Shown: positions 1-64,000 of the stretch, piece by piece
How the letters are laid out: each line of letters opens with the position of its first letter
Numbering within the stretch: the stretch's first letter is position 1
Program-made: the position numbers and the translations under genes
Notes under the pieces: model-generated
Database searches by the model: none
The model's input: the letters and a program-made list of their open reading frames with translations, nothing else
What the model was told of the DNA's origin: nothing
Assembly (NCBI RefSeq): GCF_006345805.1
Contig: NC_042998.1
Span: 149,606,001 to 149,670,000, forward strand
Direction of reading: 5' to 3'
Length of the DNA: 64,000 nt
From: Octopus sinensis
Lineage: Eukaryota

Positions 1-7
1 AAAACTA

Positions 8-70
<63 letters not shown>
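1..70. repeat. (AAT)n microsatellite
   Basis: Pure aat repeat; similar runs at 290-348, 1201-1350, 1688-1765, 2158-2192, 4286-4490, 21590-21690, 22503-22620. Confidence 0.95.
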
Positions 71-73
<3 letters not shown>

Positions 74-289
74 CGGGATGGGCTACTCAACCAGGAGAAA
101 ATTCTAACTGGGCCCCACCTGCAAGGTCATGTGCTGTTTATCTTGATATGAGATCACCATGTCGCGCACATATGGTTGTGATGCATGTGCCTGGTGTACC
201 CTTATCAGACGGGTAGTCATGATGGGTATATTGGACTTCGTATATTTTACCCCAGTGTCACTTTGATGGCATGAACTGCTCTCTCACTC
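71..289 (+). mobile_element. Dispersed SINE-like repeat, family A (5'-truncated), ending in (AAT)n
   Basis: Nearly identical to 1469-1687 (gagcgggatgggctact...gcactgctctctcact); both copies are flanked by AAT runs. Confidence 0.8.
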
Positions 290-348
<59 letters not shown>

Positions 349-350
<2 letters not shown>

Positions 351-1040
351 TCGACCAGAAACACATGTATCAATAGTTACGAAGCTCAGGAGTAAAAGCA
401 GAGAGTGAAGGTTTCATATTAGCTGCTCAAGACCAAAGTTTGTTAACCCGGAACTACCAAGCCAATGTGATAAAGAATGGAGCTGACCCAAAATGCCGAT
501 TCTGTAACTATAGGCCACTTAATCTCAGGGTGTAGAGTTTTAGTACCCGTAGAATATAAAGCAAGACATGACAGAGTTGGTCAGTATTTACACTGGACAA
601 TATGTCGGCATTATAAAATCAAAACTACTGATAAATGGTATAAACACCATCCTGAAGCTGTGACTGAGGGACAGAATGTGTCAATTCTCTGGGACTTTCC
701 CGTACATACCGACAAAACTATAAAAGCTAATAAATCGGATATTATTATAAAAGTAAGTGTGTTTATTAATTGACATGAGTATTCCTTGCGATCACAATAT
801 AGCGTTGAAAGAATTTGACAAGATCAGTAAATATAAAGACTTGCTAATAGAAATTGAAAAAATGTGGCATCTCAAGGCGACTACAGCACCAGTGGTTGTA
901 TGATCTCTAGGAGTGATAAAAAAAGGCACTGGAATCTATTTGAAAATAATACCAGGCTTACCATCCCTACAGGAATTGCAAAAAATCGTGTTAACTGGAA
1001 CGACTCATGTACTGAGAAGAGCATTATTGCTGTGGAAACA
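349..1040 (+). mobile_element. R4/Dong-clade non-LTR retrotransposon, 3' fragment (zinc knuckle plus restriction-like endonuclease), frameshifted
   Basis: Joined frames read ESEGFILAAQDQ..CRFC..HLISGC..EYKARHDRVGQYLHW..ILWDFPVHTDKTIKANKSDI..LIDMSIPCD..KYKDL.IEIEKMWHLK..IVLTGTTHVLRRAL. Confidence 0.9.
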
Positions 1041-1257
1041 ACATCCATTCATGAATTTATTTATTTATTAATTTTTTAAATACATATTTTACCTGTGAAT
1101 TTATGCGTGTAATATGGGAGTGCGTTCAATGAGTTTCTCTGCCCTAGGTGTACGGAAAACACTCGCCGAGAAATGGAAGAAAATTTGAAGAAAGAAGGAA
1201 AATAATAATAATGATAATAATAATAGTAATAACAACAACAACAACAACAACAACAAC

Positions 1258-1342
<85 letters not shown>

Positions 1343-1344
1343 GT

Positions 1345-1685
1345 AGTAGTAGTGGGGGAGCATCATAGCCATGTGTTGAGAGGGATTCTTTGAGGTTTGA
1401 ATAATTCACCTTTGGGAACAGGGGTGTTTCGTTCAACATCCTTAAACAACCCTTATTCAGGGACCTTTTGAGCGGGATGGGCTACTCGACCAGAAAAAAT
1501 TCTAACTGGGCCCCACCTGCAAGGTCATGCGCTGTTTATATTGATATGAGATCACCATGTCGCACACATATAGTTGTGATGCATATGCCTAGTGTACCCT
1601 TATCAGACGGGTAGTCATGATGGGTATACTGGGCTTCGTATATTTTACCCCAGTGTCACTTTGATGGCATGCACTGCTCTCTCAC

Positions 1686-1687
<2 letters not shown>
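1345..1687 (+). mobile_element. Dispersed SINE-like repeat, family A
   Basis: 3' part matches 71-289; 5' part (gtagtgggggagcatcatagccatgtgttgagagggattc) matches 23215-23270 on the minus strand. Confidence 0.8.
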
Positions 1688-1766
<79 letters not shown>

Positions 1767-1789
1767 TAAATATGTAAAGGAATGTTCCA

Positions 1790-2157
1790 ACTTAAGTAAA
1801 CATAAGACCTGGAAATTGAAATGCAAAAGACATGGCATCTTAAAATTAGAACTGTTTCTGTTATTGTAAATGCTCAAGGTATGATAAAAAAGGGATGTCA
1901 GAAAAATTCCGATATGATCCCAGGAGAACCATATGTCAGAGAAATCCAAAAGATTGTGCAGACAAATACTGCTCATATTTGGAGAAAAAGCCCATCAGTT
2001 TAGATGTCTGTGCTGTATGACATGATATTTTGCTGCCGCCCCAGCCACCTCCCTCCCCAAACTTTCAGTCATACTGTCAGATCTGTTATCCTTTACTCAC
2101 CCTAGAACGCTGGCTGTGCCTCTGCAAGTGATTGTAACAAATATGCATATTAAAAGT
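1790..2157 (+). mobile_element. R4/Dong-clade 3' end plus 3' UTR
   Basis: DLEIEMQKTWHLKIRTVSVIVNAQGMIKKG..EIQKIVQTNTAHIWRK*, followed by a ~150-bp UTR and (AAT)n; preceded by (AAT)n. Confidence 0.8.
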
Positions 2158-2158
2158 A

Positions 2159-2189
<31 letters not shown>

Positions 2190-2231
<42 letters not shown>

Positions 2232-2360
2232 GTGATGATGATGGTGATGGTGATGGTGATGATGATGGTGATGGTGATGATGATGATGGTGATGGTGATG
2301 ATGGTGATGATGATGGTGATGGTGATGGTGATGATGATGGTGATGGTGATGATGATGATA

Positions 2361-2396
<36 letters not shown>

Positions 2397-2440
2397 GTGA
2401 TGGTGATGGTGATGGTGATGGGGATGATGATGATGATGGT
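2190..2440. repeat. (ATG)n/(GTGATG)n compound microsatellite
   Basis: Directly visible; it explains the poly-Met/Val ORF at 2193. Confidence 0.95.
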
Positions 2441-3010
2441 AACTAGATTATGGAGAAAAATTTGGTCAGATCATATCAGTCACAATGAAGTTGAGTCTCG
2501 GTTGCCAGAGGTTAGAAAGGGAGCTGCCTGAAACACCCATGCAAGGGAAGTGATCATCTCCTTAGAAAACGTGGATGAAGTGGCAAGGAAGATGGTCAAT
2601 TGGAAAGCTACTGGACCATGTTTTATTCAAGGGTTCTGATTAAAAAAGCTGAAAGTCTTACATGGATGATTGCAGCATCTTCAAGATTGCCCCAGTCAGG
2701 GTATTATTCCAGACTGGATAGTTAAGGGTAGAACAGTTCTTGTGGTGAAGGATCCACCAAGGGGCTTCGAAGTAAGTAATGTTTTACCTATTACCTTCTT
2801 GCCCATTATGTGGAATCTATGCAAATAGTGACTTCATGAAGAAGATGGCCTAAACCACTGTTAAAATATATGAAGCCTAAGGATAGACCTAGGAAGATTA
2901 CATGGACCCTCCCACCACTTTCTCTTTGTGTGATAAAACAAACGTAGGTAGAAAATTCTCTGCCCCGATAGATAAGCATTTTCCGGATAGCCATTGGTGC
3001 AAAAACGTGT
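2441..3010 (+). mobile_element. R4/Dong-clade reverse transcriptase N-terminal fragment, degraded
   Basis: LWRKIWSDHISHNE..MVNWKATGP..IQGF.LKKL..IPDWIVKGRTVLVVKDP..SN..PIT.LPIMW matches the RT domain 0-2 pattern of RLE-type LINEs. Confidence 0.75.
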
Positions 3011-4285
3011 AATAGACGTTCAGTAAATGTCTTTTACAACCGCTGACCAATATTAAAAATATTATTTCTCTCAAGTCACGCTAAGTGCTTACTCCCAAAC
3101 TGCAGAGACCTAGGCACTTGCCCACTCCCGACCAGCCAAGCATGGCTAGCTCAGTGGTTTATCATGCTGAAGTCACGTCACAACCATAAATTAGCGAAGT
3201 TCAAATGAAAGGTATGTTGGTCTATGTGATAGTGATATCAAAATGGTATGCTAACCTACAGTCTTCTATTGGAAACGTAAATATAAGAAAAGCGCAATGT
3301 AAGCTTAGCCATATTTAGGAGCTAAACGCTAACAGTAATCCACGCACCAAGTGGAGAATTGTAGTCCACGCCATACGTTAATGAGTTAAGGACGCGCAGG
3401 CTTTATATAACTAAAAGAACACGTATCCATTTTTGATAAAAAAAAAAAAAAACTCCGATGATTAAGTGAATTCTGAATCCCAAATATTTACTAGATGCAG
3501 CTGGATAAGTTTCTACTATCGAACTGCCGAACACCAACCTCTGGATTAATCATACATTCTCACAAGCTTTAATTTTCCCCGTCGAATTACCCACACAAAC
3601 TGTGGTTAATTTTCATTCTAATGAACTAAAAGGACACAACTCTTATCTATATTTCCGCCATGCTTTTTTCTCACACACATTTTTCTTTCATTTTATTTCT
3701 CGTTCTTTCTCGTTTTCCTCCTAAAGTCATATTTTATTCTGGCCTGAAGAGTTGAGTGATATTTCAGAAGTGTTACACTGCTATATTAGGTGGCTATTTA
3801 AGTAATGTGTCCAGGGGTGATTAGTGGCTTGGATGTGTTGCTCAAGAAGGAGCAAGAACTCTTGAAATATGCATATACACCCTTTACCTATTTTTCTATC
3901 TTCGATCATTGTTTACATAGATGTATTTGTATATGAAATGTAGTAACTCACAGTGTTGGCTATATCTTCTATAGAAAACCTGTAGAAATAAGTTTAAAAA
4001 GTGATGTTTGTGTTAGTGTGTGTGTATGTATTTGTATGTGTGTGTTTGTGTGTGTGTATGAACGCTTGCCCTCCATCTTCCTTTCTAACATTAAATTTTC
4101 CTCTTTCTCTCCTTTCGTTTTGCCTTTTACACTTTTCGTTCCCTTTCTACTATAGTGCACCTTATTTCTTTGTCTGTTTTGTGATGCTCATTCACCCTTG
4201 TTTTTATTTTTTAATTTATTTTTTTTTAATTCTTAATTTCTAAAACAATTTTTTCTTTGCTGCAACTATCACAACTATTGCCATC

Positions 4286-4343
<58 letters not shown>

Positions 4344-4362
4344 GTAATAATTATTGTTGTTG

Positions 4363-4394
<32 letters not shown>

Positions 4395-4431
4395 GTTATT
4401 GTTATTGTTGTTATTGTTATTGTTATTGATA

Positions 4432-4492
<61 letters not shown>

Positions 4493-4662
4493 GTTCATTT
4501 GTAAGTAATGTTACTCAGTCCTATTCAGTTTTTAATAGGCTTTAATGATTACAATATTTGTTAAACCTATTATCCATTAGATACCATCAGTTCTATACTC
4601 TACCTCGATATTAGAGTACTTCTTACATACTTCATCTTGTTTTGTTTCTTTCTGCTCACATG

Positions 4663-4722
<60 letters not shown>

Positions 4723-4859
4723 GTGTGTGTGTGTGTGTGTGCGTGTGTGTGTGTGCGTGTGTGTGTGTGCGTGTGTGTGTATGTTTGTGTGTATGTGTGT
4801 ATATTTGTGTGTGTGTACTATGGCGAATAGCTATCAGTGGTAGAAGCCTCTAAAATTTC

Positions 4860-5700
4860 ATAAAACTGGTGAAAGAATCTTGTAATTGTGTATGGAGTAA
4901 ACAATTGATTCCGAGGAGCCTATAATGGTCTGAGTCGACAGTTCTTGAGTGTAAAGAATTCCAGACATTCTATTTCTTGCATAATTCAAAAGAACAAAGA
5001 AAAAATGTAAAACAAGTTTTGTTAATGCTCCCATAATACAGGACAATCCATTGATGGCTATCTTCTGCTTTTAAACACACAATGAATGCTGTTGATATAG
5101 AACCTCACTTTAAACATCCTTGTTGATTTGACTATTCTCTGATATGAATACGTACAAAGGTTTTCATAATTTGCAATTCCCGAATAGTCCCTATAAAACT
5201 AACTGCGTGAAAAGTATGGTTGTTACCATATTTTGAAACCAGCATACCTAAGCTCTGACTTTCATCCTTATTGACGGATATTGCAAGGCATATCTGAATT
5301 GTAAACTGAAATACTTAAAATTAAATCGATCATTTTGACAATATTTGAATTCTTGGAATGAAAGTAGTTTTCTCCTTTCTACATTCATGCAAGGACAATA
5401 GAAACTTCTGTTACATGCAGTATTTGTTAAATTTTCTTTCACTGAGTTTTTCAAAGAACGATAGGGGTAGGGATCACGATATTTTCAGGTTATTTTAGAT
5501 GACTGAGATCAATTTTGGATAAGGCTAATTTTAAATACCTGGATGTCGATATCTCCAGAAAATGAAAGAAAAGTTGACGGGAATGGATTCTTGAGTTTTG
5601 CAGTTCTGCAGGATGAATAGTTTGAAGTCATTAGCGTTGGATATCGAAAGTGAGGGGTTAATAGTAGAGACAATAAGGTGCTTTGGTGTTGGAGGAGGGG
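4860..5700 (-). mobile_element. Possible heavily degraded I/Jockey-type LINE (ORF1 zinc-knuckle region plus start of APE endonuclease)
   Basis: LLNYARNRMSGILYTQE..SIHNYKILS resembles an APE N-terminus; upstream remnants (SKYGNNH, GNCK) resemble CCHC knuckles; many stops. Confidence 0.3.
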
Positions 5701-6259
5701 GACGTAGTTGTAGTTGTTGTTCTTGTTGTTATTGTTGCTGTTGTAGCTGTTTTTGTTGTTCTTTAGACCCGCCTTATCAGCATTGGATTCAACTATCTCT
5801 GATCAAAGGCATTCTAGCCTTGACCATCCTGTTCTTCTCTGCAATTTGTTCATTTCAAAACGGTAAGGTATTACAGAAAATTCGGCTGCAATAAAATATT
5901 TTTGTTTACTGTTTGTTGTTGTTGCTGTTGATGATGATGATGATGTTGCTGCTCCTGCTTATGATGATGATGATGTCGATGATGATGATGATACAAGCTA
6001 CAATTAGTATTGCTTCTGTCTTTATCGCAGTCTTGATGGTCATCTATCTAGCTGTTGTAGTGGGTGCTGTTGTAGTTGGTGGTGATGCAGTGACAATCAT
6101 TAAGCACTGACTTCGTTGTTATCCTTGCTGTAGCTTTGTTTAGTCTAGCATTTTCTAAACCCCACCACCATGACCACCACCACCAAGAACAGCAACAACA
6201 ACGATACAACCATCATAATTACTAGAACAACAATGCGGCAGCAACCGAACAACGTGACT

Positions 6260-6450
6260 GTCGAACCGACGATGGAAGCGCCACACAGTCGCTTGATATG
6301 CTAGAGACGGCAGCCAACTCTCCTTCCAGTATCCCCCTGTCGTCTTGAAAAGAACATAACACAGACAGTGCTTGGATACATGGATATAAAGATGGGATGG
6401 TTACATCTGGAACACAATTGACCCTAGGTTCTCGGAACCAGAGCTAGTTT
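6260..6450 (+). mobile_element. Probable SINE 3' half ending in (AAC)n
   Basis: Resembles a common octopus repeat from memory (ccacacagtcgcttga..ataaagatgggatggt..aaacaacaac); no second copy in the window. Confidence 0.35.
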
Positions 6451-7059
6451 AAAAACAACAACGACGGCAACAACAACAAGAGCAAAAATTATATCGAAAA
6501 CTAGTAACTCTACCATCGTCACAACAATCATCTGGAAAAGATGCAATATCTAATTGATCAGTTTTACAGCCATCACTACCACCACCACCACCACCATCAC
6601 TTACAACAACAACAAAAACCCTAACCCTAACCACTGTCAGCACTACCAATACGACGACGGCCACCACCACCACCACCACTGCCAGCACCATCGGCAACAA
6701 AACCACATTTATTACCAAACAAAAAACAACCACCACCAACACTGACATCGCCATCACCACCATTATTACCGCACATAAACACCACCAACACCGCCATCAA
6801 TACCACGACCACCATAACCACCATCAATACCACAGTTTATATTGCTTCCACTTGTCGCCAATTAATTACAGCTTACAGGTTTTTTTTTCAAACCGCCACA
6901 ACCAGCACCAGCACCACCAGCACCCCCACCAGCACCGCCAACACCCCCACCAGCACTGACACCACCACCACTACTACTACTAGGATGATAACGAGGATTT
7001 CTTACATTATCATAGTAATAATAATATTTATCAAGCATCGAAACTACACTTATCTCTTC

Positions 7060-8036
7060 CTTAATATATATGTAAGTACACACACACACACATATATGTA
7101 TATACATACTTATATATACATGTATATGTTTGTATATATATATACATAACTAAAGACATATATGTTTGTGTGTATATATATGTATGTATATATATATATA
7201 CATACATACATACACATACGTTTATGGATACAGCAGTACGTGTATGTGTGCGCTTATATATATACATGTACATATACATTTATATATATATATATATATA
7301 ATATATATATATTATATATATTATATATATATATATGTATATATGTATACATGCATATATATATATATATATATGTACATATATGTATATATATATTATA
7401 TATATACATATATATATTATATATATATATATATACATATGTATATACACACACGTAAAGATATATACTGTATAGAAATATATATATTCACATATGTGCA
7501 TTGGCTACGTCTATATATATATATATTATATAATATATATATAGTAATATATATGTTGTGCACATACGTGTGTGTGTGTACATACGTGTGTGTGCGTACG
7601 AACATACATATGCACACACATATAAGTACACATACATATATACACACATCCATCTAAACGCACATACGTATACACATAAGTCTCATACATATGTCACACG
7701 AACTCCAACTACTTTATTCTTCTCTCACTGGTCTTTCTCTCTTACACGCTATCCTGTCTAACTACCCTTCTCTCTCTCCCTATCTGTCTCTATCTCTAAT
7801 TTTCTCTTTATCTGTTTTCCTCTCTCCCACACTCTCACAGTTCAATCAACCTTTTTCTCTCTCCCTCACTCTTTCTCTCTCCAATTTCTCTATCGATTAC
7901 ACATAATTGACCTATTTTTAATAAACCACTTTCCAACCGAGCTTGCCGTTCATTTCCTACCCTAACTTCCAACTCATTACTTCTCTGCCTCTCTTTCTCT
8001 CTCTCTCTCTCACACACATGTAGACGCATACATATT

Positions 8037-8099
<63 letters not shown>

Positions 8100-8511
8100 A
8101 TATATATGTGTGTGTGTGGTGTGTGTGTGTGTGGTGTTCTATGTATGTGTGTATATATACATATATATATATGTATATATATATGTATATGTATGTATAT
8201 ATAGTGGTGTGTCTGTATATATGTATGTATATGTAATGTATATATATATGTCTGTGCATAATATGTTCGTACACACACACACATTATCTACACACACACA
8301 CACATATATATTCATATTATATATATATATATAATATATATTATATATATATATATATATATTTATTCATAGATATATATAGACACATACATACGTACAT
8401 ACGCACGTACGTACGTACGTACATACACATACATACCTATACACCCGTTTTCCTATTCCCTTCACTCTCTACGTACACATACATGTACGTATATTATGTA
8501 TGTACACTTAT

Positions 8512-8558
<47 letters not shown>

Positions 8559-9269
8559 TTCTATTGAGTATATATTGCCAATTTAATAATATATGTTACA
8601 TGTGTATTATATATATACTATTATATTATATATCACACACACAACATTTCATAGTCGTTTCATATATTCCTCTTTCTTACCCTGTCTATCTCTTATCTCC
8701 CACACTCTCTCTCTCTCTCTCGCTCTCTCATACTTTTACCCCGCTTCCAGTTATGATTTCTGCATGAAACAAACTCTTTCTCTCGTTCCCTTATCCTCCG
8801 TCTTTGCCTGTTTGTTTCTCTCTCTGTCTCCCCTTTCTCCCCCTCTCCCCTCTCTCTCCCTCACGATTTCTTTCTGTCGTGCTTTGTCCCTTTCTCTCTT
8901 CACCTCTTCCGTTCTCTTCTTCGCTCTCTACTTTTATATCCACCCAATCGCCCCAGCATTTCCCATCTTTCTTACCTTCTCTTTTCTATATATGTTTTAT
9001 TCTTTTCATTCTCCTCACCGTCTGAAGAAGTCACGCTTCCACTCTCTATTTCCTATTCTCACTCTCTCTTTCTGTCTTTCTCTGTCTTTTTCTCTCTTTT
9101 CTCTCGTTCTCATACTCTCTCTTTTCTTTACCCCTATGTGGGTGAAGATAACCCCCATAATGCATCGCGATATATACATCAAATTTATTAGGGAAGCAAT
9201 TTTTTTCCTTTTACACAATCCAGAATTTTTGCAATTATGTCACCATTGTGAGTTTGTATTTCAGTAACA

Positions 9270-9330
<61 letters not shown>

Positions 9331-9466
9331 GCTGTGTGTGTGTGTCGGTGTGTGTGTGTGTGAGTGTGTGCGTGCGTTTGTATATACGTGCCTATATGTG
9401 TATAGATGTTAGTAAACGTTTACGTATCTGTGTGCAATATATATATAATATATATATACATTTTCA

Positions 9467-9504
<38 letters not shown>

Positions 9505-9587
9505 TTACATATATATATGCATATATATATATGTGTATGCATTTGTATGTATGTATATAATTACATACACAGACATGGAGATATGTA

Positions 9588-9628
<41 letters not shown>

Positions 9629-9680
9629 CATGTATATATGCGCATAAATATATATACATACACACGTATATGTAAGTATA
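7060..9680. repeat. Long low-complexity block of (TA)n, (CA)n, (TC)n and (TG)n
   Basis: Directly visible; source of the Y/I/C/V-rich spurious ORFs. Confidence 0.9.
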
Positions 9681-10159
9681 TGAATATTTGATGTGGTGTT
9701 AGGTGTGGGCGGATACACATTCACACAATGTTACATGACACCAAACGATACGGGTTAATAAAGTCCAGAAGCTGTAATGTATGACATAAAATTCAGTGTA
9801 ACAATGCACTTTTACCTGAGAATATTACTTTACTAGTTAAATATTTCTTTTTACCAGACGTTTTCAGTTACATTTTAACTTGTTCATAGTATTACTGGGA
9901 ACACACAGGTATAGTATGAATGACTACCGTCCGAAATGTCGTGAGTCTTTCCTTTTAAGCATGTATGTAAGCTAACAATTGTCAAACCTTGTTGGCTTGT
10001 TTTTCTGTTCATTGCCTAAAATATACGCACATGCATGAATATATACATGCATTCATATACTTACATACCTGCATGCATAGATACATACATAAATATACGT
10101 GAAAAATGATAAATAATATATAATATATATATTTACAAATATATATTCTTTTATTTGTG

Positions 10160-10352
10160 TCAGTTATTCGACTGCGGCCATGCTAGAGCGACGCATTTAG
10201 TCAAGCAAATCAGCCCCTGAACTTACTCTTTGTAAGCCAAATATTTATTCTATCATTCTCTCTTGCCGAACCGCTAAGTGACGGGGACGTAAACACACCT
10301 GCATCGATTGTCAAGCGATGTTGGGGGAACAAACACAGACACACAAACATAT

Positions 10353-10403
<51 letters not shown>

Positions 10404-10612
10404 ATATATATATATACACACTCAGCAGCAGCAGCATATATATACGATGGGCTTCTTTCAGTTTCCGTCTACCATATACACTCTCAAGGCTTTGGTCGGT
10501 CCGAGGCTTTGGTAGTAGACACTTGCTCCAGGTGCCACGCAGTGGGACTGAACCCAGAACCATGTGCTTGGTAAACAAGCTATTTACTACACAGCCACTC
10601 CTGTACCTAAAT
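10160..10612 (-). mobile_element. tRNA-derived SINE, family S1, with internal (CA/TA)n
   Basis: Reverse complement of the 29519-29915 copy: head caggagtggctgtgt.., core accttgggcaagtgtcttctact..aaagccttgtgagtggatttggtagacggaaactgaaagaagcccgtc. Confidence 0.9.
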
Positions 10613-10649
10613 GTTTCGTGGCAGCCCCCGGATGCCGATATACTCTTTT

Positions 10650-11010
10650 CTTCTTTTACTCTTTTACTTGTTTCAGTCATTTGACTGTGTCCATGCTGGA
10701 TCACCGCCTTTAGTCGAGCAAATCGACCCCAGGACTTGTTCTTTGTAAGCCTAGTACTTATTCTATCGGTCTCTTTTGCCGAACCGCTAATGAACGGGTA
10801 CGTAAACACACCAGCATCGGTTGTCAAGTGATGTTGGGGGGACAAACACAGACACACATATACACATGCACATATATATTTATATATACGACGGGCTTCT
10901 TTCAGTTTCCGTCTACCAAATCCACTCACAAGGCTTTGGTCGGCCCGAGGCTATAGTAGAAATCACTTGCCCATGTAGCTGGTAAGCAAGCTACTTACCA
11001 CGCAGCCACT
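10650..11010 (-). mobile_element. SINE S1, head partly deleted
   Basis: High identity to the 29519-29915 copy over core and tail. Confidence 0.9.
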
Positions 11011-11200
11011 CATATGCATATATGGGTACAGGACGTCACAAACGGTGAAAATAACATGAAATACGTAAAGAAACGAGGGAAAACGAGTGAAATATGTAAA
11101 CAACGAGAAAAAATGGAAAACATGACAAGTAAACGCAGAGAAAGGACCCTTTGTCAGTTGTTGGCTGTCTATCTACTCCTCATTTCGAGCATTCAACGAC

Positions 11201-11249
<49 letters not shown>

Positions 11250-11279
11250 CACACACACACACGCACACACTCACACAAA

Positions 11280-11322
<43 letters not shown>

Positions 11323-11929
11323 ACACACACACACACACACACAAACTCACACACACACGCGCACACACTCACACACTTATATATGCTGAACACATTTATG
11401 GCATTGTTAATTTAAACAAGAATGTGCTATGAGTGATAATTCATAGTGGCCAGCAGTAGAATTACCTAGGGAATAAATATATGGTGTGTTCCACTCTTTT
11501 CTAAATCGTGCATAACATAATAACGTCATACTTTCTTATCTTCTTACATTTGCCTGTAGGATTGTTTGTTCGCTCAATCAGAGCAACTCTGACTGAAAAA
11601 AGTATGAGCCCCATCACCAAAACAACAACAACAGCAACAAGAACGGAAACAATAACAACTACAGGATCCTTTGTTATCAAGTTCAATAGAGGATGAAAAT
11701 TTAAATCAAACAATAAAAGAACACCTAAATGCTGTGAAGAAGTTATGTTTCTTGTTTTACTGTTTTTTCCAAGTCTAGTGAATTCCTGACGGGGTCTAAT
11801 ACTACAAATTTAAAAATAGGGAAATATGAATGTAAAATTTTCATACCTTGAATAAAGATACAAAGGTTATTGATCAAATGAAATATCCGATCTTAATATT
11901 ATAATGAACAGCGATCATCCCAGGCAGAA

Positions 11930-12080
11930 AGCACAGTCTGCGCTGAAGTTCTCATAGCAACCACATGATTTCAGGATCGATTTCAATGCATAGCCTTTTA
12001 GGCAAGTGTCACCCATCATAAACTTGCGTCCACAGAGATTTGGCAGACGGAAACTATCTGGAATTCCATCCTTGTTTTGA
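11930..12080 (+). mobile_element. Degenerate SINE S1 head/core
   Basis: caaccacatg..ggcaagtgtc..gatttggcagacggaaact. Confidence 0.5.
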
Positions 12081-13027
12081 TTTGGGTTGATAATCTAAAT
12101 CCTTCGCACGGCTTAACACACCATGTGAACGTTGAGCATCTTTGGAGGGGTTCACTATGTTACAATGGTAAACAGGGTGGCATCCAGAGAAAATTCACTC
12201 AATCAGAGGTGAGCAATTTTGCTGATTAGCACTTACAGAAACACACCCATTTATAGACTACGGTGGGATGCTATCTCCTCTATTTCTTTTATCACTACTA
12301 TAATGATATCTGCTTCTCAGGTTTGGTTGGGCCGTACCTCTATCTCTCAGACACACCCACACACCTATTTCCACTCGTGTCACTCTTGTTGTCTCTTACC
12401 CCTTTTCTCCGCACTGGCAGATATGGCTAGTCCTTCTTTGCCAGAATATCAGCCCGCTGGAATTTTCTGACATGTCTTTCCTACAAATGTAGGCCTACAA
12501 CAGCTTAAGCGGAACATTAACGTGTCAACCTTTGTGGGCCAGCAAGGGCTTTGTTTCTTCCCCCATGCACAGCAAACACAAAATTTTGCTGGCATCCAAA
12601 TTTCCGTAACGAGCCACTAAGGTATTTGGGTTTGACAATAATTACAAAGGAGATAAAATATACCCTTAAGGTGATCGGTGGAGTCAATCGAAACGAATAG
12701 AGTTTATTCTATAATTGGGTTTCATCAGAGTTAAGAATGGAGATTTTGTGCAATCTCTCGATCTTTTAGAAACAACAACCTTTCTTAAGTCATATCATAA
12801 TGTCTTAAAAATCGGAGGACATACACTACAATGAAGTGCATGACATACAATAAGACATGGTGGCCACGGCAAGCACGTCATTCAATCGGTGCTAACCCAG
12901 CAACAACTATAACAATAGACGTAGCAAAGGTAGTAGTATCAATTAGTGATTATTATATCGTTTCTGGGAGGGACCAATGCCAGAGGATTCCTCGATAGAA
13001 ACTAAACACAGAATTCAGGAGAGGAGA

Positions 13028-13244
13028 GGAGTGAGTGAGTGAGTGAGCGAGCGAGTGAGTGTGTGAGTGAGCGAGTGAGTGAGTGAGCGAGCGAGTGGGT
13101 GAGTGAACGAGTGAGTGAGTGAGCGAGTGAGAGAGCGAGAGAGTGAGTGAGCGAGTTAGTGAGCGAGTGAGTAAGTGAGTGAGTGAGTGAGTGAGTGAAT
13201 GAGTGAGTGAGCGAGTGATTAAGATAGACAGACAGACAGACAGC

Positions 13245-13316
<72 letters not shown>

Positions 13317-13325
13317 CAGGTAGCT
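13028..13325. repeat. (GAGT)n followed by (GACA/GATA)n microsatellites
   Basis: Directly visible. Confidence 0.95.
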
Positions 13326-13939
13326 AGATACGGAGGGAATTAAAGCGACCAATATGGCGGCGGAAGAGGAAAAAATTGAATATATTCGTAACTATTCAGT
13401 GCAAAAAGGGTAAAACCATATTGTCTGGTGGTTCTAATACCATTTCTGAGCAATTCCACCGCTCAACCTAACACGGAAATTAATAATAATAGCATTTGTA
13501 TAGTAGAGAATAATGGCGTGAAAACAGTTACGGGAATGATGATGCTGATGCTGATGATGCCAATGACGACTACAGCGAGGAAGAGGAAGATGAGGGGGAG
13601 AACAGATCGTGTAAGTGGGGGAGAAGGACATCTACAATATGGCTATGGCGATTGTAACGACGATGATGATAATGATTGTGATGGTGACGACAATGATGTT
13701 GATGATGATGCGAATGATATGTGGCGATAACGGTAATGAAAATGATAATGTTGACGATTATGATGATGATCATCATCGTTATGATAATCATAATAGATGG
13801 TGGTGGTAGTTCAAGAGGAAGTCGTGTGGGTGAGCGTGTTTGTGTGTGTACGTGTGTGTACGTGTGTGTGCATAATATGAATGTATATACATATGTATGT
13901 ATATACGCATGTGTATATATAAATATGTATATGTGTGTA

Positions 13940-13990
<51 letters not shown>

Positions 13991-14035
13991 GATTTATATA
14001 TGTGTGTGCGTGCATATATGAATATATATATGTTA

Positions 14036-14101
<66 letters not shown>

Positions 14102-14922
14102 ATATGCGTGTGTACTTGTGTATGTGGGGTGTGTGTGTGTGGTGTGTATGTGTGTACGTGTGTGTGCATGTACGTGCGTGTAAATGCGAGGTCTTCGAGA
14201 GCAGCAGAAAGGTGAAAAAAAAAAGAAGAGAAAAGCGGAGGAGGGCGCCGCTAATGATGAGAGTGACGACGACGATAATAGCGTTAGTGCGGCAAAGAAA
14301 AAGAAGAAGAAAAAGAAGAATATAATAATGATGATGGTTTGCGAAGCGGCGGGCCTGGCCGAGTACAGTACTATTATTTCGTGATTACATTTCTGAGTAA
14401 GGCGCCAAATGTACGCAATGGAGAAAGTAATTGGAGTTTTTGGCATTTACAGAACACAGCCAGACTGTCCGTTAGTCTCTACGTTGTCTGTATGTATGTA
14501 TGTATGTATGTATGTATGTATGTATGTATGTATGTATGTATGTATGTATGTATGTGTGCATGTATGTATGTATGTATGTATGTTTGTTTGTATGTATGCA
14601 TATATGTAGGTATGTATCTATGTATGTATATGTGTCAAAATGTATATGTATATATGTGCATATTTGAGTATGTATATGCGAATGTAAGTATATCTGTCTA
14701 TCTCTCTCTCTCCCTCTCTCTCTCTCCATCTATCTATCTAGATCAGTTTATATGTATGTGTGTGCGTGTGCGTATATATATGCCCACAATCACATGCATA
14801 AATATTCTTATATTCTTATATATGTGTATTCTTGAAGATTTGATACCAACAACAGCAACAGCAGCTGCAGCAACAAAAACAAGAAAAAGAAGAATGGATA
14901 TACACTCACACTTACATATTTA

Positions 14923-14966
<44 letters not shown>

Positions 14967-15113
14967 AATATATGCATATATACATACATATATGTACATA
15001 CCTACATATATATGTGGTATATATATATGTATATATGTATATATATATATACATATACATATACATATACATACATACATACATATATATATATTATATA
15101 TATTATATATATA

Positions 15114-15144
<31 letters not shown>

Positions 15145-15522
15145 ATTATATAGATAAATATATATATATATATACAAAATATATATATATACATATATAT
15201 GTATATAATATGTATATATATATGTATATATGTATGTATATAAATGTACGCACATGCATATATGTATACGTCTGTCAGTATGTCTGTCTGTATATACGTT
15301 TATATGTATGCTCGCCAGTCACTTCTTACATCCTCATCCGTTAGCTGCTACTGCAATTTACCGGAAAAGGAGCCTTAAGGCCGCTTGCAACATTTTCGTT
15401 CATAAATAGATAATATAGAAAATATAATATATTAATATCTCTCTACACACAAAGAAATAACGTACTCACATTCAAATATACTTATACATATATATATTTA
15501 TAAATGTATACAGATATATATA

Positions 15523-15568
<46 letters not shown>

Positions 15569-15599
15569 GCACATACATGCATTCATGTATATATATATA

Positions 15600-15740
15600 T
15601 AGACGTAAACGTGGCTCTCTAGTAAGAAGTTTGCTTCCCATCTGCATGACTCTATGCCTAATCCGACCTTGTAGCACCTTGTGCACCTGTCTCCTACTGT
15701 AGACTTGGAACTGCCAAAACCTTGTGAGTGAATTTGGTCA
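15600..15740 (+). mobile_element. Degenerate SINE S1 head/core
   Basis: gtggctctctagtaagaagtttgcttccc..gcaccttg..aaaaccttgtgagtgaatttgg. Confidence 0.55.
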
Positions 15741-15857
15741 TATATAAATAATTATATTTATATACATATACCTGTTTGTGTCTCTATGTCTCTTGTCCCT
15801 TACCGTTGCTTGACAATCGTTGCAACTTTAGCGGTTTGGCAATGACCGCAGTCTAAT

Positions 15858-15928
<71 letters not shown>

Positions 15929-15930
<2 letters not shown>

Positions 15931-17210
15931 CTTTCTTTACTGGCCACACAGGGCTGATCACACAGTGGACTAATACAAATGTAGAGCTTTTCGAAAATGA
16001 AAAAAAAGGGGGGGGGGAATAAAATTCCGATCAAAAGGGATCAGGAGAAAATAAAAGACGATCAAAAAGAGTCGTATATCACAGAAGAATTTTAAAAATA
16101 TAAAAAGCAAGATTAGGTTTATCTGTTGAAAGAAAAGCCTACGGAAAAGACCACGGTAACCTCAGGCAGGGAGATAATAAACACATGAAAACAAAAAGCT
16201 CTCTCTCTCTCTCTCTTTTTCTCTTCGATTTCCAGGATCATGCTCATAGTTTTGTCTCTCGCACGCACCTTCTTTGCTACATTCATCCATCCTTTTTTTG
16301 AAACTTTCACGAGACAAAACCTGCCTCTCCATTTTCTCCTTTCTTTTCAAGTGGTACTTGAAAAAGTTGATGAGCGATTGGCCAGAGAGATAAGTGTTTG
16401 CCTCTAATTCTTTCGCCGAGTCTACCACACACATTCTTTCACCAGTACGATGAAGACTGCCTTGCCTCCTGGTTGAGGGAAGGTAGCGGAGCAATTTTCA
16501 CGATAGTCTCGGCCGACAGGTGGACTCGTCCTACACGTCACAGTAGCCGTTCGGCATAAGCCCATAGGTCCGAAATGGTAGACTGATCGAGTGTGTGCAG
16601 AACGGTTTCGTCGCTCTGACCGCATCTCGGGCAAGTCGGTCCGGTGTGTCTCAAACCGTGCCTGTAGAGCTTATCCCGAACAGGTAATGCTTCTCGATAG
16701 CACTGCCAGGTCAGTCATCTTTGATGATTGTTCATAGGTACCGGCCCGAAAGTTGTCCTGAACAGGCGAGTCAGGTGTTCTTCGTTGACGACCAGATTCT
16801 GCTCGAGAATGTCGTCGTACCTCCCCTCCACTAATCATCTGTAGAACGCCTTTGTTGTAATGAAGTCGCACGTTTGGTTTCGGACGGCAGAGTTGCTTGA
16901 GAGCAAGGCGACACTCGCGGTGCCATTCGCCTAGCCTCGGTCTCTGTTTGATCCACGACTGCAGTTCAGCCAAGGAGACGAGCTGCAGGAAAGCGCGCCG
17001 CACAAACGGTGACCACACCTTTTCACCGTCATCTGAGAAGCACCGGAGATGTCGCAGTCTCAGTGCATGTCTGCGCATCATCAATCACGGCATACCTAGC
17101 GCTCCATTTAGCGAGTGTTGACAGCAAATGGGTCGCCAAACGATCGGAACGCTTCCCGTGGCTAAATACTCAACAATATTTAGTACAATAGCGGCTCATG
17201 AAGTGAAGTA
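15929..17210 (-). mobile_element. L1/Tx1-clade LINE, 3' ~1.3 kb (ORF2 C-terminus with zinc finger, putative T-rich 3' UTR)
   Basis: Joined frames read GSVPIVWRPICCQHSLNGALGMP.LMMRRHALRLRHL..TKAFYR..TWQCYREALPVRDKLYRHGL..TCPRCGQSDETVLH..FFKYHLKRK..E..F.KRW; the 3' end abuts (ATCT)n. The UTR assignment is less certain than the coding part. Confidence 0.8.
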
Positions 17211-17749
17211 TAATCCCGTTGTTAGGAAGGTGAATTGATTTGTGGGAAGATTTCTCTCCAGTAAAAATATACCCCGCTAGTTATCACACTCGTTGCTCGT
17301 TAATTTGTAAATGAGTTAATTAAATGCAAAGTGAAATATAACCAGCGTGTGTTTTTGTTGGTTGAATGTCTTTCTGCAAATACAGAAGTGAGATCACGTA
17401 CAGGTCTGATTGACGTTGGGTAACCAAGGATTCTGTAATAATGAATTAAGTGTAGTAGTGTAGTTGGCATTACTGCTTAAAGCCAACAATTTGTGTGATG
17501 TGTGTGTAGGCATGCATGCTTGTATGTATGTATGTATGTATGTATGTATTTATGTATGTATGCACGTACGTATGTATGTTTGCATGCATGTTCTAAATGC
17601 CAGTAGACCCTTCTCCAAGACTCCGAGCCTTGTGCCGAAATTTGGAACCAATTTAGAGTAACTTTTGACCGGGTACCTACTTGGCAGTAAGGCTGTGAAG
17701 AAAAGAATCTTGTTTTAACAATTATCCTTTAAATCTTAAGAAATTGTTT

Positions 17750-17880
17750 CAGATTTTTATCATCCAAGATATTGCGATCATTTGCAGCGTATAAATTAAG
17801 GATTTGCATTCTCTCCCGGAGATCCCAAGTTCACCCATACTTTGCTTCACACGGGTTGGTATGTCTCCTATTGCTCCAAT
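17750..17880 (-). mobile_element. R4/Dong-clade C-terminal remnant
   Basis: IIGAIGDIPTRVKQSMGELGI resembles the VIGALG.IPK.L...LE.LGI tail seen at 22290-22360. Confidence 0.45.
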
Positions 17881-18084
17881 GATGTATGTATGTATGTATG
17901 TATGTATGTATGTATGTATGTATGTATGTATGTATGTATGTATGTTCTCATGTATGTATGTATCTATGTATGTACGTATGTATGTATGTATGTATGTATG
18001 TATGTATGTATGTATATATGTGTGTTTGCGTGTTTGTGTGTGTGTACATTTGATGCGTGTATGAATGCCTGCTTTCCCTCTCAT

Positions 18085-18400
18085 CTGTCGATGCTAGTCC
18101 TCGCATGCTTCACTAAACACACTTCAACTCACCGAGAGATCCGACAGCAACTTTCTGAATTAATTTTTCCCCTCCTGTCCAAACATTTTATAGAGGTATG
18201 GTCTCCAAGAGTTTTACATCTTTTTGAAGTCATAAATGAATGATGGACCTTCAGTTGAAACCAAAGATGAACGTGTTGTTTTCTCGAGAATATGACTAGT
18301 ATCTCCATTAATGACGTCACTGCCCTCAAAATCCTTTTATATAACCACGTGTCGAGCTTTTCATATATTTTTATATTGATTCCGCTGAGGTCAGCTTTGC
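18085..18400 (-). mobile_element. RTE-clade LINE 3' remnant, degraded
   Basis: KIYEKLDTWLYKRILR...KRCKTLG..GKINSE resembles the RTE 'KKLEAFEMW.YRRILRI..LGH..GKI.G' pattern. Confidence 0.5.
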
Positions 18401-18424
18401 TTTTCATCGTTTCAGGGCCAATAA

Positions 18425-18640
18425 AATAAGCACCAGCCGCACACTGGGGTCAATCTTATCGACTTAATCACCCTGTTGCAAAATTAATGGATTTGTACCA
18501 AAAATTTGAAACAATTATTTCTTTATATTTACATACGACAGTGAATTGGGAGAATCGTTAAAGCGTCGGACAAAATACAACTGTAGTTTTGGGTACTACG
18601 TTCTGACTTCAAATCACGCCGACGTCAAATTTCCTTCTTA
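18425..18640 (+). mobile_element. SINE family S2 fragments (tail piece, then head piece)
   Basis: accagccgcacactggggtcaat..atcgacttaatc and gagaatcgtta..tacgttctgacttcaaatcacgccgacgtc match the reverse complement of 52955-53182. Confidence 0.6.
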
Positions 18641-18648
18641 TAAGTCGA

Positions 18649-19036
18649 CTAGCAGCATAGCCTGGTGTTGCCCGGGTATGTAAGAGCCCCTAGTAGGCAA
18701 CGACTAATCCCAATCTAGTCCTTTCCCTCTAGGGAACGAAGGTGCATGTGTAGGTTGCAATGTCCTCTCTTCACTCCCAAATAACTATCAAACAGCTATC
18801 GATAATTCAACCCAACCAATTCCTACCAGGAAGAAATTACATTCGAGACTTTACCCCCAACACCGCCACTTCTGCTAATAGCTGCTGCAGCCGCAAGTTA
18901 TTCGAATACCTTTTTGTTTACACTTTCTTTATAAAGTTTCATCAGAATCGGTTGAAAGCCGTGGTCAGGGTGAGGGTACAACCTGACAGACACACAGACA
19001 CACAGATAGACAAACTGCCGTTTATATATAGAGAGA
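18649..19036 (-). mobile_element. Complete non-autonomous Helitron (Lep1-like)
   Basis: Minus strand reads A|TCTCTCTATATATAAAC...hairpin cccgggcaacaccagg..CTAG|T, i.e. inserted in an AT dinucleotide with no TSD; internal (GACA)n and aagtttcatcagaatcggttg motif. Confidence 0.85.
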
Positions 19037-19766
19037 TTATATAAAGAAGTAATCAAGATCCTGAGACTGATTCCGCCAACTAACTCCTCCTCCCAACTTT
19101 GTCAGCGTCAGAAAGAAAATTTATTCCTTTATAAAGGAGTCAACGAAGACATCTTTATATGATAGATCGATTTTGTTGAAACTGCCAGCAATTCACCCAC
19201 AAATCATAACCTACTTAAAAAAAAAGAATGAAGCTTGTACTGAACATTCAAGCAGGGCTGGCTGAATTGGGGAACAATATTAACAGCAACAACAACATCA
19301 TTTTCTCACTTATTGTCTCTTGTACGACGTTGTCCTTCGTATTACACTTCTTCGAGGAGAATGGACAATTTCTAATTGCGGCGTACAATTGGTTCCATGT
19401 GCTAGATTATTGGTGAATGGATGGAATATTAGTGGGAATGGTATTCACTGGAGGTTGTCAAAGTGCGTGATTCTATTTAGTATTCTTATGTAGAATACTG
19501 CCGTGTGTGTGTGTATGTGTGTGTATGTGTGTGTGTGTTGGTTGGTTGCTGGCAGCATAAGCACTCATTAGATGAGATATCAGTGTTTTGGAAGCACTCC
19601 TCTTGTGCACCAAACATTCGAAGTATTCAGACTCCAGTGGATGTCTTGGAGACAATCCTAAGATGTTCGCAATGGCAAACAAATAGGTTATTGTTGAGAC
19701 AGTATAAAAGCTAAAAGATATTAAAATTTCAAAGGTATTCAACGCATAACTACATATTAACGACAG

Positions 19767-19829
<63 letters not shown>

Positions 19830-20352
19830 CACAACTTTCAGGCAGACACGCTCGCACATACATATATTAATATATGCACAAACGCCCAGAAGCATTCATT
19901 AATGCTATATACACACGCACCACACACATACGCACACACATACACACATACACTCTCTCTCACACACATTGACAGGAACAAACTGGCCAATACTGAAAGA
20001 GATTTCCAATAAGACGGATTAATGATGGATTTAATCTGATAAATAAATGAATATGGCGGAAAGAAAATGGAAGAAAATAATGAATTATTAGTTATTTATG
20101 TGGGGGAAGAGGTGCAAGTGACTGGCAGCATTTTCACATCGTGAATTATTTGTACCTGCGGTTGTGCCTGCAAATATTGGAATTCCGAAAACGCAGACAG
20201 AAGCTAAATACTTTTATGTATTTAGTACTGCGTTCAACCGTTGATGCGAGCTTTAAAATCAATGATGATGACGTTGATGATGATGACGAGAAAGATGATA
20301 ACAACCACTATAATAACAATATGCGTTTTATCGCTCTCTACATCGTCTCGGG

Positions 20353-20704
20353 CAGTGATTCTCAACCAGGATCCGTATGCTTCCTGGGAGGTCCATATAA
20401 GGCTTTGGATGCCCACGCAAGCAAATTAGTAATTTGAAAATCCACAGTATTATTTTAAGGATCCATGAAAAAAATTTTGCTTTAGATGTATTTTTTGTAA
20501 GAAACAGCTAAGGTTCTATATCTAACGCATAGTTTAACGTTTCTTGCTAACGTATGCCTGTGAACGTGTGAAAATCAAAACAGGAAGTTTGAAAAAAGTA
20601 TCTAGTAAAATAGTTTGAAAAGCATCGAATGGCTATGAGGGTCACCAGAAAAAAATAGTAATTAAAGGGGTCCATAGGTAAAAAAAAATGGTCGAGTACC
20701 ACTA
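20353..20704 (+). mobile_element. hAT-type MITE
   Basis: TIR CAGTGATTCTCAACC at the left and ggtcgagtaccacta (rc tagtggtactcgacc) at the right; 8-bp TSD no longer recognisable. Confidence 0.65.
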
Positions 20705-21493
20705 TCGTTAGTTTCATTTTGAAAACAAAGTAATATCTGAGCTTTTATACATGTAGAACAGTTCAACCTTCCACTTTGTTCGCCTATAGACAAACACAAA
20801 TATTTAAGGCAATAAGCCGTAATTTTGCTATGCATATCTTTTCTTAACGGTACTAAATGTCATATTGCCTCACCATGCATTTAAAATAAAGGGCAATTGC
20901 AAAGAAATTACACAACATACCACACAACTAATCAGGATACAAATATATTAATAGATAATACATACATAGTTAATAGAATCTATTGGAGAAAAAAAAACGA
21001 GATTAGCTATGGAAGCAATAATGATATGTCCACACCAGGCTACTATTAACACACAAATATACGTCACAAACAAAATAAGAGCATCACCGATGTGTAGCTG
21101 TGACTGTAAATATACGAACCGATAACGTGGAACGATTATGGGGAAAATATAAATTTGATGAACTGTAAAACCCTAATAGTTAAATTCTGGCTGTAAAATC
21201 GGCATAAAACAAAATTCTGTCTCTAAGGTTTGTATAACCAAACCCGTCCACTTCAAAAAGTGGGCGTATAGAAGTCGTCAGCACTCCATATTCTGAAGTT
21301 TAGTGTGTGGCGTTGAGAACATTAAAAACTAAGAAGTTATGATACTCAGATACAAAAAAAGTAACACAATAAAAGCGAAAACATCTGAACATAGTATTTT
21401 TTCAATGTAATAATAATAACAACAACAACAACGATACTAATTATAATAATAACAACAACAACCACAACAATGATAATTATAATAATAATAATA

Positions 21494-21693
<200 letters not shown>

Positions 21694-21769
21694 GGAGAAG
21701 GTGTTGCATTGTAGATTCCCAAAGAATCTACCGCAAATATAGTAGCGCGAGATGTGGTTATGGATATGG

Positions 21770-22503
21770 TTGAGGAAAGTAAAACTGAAAAGAAAGACAA
21801 AGAGTTTCTTAGTAGCAGCACAAAATCAAGCATTAAGGATAAATTGGAAAGAAGCCAAGATTGACAAAATCCAAGTGTAGGTTATGCAAATCAAAAAAGG
21901 AAAGCGTTACTCATATAGTAAGTGAATGCAGCATACTGAAATAATACAAGAAAAGACATGACGACCTAGGGAGAGTAATCCACTGGGAGCTATGTAGAAA
22001 GCTAGGATTTGAACATACTGATAAATGGTATGAACATGAACCTAGTAAAGTACTAGAAAGTAAGAAATACAAAATGTGGGACTTCAATATTCAGACTGGC
22101 AGAGTAATAGAAGCTAGAAAGCCTGATTTAGTAGTAGTAGATAAAGAGAGTAGAAAATACCAGATAATCCACTTTACAGTTCCGAATAATGAAAAAATCA
22201 ATATGAGAGGTATAGAAAAATAGCTAAGAACCAGGACCTAGCTATTCAATAACAGAGACTATGGAAAGTGCGGGTAAAATGTATCCCAGCAATTATAGGT
22301 GCATTGCGAACTATCCCTAAAGATTTGAACAGATGGATAGAGGAAATAGGCATAACACCCAGTTTAGTACAGCTCCAGAAAACAGTGTTATTAGGGAGAG
22401 CTAGGATACTAAGGAGAGTTCTTGGCACCTAAGGCAACTTGTTGTAGCCCGATGTTAGGATGTTTTCTTTTGGAACAGTCTAATCTACTGTGTGAATATG
22501 AAA
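21770..22503 (+). mobile_element. R4/Dong-clade 3' fragment (zinc knuckle plus RLE) with short UTR, within (AAT)n
   Basis: FLVAAQNQAL..KCRLCKSKKESVTHIVSEC..KKRHDDLGRVIHWELC..WYEHEP..WDFNIQT..EARKPDL..LQKTVLLGRARILRRVLGT*. Confidence 0.92.
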
Positions 22504-22508
22504 TAATA

Positions 22509-22605
<97 letters not shown>

Positions 22606-22709
22606 AATAATAATAATAGCTTTTAACCTGAGGGTTTATTCTTTTAAGCTTAACGACAGATATATATACTTAGAGAGAGTGAGAGGGGGAGAGGGAGGAG
22701 GGAAGAGAG

Positions 22710-22788
<79 letters not shown>

Positions 22789-23214
22789 GATAGATAGATA
22801 GATAGATAGATAGGTTTGTCCGCGTGTTTTTTGTGTGTAATTGAAGCTGCGAAAACAAAAGTTCAATAAAGTACAATTAGTTTTCTTTCCTTTGTCGCTC
22901 TCTAAAATCTATTCAGATCATTAACCGACAGTAATTTCTACGTTATTTGAAGTTTAGAAAATTCCGAGAGCCTCGTCAATTAGAATTATATCGATCTCCA
23001 CTAAATCTCTGTTAATCTTGAAATATACGACACTTATCTCTAACTGAAAGAAGCAAGCAGTAAGTAAACTACAAAGTGAAGATCTTCAACATTTTAAACG
23101 GAGGTTGGCTCAAAACAATGATTACACTGTGTAACACGGTTTTTGGCCTGGTAGTAACTGTGATTTCCTATTTGCTTATCCTGAAAAAGTATGAAAAAAA
23201 CTTTGCTTTTAAGA

Positions 23215-23410
23215 TATTTATTCAAATCCCATAGAATCTCTCTCAACACATGGCTGTGATGATCCTCCACTACTCCTGTTCATGGTCAAAGATGCATAAA
23301 TTGTTCGCCACTGAGGGTCTACCTGAACTGGTTAAGGTCATACAACTGACAAGCAAATCTGTGGTATTGAACAGGATATTTGCTATAACGATATTTTTGC
23401 TTCAGCAACT
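23215..23410 (-). mobile_element. Family A repeat, upstream portion
   Basis: attcaaatcccatagaatctctctcaacacatggctgtgatgatcctccactac is the reverse complement of 1345-1410. Confidence 0.65.
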
Positions 23411-24494
23411 CAGTGCTGAATCTGTCTGAAATGTAATGGAAAATAGGTCAGTTTCAAAACATTGATATCCAGCTCATAAAAGTAATGCATAAGGGGTAAA
23501 AGTAGCCATTTCCTTTGATTTCTAGAGAGAAGCAAATAGGAAATAATACTTACTAACCAAAGACAAAATAAAATGAAAAAAAAAAAATAATAAAAAGAGT
23601 AAGAATTTTGTTACATAGTATTCTTTAACTGTGGAAATTTATTAAAGAAACAGCGATAAACCTGTGTGTAAAACATTTATAATATTTGCACAAACATGGG
23701 ATGGCCCAACTGCAATAGTTTACCTCGAAGGAGGTTCTCAAGGAAACTTTTGTGTTAAAAATCATAGGGCTTCACTCGAGGTGCTGCTGAAATAAGATAA
23801 TGCTACAATTAAGCACGAGATATTACACAGGAGAGCGGAGTAAACTAAATTTTGGATAGAACATGTTTATGAAAGTAACAATGGTGGTATATCTAGAAAG
23901 TTGGCAGATCGTCGAACAAAATATATTGAAACATTTAGTTGCGCGTCTTTACGTCCTTTGTTGAAATTCTGGTGGACTCAAATACTAGGATTGATGTAAA
24001 TGAATGTAACTCTTACCTTCTACATTGTAAGTTATGTTAGAAATATACAGGATGCCAAATAACGCTTCAGAAACGTTCCGACAGCAAACACAATGTTCAC
24101 CGGACCGAAGTAAAATAATAGCAATGGTTGAATATTAATTACATGGAGATCCCGTTACCTGCTTCTTGGCCTCACATGCACCACATCACTGGCTGTGTAA
24201 AAATATGGAAAGTTTATCTTATGCATCTTGCAGAATGGTAACGATATTAAGTATGCGATTTGAGGAAATTGTGGTAAACAACTATTTTTGGCACCATCTA
24301 TCAAAGTTAACAGAATTAAATTCCAGGAGTAAAGGTATTTTTTCGGAATGATTTTAGTGAAATATAATTATGCTGCTTCTGTTTGTTTTATTTGTGATGG
24401 TTTTAGCACCTGTTCAGTCTTCAAGACTGCATGGTATTCTCTTTTGTTCTACAAATATTTGGTATTCGATTTGTCGTTGTGTAAATATGTTTTA

Positions 24495-24800
24495 TGGTGA
24501 AGGCACGTGGCTTAGTGGTTAGCAGTATTCGGCTTATGATCGTATGATCGTGAGTTTAGTTCCCAGTGACGCATTGGGTCCTTGAGCAAAACACTTTATT
24601 TCACGTTGCTCAAGTTCACACAGCTGGCAAAAATGAGTAATACATGTATTTCAAAGGGTCGCTCTTGTAATATTCTGTGTCACGCTGAATCTGCCTGAGA
24701 ACTACGTTAAGGGTATACGTGTCCGTGGCGTGCTCAGTTTCCCGAGCAGGCTGTTCCATTAACCGGATCAACTGGAACCTCGTCGTCGTAACCATCGGAG
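24495..24800 (+). mobile_element. tRNA-derived SINE, family S3
   Basis: A-box gtggcttagtggtt; body tgtgtcacgctgaat..gagaactacgttaagggt..gagcaggctgttcc..cgtcgtcgtaacc shared with 39079-39461. Confidence 0.85.
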
Positions 24801-25469
24801 GGCTAGTAGTTAAATATACGTGCAACAATCAGTGATAACAGTTGTTGTGTATCTGTTAATATGGTGACATACATATATATAGGGAGGTACACATATCGTC
24901 AGGCAGATGTATAGCGAAGTACAAAGAGATGAGGATACACTTATAAAGGGTACTTAAAGAGGGAGATACGAATAGAGTGATGTACACCTATGAAGAGGCA
25001 CACATATATAAGGCACTACACGTAGAGTTAATGTACTCAAATAGTACGGGACACATATAGACAACATAAAAGTTTAACGAAATGTCCTATTTTCAATTGA
25101 ATTTTGCCCCTTTAATTAGATTCTAAATTATATATGGGAATGAAATGATGCGAGGTCCTTGCTTTTTACAAAAAACACTAGCGTCAACCAATAATAATTG
25201 CAAGCTGCAACCGGATATGTTTCTCTTGAGATTTATCATTTCATATTAAGAAGTTGCTATTGACAGCATTCTACGAGAGGCATCAGAAAAACACTTCCAT
25301 ATTTTACACGGCCATTGATGTGGTGCTAGAGATGTTAAGAAGGTATACACATATATAAGAATACATATGGTAGCAAGTTTCTGTGTTGTGTTATGCGCTT
25401 TTCCTTTTTTCAGTTTTCTAAACACACGTGTTAAAAATAATCCGCATATAAGTACTTATTTCTCTGCAG

Positions 25470-25748
25470 CGTTGACTATTTCCGGTGAAGATTGGGAAAT
25501 AGTATTCTTTTGCCTTTTGTAATTGAAAAATTTTCTTCTTTTGTTTTGCAAAAAAAAATTATTTTGAATTTTCCATTTGCACAAATGCCCAGATGTTCAG
25601 TAGGTGGAATGGTTCTCAGTGATGAAGCTTTGATTTGTTGCTCACATACCCTAAACCGATCTATTAATTTTGTTTCTGTTTCGCCGATATCATTCGCATT
25701 GCACTGTGGACATGTTATACGGTAAATGAGGTTTTTGTTTTGCAATTC
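25470..25748 (-). mobile_element. Penelope-like element, GIY-YIG endonuclease remnant
   Basis: QNKNLIYRITCPQCNANDIGET.TKL.DR.R..QQI...LR..P.TEHL.IC. Confidence 0.8.
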
Positions 25749-25799
25749 ATATACATACATACATACATACATACATACATACATACATACATACATACA

Positions 25800-26150
25800 T
25801 AATACAGTATGAACTCTCCTTTTACAACATGACAACATCCCACAATTCCTTTCCAGTACCAGTGCTGATTCCAACATCTGGGATACTTGACTGATCTATA
25901 GAAGAAATCCACTCCATAGACATTAAAACCCGCAAGATCCCAACATCAAATGGAAATCTCCATAGAAATAGTGATATTCACAGGCTCCACCTAAGAAGAA
26001 CTAAAGGAAGTAGGGGCTTCAGATCAGTGCAAACAGCCGTTGAAAGTTGCATGGTTATTCTCAGACAGCACTTGCTAAACAACAGTAGCAAAAATAAGTA
26101 CATTATCTTAGAGTGAAAAGTGTTGGAAATGAGCTCCTCAGGAAGAGAAT
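25800..26150 (+). mobile_element. R4/Dong-clade RT-thumb region fragment
   Basis: PVPVLIPTSGILD.SIEEIHSIDIKTRKI...GNLHRNSDIHRLHLRR..GSRGF matches the family pattern 'LDRKTRK..HPKADVDRLY.PR..GGRGL'. Confidence 0.75.
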
Positions 26151-26154
26151 ACTT

Positions 26155-27360
26155 CCGTGTAACGTCCTTCCTTTTTGTTTCAAATATTTCAGTTTTTGCT
26201 AGAACAATGGGACGTGGAAAGGGCCTTAGCGATGAAGAAAAGTCTGTCATCATCAATGAAAATGCTAAAGGCATCTCTCTTCATGTCATTGCGGAGAAGT
26301 TAGGTCGTCGTGTGGACACGGTTAGACGATTCTTGAAGGACCCTTCGCCTAGGAAGAAACAATCCGATTCTAGGACCGCCAAGACTGTGACAGCTAGGGA
26401 TTTAAGAAATATTGGCAACAAGTTACGTAGGAAATCTAGAGAAACAAACTCCGGATTTCCCCATGCTCCGAAAAGCACCAGAAATGGCATCCTCGAGACC
26501 ATGGCTTCTCTGCAAGAACCCCTGAATCTTCCTCCTTCAAGCCCCCCCCCCGTCACAGGAGTTTGAGGCTTCAATGGGCCCAAAAGTACATGGCATTAGA
26601 CATGAGTCGTGTTCTGTTCACTGACGAAACCAGGGCGACCCTTAACGGACCTGACGGTTGGGAAAATGGTTGGGTCTGTTTTGGAGATGAATCTCACCAA
26701 CGTTTACGACGTCGACAACAGGGTGGAGGAGTCATGTTGTGGACAGATTATCATTAGGGACAGATTTGTAGGCCTAGTCAGGGTGCCTGAAGGGGTGACC
26801 GCAGACGCTTACTGCGTCTGAAGGAGGTCTTTAACTCCTGGATAGATGACATACCGCTGTCACTTCTAAGGAATCTCGTATTCATGCATGACAACGCTCT
26901 CTCCCACTCTGCTAGGACCAGCCAAACATTAATAGGGTCTTACGGCATACAAGATGAAAGGTTGGTGGTGTGGCCGCCAGTATTTCCTGATCTCAACCCT
27001 ATCAAAAATTTTTGCTCCATCATGAAACAAGATGTTTATGCCGATGGGCAGCAATTCACGTCGAAAAATATCTTATGGGCGCCCATCAAAGCAGCAGCAG
27101 AGTCAATCCAGCATGCTACAACTAAAAGATTGACAGATTTCATAACTAATAGGAAATGGCACCCGTGTAGCTAAATAATTCATTACGTCAATAAATGTTA
27201 TAATACTATTTTGGTTTTCTGTTAAATATATACTCAATGTATGCTTTATATGTATCATTACCCTTCATTTCTGAAAAAAAAAAACAGTCTAGATGGACTA
27301 ACAGTGTACTTCACCCAAAAACTGAAGAATCTGAAATAAAAAAGAAAGGACGTTACACTG
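26155..27360 (+). mobile_element. Tc1-related DD37E (TRT-like) DNA transposon, near full length, with a pseudogenised transposase (ATG at 26207)
   Basis: ~45-bp imperfect TIRs (ccgtgtaacgtccttcc.. / ..agaaaggacgttacactg); MGRGKGLSDEEK..VLFTDETRATLNGPDGW..QQGGGVMLW..FMHDNA..WPPVFPDLNPIK, with 37 residues between D2 and the E position (mutated to K); frameshifts present. Confidence 0.88.
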
Positions 27361-27486
27361 AATAATGAAAACATAACAATGGTGTTGCCATACTGTGTAA
27401 ACCAGCTGGGAAAAGTTTTATCAAAATTGACTTACAGAAAACCGAGAAATCCTAAATTTCACTCCTAAGCTATTACCGTGGTTCTC

Positions 27487-27524
<38 letters not shown>

Positions 27525-28224
27525 GCGTGTGTGTGCGTGCATGTATGTGTTATGTTAGCACACACATATATACATAGCACAACCATCACTTCTAGCCAAC
27601 AAACATGATGCCATGACTACACGTATGATGCTTATGTACCAATCATTTGTATGATTATGAAGCCACAAACAGAATCCCTCTCAATCAAATGACCTAAACG
27701 ACAAAGTGACAGGTAGAGAAATAGTGAGAGAGAGAGAGAGAGAGATGGTGTGTGTGAATGTGTGTGAGGGAGAGAAAGAAAGAGAAAGAGAGAGAGAGAG
27801 AAAAGGAAAAGGGAAATATGCCATGGTGAAAGGGAAAATGTGCGACCTAGCCCAAGAATCGGAACTTCCATTTTTTTATTGCATTCCGAACAACTAAACC
27901 GCTGGGCTAAAGACATCGAATTGTCTGTATATATACATGGTTGTATACATGTATGTATGTACGTGCGCATGTATGTATGTATGCGTATATGTATTATGTA
28001 TGTAACTATATATATATGCATACATATATATATATATGCATATATATATATATAAATATATATATACATATATATATATATATAAAGTATATGCATATAC
28101 ATATTTATATGTATGCATGTATGTACAAGAATACGCACACACACATACACCATGCATATATTTTTACATAAAATACAAGATCAACATACGTGCAAAAATA
28201 TGTGAAGACTTGTTAGTGTATGTG

Positions 28225-28266
<42 letters not shown>

Positions 28267-28626
28267 CGTATGGGTCTGGGTGTGTGAGTGTGAGTGTGTG
28301 CTTGTATTATACATACTAGTGTATGCTTATGGGATTATGTTCGCGTACTGACTTGTGTGTGTGTGCGGGTGTATATGTGAGCGTGTCTGTGCGTGTGGTT
28401 ATTAGGGATGGGCATTGCTGGAGCGCAATTAATTAGTGATAACATGATATTCTCAGCTAAAATACCGACATGTGTTTGCATGTGAGTCCGCGAGTATTAT
28501 TGTGTTGACGTGTATTTATACAATTTTAAGAGCAAAAGCATCTATATGATGCATATAGACTCATATATACGTCTGTATCCAAACCAACGCTTCTGTACAT
28601 ACAAACATACATACATATATGCATAT

Positions 28627-29480
28627 ATTCCCAAGAGGAATACCGCTCACCCCACATCACTATCTGCGGCACCGAACTGAAATCAATACAGCAGTTTACG
28701 TACCTGGGCTGCATCATCTCATCCGATGCAAGGATTGACAGGGGAATTGACAATAGACTTTCTAAGGCAAATAGATCCTTTTGCATATTGTACAAACGTG
28801 TTTGGCACAATAGTGGCCTGAAGAACAAAACAAAGATCAGTGTCTACAGGGCCGTGGTTCTCACCACTCTTATCTACAGCTCAGAGACCTGGATCACTTA
28901 CCGCAGTCACATCCGTCTCCTCGAGCACTTCCACCAGCGATGTCTTTGCACCATCCTCAACATTCACTGGAGTGACTTTGTCACAAACATTGAAGTCTTG
29001 GAGCGGGCCGAGATCCCCAGCATTGAAGCCACGCTACTGAAGTACCACTTCCGATGGGCGGGGCATGTCTCCAGAATGCTGGACCATCGCCTTCCAAAGA
29101 TTTCCCTGTTTGGCGAACTCTCCACCGGCCACCGAGTGAGAGGAGCTCCGACGAAGCACTACAAAGACTGCCTCAAGAAGTCTCTAACAACATGTCATAT
29201 TAACCACAAATGCTGGTCAGACCTGGCTGCGGGCCGTGATGTCTGGCGCCACACGATCTTCAACGCAGTCAGCAAGTTTGAGGAACAAAGAAGAGACGCA
29301 CTTAAAGACAAGAGACGCAGGAGGAAGGCGTGAGCCGCCTCTGACACCACACCGGATGCTACATTCGTCTGTGGACACTGTTCACGGACCTGCCTTTCTC
29401 ATATCGGACTTGTCAGTCATGAGCGTGCATGCACGCGACGTGGGTAGCCTTCCTGATCTTCGTTCGTGAAGCCAAGCCAT
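28627..29480 (+). mobile_element. RTE-clade (BovB-like) LINE, 5'-truncated 3' end
   Basis: FTYLGCIISSDARID..RLSKAN..KTKISVYRAVVLTTL.Y.SETW..FHQRCL..ILNIHW..RWAGHV.RM.DHRLPK..GEL..G.P.KHYKD..CGHCSRTCLSHIGLVSH. Confidence 0.93.
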
Positions 29481-29518
29481 GGTATATATATATATATATA
29501 TGTATTGTATTATATTAT

Positions 29519-29915
29519 AGGCGCAGGAGTGGCTGTGTGGTAAGTAGCTTACTTACCAACCACATGGTTCCGGGTTTCCGGGTACAGTCCCACTGCGTGG
29601 CACCTTGGGCAAAGGTCTTCTACTATAGCCTCGGACCGACTAAAGCCTTGTGAGTGGATTTGGTAGATAGAAACTGAAAGAAGTCCGTCGTATGTATGTG
29701 TGTGTATATGTTTGTGTGTCTGTGTTTGTCCCCCCCAACATTGCTTGACAACCGATGGTGAAGTGTTTACGCCCCGTAACGTAGCGGTTCGGCAAAAAAG
29801 AAAGATAGAATATGTACTAGGATTCTAAAGAATAGGTCCTGGGGTCGATTTACTCAACTAAAGGCGGTGCTCCAGAATGACTGCAGTCAAACGACTGAAA
29901 CAAGTAAAAGAGAAT
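29519..29915 (+). mobile_element. SINE S1, full length
   Basis: tRNA-like head (gtggctgtgtggtaag..ggttccggg..cagtccc), CORE-like accttgggcaa, internal (TG)n, tail ggcggtgctccag..gactgaaacaagtaaaag. Confidence 0.92.
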
Positions 29916-30084
29916 AGCCGTATATATATATATATATATATATTTGACCTCGAACTCACAAATGTAAACAAGAGAGTCAGAGACAGACAGAAATAGGGAA
30001 AATGGTCCTTGTATTTGAATACTATGCAAATATTCTTTTAAAAAACTTTTCTTTTAATTTTTCCAAAATTCAATTATATATATA

Positions 30085-30335
30085 TATATGGAACAGCCTA
30101 CTCGTGAAATGAACGTGCAAGTGGCTGAGCACTCCACAGACACCTGTACCCTTAATGTAGCTATCAGGGAGATTCAGTGTGACAAGGCTGGCCCTTTGAA
30201 ACACAGGTACAACAGAAACAGGAAAACAGAAGGAGAGAAAGTTGTGATGAAAGAGTAAGGCAGGGTTCGCCACCCCCTCCGGAGTATCGTGGAGCTTTAG
30301 TTGTTTTCGCTCAGTAAACCCTCACACTGCCCGGT
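30085..30335 (-). mobile_element. SINE S3, partial
   Basis: Reverse complement of the 39140-39410 segment. Confidence 0.85.
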
Positions 30336-30353
30336 ATATATATATTATATCTG

Positions 30354-30432
<79 letters not shown>

Positions 30433-30459
30433 TATACACATACATATATATAATATATA

Positions 30460-30490
<31 letters not shown>

Positions 30491-31495
30491 TTATTTATAT
30501 AAGTATGAATGTATATCTATCTATCTATCTGTGTGTGTATGTGCGTATGTGTGTGTGTGTGTGTGTATTTGTGTGTGTGTGATGGGTCCCCAGCTGGTGA
30601 GATGTAACTAGTTCAATTGAATTCAATTCATATACGCAGAATTCAATTCATATACACAGATTCTTATATACAGACGTAAATAGATAATTATATTATATAT
30701 GCGCTTATATTTATATAATTTAAGTGTATAATTATGCATATATGAATGCACTATATGTGTATATACATATGTATGAATGTGTGTGAGTGTGTGTGTGTGT
30801 GTGTATTATACAAATACATACGAGCAGGTCCCTGTACTTACACACATACTTATATATATATACACCCACGCTTACATACGCACCCAAGCAGACAAATATC
30901 ATTCATCGAACTACAAAACACAGGTTGGTCGGTGAGTGTGAATATTTGAACACGCAGATATAGCGACGTATATAGGCATATACAAACATACAACATAGGC
31001 ATACGACATACGCATGTACGTACGCACATATACGCCCAGTCACACCGAAATACACTCATATATGTTTATATATGTGTATGTGTGTGGTGTATACATATAT
31101 ATATATATATAATGGATGTATGCATGTGTATATGTATATATATATATATATATAATATATATATATATACATGTATACATATATATGTATATATATATAT
31201 CTAAACATATATATGCATTGATGTATGTATACATACATATAAATATATATATATATATATAGTTATCCGTAATAATTAAGGGTGAAATTAATTAATTTGG
31301 AATAATTATCAATTACACCAAGTAGTCTTCGGCATGTAAAAGCCTCATTCGAGGAAATTTAAGTAATACTAAGCAATAAGGGTTTAGCAACGAATTGCCT
31401 ACCACATACCGAATTTAGAAATAGCAGTCAAAGGGTATAGCTATTTCTTCTACTAAAATGGTGTGCGTGTGTATATATATGTGTGTGTGTATACG

Positions 31496-31540
<45 letters not shown>

Positions 31541-31596
31541 ACGTATGTATATTATATATATATATTATATATATATATATATATTATATACATATA

Positions 31597-31695
<99 letters not shown>

Positions 31696-31753
31696 CGTAT
31701 ACATATATATACATATATATATATATATAATATACATACGTATACTATATATA

Positions 31754-31796
<43 letters not shown>

Positions 31797-31911
31797 CGTA
31801 TACACACACACATATATATACAAACGCACACAATTTTATCCCTAGTGGTACAATACATATATGCATATAAAATATATAAAACACGTGTGTTTGTATGGGT
31901 ATATATTATAT

Positions 31912-31963
<52 letters not shown>

Positions 31964-32285
31964 CATACATACATATATTGCCTTATACACGCACACAGAC
32001 ACACAGAGACGTACACACGAACACACACACACGCACGCATACACACTGGCACAGACATATCTACGTGCTCAGTACGTGTCTCAACTAACGTGTCAATAGA
32101 CAGACGGCTATAAAACCGATCCCATTTGTCAAAGTTAAAGCTACATAGCAAATTGGTGCTTCTAATTTGTTCGGCTATTTATCAAAATCGTGTATTTGGC
32201 ACAGAACTGGCAATGAATCGATTAACACATCGCCCTTTATATATTATTACTGCAGCTTACAGCCTAGCACTGGCTCTATTTATCC

Positions 32286-32361
<76 letters not shown>

Positions 32362-32494
32362 CTCTATCTATCTATCTCTATCTATCTATCTATCATCTAC
32401 CTATCTATGCGCATGACTTCACAATATATACATGTGTGCGTGTGTGGGCATGCGTTGGAGCATTTGTGAGCGTGTGTACATCTATGAATATAAA

Positions 32495-32529
<35 letters not shown>

Positions 32530-32533
32530 ATAC

Positions 32534-32564
<31 letters not shown>

Positions 32565-32578
32565 TGTGTGTGTGTATA

Positions 32579-32620
<42 letters not shown>

Positions 32621-32666
32621 TATATGTATTATGAGGTGTGTGTGTACATCTATGTTTGTATGTATA

Positions 32667-32704
<38 letters not shown>

Positions 32705-32724
32705 CTATATATATACCATATATG

Positions 32725-32925
32725 ATTTGAAATTTTGGCACATTGCCATCAATCTCGGGAGATAGAGTAAGTCGACTGCATCGAGCCCAATACTCAAATA
32801 GTACTTCTTTTATGGAACTCGAAAGGATGAAGGTAAAGTCGACCTCGGTGGACTTTGATGTCAGAACGCGAAGATGGATGAATGCCGCCAAGCATTCACC
32901 CGGAGATCTAACAATTCTGCCGTGT
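32725..32925 (-). mobile_element. SINE S2, diverged
   Basis: gaaaggatgaaggtaaagtcgacctcggtggactttga..cagaacg. Confidence 0.75.
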
Positions 32926-33031
32926 CATATATATATATATATATGAAAGATGTATATATGTATATATATATACATATATGTATATATATATATATATATA
33001 TGAAAGATGTATATATGTATATATATATACA

Positions 33032-33108
<77 letters not shown>

Positions 33109-33116
33109 CGTATATG

Positions 33117-33162
<46 letters not shown>

Positions 33163-33883
33163 TATATATAATACATGCATGCATATATACATATATACGT
33201 ATGTTCGTGTGTATGTATGTATTTGCACATTTCTAAGTGTCTATGCATATATTTATTTTTATCTTTCCATCATACACACACACATAAACACGCCCGCACA
33301 TACACACAGACATATATAAACATCCGTCAGTTATGAATATTAGGTACATTGAATTTATTTTAATTGGTGTTATTTTGGGAAGAATCTAATGGCAATCCCT
33401 CCTGCTTTATGTAGTCTGAATTTGTGCTCAATATACCAAATACTTGCTAGAAAATCACGCATCTGTGTTCATCTCCTCCTTAGATTGCAAGCCACAGTTT
33501 CCTTATTATGATATTTCCTTCAGAGAAAGTGTGCTAGTGGACTATAGGACTCAGCTGGTATACATACATACGTACATACATACATACATACATACATACA
33601 TACATACATACATACATACATACATACATACATACATACATACATAGATTCATACATACATACATACTTACATACATACATGCATACATATGGGGCCCTG
33701 GGATATGTGACCCAAAGCCTAAATACCAATCTTGAGAAATTAGGCTTCTCAAAACTAGAAAGGAGAAAGCTAATTCAAAGACTACAGATCCAATCCATCA
33801 ATGGAACTATAAATATCTGTAAACAGAAACAGACACACACGCATAAATGTATAGCTATGTAATATAATATATAGAATTATATA

Positions 33884-33926
<43 letters not shown>

Positions 33927-33950
33927 TATATATATGTATATATATAGATA

Positions 33951-33984
<34 letters not shown>

Positions 33985-34616
33985 CATCATCATCATCATC
34001 ATCATCAATATCTATAAATCTGAAATGCGAAAAATTGTTTGTCTGGTTTTGGCATTGGAACGGGTTAAATGGCACTAGATCACGTAGGATTGACTCCAAA
34101 ATTTACAGAGACATGTAAAATGAGGTGAGGATTCGAGTGGTCTAGGTTAGAAATCCCTATCTTAGTGGTCTAGGTTAGAAATCCCTATCTTACTAGGGCA
34201 AAAAACGCACACTTTGACAAGTCCTCCATCTCTCTCTCTTTCCTCCCTTCACATCACTTTCTCCCTATAACGTCGTTTCACAAATACTACTATATTTCCC
34301 CCTCCTGCCTTCGCCAGCGCTGTCCCTCTTTCCCCCACCGCCTCTCCCCTCCCTCTCTCTCTTTGTATGTCTGCCTGCATTCATTAAGAGTTTTATTATC
34401 GCCACCACCATCACACAATCATGAGAACAAATATTATGAATCAGATATTTATTGGGTTAATTTATATATATGTGTGTGTGTGTGTGTGTTCTACATATAA
34501 ATATGTATATAAAATGTATATATACAAAGTGTATATATCTGTATTTATATATATATGTATATATATATAATTTGCATACATTTGTATATATAATGCGACA
34601 CACACACGCACACACA

Positions 34617-34704
<88 letters not shown>

Positions 34705-35553
34705 GTGTGCATTATGTGGCCGGTTGAGCTGAAAATATGCACACGTATGTTAAAAGTGCTGGCGAATTTGCATAGCAACTATTTTTTTTCCTCAAATGAA
34801 AGGCGTGACCTCTAGGACAAAATCCTCATCATATATAATGTGGCCCGATTTGACACGAATGAAATGGGACTGGAAGGAGATTAAAATTTACAGGAGCGGG
34901 TGTTTAGGAATTCTCTGTTACATGAAGCTAAAAAATTTGCGCCAGCCTTTAAATCTTCAATGTGTTGTCGTCCATCATGAAGAAGTTTTGAATTCTTGCC
35001 ATGGTGAGTCTACTGTCGTGAGAAAGAATCACCTCAAAACTTGGTGTTTATGAATTTTCTTTTACGTCAAGTTCAAAATTTTACGCCAGCCATTAAACTG
35101 CCACTACGTTGCTGTCCGTCGTTAAGAAATGCCAGCCATGGTGACACTACAATCCTCAGATTCTATCCTTTGAAACTTGGTTTCCAATATTTTTAAAATT
35201 TTTATTCAGCTCGCAAGTTCGTATGTCCCTTTTAAATGTTAGCGTTTTGCTGTCTACCTTGAAGCAAGCCTTTCCGTTGTCACTGCCTGATATTTATGAT
35301 TGATCTTTCAAAATATTTCCTTTCTCAACTTACTCAAGATCTTTTGTTGTTTATAGAGATAGATAGAGAAAGATAGAGAGTAAGAGAAAGCGAGGGAGAG
35401 TCCGAGAGAAATGAAGAGTAAGAGAGTGGGAAAGTGAGAGAGAAGGAAGAGAGAGAAACAAAGAGGGAGAATGTGGTGATAAAACAGAAAGGTAGCAACA
35501 GGAAAGTAACAACCACACTCTTACCCGCGTGTAGAGCGGGTCACCTTAAGCTA

Positions 35554-35599
<46 letters not shown>

Positions 35600-35723
35600 A
35601 CAATCAAGGAACGGCCATAATAGGCCATTCACTCCACTAGAAAAGACAGCCAAAGCTTCAAATCAACCGCAAATAAAAATCAATTCCGTAAACCAGGAGA
35701 AAATTTAAAAACATTTACCCTGT

Positions 35724-35830
35724 ATTTCTTATACGATGCACCGTTTCATCTGCTGTTTAATGGTAAACTAACCTGATTAAATTAAATCAAGCCAATCTTC
35801 CATAGGCCCTCAGATTCTTCAGTAAGAAAT
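35724..35830 (-). ncRNA. Type I hammerhead ribozyme motif (copy 1, left arm)
   Basis: Minus strand: ATTTCTTA-CTGAAGA-ATCTG..CAGAT-GAAA-CGG TGCA TCG-TA-TAAGAAAT. Confidence 0.8.
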
Positions 35831-35997
35831 AGCCAAGTCGGAACAATATTTCACGAGGCATTTCCGACCCTGCCAAGGCAATATATTTATTTGCTGCCGA
35901 TAAATTGGCGCGAGTGCGATGATTTGAAAATTTTAGGTCAGATATTGCCTTGGCAGGGTCGAAAATGCCTCGTGAAAATATCTGTTCCGACTTGGCT

Positions 35998-36103
35998 ATT
36001 TCTTACTGAAGAATCTGAGGGCCTATGGAAGATTGGCTTGATTTAATTTAATCAGGTTAGTTACCATTAAACGGCAGATGAAACGGTGCATCGTATAAGA
36101 AAT
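35998..36103 (+). ncRNA. Type I hammerhead ribozyme motif (copy 1, right arm)
   Basis: Stem I 35998-36005/36096-36103; CTGAAGA 36006-12; stem II ATCTG 36013-17/CAGAT 36075-79; GAAA 36080-83; stem III CGG/TCG; predicted GUA cleavage after 36095. Confidence 0.82.
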
Positions 36104-36266
36104 TACAGGGTAAATGTTTTTTAAATTTTCTCCTGGTTTACGGAATTGATTTTTATTTGCGTTGAAGTTTGGCTGTTATTTCTAGTGGTGAATGGCCTAT
36201 TATGGCCGTTCCTTGATTGTTGATGTTGAACTTAAAAATGGTCTATGACTATTTAATTTTTTCCCA

Positions 36267-36390
36267 CTAGGCCGCTGGTGGCAAAAAAATTCTACAAAAT
36301 TTTTTTGCCACCCTATATTGATTAATTATATATATATATATATATATATATGTCTGCCTGCATTCATTAAGAGTTTTATTATCGCCACCA
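36267..36390 (-). mobile_element. Helitron-like 3' terminus
   Basis: Perfect 15-bp hairpin at 36277-36312; on the minus strand it is followed by agcggc-CTAG|T; a 42-bp segment is shared with 34366-34407. Confidence 0.5.
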
Positions 36391-36399
36391 TATATATAT

Positions 36400-36790
36400 A
36401 TATGTACGACAGGCTTCTTTCCTTTTCTGCCTACCAAATCCACTCAGAAGGCTTTGGTGACCTTGCGACTATAGCAGAAATAACTTACTCAAGGTTTTAT
36501 GCAATGGGTCTGAACCCGCAGCCATGTGGTTGGAAAGGAAACTTTTTACTATACAGACACACCTGCGCCTATATATATCTTTTATCTTTTATTTTTTACC
36601 TTTTCACTCGTTAGACTGCGGCCATACTGGGGCGCCGCCTTGAATTTTAGTTGAAAGATTCGACCCCAGTACTTGGTTTTTTAAAGCCAGGTATTTATTC
36701 TGTCGTTGACTTTAGCCGAACCGCTAAGTTACGGGGCCGCAATCACACCAACACTGGTTGTCAAGTGGTGATCGGGATGGGTACAAACAT
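36400..36790 (-). mobile_element. SINE S1 pieces (head/core 36400-36570, tail 36590-36790)
   Basis: Matches the 29519-29915 copy. Confidence 0.8.
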
Positions 36791-36899
36791 AGACACGCAT
36801 ACACACACACACACACATACACGCACGCATATGTATATTAAATTCACTAATGGTAGTGTTAGTATTACATATATATTCCTAAACTACGATCGTTTGAAT

Positions 36900-37818
36900 A
36901 ATATATGGTTCAGAAAACTGGTAAAGTATACGAGCCCATTGGCCAATGAGCCAGCCCCGTTATAATGTGTATGCAGTGGAAGACATTCCTCATCGTCAGA
37001 GCCCACAATTATTATGGAGCAGTGAACACAGTATTAGTAGTGTCAGTTGGGCACCGTCTTTGTAAAAACAACATCATGTCGCAATTCGTTCTGCAGGAAA
37101 TTTGTGAAACGACACGCTGTACTGCTTGGCATTCGGACGGAAGCTCCATTACGAACATTTCAGAGTGTTTGGGTGTCAATCTGAGAACAGTGCATAATGA
37201 AGACATGTACCGAGAGTGATAAAAAGCAAACATCCAGTCAACATAATAATATTTGGCGTGATTACTTGTGATGGCAACGTTATGCCTCCATTCATCTTCC
37301 CATACGGCTTCAGACTCAACACAGATGCCTACATCAAGTGCCTTGAAGGAGGTAGTGCAGCCTTGAGTCAAGAGGGTGGTTGCTGGAAGACACCATGTCT
37401 AGCAACAGGCTTCTGCACGATGCTACACAAGCAGGAGAACCCAATTATGGCTCTCAGACAATTTTTGCGACCACATCACCCCTAACATCTGGCCAACTAA
37501 CTCCCCAGACTGCAACCCCCTTGATTATTATATGTGAAGCGCAGTTGTGCGAGGGATCAACAAAACTCCTTGTAACACCAAATATGAACTGAAGACAAGA
37601 ATTATGGCAACAATCACCAACTTAAAAAGGAGACCGTCCTGAAGAGTTGCGAGAGATTCCGAAGTCGTTTGGAGGCCGTGGTCGAAGGCAATGGCGACTT
37701 TATTCAATAAATTTCAAGATATTTTTATGTTATTTCGGTAAATATGTCTGTTGAAATGAAATGCATGTGTTATTTTAATTCTTGCATAATTAGACGACAC
37801 TTAATTCATCGCACCCTG
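36900..37818 (+). mobile_element. maT (DD37D) mariner-like transposon, internally deleted
   Basis: KHPVNIIIFGVITCDG.VMPPFIF..QQ(D>A)SA..WPTNSPDCNPLDY, with 37 residues between D2 and D3; right TIR ..atcgcaccctg|ta; left TIR not found. Confidence 0.85.
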
Positions 37819-37851
37819 TACATACATGTATATATATAATATATATATAAT

Positions 37852-37894
<43 letters not shown>

Positions 37895-38069
37895 CACATT
37901 ATATGTATTAAAGCGCTACTAATCGTTTCATATGTTCAGAAATCTCCAACATATTCTTCAGGCGTAAACCAGATATAATGATGGAGTACTTTTTTGTCGA
38001 ATTTTGAATCACTGTAAATTACACAAACGCGCGCACGCACATGTATATATATGTGAGTGCATATGTATG

Positions 38070-38124
<55 letters not shown>

Positions 38125-38129
<5 letters not shown>

Positions 38130-39030
38130 GCTGAGGACAACAACATGCAATTTAATGCAGGTAAGTTCCAGGCCCTGCGCTACTGGCACACAAAGGTAAA
38201 CGACGTGCAGACTGGATATACTGGCCCAGGAAGAATTGCAATCCCTGAGTAAAAATCAGTGCGTGACCTGGGAATTGACATGAGCAATGATGCATCTTTC
38301 CAAATGCATATTGCTAATCTGGTGATAAAATGCAGACGACTAGCTGGATGGATTCTCCGAACCTTCAGAACAAGAGAGAAGGAGACACTGATGATCCTAT
38401 GGAAAACATTCGTCCTCAGCCGCTTGGACTACTGCGCCCAACTGTGGTCACCACACAATATAATACTAACAGCCGAACTCGAAGCAATTCAGAGAAACTA
38501 CACAAAGAAAATCGTCTCAATGCAAAATATCAGCTATTGGGAAAGACTGAAGGTATTAAACCTCTTCTCTCTAGAGCGGAGGCGGGAGAGATATGCGGTG
38601 ATATACATCTGGAAAATCCTGGAGGGTCTTGTCCCAAACTTTGGCATTCAAAGTTACCCCAACCGCAGAACGGGGCGCCACTGCATGGTGCCAAGGATTC
38701 CAACATCACCATCAAAATACAGGTCCAGATACTGCAACAGCTTGGGTTTCAGAGGACCACAGCTCTTTAACATCCTCCCTAAATGCCTGAGAGACTTATA
38801 TGTTGTGGATGTGGGTTTCTTTAAAACTAAACTGGATCTCTTCTTGTCGGGATCCCAGATGAACCTACCCCACGACAGGAGACGCGGATGCGGGCAGCAG
38901 CATCGAACCCCCTTGTTGATCAAGTGCCACGTATCAGAGGTGGATTCACAAATTAGGGTAGCTCATTCAGCGGTGGTGCCCCAGCATGGCCGCGGCCTTC
39001 GGGCTAAAACATTTTTAAGGATTTAAGGAT
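38125..39030 (+). mobile_element. CR1-clade LINE, 5'-truncated 3' end
   Basis: WAEDNNMQFNAGK..VRDLGI..GWILRTF..RLDYC.QLWSP..LEAIQR.YTK..YWERLK.L.L.SLERRR.R..LFN.LP. Confidence 0.95.
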
Positions 39031-39078
39031 ATATATACATATACATATATATATTATATATATATATAAGTATACATA

Positions 39079-39461
39079 GTGGAGGCGCAATGGCCCAGTG
39101 GTTAGGGCAGCGGACTCGCGGTCGTAGGATCGCGGTTTCGATTCCCAGACCGGGCGTTGTGAGTGTTTATTGAGCGAAAACACCTAAAGCTTCACAAGGC
39201 ACCGGCAGGGATGGTGGTGATTCCTGCTGTACTCTTTCACCACAACTTTCTCTCACTCTTACTTCCTGTTTCTGTTGTACCTGTATATCAAAGGGCCGGC
39301 CTTGTCACTCTCTGTGTCACGCTGAATATCCCCGAGAACTACGTTAAGGGTACACGTGTCTGTGGAGTGCTCAGCCACTTACACGTTAATTTCACGAGCA
39401 GGCTGTTCCGTTGATCGGATCAACGGGAACCCTCGTCGTCGTAACCGACGGAGTGCTTCCC
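39079..39461 (+). mobile_element. SINE S3, full length and young, with an 11-bp TSD
   Basis: A-box TGGCCCAGTGG, B-box-like GGTTTCGATTCC; TSD aagtatacata at 39068-39078 and 39462-39472. Confidence 0.93.
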
Positions 39462-39789
39462 AAGTATACATATGAATATATACGTCGTATACTTGAGAGA
39501 ATATCTTTAAGTATATATTTTTTTGCAATTGGTAAATAAATACATTATCTCTATTGCTGTTAGTTATTACACTATATGCAAGTATGTACGTATGAATGTA
39601 TGTATGTATGTTTGTGCTAACTTATGTAATATACGTGTGTATAATTTCGCATATGTAAACAGACGCAGACATATTTATATATAGACGTATATAGAAACGC
39701 ATATATCAATGTGAGTACACACACACACACAGGTATATATGTATATATATTTGTGTGTGTATGTGTGTGTATACATACATACATATATA

Positions 39790-39829
<40 letters not shown>

Positions 39830-39853
39830 GTGTGTATGTGTGTGTATACATAT

Positions 39854-39930
<77 letters not shown>

Positions 39931-40464
39931 TTACGTATGATATAGATATGTAGTTAAATATTTTCTGGCTTCTTCCATATGACCACCAATTCAATATTGA
40001 CTTTCTTCATCCAATATACACAAGTTTTCCGTCAGACTTTAACTTCGTTTATAATATTTGAAAAATATATCTATCGAGAAAATTCTATTAGACATACAAT
40101 CCAATTACTTTACTTCTAAATTATTATACTTGTAAGTTGTGACGCCATATATACATATGTGTATAAAACGTTATAACCAGTTTTTTTTTTCTTTTTCTGT
40201 GCAGTTTGTTTTAATGTATAATTTTTGCCTGTTTATTTGCGGATATATATATATATATGAAGAGTAGGAAACATTTCTAACCGTGATCAAAAGCGAGTTT
40301 AAAGTTGCAACCTTTTAGAATGGAAATATGTGTCCGACAACAAAAGTACCATTAGTTTCTATCAAATTTGATGCAGTTTGAATCACATAGATTCTCTCCC
40401 TTAGGTTGTGTGTGTGTATGGGCGTATCTGCGTGTGTATATGTAATGCGGATGCTGCTTTTGAT

Positions 40465-40875
40465 TAGTTTCACTCATTTGACTGCGGCCATGCTGGGGCA
40501 TCGCCATGAAGAAGTTTTATTCGAATGGATCAGCCCCAGCACTTTTTTTCTTTCTAAAGACTGGTACTTATTCTACTGAGTTCTTTTGAAGGTACATAAA
40601 CAAACCAACGCCGGTTGTCAATCAGTGTTGGGAGACAAACACAGACGCAAAGAATCACATATACATACATGCATGCATACATACATACATGCATACATAA
40701 ACACACGCGCACACATATACGATAGACTTCATTCAGTTTCCATCTACCGAATCTACTCACAAGGCTTTGGTCGGCCCGAGGCTATAGTTGAAGACACATG
40801 CCCAAGGTGCCACGCAGTGAGACTGAACCCGAAACCTTGTCACTGAGAGACAAACTTCTCAACATACAGCCTCAC
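40465..40875 (-). mobile_element. SINE S1
   Basis: Core caaggctttggtcggcccgaggctatag..cccaaggtgccacgcagt and tail gactgcggccatgctgg. Confidence 0.88.
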
Positions 40876-40959
40876 ATGTTTTTATGCGTGTGCAATCACG
40901 CTGTTATAATTCTTTCTGTTAATTTGTAGGTTCTTAGTAAGAAGAACTATCAAATAGGG

Positions 40960-41900
40960 AACACTTAGTAGATTAAGTCAAAACCAATGGGTTTCTTCCC
41001 TGTGAGTCTGTAGTTTAGGAATCGAATGTAAGAGTCAAGATAGTTCGTATAATGATGACTTTTGGAAGGCTTTGTCTTCTGCTTCATGAACAACTGTAGA
41101 GCATCTTCTTGGAGCCAAACAGATTGCAATATATCGAACGACCTGCTATTTTTTGCAAGATAGCGATTACTCACAGCAACCTAACACATAAAAAAAAAAA
41201 CTTTACAGAACATACTGTAAACGATTCAGTGAGCTCTGGTAGTCGATCATCAGAAGTATTCTTAGGACATAATCCATGCTGAATATGGATTACATTTTGG
41301 AACACGCCTACCACATTGTGAAGACTCAGCTGTATTTCTCAAAGATGAAGGATTTTGGTAAAACAGAGAATTTGGGAATATGGTTCTTTGATTGTTTGTA
41401 ACCTAGAAGTGCAATCGTAGCGGTCAACAGGGTCGCATTCGAAAAATCTTTGGCAATAATTGAAAGGTGTTAGACAGAGAGAAAAATAAACACTCTGTCA
41501 TACTCACCATCTGTGCATTCGACACTGAAGAGATACTAAACCTCAAGACAATAAGATGACATGCAAATTTGTTTAATAACAATTTGCTGTAATTTAACGT
41601 ACAAAATTCCAGGCCTACCCATATTATAAATGAATTCCCAACTAAGTCTATTTTCACCCCACCAAACATTGGAAAAAAATTCAGGGCTATAAGTATGTTC
41701 GTTACTTTGACAGAGAAATGCTTTTAGATATAGGTACCTCAAAACATAAATAGATTGTTGGCAACCTATCAGCTCAAAGCACAAGGTATTTAGTACTTTT
41801 ACCAACGCCCACAACATTGGTCTTATAGCAGTGCTAGTTGATTATTCTAACGAATTAGGAAAACAGCAGTTGGACACATTTTGAGTGTCCAATTCAAAAT
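40960..41900 (-). mobile_element. Possible ancient L1/Tx1-type LINE 3' remnant
   Basis: Non-simple sequence with weak motifs (C..C..LFSVEC; FMKQKTKPS..Y..SYIRFL); many stops. Confidence 0.25.
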
Positions 41901-42004
41901 ACAAGCCAACACAGAAACCGTAACTAGGAACATTCTTCAAGGACCTTACAATGTATAGTTTCTGTATTCTGGAATGCTGACAGATAAATAAACCATATAT
42001 CTTT

Positions 42005-42210
42005 CATCTTTTAATTGTTTCAGTCATTGAATTGCAGCCATGCTGGAGTACTGCCTTGAAGGGTTTAGATGAACAAACTCCCGTGTATAGTTTTTAAAGT
42101 CTGGTACTTATTTGATTGCTCTTTTTGCTGAATCGGTCAGTTATGGGGATGTAAAAACATCAAAACCAGTTGTCGAGTGGTGGTGGAAGACAACTACAAT
42201 CACACACACA
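42005..42210 (-). mobile_element. SINE S1 tail fragment
   Basis: ttgtttcagtcatt..gcagccatgctggagtactgcc. Confidence 0.65.
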
Positions 42211-42247
42211 CATATATGTATGGAGAGAGGGATTATATAAATATATA

Positions 42248-42304
<57 letters not shown>

Positions 42305-42434
42305 TCACAATCAAGGAACCGCCCATAATAGGCCATTCCCCCCTATACTAGAAATAACAGCCAAAAGCTTTAACAACCGCAAAATAACATCAATTCCGTA
42401 AACCAGGAGAAAATTTAAAAACATTTACCCTGTA

Positions 42435-42542
42435 ATTTCTTATACGATGCACACCGTTTCATCTACTGTTTAATGGTAAACTACCTGATTAAATTAAATC
42501 AAGCCAATCTACCATAGGCCCTTAGATTCATCAGTAAGAAAT
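42435..42542 (-). ncRNA. Type I hammerhead ribozyme motif (copy 2, left arm)
   Basis: Minus strand: ATTTCTTA-CTGATGA-ATCTA..TAGAT-GAAA-CGG TGTGCA TCG-TA-TAAGAAAT (2-nt insertion confined to loop III). Confidence 0.8.
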
Positions 42543-42732
42543 AGCCAAGTCGGAACAGATATTTTTCACGAGGCATTCCCGTCCGTGCCTCGGCAATATC
42601 TGACCTAAAATTTTCAAATCATCGCACTCGCGCGAGTGCGAGTGCGAGTGCGATGATTTGAAAATTTTAGGTCAGATATTGCCGAGGCAGGGACGGGAAT
42701 GCCTCGTGAAAAATATCTGTTCCGACTTGGCT

Positions 42733-42839
42733 ATTTCTTACTGATGAATCTAAGGGCCTATGGTAGATTGGCTTGATTTAATTTAATCAGGTTAGTTTAC
42801 CATTAAACAGTAGATGAAACGGTGCATCGTATAAGAAAT
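42733..42839 (+). ncRNA. Type I hammerhead ribozyme motif (copy 2, right arm)
   Basis: Stem I 42733-40/42832-39; CTGATGA 42741-47; stem II ATCTA 42748-52/TAGAT 42811-15; GAAA 42816-19; stem III 42820-22/42827-29; predicted cleavage after A42831. Confidence 0.85.
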
Positions 42840-43011
42840 TACAGGGTAAATGTTTTTAAATTTTCTCCTGGTTTACGGAATTGATGTTATTTTGCGGTTA
42901 AAGCTTTTGGCTGTTATTTCTAGTGGGTGAATGGCCTATTATGGCCGTTCCTTGATTGTGATGATATATATATATATATATAGAACAGTAAAACAATTTA
43001 TAGAATATATA

Positions 43012-43435
43012 AGCGTGGTTGTGTGGTAAGAAGCTTGCTTCCCAAACACAGTCCCTCTGCATGGCACCTTGGGCAAATGTCTTGTACTATAACCTCGGGC
43101 CGACCAAAGCCTTGTGAGGGGATTCGGTAAACGGAAACTGAATGAAGCCTGTCGTATATAAATATATATATAGATGTGTGCGTGCGTGTGTGTGTGTGCG
43201 TGTGTATTTTTGTGTGTGAGAGTGAGTGTGTATGTGTATTTCTACGTATGTTTGTGTTTGTCTCCCCACATCGCTAGAAAACCGATGTTGGTGTGTTTAT
43301 GTCACCGTAACCTAGCGGTTCGGCATAAGATACCGATTAAATAAGTACTAGGCTGAAATGAATAAATCCTGTGGTCGATTTCTTCGACTAGAGGCGGTAC
43401 TCCAGCATGGCCGCAGTCAAATATCTGAAACAAGT
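43012..43435 (+). mobile_element. SINE S1
   Basis: Head, core, internal (TG)n and tail ggcggtactccagcatggccgcagtc..ctgaaacaagt. Confidence 0.9.
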
Positions 43436-43479
43436 ATATATATATATATATATATAAATCAATAAATGATGGGGTTGTG

Positions 43480-43990
43480 TTGACCGCACGTGGAGAAATG
43501 ATAGGCGAAGAAAATTTATAAAAAGGCAGAATGCTAAATTGAAGGTAAATTTTAATAAAAATGGGTGTATGGAAAATCTAAAAAATCAAAACAATATTAA
43601 CACCAATCGGTTTTCATCGCAATGCAAATTTTCAAGAATTGAAAGGTGAAAAGAATTTTTTTTTTAATTGAGGAAGGGGAAAAAAGAAATTTACAATGTT
43701 TTTTTCAAAAAATAATAATAAACATATACAAAAATTAAAAAATAGGTATACCGATACATTGTAAAGTCTTTTTGTGTTTTGAGTTCAATGATAGTCCTTG
43801 GAAAAATTTCCTTGGAGGATTAAGATCCATGTGATTAAACGTGGTGCTTAGTTTAGGGTGTTTGTTAAAATGAATGTCAAAACAGGAAATGGGGTAGGAG
43901 TTATCCAGTTCCTATGAGTAAGGGGAGACAACTCTGTGGATTTTATGCTCTTCAATTGGGATTATAAATTTTTTGACAGATAGGATGTTA
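43480..43990 (-). mobile_element. Possible degraded Penelope-like 3' region
   Basis: Weak minus-strand remnant (PISCFDIHFN..PRKFFQGL) resembling a GIY-YIG C-terminus; not decisive. Confidence 0.25.
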
Positions 43991-44166
43991 GAAAAAAAGA
44001 GTGTGGTCATCGTGGAGTTTGCATATTAAGATGCGTGTATATATATGCGTGTATATAAGATGCGTGTATATATATATATATACACATATACATATACATA
44101 CATACATGCATGCATGCATACATACATACATACATACATACATACATACATACATACATACATACA

Positions 44167-45200
44167 TAGGTTGTCAAGTATGAAATCTGTAGAAAAGAAA
44201 AAACATATTCTTAATGTTTTGTAAATGCAAGGAATAGTTTTATTCATCAACGTATGCACCCATATTGTCAATACACTTTCAGCGGTAGCTTGTCCAGCCC
44301 GAAAGTGTAAAAGCCTGATAATCTAGAGTCAATAAAATCTTGGAAGGCCTGTTTTACAGCATCGTTAGAATAAAAAATTTTTTCCTATATAAAAGTTATC
44401 CAAATTCTGGAAGAAGTGGTAGTCAGGGGGGTGGGGCAACATCAGGTGAGTATGGTGGATGATGGACAACTTCCAACTCCACCTCCTACAATGTCATTTT
44501 TGCGATGTGTGGTCTGGTGTTGTCTTGCAATAAAATAAGAGTGGATCTGCTGACTAATTTAGGTTGTTTTTTTGTAAATTTCTGCATCATTAGGTCCAGT
44601 TGGCTGCAGTATACATCATCCGTGATTGATGAGCCAGGTTTAATAAAATCATAATAGATCACACGTGCACCAGACCACCAAACACACACCATCAGCTTCT
44701 TTTGGTGAATTTTGCTTTGTGGATTCTGTTTTAGTGGCTCGTCTTTGTCCAGCCATTGTGCTGAACGTTTACGGTTGTTGTATTGGATCCATTCCTAATC
44801 ACGTCACAATTCGATTCAAAGATGATTCATTTTTGTGACGAGAAAGTAGTATAGTGCAGGCTTCCAAACGTTGCTGTTTCTGGTTTTCATTGAGTTCATG
44901 TGGAACCCATTTGTCCAAATTTTTCACTTTACCGATTTGAACTAGGTGAGTCAATATTGTTTGCTTGCTAACACCAAACAACAACGATAATTCATGGTCA
45001 CTTTGAGATGGATCTGACTCGACGGTGGCTTTCAGTTCGTCATTATCCACCTTTGTTTCTGGTCGAACGCTTTGCTCATTTATGAGGTCAAAGTTATCAG
45101 AACGAAATTTTGAAAAGCAATTTGATAATGTTTGCTGTGTAATAACATTAGAATGAAATACACCATTAATATTCCGAACTGTCTGTGATGCTGTAGAAAG
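44167..45200 (-). mobile_element. mariner (DD34D) transposon, degraded
   Basis: DNDELKATVESDP..WVPHELNENQK.QRLE.C..RIVT..KKLMVCVWWS..LLQDNTRPH..HPPYSPD; TIR-like ta|ggttgtcaagtatgaaat at 44167. Confidence 0.9.
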
Positions 45201-45389
45201 AAAGAACTCTTATTTCAAAACTGTATGAATTTCCGTCTTATCTATCACTTAAAAATAGCAAAAAAAAAAAACGATTTATAAATACTTTATAAAGCGCAAA
45301 ATGAGCAGCTATCACATGTTTACCGTATACTTTACTACAAATGTCGTACCTGGCGACATAATATATATTTTTTTTTTTTGGGGGGGGGG

Positions 45390-47040
45390 GATTCAGCTCA
45401 GAGCTGCGGCCATGCTGATGCACCGCCGTTTCATGCTACACTGTTATTACGAAGAACCTCGTCTAATATGTGGCACTTGGTGAAGAATGGAGTTTGATAT
45501 AGCTACTCTCATTTGCACATCTTGTCGTGAGGTAGGTTCATCTGGGACTCTCAACAGGAAGATGTCCAGCTTTGATTTAAAAACCGCTACATCTACTTTG
45601 TGCAAGTTCCCCAGACTCTTTGGGAGAATATTAAAAAGCTGTGGGCCCTTGAAACCCAGGCTGTTGCAGAAGCTGGTCTTAAAGCGTGATGGCATTGCTG
45701 GGATCTTTGGCACTTTGCAGTGTCGTCCCGTTCTAGCATTGGTGTAGCTTACAATGCCAAAATTTGGCACAATTCCTTCCAGGATCTTCCAGACATATAT
45801 TACTGCATACCTCTCCCGTCTTCTCTCCAGGGAGTAGAGTCTTAGCTGTTTCAACCTTTCCCAGTAGCTGAGCTGTTAATTTTACACTGGTGGGTGACCA
45901 TAGCTGTGAGCAGTAATCCAGGCGGCTGTGGACGAATGTCCACCAGAGAACCATCATGGTTTCCTTATCTCTGGTTCTGAATGTTCTTAGGATCCACCCA
46001 GCCAGTTGTCTGCACTTTGTCGCCATCCTGGTAATGTGCACTTGGAAAGAGGTATCATCACTCATGTCGATACCCAGGTCCCTCACAGACTTAGGCTCTG
46101 GGATTGAAATTCCCTGTGGACCGGTGTATCCTGTAAGTTTAACATTCAGTTTTGGATGCTGGTAGCGCAGGGCCTGGAATTTTTCAGCATTAAACTGCAT
46201 ATTATTATCGTCAGCCCATCTGTAGATTGAGTCCAACTCCTGCTGCAGGTGTGCAACATCGCTGGGGTTCTGTATTTTCTGTGAGACTTTCGTATCGTCT
46301 GCATAGCTGGCCAGAGTGGCTATCCAGGTATTTGAGGGCATATCTGAGAGGGCCACTATAAAAAGCAGTGGTCCCAAGACAGTGCCCTGTGGAACACCGC
46401 TCACTATTTATGTGTTCATAGAGGTGAGTCCATTAACCACTACTGCCTGACTCCTAACTTTCAGGAAGTCATGTAACCACACTCCAAGTTTTCCAGCTAC
46501 GCAGAGGTCACGCAGTTTGTGGCATATCATACCATGATCCACCTTGTCAAAAGCTTTTGCAAAATCAAGGTAGATTACGTCCACATTTGATGTCTTGAGT
46601 AACTGCCTCAACACCCAGTCATAATGTCATAAGAACTGGGTCAGACAGCTCCTACCTGGTCGAAAACCATGCTGGGTATCACTCAGCAAGTTATTTTCCT
46701 CAAGGAATGCGATTAGTTTCTTTCTGACTATCCGTTCCATGACTTTGCTGACGTGTGAAGTCAGAGAGATAGGCCTATAGTTTTTGGCGTCTGCTCTACT
46801 TCCCCCTTTATGTATTGGGCATATTATTCCCTCCTTCAGCTTGCTTGGCAGTTTGCCATTCGCAAGAAAGCTCTGGAAGAGAATCTTGAGGGGTTTTGCC
46901 AGGGCATGCTTACATGCTTTGAGGAGGATGGCTGGGAAACCATCTGGACCAGCAGCTGAGTTTGTGTCCACTTCATCTATGGCTAGTAGGACATCTTTTT
47001 CGCTAATGTGAATACATTCTATTGTAACCGCCTCGCTGGT
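45390..47040 (-). mobile_element. CR1-clade LINE (RT domain to 3' end, with internal deletions); same family as 38125-39030
   Basis: AAGPDG..NYRPISLTS..QHGFRPGRSC..YLDFAKAFDKVDH..SGVPQGTVLGPLLF..YADDTK..SLERRRERY. Confidence 0.96.
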
Positions 47041-47292
47041 ATATATATATATATATATATTTACTATAAAATTATTTACTATATATATGAGTGCATATAT
47101 GTGTATGAAGAGGGAATATATATAATAAATATTCTATCATATTTTACAAGTAGATAACAACACAAATTACACATGCATTATTCTTGCATGCGTATATATA
47201 TATATATATAGTAAATAATTTTATATACATATACATACATTTATATACATATACATACATATTTATTATATATATATTATATATATATTATA

Positions 47293-47328
<36 letters not shown>

Positions 47329-48115
47329 AAATATATATATATATATATATATATAATAAATAAATAAATATATATATATATATATATATATACGTATGCA
47401 AGAATAATGCATGTGTAATTTGTGTTGTTATCTACTTGTAAAATATGATAGAATATTTATTATATATATTCCCTCTTCATACACATATATGCACTCATAT
47501 ATATAGTAAATAATTTTATATACATATACATACATTTATATACATATACATACATATTTATATATATATATATATATATACACACAAACACCACCACCCC
47601 GCCCCGACACACAAAAACTCTTAAGCAAAGCTTCAAAACAGAATGCAGCATGTTTTGTGTTAAAATGATGAGGAATGCACTCACTGAATCTAAATAAAAA
47701 TGTGATGTACGCTACACATCCATCTCAGAATCTACCTAACACCTTCAACACACGGTGTTCAGGTGGAATAACGTAAACACAAGATGTTAGGTAAAGTGTG
47801 AGAGACTACACATCCTGATCAGAATATCTGACATCCCCAAAGGAATGGAATTCGCTATTGAACAGGTTCTCACGAATAGACACATTCAGTTTCCATCGAT
47901 TATCACTTACTTACACAACATGAAACAACGTTCCACACGTTTTCAATCAGGCATTCAAACATATATATGTGTGCGTGTGTTTGTGTATGTGTATGTGTGT
48001 ATATACATATATACAAGCTTTCATACACACGTAAACTTCAAAGCACGCGCACACACATACATACACGCATATATGTATATAAAAGCACTACATATGAACG
48101 CACATAAACCTCTAT

Positions 48116-48237
<122 letters not shown>

Positions 48238-48288
48238 GGTCTATATGTGTATAGACATGATTATACATACATACACGTGTTTATGCGC

Positions 48289-48322
<34 letters not shown>

Positions 48323-49668
48323 ATACACATATATATATAAACACACACACACACATATATATGCAAGTTCGCATGTATACGCAACTGTGAATATTTATAT
48401 ATGTATGAATTTTATATAAATTTATTAATTCCATTCTCCTCTCTCCCCATCTTTTTAAATATGGATATGCATTATATATATGCGTATATGTGTACATACA
48501 TATATACAAGCTTATTTTTTTCTCACTCTCTGTCATGCGTGTGTGTGTTTGTGTTTGTAAATATATCCATATATGTATGTATATGTAAATATATATACAT
48601 ATATATATTATATATATGTATGTATGTATGTATGTTGTATGTATGTATGTATGTATGTATGTATGTATGTATGTATGTTTGTATGTATGTATATATGTAT
48701 GAATGAATGTATGCATGTATGCATTTATGTATGTAAATTAATATATATGTATGCATATATCTCCTCAGAAACATACACAATCAGCTGTACAAATTTATAT
48801 CTTCCTGAGTGAATCGAATGAATGAAATATACAAAAACAAATTTTACTATATGATATAATAAGTATATATACATCTGGATATAGCGTCCAACTCGTTACT
48901 TCACAAGAAACAATACAGAAAAGAAACATAACTATACTGAAAGATAGTGTTCCAGCTTGGCCTCGGCCTCTAACTGAATCTAGTAAAAGCTGAGAGGGCC
49001 TTTGAAGAGGATGTGATATACCTTTACTAACTTTATGACTAACCATATTTTAATATCTTTAATCTTTTATTTGTTTCAATCATTAAACTGCGGCCATGCT
49101 CGGGAACCGCATTGAAGAACTTTTAGCCAAATGAGTTGACAAATACCATCGCAAGACTTTGGTCAGCAGAAATAATTCATATCTAAATTTAAGGTTATGT
49201 TCAGAAAATAAATTATGAGGAATTTACATTTAAAGCTAACGTTTAAACAATATTTCACAAAGTCCTTTTCTAAAACACCCTTTCAAAATTGCTCCGCAAT
49301 ATACGTCCATCGTCTCTATATAAACCACCAAGCAAGGCAAAAGTAATCTAGTATGCAAAATGTCCAAATTTCGATTTTGATAATTCGCATTTCTCCCCAT
49401 CGAAAAATAAGACAAGTTATCAAGAAATTAAAGCAATATACTAGTATGGAAAATAATCTTCATATCCAGCAATCCGTGCGAAATCTTTTTCAGTCGCAGA
49501 CGTTGACATTTTTCACATTTTTGCGTAAATTCATACATAGACAAATAAAGTTACGCATGCACGCACACACACACACACACATACATAAGTATATATATAT
49601 ATTATGTATATTTATATGTATATATATAGACATACATATATATATCTAAACATGCAAACAAACATACC

Positions 49669-49764
<96 letters not shown>

Positions 49765-50026
49765 CATATATATACATATACATATATAGCTCATATATGA
49801 GAATCAGATATTCTCCGTATAGAATACAAATAGTAGTGCTAAAGAGAGATTCAAACTTGTGTGGATATAGAAGTAAACGTAGGGTCAGGCAAGTTAGGTC
49901 AATATATAAAATATATTAAATACATGAAATACAAAAAAAATCTATATATGTATGCATATAAAAAGATCCAACTTACACAGAGTACAAATGATATAAAGAA
50001 TTAATGGGTGAAGGAAAAGAATTACA

Positions 50027-50121
50027 AATTCAACAGCTGTTTCTGGGGGCTCAGTGTTCCATAATAACGTTTGTAGATTGATTCCATCATAGGATGAGAC
50101 GAGCCTGCATCATCAGGGAAG
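50027..50121 (-). ncRNA. Degenerate minimal hammerhead motif (Penelope-type)
   Basis: Minus strand: CTGATGA-tgcaggctc..gagccccca-GAAAC-AGCTGT (self-complementary stem III); stem II 7/9 paired, stem I weak. Confidence 0.4.
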
Positions 50122-50204
50122 AGATCTTGCAATTGAGATGCTAAAGGAGAGACCTTCATGCACACACACACACACATACACACATACACACATACATGCA
50201 TGTA

Positions 50205-50430
50205 TGGATGTGCGTTGCGTAGTGTGTTACACTTGCACTCATGACCGTAAGTTTATGGTTTCAAATCCTGAACCGGGCGATGCGTTATGTTATTGAGCGA
50301 AATATCTCATTTCAGGTTACTCCAGTTCACTCAGCTGCCATCTGCGACGGACCAGCGTCCCGACCAAACTGTGCGAAACAAATACAATACAGAATCGAGA
50401 AACTGGCCTAATGAGCTTTGGCTCGGGAAA
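50205..50430 (+). mobile_element. Diverged SINE with an S3-like head
   Basis: ggtttcaaatcctgaaccgggcg..ttattgagcgaaa resembles 39130-39180. Confidence 0.5.
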
Positions 50431-51105
50431 AAACAATGAATGTACGTTTAAGTTTGTATATATATCGCGCGTGTGCCTACGTACACATATTCATATACAT
50501 TTTCCATTTTTTTAGTTGTTTCTGTTCATGGGAAGCCCCCCCCCCCTCCCATCCTAGAAAATTTGTCCATACATGGCAGATATCTCTTACCCACTACTGG
50601 TGTAGACAAAAGAAAGTAATGATTGGTACGAATTAGCACCAGAAAATAACTGAATATTTTTTTATGCATTATAATATAAAATGTAATCGTTAAATGAGAA
50701 ATTGGTCAATAATTTTGTATTTTACTCAGTATAATGCGATTTTATCATTGTAATTACTAGTATTGCTTCGTTAATGCTTGATAGAAAAGTGTTCAATTCC
50801 TCCGACGCTTTTTGTATATGTATGCGGAAGATGGGTACTTGGAAACCATTCTCACAATAGTAAACAGGTTTTCACAGCACTAGATAGTATTCAGCGCTCT
50901 CCGCACCCTACATTAAATACATTTCGTGCTATTATTGAAGAAATATTTAAAAATTTCTCCCACTGTTCAAAAGAACATTCCCTTATTGTTTTTATTATTG
51001 CTGCTGCCACCGTCGTCATTTTGTTGTTTAATTACAGGTGAAACTACTTTCTCTGTTTCCTTCCCTCCTCTCTTTAGTTCTCCACCTCTCTCTCTGTCTG
51101 TCTAC

Positions 51106-51165
<60 letters not shown>

Positions 51166-52139
51166 TTAACTGTCTGTCTATCTATATAACTGTCTGTCTC
51201 TCTGTATATCTTCCTATCTATTTATCTATCTACCTACCTACCTACCTACCTACATATCTATCACACTCAGCCCCTCTCTCTGTTACTATTTCCCACACCA
51301 CACAGATACTCAGTATATTCTACTATTTCACCCACACTCGAACCACACTCACTCCATGTTCCACTTCATATTAGATACAGGAAGTGTGTTATTTCACCCA
51401 CATTATTTATCATTGTTATTGTACTGTATTTTAGGGTTCAAACAACGGAAGTGATCGTGCGTGTGTATGACTTTAATTACACAAAGCTATATATTCTCTC
51501 TTATTCTTTCACTAACAATCTATTTCATATATCCGCTCTCTTCCTCTGTCACAGCCATAGTACCAAGTTCCTCCTCCATCTCTGAGTGTTATTATAGTGC
51601 ACCTTTGATTATTTCTGTTCGAATACACTAATGCACATAGCATCCGTGGATATTAAAAGAGAAAACTTGAAAATTTTGGTATCTTTTATTCTATATTACA
51701 TATGCTTTTGTACTAACAGGAGTTACATAGGTGTACATGTATAAAAACATATTAAAAATCTCCTATTAGCAAATCATCTGACAGAGAATTAAAATAACAT
51801 AGGCTTACACAGGATTTAACCACACACACACACACACACGTCTCCTGACTTTCATCTATGTTTGTTACCGTCAGGTTTCCACTTCACACGCCAGCTTAAC
51901 TTAACGTGTCCTTTTAGTCGAAAGATACCTGTTGTTTTTTTGTTCGTATTTGTAATCGTCTAACATTTTTCCGTTTCCTCATTTGTTTGTCCCTGTTGCC
52001 ACACCTATTTGCCCGCTTTCTTCCAAAAATTTAATGCTCTTCGCTTTGATTTTTGGGGCCTACCAATTTTGAACCGTCTCAAATGAAGTGTAGCAGGTCG
52101 AAACTCTGATAAGTCATTTACATCAACACAGTGTTCACC

Positions 52140-52280
52140 TGGTCCTTATTTTATCGACCCCGAAAAGATAAAAAGTAGTCAACTTCGACAAAATTTGAAC
52201 TCAGGATGTAAGGAGGGACAAAAAGCCGCTAAGCATTTGGTCGGCGTGCAAACGGTGATGTCAGCTTCCCGCCTTAGAAA
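52140..52280 (-). mobile_element. SINE S2 head, diverged
   Basis: tttatcgaccccgaaaagat..aaatttgaactcagga..aagcattt. Confidence 0.65.
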
Positions 52281-52619
52281 CCGAAGAGAGAGGGAGGGAG
52301 GGAGAGAGATTGAGAGATGAAGAGATAGAGAGGGAGAAAGATGGAGAGAGAGAGAGAGAGACGTAAAGTACACACACTCACACACACACACGCTCACACA
52401 CTCATATACTCACAAAAAAATAGAGCATCAGTACATATCTACTTTCTGCACCATAGCTACAAACTTTCGGATATGCAGCCTCATATTGTATGGTTATTCA
52501 AGCGGTATACCTTATATTTCAAATTATTCATAACACAGAACAGGCTACTATTAATACATACACACACATGCACATGTACACACACGCATACACACACACA
52601 TTTCTTTCGTTTATTCTTT

Positions 52620-53700
52620 TATGTGTTCCAGCCCAAAGGCTGCGGCCATGCTAGGGTACCACCAGTATCAACATCCTCTCAATGGCCATTCCCATTGATT
52701 GGCTTTTCATGAATGAGAAAAATTAATATTGTTGCCTTCTTTTGATTGTCCTTCCGTGATGTATATTTTTATTTCTTTATTGTCCACAAGGGGTTAAATA
52801 TAGAGAGGACAAACAAGGACAGACAAACGGATTAAGTCAATTACATCGACCCCTGTGCGTAACTGTTACTTAAGTTATCGAGCCCGAAAGGATGAAAGGC
52901 AAAGTCGACCTCGGTGGAATTTGAACTCAGAGCGTAGCGGCAGACGAAATACCTATTTCTTTACTACCCACAAGGGGCTAAACACAGAGAGGACAAACAA
53001 GGACAGACAAACGGATTAAGTCGATTATATCGACCCCAGTGCGTAACTGGTACTTAATTTATCGAGCCCGAAAGGATGAAAGGCAAAGTCGACCTCGGCG
53101 GAATTTGAACTCAGATCGTAACGGCAGACGAAATACGGCTACGCATTTCGCCCGGCGTGCTAACGTTTCTGCCAGCTCGCCGTCATGATGTAGATCCGTC
53201 TGGGATCTGGGACAGAAGAACGTCAAAGTGCTTTTGAAAAGAAAATTACCTCCCACTCTATCTAGATCACTTAGGTTCTTAGGCAAGATATTAAACATTT
53301 TAAATATTTTTTCGCACTTGGTCCTTACTCTAGACGGGATAACTGAAACATTGACAGAGTGCAGTGGCTACATGCTCAGGTTCTGGTATAAAATTTAACG
53401 TAAGCCCCCCTAGGATCTTCCATATGTATATCATGCGTATGTCTCCCGTCCTCGCTCTAGGGAGTAGAGTCATAACTCTCCCAGTGGCTCAACAATCTCA
53501 AAACATTGCTTCGAATTTCACTACAAATTTAACATTGTGGGTTGACCACAATTAGGAGCAGACGGTTGAGGGCATAAGTCTTCCTGCAACCAGCATAATT
53601 TCCTGGTCCATTGTTATGAAAGTTCTCAAAACTCATCAGACCGAGACTAGGATCTTTTCTATTCTGAAGCCAGGATCACAGATCTTTCTACTTAACTAAA
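52620..53700 (-). mobile_element. Degraded CR1 3' fragment interrupted by a SINE S2 dimer
   Basis: LYSLERGRE.YA..; MFNILPKNL.DL..F.FKSTL before the SINE; CR1-type tail ggtggtaccctagcatggccgcagcc resumes at 52640-52670. Confidence 0.7.
52772..53182 (-). mobile_element. SINE S2 head-to-tail dimer (full copy 53182-52955, then a 5'-truncated copy)
   Basis: Two ~180-bp direct repeats; head ggcgagctggcagaaacgttagcacgccgggcgaaatgcgtagcc. Confidence 0.9.
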
Positions 53701-54429
53701 TAATTTGAAACTTCGTATGCTGATAGAGTCTTGCAAAACAAGACACAGGTTGGAACTAGTTTATTTGAGAAAAATCTATTTTATGACTTTAATCGTAGAT
53801 TAAAACTGCGAATTTTAACCAATCAGATTGTTTGTTTTCATGTATAAAACTTGACTGCATTCTCTTAGTGTGACGTGGACAGCGCTTTTGTGACGTACTA
53901 ACGTTCGTTTGAAAAACTGTAAACAATCTAAACTGATGTGAATATTGTTTTATTTTCTTCGCATGTATCCACATGTTCTTAATATTTTATACACGTGGAC
54001 TCGTATCATTTACTTTGATAAAATTTTATTCGTGCACATCCGAATCATTTGCTTTGTAAAAAAAACAGGATAATTGAGTGCACTGCACTAGCACCGTAAT
54101 TATATAACATTGGTTCATTATTCTTCTGGCATAGGCCAATGCCTGTTGCTGTAGATTTCCAGCTCATAACTTGTACTCGTTTTATCGACCCACCTGTAAC
54201 TGGCATATTTGAACTTGATAAACATATATATGTAAACCTGAAAACATCTCGAGTATGTTATATATTTGTAGGGAACGGACGTGAAACCCAAGGGCAATCC
54301 CATAAATCGGCCTTATCTAACTTAATATATACTGTTCTATAACTTAGAGTGGGCTTCTTTTTTCGGATTTATGTTTACGGACGATATATATATATATAAA
54401 GGGTGTAAAGAATACGTACACCTGGTGTT

Positions 54430-54926
54430 TGGGTTAGGGTTCAAGATACATAGGTTTGAGTCTACAGATACAAAACCAAACATGATAAAATCTTCTTTGC
54501 ATTTCTTCAGTTTTGCCTTTTTAGCAGTTGGTTCAGTTATTATTACAACTGATCAAAAAAAAAATTAAAATAATAAATATTTTATTTCTATAAATTTAAA
54601 GTATCAAATTTATTATTAAACAATATTATGTAGTGATCTATAAAAAATATCGAATTATTATGAAACTGTTGTGATTATAAAATTAAATTATGTAGTTCTT
54701 GATTGTAATATATCATTGATTATATATATACATCATTGATTCTTATGGAATAATTATTGAATTTTGTTTTCTTATTATTATTCTGTCTTCATATAAATTA
54801 TTATTAACTAACAGTGTCTTTATTATCGAACAATATTGTGTAGATCTGAAATGGCTTCAATTTTTTATGGCTACGAATTCTCTGGGGACCACTGGTAGGT
54901 TCCAGGGACCACATTGGGAATCACTG
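54430..54926 (-). mobile_element. hAT (Charlie/Buster-like) transposon 5' remnant
   Basis: Minus strand starts CAGTGATTCCCAATGTGGTCCC; downstream AKKAKLKKCKEDFIMFGF resembles the 'RKY.E.Y...GF' transposase N-terminus. Confidence 0.55.
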
Positions 54927-55209
54927 CTTTAAACAATACTGGATGAAATGAATATTGAAATTATTTACAAATTTTGTTAGTACATGAAACATGTTATAAT
55001 TTACAAGTTCCAGTAGAATATGTGACAAAGATAATATTCCTAGCTGAACTTATCCCCTTTAATTTTCTTGTACCAGAAACTTCCAACCCCAGCCAATATT
55101 AACGCCAGATAACTTACGCAGGACATTTCATAATAAAGAAGAAAAAATTAAAAGGCTTTCATCTTTTTCTTTTAAACAAAAGAATTTTTATAAAGATATA
55201 TATAAAGGA

Positions 55210-55580
55210 TAGCTTTATGGTTGAAAAATTTGCTTCACACCCATGGGTTTCTGGGTTCAATTATGCTGTATGGTATATTGGGTAAGTGTCTTTTACTGTA
55301 GTCTTAGGTTGATCAATGTCATGTGAGTCAAATTGGGAGAATGATTCTATGAAGAAGCCCGCAAGATGTGTTTGTGTGTATGTGTGTGTGTTCATTTACA
55401 TGTTTACTACTCTAGTATACTAGGCTATCAAAGGTTACTTTCAATGAACAGGCATCGTTAAAATGGGACCCTGCCCTATGTTTGGAATTATCTCTAATAT
55501 TGATAGGGTCAATGAAAGACACCCCAAGACAGTGCCTGAGCACGGTCATAGCACACTGACTGAAATTAATAAAGAAGAAA
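55210..55580 (+). mobile_element. Old, degenerate SINE S1
   Basis: gggtaagtgtcttttactgtag..tgtgagt..gaagaagcccg..(TG)n..gactgaaat. Confidence 0.55.
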
Positions 55581-55896
55581 CAATTCTAGGTTTCAAAACA
55601 TTTTTTAATGATAAACATCCAAATGTAAAGACATAAACTATTATTAGGATGAATATTCTTTGGGTGGGAGATCAGAATAAATAAAAGAATGCAAGTGAAT
55701 GTGTCATGTAAAGTGGGATGGGTGGGTTGGTGAGGTGCACAGCTTCCTTCAGAAACAACAGTAAAAAATCTTTGGTTTCATAATGGTTGAATCATTCGCC
55801 CAAAACAATGAGATTTTTGTTTCTTTTTAAGACATGTAGTGGGGGAAATATTTATATTGATAGGAATCATTATTAACAAGAAAATAATTATACATA

Positions 55897-55935
<39 letters not shown>

Positions 55936-56864
55936 ATATATATATAATATATAATATATATACAAAGAGAAAATGGAGAAATATATCCAAATCAATCATC
56001 AACCATCAGATAATACCGAATCAATACTTTATTAAACCACTACACAATAGCAATGATATTATACATTAATATAGTGCAAATATAACAAGACATAGAAATA
56101 CATTTACATTGTAGCTGACAGCTGTTTCGGCCGTGAAGACAGGTATGTCCCATTTAACCTATTAGCCATATAAAGCAGGTATAAATGAGACATTAACAAG
56201 AATATCTCACAGAGAATTTAATGCAAGTATGAAAAAAATTTACATATAAATATAAATATGTGTGCATACACACTCATATTCTTACATATATATATATATA
56301 CACAATAATACAATATAAACAATATAGATCAATATACATCAACAAACACAATAATGTTCCATATTGAACTCCACAGTTCCATAACCAACATCAAGAAACA
56401 CAACATGTACACTCACACTCAAAGCAGGCATATATATTGAACAGTCAATATATTAAAATGTGCCATTTCACAAGTCATAATATATAAAAAATATGCCATC
56501 ACCACTAAATTAATAATACTACATAATCTATATATATCATATATATCATATATATGTATATATACATATAAATATCATCAAATGCATGTATGTATCTGAA
56601 TATGTCTTGTTTGATTTACATGTTTTTCGAGTCAAGTATGTTTTAAATTAAAAAATGATTGAAGTATTCTTTCACAACCAGATGCCTTTCCTGTCATTAA
56701 CACTTGACTGTGTTTTAAATAAGGAATCTCTTAATTACACATGTCTTGAAAGGCTTGAAGTAAGCAGACAATTTGTCAACCAGAGAAATGACAACAGCAA
56801 ACCTTGTAGCTTGCAACTTTTATAGAGCACAAACATAAACAGATATACACACATATTATATAGA

Positions 56865-57010
56865 TAGATTTCTTACAGGTTCCATCTATCAAATTCACTC
56901 ACAAGGATTTGGTCAATCTTGGCTATCATAAGTGATACTTGGCGAAGTTTGCCATGCACTGGGACTGAGCTCAAAACCATATGATTAAGAAGGGAACTAC
57001 GTGCCTGTGC
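56865..57010 (-). mobile_element. Degenerate SINE S1 head/core
   Basis: aaattcactcacaaggatttggtc..gggactga. Confidence 0.55.
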
Positions 57011-57041
57011 CTTCTATCAGTCTTTCTGTACATATGTATGC

Positions 57042-57088
<47 letters not shown>

Positions 57089-57391
57089 TATAGTATGTAG
57101 ATAGGCTTGTAATCGAAGCCGTGTCCTCGTGAAGCACACCTGTATATTCCAGTATGCCAATATTGTATGTAGATGTTATAATTGTGTGAGGTATGTATAA
57201 GAGTAGAAAAATATTGGAAAATAATATTTGCAGAGTAATTACGCATCAAAACAGTAGAGTGGGAAATATTTTTAGTTTATTTATTCACCATTGCACATGT
57301 TTCATTTGCTAGTACGAGTTAGAATATTATACATGTAAGAGAAAATTATAAAATATCTCTTATTAAAACTCCTCAGACAGCGAATCAATTA

Positions 57392-58622
57392 TCAGATTGA
57401 ATAAAAAATAAGCAACGTTTTGAACCATGAAGAATTTGTACCAGATTTTTGCAGGGTTTTGAATTTTTGTTAAACATTTTTTGCAGTTGTCTGATAATAC
57501 AGATATAAACTTACCCAAATGCATCAATAAATTAACATTTATATTTTTTTTCCCCCATTCATACAATCATCTGAAAGGGAACTGTGAAAGTGCGATATTT
57601 GAGCAGTTTTGCAATTCAACTTCAAAAAAGGATGTAAAGCAGCTAAAACTGTTCATGATATCAATGAAACATTTGGTGGGGAAATGACCAGTAAGAGGTC
57701 AGCTTGAAAATGGTTTAAATGATTTTGCAGATTGTGAGCATTATGGACGCCCATCTGTCATCGATGACAGTCAAGTAGAGACTGTCATTGAGAAAGATCC
57801 ATATAGAACCACTTGAGAACTGGCAAAAGAACTTCAAGTTAGTCAGAAAACTGCCTGCAACCATTTTCATGCAATCAGAAAATAAAAAAAGCTCGACAAA
57901 TTTGAATGAAAATCAGAAAATGCTTATTGCTTCTTCTCCGCAACCAGACCAATCCATTTCTTGACCATATTGTAACTTGCAATGAAAAGTGGATTCTGTA
58001 CAATAAAAAACGTTCTTTGCAGTGGTTGGAGCAAAATGAAGCACCAAAAACCTTCCCTAAACCAAGCTCTTCAAAAAGAAGGTTATGGTGACTGCTTGGT
58101 GGTGTACTTTTGGAATCATCCATTATAACTTTTTAAAATCTGGAAAAAACATTACTGCAGAAACATATTGTCATGAAATTGCCAAAATGAAAGAAAAACC
58201 GCTAATCCTCTGTCCCAGACTGGTCAACAGAAGAGGGCCAATCATTCTTCATAACAATGCTCGACCATAAATTTCACTAATGATGCTCCAAAGTTGAAGG
58301 AACTTGGCTATGAATTTCTTCCCCACCCAGCTTATTCCCCAGACCTTTCTCCTACCGACTACCACTTTTTCAAGCACTTTGATGGTTTCCTGAAAGAGAA
58401 GGAGTTAAAAAATCAAACTGATGCTGAAACTGTGTTCAAGGAGTTCATCAGCTCCAGAACTCCAGATTTTTATGTTACCAGAATAAACAAACTTGTAACT
58501 CATTGGCACAAATGTGTTGATTGTAATGGTACTTACTTTGATGAATAAAATTTCCACATTGCTGAAATATATTGTGATGAATTTCATGTTTCAAAACGTT
58601 GCTTACTTTTTACTCAGCATGA
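57392..58622 (+). mobile_element. Full-length mariner (DD34D, Hsmar1/cecropia-like) with a pseudogenised transposase
   Basis: TIRs tcagattgaataaaaaataagcaacgttttgaa / ttcaaaacgttgcttactttttactcagcatga, both TA-flanked; IVTCNEKWILY..MVTAWW..LHNNARP..HPAYSPDLSPTDYHFFKHFD..W.KCVDCNGTYFDE*. Confidence 0.95.
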
Positions 58623-58970
58623 TAATACTCTCTAATTTTCTGTCAGAAGACTTTCTAACAGAAGATATCTTACATGTTTCTCTGTTAAATACAATTTTGT
58701 AACCCCTATTAGTAAATGAAACATGTGTAATGGTGAATAAATAATACCAAAAATTTTTCTTATCTCCTGTTTTGATATATGTATATGTTATATTATATAC
58801 AAGATATACTATATTATCATTAATTGATGGATGCAAAGAAATAAGAAACTTGAAGTAGTCAACTCCAAAATATAGTTGGGGTAGGTAGAATGGGGAAGTA
58901 AATGTCAATAAGAACTAACTCAGTCTTGCCAAACAGATGCCAGGACAAAAAGTGATGATGATGATGATCA

Positions 58971-59013
<43 letters not shown>

Positions 59014-59029
59014 ATATATGGCGTAAAAG

Positions 59030-59450
59030 AAAGAAAATGGTAAATCTAGTTGAGTTGCTCATGAAGATAACATGGATGCCGCTCGAGCTCAAAAGATTGG
59101 CTGTAATGAAAACCTCCTAGAGGAATGTGAAGACACAGGCTGGAAAGCAGAGCATTTTTCAATCAAAGTTGGATGTAGAGGGTTTGTTGGACACAGTGTG
59201 AAGTGACTATTGCCATCATTGACTTAATTCATCGCAAAGCAAATACCACTAGGAGTAATATCCAAACTACACTGGAAAAGGCAAACCACTGGATTTGGTT
59301 AGAAAGCAACAATGAGCAATGGCTAGAAGAATATTGAGTGAAACCTGATGACCAGTTGATCTAGCAAGCAGGGTCTCATTTCAGTGAGGGGTGCCCAATG
59401 ATGCTGTCAAAGAGATAGGTCCCGAAATGGCAGGTATTCTCTCCTAATGG
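59030..59450 (+). mobile_element. HERO-like (RLE-type) non-LTR retrotransposon 3' remnant
   Basis: VEL..HEDNMDAAR..LLEECEDTGWKAEHFSIKVGCRGFVG..LEKANHWIWL. Confidence 0.7.
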
Positions 59451-59544
59451 CCCCATAAACTTGCTAGCATCTGGTATGCAGGGCTTTCAACAGGTAACAC
59501 TTGCATCTGCATGTTGTTTGCAAAAAAATATTTAAAAATATATA

Positions 59545-59940
59545 TTCGACCCTGTGCTTGAGGAAACCTATTGAGTCAAGTACATCAACATCAAAAATCA
59601 ATGGAAATTGTAGTTGTGATCCCTGTGCCGGTGGCATGTCAAAAGCACCGTCCGGATGTGGCCAATGCCAGTGCCGCCTTCACTGGCTTCCATGCTGGTG
59701 GCATGTAAAAACCACCAATCCAATCGTGGCCATTGCCAGCCTCGCCTGGCACCTGTGCCAGTGGCACTTAAAAAGTACCCACTACACTCACGGAGTGGTT
59801 GGCATTATGAAGGGCATCCAGCTGTAGAAACACTGCCAGATCAGACTGGAGCCTGGTGCAGCCTTCTGGCTTCCCAGATCCCGGTTGAACCGTCCAACCC
59901 ATGCTAGCATGGAAAACGGACATTAAACGATGATGATGAT
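59545..59940 (+). mobile_element. RTE-associated 3' UTR/SINE copy ending in (GAT)n
   Basis: gaagggcatccagctgtagaaac..cccatgctagcatggaaaacggacattaaacgatgatgat; reverse complement of 61545-61800. Confidence 0.85.
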
Positions 59941-60234
59941 ATTCATGATCCGCATTATCATCACTTTTCTATGCTGGCATTAGTTGGGCAGCAGAACAGA
60001 GCCAGTACCTCCACCTCCAATCCCAACTGAGTTGCAGGACTACATTTTGTTCATACTTTCTCTTTGCAACATAAGTTTCTGTGTCTGGATTTATCACACA
60101 ACCACCTTACAAAAAATGTATTTGTGTGTGTGAGGGTGTAGTTAGTATAACAAATAGGAGCAAAAACTATTCAATAATATAGTAGGGGGTAACATATTTT
60201 AGTTGATCCAGTAGCATCATAGACAATGTCTTTG

Positions 60235-60412
60235 GTTTGTCCCTATCCCAAATTAACAATTGGTGTTGTTTTGTTTATGTCCTTGCAACTTCACGGTTTA
60301 GCAAACGACACTGATAAATAACAAACTTAAAAATATGTAGTGGGCGCAATTAGTTTCACTAAACCTTTCAAGGTGGTGCCACAGTTCAATAACTGAAACA
60401 AGTAAAAAAAGA
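60235..60412 (+). mobile_element. Degenerate SINE S1 tail
   Basis: aaggtggtgcc..aactgaaacaagtaaaa. Confidence 0.45.
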
Positions 60413-61544
60413 GGTAATGTATGAATGTGTATATATAAGAACTACACATACAAACCTATCTGTAGATAGAATAACAAAAAGAGAGGAGAGACACAGGCAG
60501 TAATAGAGAAGCTAGTTATATTAGTCAGCAATTGTTAGACTTTTGAGAAAATCTAAAATATATAAGTTTACTTGTATGTCTGTATCCAACAATGTATATT
60601 ATTCTCAGACTTGCACGTATTTGAAATACAAAAAGGTCACAAATTTCCAGAACTTTCACATATATTGCTCAGATGAAACTTGGCTGAGTGACCCAAGTGT
60701 CTTATGTTCAGTAATCTTCCATTTATTAGACAAGACAAACATGTAAGCACTGAGGTGCGACTGGCACCTTTATTTATGATACTGAGAATGATGGATTTTA
60801 GTTCAAATAAGAATGCAATTATTTTGTTTAACATTGTTACAGTAGATTGTTTTAATATTAAAAGTGATGTAATTCAATTTAAAAGATCTCTGATATCACT
60901 GTTAAAAACCAGATAGTGGTGGCAATGGTGTTGGAGGTGGTAGATGTGGTTATCATGGCAGTGGTGGTGGTGGTGTAGTGTTGACAGTGGATGTGTATGA
61001 TGGCAGCAATTATAGTGTTGGTGTTTTTTGCAGAGGTGGTGGTGGTGGTGGTGGCAGAAGTGGATGATGATGATAATGATGATGATAGAAGTAGTGGCAT
61101 TGATTATGTTAGGATGTCTCAGTAGTGGTTGTGAAGATGATTCTGATATTGATAGTCTTTGCATTGAGGTGGTGGCAGAGTCAGAGTAAATAATAAGAGC
61201 CCAGTTAACACAAGATTCTTAAATTTCGGAGATCATAAGATAGAGAGCAAGAAGTTAAAAGTTCCAATACTGTCCCAATTCCTACACCCCAGATTCTTCA
61301 ACTATTTTATAAGAAAGGGGTAATGGCAGGTTGTATACCAAAAAATACATAAATAAATTACTGTTTTATTCTTTGGCAACATGTGTTTCATGAGGTACAT
61401 CCTCGGGTTCCTAAACCACACCTTGTTTCCCTGGAACCCCTCTCAAGATGCCAACACAATCATCAAGCCCTGTTAGTGTGTGTGAAGAGACAGAGAGAGT
61501 AATGTGTGAAAGAGAGAGATAACTGAAATTTTTTACTCGGTGTA

Positions 61545-62190
61545 TCATCATCATCATCATCATCATCGTTTAACGTCCGTTTTCCATGCTAGCATGGGTT
61601 GGACGGTTCATCCGGGATCTGGGAAGCCAGAAGGCTGCACCAGGCTCCAGTCTGATCTGGCAGTGTTTCTACAGCTGGATGCCCTTCATAATGCCAACCA
61701 CTCCGTGAGTGTAGTGGGTACTTTTTATGTGCCAGTGGCACAGGTGCCAGAGGGGTCTGGCATCGGCCACGTTCGGATGGTGCTTTTTATGTGTCACCGG
61801 CACAGGTATCACAACTACTGTTTCCATTGATATTTGGTTTGATGTTCATGTACATGCACTTGACTCAACAGGTCTCCTCAAGCACAGTGAGATGTTCCGG
61901 GATCCAAGTTACTTTGAATGGGCAGGGGGTATGCGGAACTGGTGCCGGAAGCATCACGGGTCTTAGTAGTCACAGCACATCTCCAGAGATCTCAGTCCTT
62001 CGCCATTGCCTCAGTGAGGCCCAACGCTCTGAGGTCATGCTTGCCTACCTCATCCCATGTCTTCCTGGGTCTACCTCTCCCCCTGATTCCTTCAACTGTT
62101 CGGGAGTGGCACTTCTTCACACATCTCTCCTCATCCATCCGCAGTACATGACCATACCATCGCAAGCGTCGCTCTTGCACACCGCATCTG
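61545..62190 (-). mobile_element. RTE-clade LINE 3' end with UTR and (GAT)n tail
   Basis: RSIRCGVQERRLRWYGHVLRMDEERCVKK..EG.RGRGRPRKTW. Confidence 0.92.
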
Positions 62191-62194
62191 ATGC

Positions 62195-64000
62195 TTCTTA
62201 TAATAATAATAATGAAATTATTGTATACAGTGCTCAGGTGCACCACAACTTGTCAGAAAGTGCATATAAAGTACATGCAGCAATGTAGAAATGTCTGGAA
62301 AGTGAACATGCTTGTGTGTGTATGGAGGGGAGAAAATCAAGTGTAGTGTTGGCGAATCTCAGGAAGCATGGAAGTTTTGAAGGATGCAGTGCTCCGACAA
62401 CTAACAACCGATGCCGGCAGTTTGTTCCACTCTTCAGTAACTCTCAGCGTGAAAAAATGTTTCCTGAAGTCATGGGAGCTGTGCTGTTTTCTTACTTTGT
62501 AAATATGTCCACGGGTGTTAGATGGGTGGAGTTTAAGAGGTGCTCAGAGTTATTGTTTGTGCGATGGTTGATAATTTATGGGTGTCTGCCAAGTCAGCTG
62601 CCAGACGTCGGAGTTTTAATGTGTCCATGCCCAGGGAAGTAAGGCGTTCAGGATATGGCAAATGCCTGATGGAGGGTATTCTTTTGGTTGCACGTCGCTG
62701 AACAGCTTCTAGACGATTGATGTCCTGGGCAAGATAAGGGTTCCAGACCGGTGATGCAAATTCCAGGTGAGGTCTTACCATAGCTATATAAAGCCGCAGA
62801 TAGATAGCCGGAGAGCGGCTCACAAAGGATTTGGTGAGTGATGCCAAGACACCCTCAGCCTTCTTGACAATTTTAGCGATGTGTTTTGTCCAGTGCAAAT
62901 AACTGTCGACAATAACACCCAGGTCACGTTCACTTGAAGACTTTTTGAGACTAGTGTTGTGGAGGGAGTAGGTGGACGCTGGGTTTCTCCTCCCAAAATG
63001 CATGGTGGTACATTTGTCCACAGCCAGCTTCAGTTGCCAGTCCATGATCCACTGCTGCATTGTGTCCAGGTCTGCTTGCAATAGAGATCCATAGTGTACA
63101 GGATTTGACCTCTTTATTTGGAGGTACAGCTTGATGTCATCTGCATATTTCAGCACTGTGACATTCTTTAAGTTGGCATCTATGTCATTAACATATGCAA
63201 CAAATAAAAGAGGGCCAAGAACAGATCCCTGCGGCACACCAGATGTCATCTCATAGGGCGAAGAGTGCTGTCCTAGAACTGTGACAACCTCTTTCCGGCC
63301 GAAAATAAAGGACTTTAACCAGTTATAGTTATAGAGTTCGTCTCTTACACCCAACGCAGAAGAAAGCTTCACCATAAGTCTTGTGTGGGCACAGAGTTAA
63401 AAGCCTTAGCAAAGTCCAGGTAAACAACATCCACCCAGGATCCGCGATCAGTGATTGGGTAACGTCCTCAAGAAACTCGATGAGTTGATTACAGCAGCTG
63501 GAGTTAGGAATAAATCCGAATTGTGACGGCTGGCTGAGGCTGTGAGACTTCCAGAAGTTCCAGAGGGTTTCTCTGATACAGGATTCCATCAGTTTGGCGA
63601 TGCAGCTAGTAAGACTGACGGGGCGATAGTTGACAGGCGATGTGCGGTCGCCTTTTTTTAACAGAGGGATGACACTGGCAGTTTTCCACTGTTCTGGAGT
63701 AACACCATTGTCGAGACAGAATTGGAAGAATAGAGAAAGTTGGCATAGAAGAAAGTACCCACTGCGTTTGAGAAGTAGGTATGTAACACCATTGAGACCA
63801 GAGAGAGGCATAATTGCGTTTATTCTTTAGGTGGCGTTGCAGCATTGCTGGTGTAAATTGCATAGAAGATATAGAGTCCGATGTCAGTGGTGATGATGAT
63901 GGAACATTTTGGTCTTCGACAGTAAAGATGCCGGCATAGCATCCAGCAATGATTTCTGCACATTCTTCGGGATTGCCAGTAATCTGTCCTGTGGGGATTG
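62195..64000 (-). mobile_element. CR1-clade LINE (second family), RT to 3' end, running off the window edge
   Basis: NYRPVSLTS..SQFGFIPNSSC..SGVPQGSVLGPLLF..KYADDIK..ERDLGVIVD..VRPHLEFASPVWNP..LEAVQRRATK; (ATT)n tail. Confidence 0.96.

What the first reader, a model, noticed from the sequence alone, without database searches (positions are those of the whole stretch)
42301..42965. Palindromic element carrying a complete type I hammerhead ribozyme on each strand
Seen in sequence: a 665-bp spacer-less palindrome inserted in (TA)n. Its right arm folds into a textbook type I hammerhead: 8-bp stem I ATTTCTTA/TAAGAAAT, core CUGAUGA, stem II ATCTA/TAGAT, GAAA, 4-bp stem III and a GUA cleavage triplet at 42829-42831. 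The left arm encodes the same ribozyme on the minus strand. Established knowledge: Penelope-like elements and retrozymes carry hammerheads in their terminal repeats. Inference: this is a small, ORF-less, self-cleaving retro-mobilised element. A transcript from either direction would contain an active-looking hammerhead and could form a ~330-bp hairpin. I do not know of a description of this bidirectional form, but I could not search.
Basis: partly seen in the sequence, partly recalled or inferred. Interest (0 to 1): 0.92.

Follow-up and report, generated by a model that had tools for sequence, protein, structure and literature searches.

The report
Octopus palindromic repeat with two hammerheads
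A 663-bp mirror-image repeat in an octopus genome carries a complete hammerhead self-cleaving RNA motif on each arm. It looks like two head-to-head copies of a small ribozyme-bearing mobile element, a variant of a known kind rather than something entirely new.

Summary
Window 42302-42964 is a near-perfect palindrome sitting in (TA)n, and each arm encodes a full type I hammerhead (HHR) that points from the centre to the terminus.

**Evidence that the motif is real**
- A second copy at 35597-36223 keeps both motifs. Its only core change is at the free position N7, and it has one compensatory pair in helix II.
- The HHR stretch is the most conserved part of the arm.
- The HHR hairpin is strongly strand-asymmetric: 7 G·U pairs and no A·C.
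- Chance is very unlikely. None of 300 shuffles, none of 539 scrambled-core decoys run on real Octopus DNA, and almost nothing in 100 Mb of random sequence match it.

**The pattern recurs.** In 62 kb of other Octopus DNA I found:
- a second, unrelated palindromic element with outward-facing HHRs and partial tandem ends (O. vulgaris);
- a single-unit HHR element between two (TA)n arrays (O. sinensis).

**Caveats**
- Rfam's hammerhead models match none of these.
- The 10.1-11.1 pair is A-U, not the usual G-C.
- Helix II carries a 57-nt insert.
- Family 1 has only two copies, and cleavage is untested.

**Best reading:** an ORF-less retrozyme / Penelope-like-element-type unit inserted head-to-head into (TA)n. 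Inverted, HHR-bearing insertions are already described for Penelope-like elements, so this is a new variant of a known kind. A foldback MITE that carries the motif is not excluded.

The parts
42234..42301 (.). (TA)n array on the left of copy A; it is the tail region of a SINE-like repeat at about 42000-42216
   Evidence: TRF finds 34.5 copies. The flank matches other SINE-like copies in the window and in the Octopus loci.
42302..42964 (.). Copy A of the palindromic element (family 1), 663 bp, no ORF
   Evidence: Self reverse-complement match of 94.7%. Inverted repeats I1, I2, I4 and I7. The longest stop-free stretch is 46 aa.
42302..42631 (-). Left arm; its sense strand is minus (centre to left terminus)
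42632..42643 (.). Central 12 nt not shared by the two arms (two extra GAGTGC units)
   Evidence: the repeat finder I1 reports 12 nt between the arms; sequence.
42644..42964 (+). Right arm; its sense strand is plus (centre to right terminus)
42733..42839 (+). Type I hammerhead motif of the right arm. Helix I 42733-40/42832-39. Core 42741-47. Helix II 42748-52/42811-15 with a 19-bp extension at 42760-78/42785-803. G12-A14 at 42816-18. Helix III 42819-30. Predicted cleavage after A17 = 42831.
   Evidence: Descriptor hit with helices of 8, 5 and 4 bp. The centroid fold is the hammerhead secondary structure. The HHR-constrained fold is within 1.9 kcal/mol of the MFE. Sense MFE is -38.6 against -20.7 kcal/mol for the antisense.
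42435..42542 (-). Type I hammerhead motif of the left arm (C3 at 42534, G12 at 42460, cleavage after A17 = 42443)
   Evidence: Descriptor hit with helices of 8, 5 and 5 bp. The constrained fold is within 0.1 kcal/mol of the MFE.
42965..42982 (.). (TA)n on the right of copy A
   Evidence: sequence
35555..35596 (.). (TA)21 on the left of copy B
   Evidence: TRF; sequence
35597..36223 (.). Copy B of the same element, 627 bp, about 87% identical to A, at an unrelated locus. The arms are 96.6% identical. The left-inner 25-30 nt are replaced by unrelated sequence.
   Evidence: blastn; alignment; arm identities; flanks are unique.
35998..36103 (+). Hammerhead motif of the B right arm (core CUGAAGA, C3 at 36006, cleavage after 36095)
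   Evidence: Descriptor hit with helices of 8, 5 and 4 bp.
35723..35831 (-). Hammerhead motif of the B left arm (C3 at 35822, cleavage after 35732)
   Evidence: Descriptor hit with helices of 9, 5 and 4 bp.

Best explanation
The element is a head-to-head (5'-to-5') inverted pair of a roughly 320-nt, ORF-less unit. That unit carries a genuine type I hammerhead ribozyme motif. It belongs to the animal class of hammerhead-bearing non-autonomous retroelements: non-LTR retrozymes, or the pseudo-LTR/3'-end sequences of Penelope-like elements (PLEs).

**Shown**
- The palindrome, and a complete hammerhead on each arm pointing outward.
- Conservation of the motif in a second copy at a different locus.
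- RNA-type (G·U) strand asymmetry of the hammerhead hairpin.
- Absence of ORFs, and position in (TA)n.
- The same architecture in an unrelated Octopus family whose outer ends run on into a next unit (partial tandem).

**Inferred**
- The unit is copied through RNA.
- Its 3' end is joined to a nicked (TA)n target by target-primed reverse transcription, using an RT supplied in trans. A PLE is most likely; a microsatellite-targeting LINE is possible.
- Because (TA)n reads the same on both strands, both nicks can prime. Alternatively the cDNA snaps back. Either way the two copies meet at their 5' ends.
- On this view the palindrome is a by-product of insertion, not a device.

**The hammerhead's role**
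It would cut unit-sense transcripts after A17 (42831 on +, 42443 on -), as in retrozyme and PLE RNA processing. That can happen only in RNAs that start inside the element or come from non-palindromic master copies. A transcript through the whole palindrome would instead fold into a dsRNA hairpin of about 330 bp.
For: **Motif and chance**
- the true core gives 8 hits at 5 loci in 126 kb of real Octopus DNA. The 539 scrambled-core decoys average 0.12, with a maximum of 5.

**Conservation**
- Variable columns are 10 of 109 in the hammerhead, against 33 of 137 in the outer part and 25 of 74 in the inner part.
- Changes are limited to N7, one compensatory A-U to G-C pair, and peripheral sites.

**RNA-level signal**
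- Of 40 pairs, 7 are G·U and none A·C. Sense MFE is -33 to -39 kcal/mol, antisense -18 to -21.
- The HHR fold lies within 0.1-1.9 kcal/mol of the MFE.

**Independent loci**
- The flanks of A and B are unrelated.
- Arms are closer within a copy (98.8%, 96.6%) than between copies (91-95.5%). That is expected if both arms are made from one template at insertion.

**Recurrence in other Octopus DNA**
- L001 6392-7409 (O. vulgaris) is an unrelated palindrome with outward-facing HHRs. It has a GUC site, a 4-bp helix III with a palindromic GCGC loop, a compensatory U-A/G-C pair between its arms, and wrap-around ends with a period of about 400-430 bp.
- L002 17681-18190 (O. sinensis) is a single unit between two (TA)n arrays, with its HHR 51 nt from the 3' (TA)n.
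- For a random position and strand, P((TA)n within 140 nt downstream) = 0.089.

**Literature**
- PLE pseudo-LTRs carry HHRs and may be inverted. [quoted passage not shown]
- Animal retrozymes are PLE-derived (bioRxiv 10.64898/2026.07.22.740005).
- Mussel retrozyme units are 350-390 bp, with type I HHRs lacking the canonical loop-loop nucleotides (PMC7229834).
- Invertebrate type I HHRs have a stable helix III (PMC7761336).
- 31 recently active PLE families are reported in O. vulgaris (PMC13282606).
Against: - No hammerhead model of Rfam 15 matches any of these motifs, even at E<=10 on about 110-130 nt.
- The 10.1-11.1 pair is A-U, whereas G-C is described as highly conserved (PMC4209133).
- Family 1 has only two copies (four arms). 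The single compensatory pair is not significant on its own: 81 of 500 shuffles reach it.
- A and B share the same pivot and the same ends, and neither is 5'-truncated. Both fit a DNA transposon at least as well.
- No PLE ORF or GIY-YIG motif occurs in the window or in the sampled loci.
- There is no 3'-end similarity to the LINEs in the window.
- No target-site duplication can be read. No head-to-tail tandem of family 1 was seen.
- The HHR sits mid-arm, so neither arm end coincides with the cleavage site.
Confidence: 0.5

Rival explanations
1. The element is a foldback-type MITE: a non-autonomous DNA transposon whose whole arms act as terminal inverted repeats. A Tc1/mariner-type transposase moves it by cut-and-paste into TA sites. 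It happens to carry, or derives from, a hammerhead-bearing sequence.
For: - It is a full-length palindrome with identical termini and the same pivot at two unrelated loci, with no 5' truncation.
- It sits in TA-rich targets.
- A Tc3-type transposase remnant lies in the window at 26120-26566.
- 73 recently active Tc1-mariner families are reported in O. vulgaris (PMC13282606).
- Its only Rfam resemblances are long-hairpin miRNA precursor families, all below threshold, and they reflect nothing beyond the long hairpin.
Against: - Copy B's right end is followed by TG, then 100 unique bp before any TA.
- The termini match nothing else in the window, including the Tc3-like remnant.
- The G·U-only asymmetry of the hammerhead hairpin points to selection on one RNA strand, not on DNA symmetry.
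- The unrelated L001 family has unequal arms that wrap into a next unit. That is a tandem/rolling-template signature and not a transposase signature.
- The L002 unit is not palindromic, yet it has the same HHR-to-(TA)n geometry.
Confidence: 0.25
2. The hammerhead is a chance look-alike, or an inactive relic, inside a hairpin-rich repeat. No ribozyme function is involved.
For: - No Rfam hammerhead hit.
- A non-canonical A10.1-U11.1 pair and a 57-nt insert in helix II.
- Random sequence the size of the whole genome would be expected to give about one motif of this quality, by extrapolation.
- There are only two evolutionary lineages, so the covariation is anecdotal.
Against: - 0 of 300 shuffles and 0 of 539 scrambled-core decoys on real Octopus DNA reach the observed counts.
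- The motif is the best-conserved part of the arm.
- The one core change falls on N7, and the one helix change is compensatory.
- Three more hammerhead-like motifs with the same geometry occur in only 126 kb.
Confidence: 0.1
3. The palindrome is an assembly artefact, for example a long read whose adapter was missed so that it folds back on itself.
For: Near-perfect palindromes can arise this way (general knowledge).
Against: - Two copies with the same internal architecture but different flanks and different private mutations lie in one window.
- The palindrome is a bounded 663 bp between non-palindromic flanks.
- An analogous element occurs in another species' assembly.
Confidence: 0.02

Closest known systems
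Metazoan non-LTR retrozymes (Cervera & de la Pena 2020, PMC7229834)
   Same: - Both are ORF-less units of about 170-400 nt with a type I hammerhead that has a stable helix III.
- The mollusc (mussel) examples are 350-390 bp and lack the canonical loop-loop nucleotides.
- The L001 family shows partial tandem wrap-around.
   Different: - Retrozymes are head-to-tail tandems, so two hammerheads on one strand release a monomer that is circularised. Here the two units are head-to-head, with only one sense hammerhead per strand.
- No circular RNA can be inferred.
- Helix II is unusually long, and the 10.1-11.1 pair is A-U.
Penelope-like elements: pseudo-LTRs with hammerheads and complex tandem/inverted insertions (PMC4209133, PMC8557442)
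   Same: - Hammerheads lie near the 3' end and in the terminal repeats.
- The repeats may be inverted, and an inverted 5'-truncated copy often abuts the 5' end.
- There is an insertion bias for microsatellites, including (TA)n.
- PLEs are recently active in O. vulgaris (PMC13282606).
   Different: - There is no RT/GIY-YIG ORF here or nearby.
- Animal PLE hammerheads are usually minimal, with helix III absent or 1-2 bp, and act as dimers. This one has a 4-bp helix III.
- Sequence similarity to an Octopus PLE could not be tested.
Foldback elements and palindromic MITEs (e.g. Made1/mir-548-type hairpin MITEs, PMC1784062)
   Same: It is a short, ORF-less, fully self-complementary repeat in TA-rich targets. 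A read-through transcript would be a long hairpin.
   Different: - It carries a conserved, strand-asymmetric ribozyme motif.
- No target-site duplication or matching autonomous transposon was found.
Avsunviroids and viroid-like satellite RNAs with hammerheads in both polarities
   Same: A hammerhead can be read from each strand, and the RNA is highly self-paired.
   Different: Here the two-strand property follows trivially from DNA palindromy. There is no evidence of RNA-RNA replication or of circles.

Membership tests
Hammerhead ribozyme, type I | Core C3-U4-G5-A6-N7-G8-A9 and G12-A13-A14 | tested here: met
   CUGAUGA (copy A) or CUGAAGA (copy B), plus GAA, in all four arms.
Hammerhead ribozyme, type I | A15.1-U16.1 pair and an N-U-H cleavage triplet (H not G) | tested here: met
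   GUA at 42829-42831 and at its three counterparts. GUA occurs in some natural hammerheads (PMC1636495 abstract).
Hammerhead ribozyme, type I | Three helices around the core, with helix I open-ended | tested here: met
   Helices of 8, 5 and 4 bp. The centroid fold equals the hammerhead fold. 98.7% of cells are paired in the 4-arm alignment.
Hammerhead ribozyme, type I | G10.1-C11.1 pair (highly conserved in canonical HHRs, PMC4209133) | tested here: not met
   A-U in all four arms. The L001 motifs and the window 37.9-kb motif also have A-U.
Hammerhead ribozyme, type I | Match to the curated covariance models (Rfam hammerhead families) | tested here: not met
   No hit at gathering score or at E<=10, even on 131 nt. 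The 57 nt enclosed by helix II may explain this, but that could not be checked, because edited sequences cannot be submitted.
Hammerhead ribozyme, type I | Covariation supporting the helices | tested here: inconclusive
   One compensatory pair (A-U to G-C, helix II) across two lineages; 81 of 500 shuffles reach it.
Hammerhead ribozyme, type I | Site-specific, Mg2+-dependent self-cleavage | not testable with these tools
   Needs in vitro transcription of 42720-42850 alongside a core mutant.
Non-LTR retrozyme | ORF-less unit of about 170-400 nt with a type I HHR | tested here: met
   Arms of about 320-330 nt. No ORF longer than 46 aa stop-to-stop in A.
Non-LTR retrozyme | Head-to-tail tandem copies, so that two HHRs on one strand flank a monomer | tested here: not met
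   The two units are inverted. No direct copy occurs in the window or loci. The unrelated L001 family wraps into a next unit, but each of its arms still holds only one HHR.
Non-LTR retrozyme | Expression as linear and circular monomer RNA | not testable with these tools
   No transcriptome data were available.
Penelope-like element (autonomous) | ORF with an RT and a GIY-YIG endonuclease | tested here: not met
   The RT fragments in the window are LINE-type. No GIY-YIG-like motif occurs in the window or in L001-L003.
PLE-derived non-autonomous / pseudo-LTR sequence | HHR near the 3' end, inverted or tandem copies, and a microsatellite target | tested here: met
   The HHR lies 133-141 nt from (TA)n in copy A, and the arrangement is inverted.
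PLE-derived non-autonomous / pseudo-LTR sequence | Sequence similarity of the unit to the terminus of an autonomous PLE of the same genome | not tested
   No Octopus PLE sequence could be reached with the available collections.
MITE (Tc1/mariner-type) | Terminal inverted repeats, small size, no ORF | tested here: met
MITE (Tc1/mariner-type) | TA target-site duplication | tested here: inconclusive
   Copy A sits inside (TA)n, which is uninformative. Copy B has TA on the left but TG on the right.
MITE (Tc1/mariner-type) | Termini shared with an autonomous transposon | tested here: not met
   The termini occur only in A and B within the window. This is a weak test, because only one degenerate Tc3-like remnant was available.

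The most novel reading that the evidence does not exclude
The palindrome itself is the unit that multiplies, as a self-complementary 'foldback retrozyme'. Transcripts from either strand would then be the same ribozyme-plus-hairpin RNA, so a single hammerhead sequence serves both polarities. The RNA would double as a long dsRNA substrate for Dicer or ADAR in a cephalopod. The shared pivot and termini of copies A and B are what keep this reading open.
Probability: 0.12. Interest if true: 0.8.

Novelty: new variant of a known kind. Interest (0 to 1): 0.55.

Why it matters
If confirmed, the finding would matter in four ways.

- **Taxonomic reach.** It would extend hammerhead-bearing mobile elements to cephalopods. 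My literature searches found no description of them there.
- **Detection gap.** It would show that a whole set of Octopus hammerheads escapes the standard Rfam models. These have A10.1-U11.1, a long helix II, and a 4-bp helix III with a palindromic tetraloop. Published censuses of animal hammerheads may therefore be undercounts.
- **Insertion mechanism.** It would give natural examples of how retrozyme/PLE-type units are inserted. They occur as single units, partial tandems and head-to-head palindromes in (TA)n. This bears on the still-unsettled mechanism of PLE and retrozyme integration.
- **dsRNA source.** The palindromes are also ready-made sources of long dsRNA in animals known for heavy RNA editing (my own knowledge).

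Tried and rejected
**Rfam**
- At gathering score and at E<=10 on the window, on 851 nt and on 131 nt, and on the L001/L002 motifs, there was no hammerhead hit.
- The only hits were sub-threshold long-hairpin miRNA precursor families, which reflect the hairpin alone.

**Looking for more copies of family 1**
- The exact 23-mer and 21-mer were scanned against viral, metagenome and prokaryotic genome contigs. The result was nothing except one chance bacterial hit, L004.
- nhmmer with a 4-arm profile on the window plus 62 kb of three Octopus species found only the four arms.
- Spurious ORFs of the element were searched against the protein collections, hoping to reach eukaryotic contigs. There were no candidates, and only a chance discoidin-repeat hit, P0121.
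- A second LINE RT query returned no Octopus proteins. Look-ups of older RefSeq Octopus proteins were not on record.

**Linkage to an autonomous partner**
- Pfam on 20 ORFs gave only LINE RT fragments and a Tc3 HTH.
- There is no GIY-YIG-like motif.
- The arms share no 3'-end similarity with the three LINE copies.

**Other**
- Retrozyme-style wrap-around in family 1 has only a 9-of-13 match between the arm's inner and outer ends. I read this by eye and judged it not significant.
- The assembly-artefact explanation was rejected because there are two differing copies, plus an analogue in another species.
Full report
**What is there**

Window 42302-42964 is a 663-bp palindrome. It matches its own reverse complement at 94.7% over 676 aligned columns. 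Its arms, 42302-42631 and 42644-42964, are 98.8% identical at substitution level. Twelve central bases (two extra GAGTGC units) are not mirrored. (TA)34 lies on the left and about (TA)9 on the right. The left array is the tail of a SINE-like repeat. The element has no ORF, and its longest stop-free stretch is 46 aa.

**The hammerhead**

- helix I, 8 bp: 42733-40 / 42832-39
- core CUGAUGA: 42741-47
- helix II, 5 bp: 42748-52 / 42811-15
- GAA: 42816-18
- helix III, 4 bp with a palindromic UGCA tetraloop: 42819-30
- cleavage triplet GUA: 42829-31

The left arm encodes the same motif on the minus strand (C3 at 42534, cleavage after 42443). Both motifs read from the centre toward the terminus.

The centroid fold of 42725-42850 is the hammerhead secondary structure. 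Forcing the hammerhead fold costs only 0.1-1.9 kcal/mol relative to the MFE in all four arms.

It is not a textbook example, for three reasons:
- The 10.1-11.1 pair is A-U, where G-C is described as highly conserved (PMC4209133).
- Helix II encloses 57 nt that form a 19-bp extension.
- None of Rfam's hammerhead models scores, even at E<=10 on 131 nt.

**Is it chance?**

I wrote a type I descriptor: core, GAAA, A15.1-U16.1, H17 and three helices, with up to 90 nt allowed inside helix II.
- In the window it finds exactly the four arms of two copies, plus one weak extra hit.
- Across 300 dinucleotide shuffles of the window, the strict version gave 0 hits and the loose version averaged 0.06 per shuffle.
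- In 100 Mb of first-order Markov sequence, the strict rate was 2e-8 per nt, with no hit of the observed 8/5/4 quality. By extrapolation, about one such motif would be expected in a random genome of this size. The single motif alone would therefore not be proof if the scan covered a whole genome.
- The best control keeps the real sequence with its hairpins and repeats. Over the real 126 kb (window plus three Octopus loci), 539 scrambled versions of the core averaged 0.12 loose and 0.002 strict hits. The true core gives 8 and 4, and no decoy reaches it.

**A second copy, and what varies**

Copy B (35597-36223) is about 87% identical to A. It is also palindromic, and it lies at a locus with unrelated flanks.

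In the 4-arm alignment, the fraction of variable columns differs by region:

| Region | Variable columns |
|---|---|
| Hammerhead stretch | 10 of 109 |
| Outer part of the arm | 33 of 137 |
| Inner part of the arm | 25 of 74 |

The changes inside the hammerhead are these:
- U to A at N7, the one core position free to vary;
- A-U to G-C at the fifth pair of helix II, which is compensatory and present in both B arms;
- peripheral changes in the helix II extension, in loop 3, and in the last pair of helix I.

With only two lineages the compensatory pair is anecdotal: 81 of 500 shuffles reach it.

An independent RNA-level signal comes from the pair types. Of the 40 pairs in the structure, 7 are G·U and none is A·C. 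The sense strand therefore folds at -33 to -39 kcal/mol and the antisense at only -18 to -21. A DNA-level hairpin decaying at random would not be so one-sided.

**Organism and context**

A LINE RT ORF in the window has its best matches in Octopus bimaculoides, O. vulgaris and O. sinensis. The RT fragments in the window are LINE-type, not PLE. One 5'-truncated LINE lies between two (TA)n arrays. A Tc3-type transposase remnant is also present. No GIY-YIG-like motif occurs in the window or in the sampled loci.

**The pattern recurs**

I fetched 62 kb around LINE copies in three Octopus assemblies. None holds a family-1 copy. The descriptor found two further loci there.

*(a) L001 6392-7409 (O. 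vulgaris).* This is a second palindromic element, unrelated in sequence.
- Its arms are 99% complementary around a 13-nt loop, with an outward-facing hammerhead on each arm.
- The cleavage triplet is GUC, and the 10.1-11.1 pair is again A-U.
- Helix II is 4 bp plus a hairpin of about 10 bp. Helix III is 4 bp with a palindromic GCGC tetraloop.
- The fourth pair of helix III is U-A in one arm and G-C in the other.
- Its outer ends run on into the start of the unit, with periods of about 401 and 430 bp. This is a partial tandem.
- Its left end abuts (GA)n(TA)n.

*(b) L002 17681-18190 (O. sinensis).* This is a non-palindromic insert of about 510 bp between two (TA)n arrays.
- It has a hammerhead-like motif with a GUC triplet.
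- Helix III is 1 bp, closed by a palindromic CAUG loop.
- The cleavage site lies 51 nt from the 3' (TA)n.

*(c) The weak window hit at 37917-37961 (-).* Its cleavage site lies 26 nt from a (TA)n array.

A random position and strand has (TA)n within 140 nt downstream with P=0.089. Rfam sees none of these motifs.

**How it most likely works**

In any transcript that runs through the whole palindrome, the sense hammerhead lies in the second arm. It would be locked into a hairpin of about 330 bp (-564.6 kcal/mol). The outward orientation is therefore the unfavourable one for ribozyme function in read-through RNA. It is, however, exactly what is expected if each arm is a cDNA whose 3' end was joined to the target.

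Several observations point the same way:
- the (TA)n position;
- the recurrence as single unit, partial tandem and head-to-head pair;
- arms that are closer within a copy than between copies;
- centre junctions that differ between A and B.

Together they point to target-primed insertion of a hammerhead-bearing non-autonomous RNA unit, with the inverted duplication arising as a by-product. It could arise by priming from both nicks of a self-complementary (TA)n target, or by snap-back of the cDNA.

This is the organisation described for Penelope-like elements (PMC8557442):
- HHRs in pseudo-LTRs that may be direct or inverted;
- an inverted 5'-truncated copy abutting the 5' end;
- a bias for microsatellites, including (TA)n.

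Animal retrozymes are now argued to be PLE derivatives. PLEs are reported as recently active in O. vulgaris. The stable helix III and the unit size resemble invertebrate retrozyme hammerheads more than the minimal PLE ones.

All steps beyond the sequence anatomy are inference. That covers catalysis, the RNA intermediate, and the partner enzyme.

**What argues against it, and the main rival**

Copies A and B share the same pivot and the same termini, and neither is truncated. A foldback MITE moved by a TA-targeting transposase explains that at least as simply.

Against the MITE:
- Copy B's right end is not followed by TA.
- No matching autonomous termini were found.
- The G·U asymmetry points to selection on one RNA strand.
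- The L001 family has a tandem wrap-around.

I put the retroelement reading at about 0.5 and the MITE at about 0.25. A chance or relic motif with no function gets about 0.1, an artefact about 0.02, and the remainder is open.

**Limits**

- No eukaryotic genome collection could be searched by DNA similarity, so family 1 rests on two copies.
- All hammerhead calls come from my own descriptor, not from an independent curated model.
- Cleavage is untested.

**Verdict**

The finding is a new variant of a known kind, of moderate interest. The useful by-product is evidence that Octopus genomes carry a population of type I hammerheads in (TA)n-associated short elements that standard models miss.

Noticed in passing
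L001:6392-7409 (O. vulgaris GCA_951406725.2, CATOCA020000001.1, about 7793911-7794928): A second palindromic element, unrelated in sequence. It has an outward-facing type I hammerhead-like motif on each arm (GUC site, 4-bp helix III with a palindromic GCGC loop, and a compensatory U-A/G-C pair between the arms). Its ends wrap into a next unit with a period of about 400-430 bp. It abuts (GA)n(TA)n.
   Followed up: yes
L002:17681-18190 (O. sinensis CM016860.1, about 206138098-206138607): A non-palindromic insert of about 510 bp between two (TA)n arrays. It has a hammerhead-like motif (C3 at 18070, GUC, cleavage after 18140, 1-bp helix III with a palindromic CAUG loop) 51 nt from the 3' (TA)n.
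   Followed up: partly
window 37917-37961 (-), inside a 169-bp stretch between (TA)33 at 37829-37891 and (AT)34 at 38061-38127: A weak hammerhead-like motif: CUGAAGA core, 7-bp helix II, 2-bp helix III, GUA, and a helix I of only 3 bp. About 0.06 such hits are expected per window by chance. It may be a real degenerate member of the same class.
   Followed up: partly
window 38004-39026 (+), 45447-46404 (-), 62307-63811 (-): 5'-truncated LINE copies (RVT_1). The first lies exactly between two (TA)n arrays, so at least one LINE lineage here is also associated with (TA)n. O. vulgaris is reported to have many recently active Dong-R4 LINEs (PMC13282606).
   Followed up: partly
window 26120-26566 (+): ORF with a Tc3-transposase HTH domain (Pfam E=8.9e-09): a degenerate Tc1/mariner element. 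Its ends do not match the palindrome's termini.
   Followed up: partly
window 36224-36326: 100 unique bp lie between the right end of copy B and the next (TA)12. They contain a 13-bp hairpin (GGTGGCAAAAAAA ... TTTTTTTGCCACC). This could be a second small insertion, or a 'tail' of the kind described at one end of PLE insertions.
   Followed up: no
window 42000-42216, 10652-10862, 29705-29911, 43246-43436; 43010-43160, 10862-10973, 29584-29696, 40715-40825: Two SINE-like families recur, often tail-to-tail across a (CA)n/(TA)n microsatellite. (TA)n arrays are very dense: 74 arrays of at least 8 units in 64 kb. They seem to act as nested insertion sites.
   Followed up: partly
L001:7411-7850: A tandem array of about 94-bp units derived from part of the flanking SINE-like repeat, immediately right of the L001 palindrome.
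   Followed up: no
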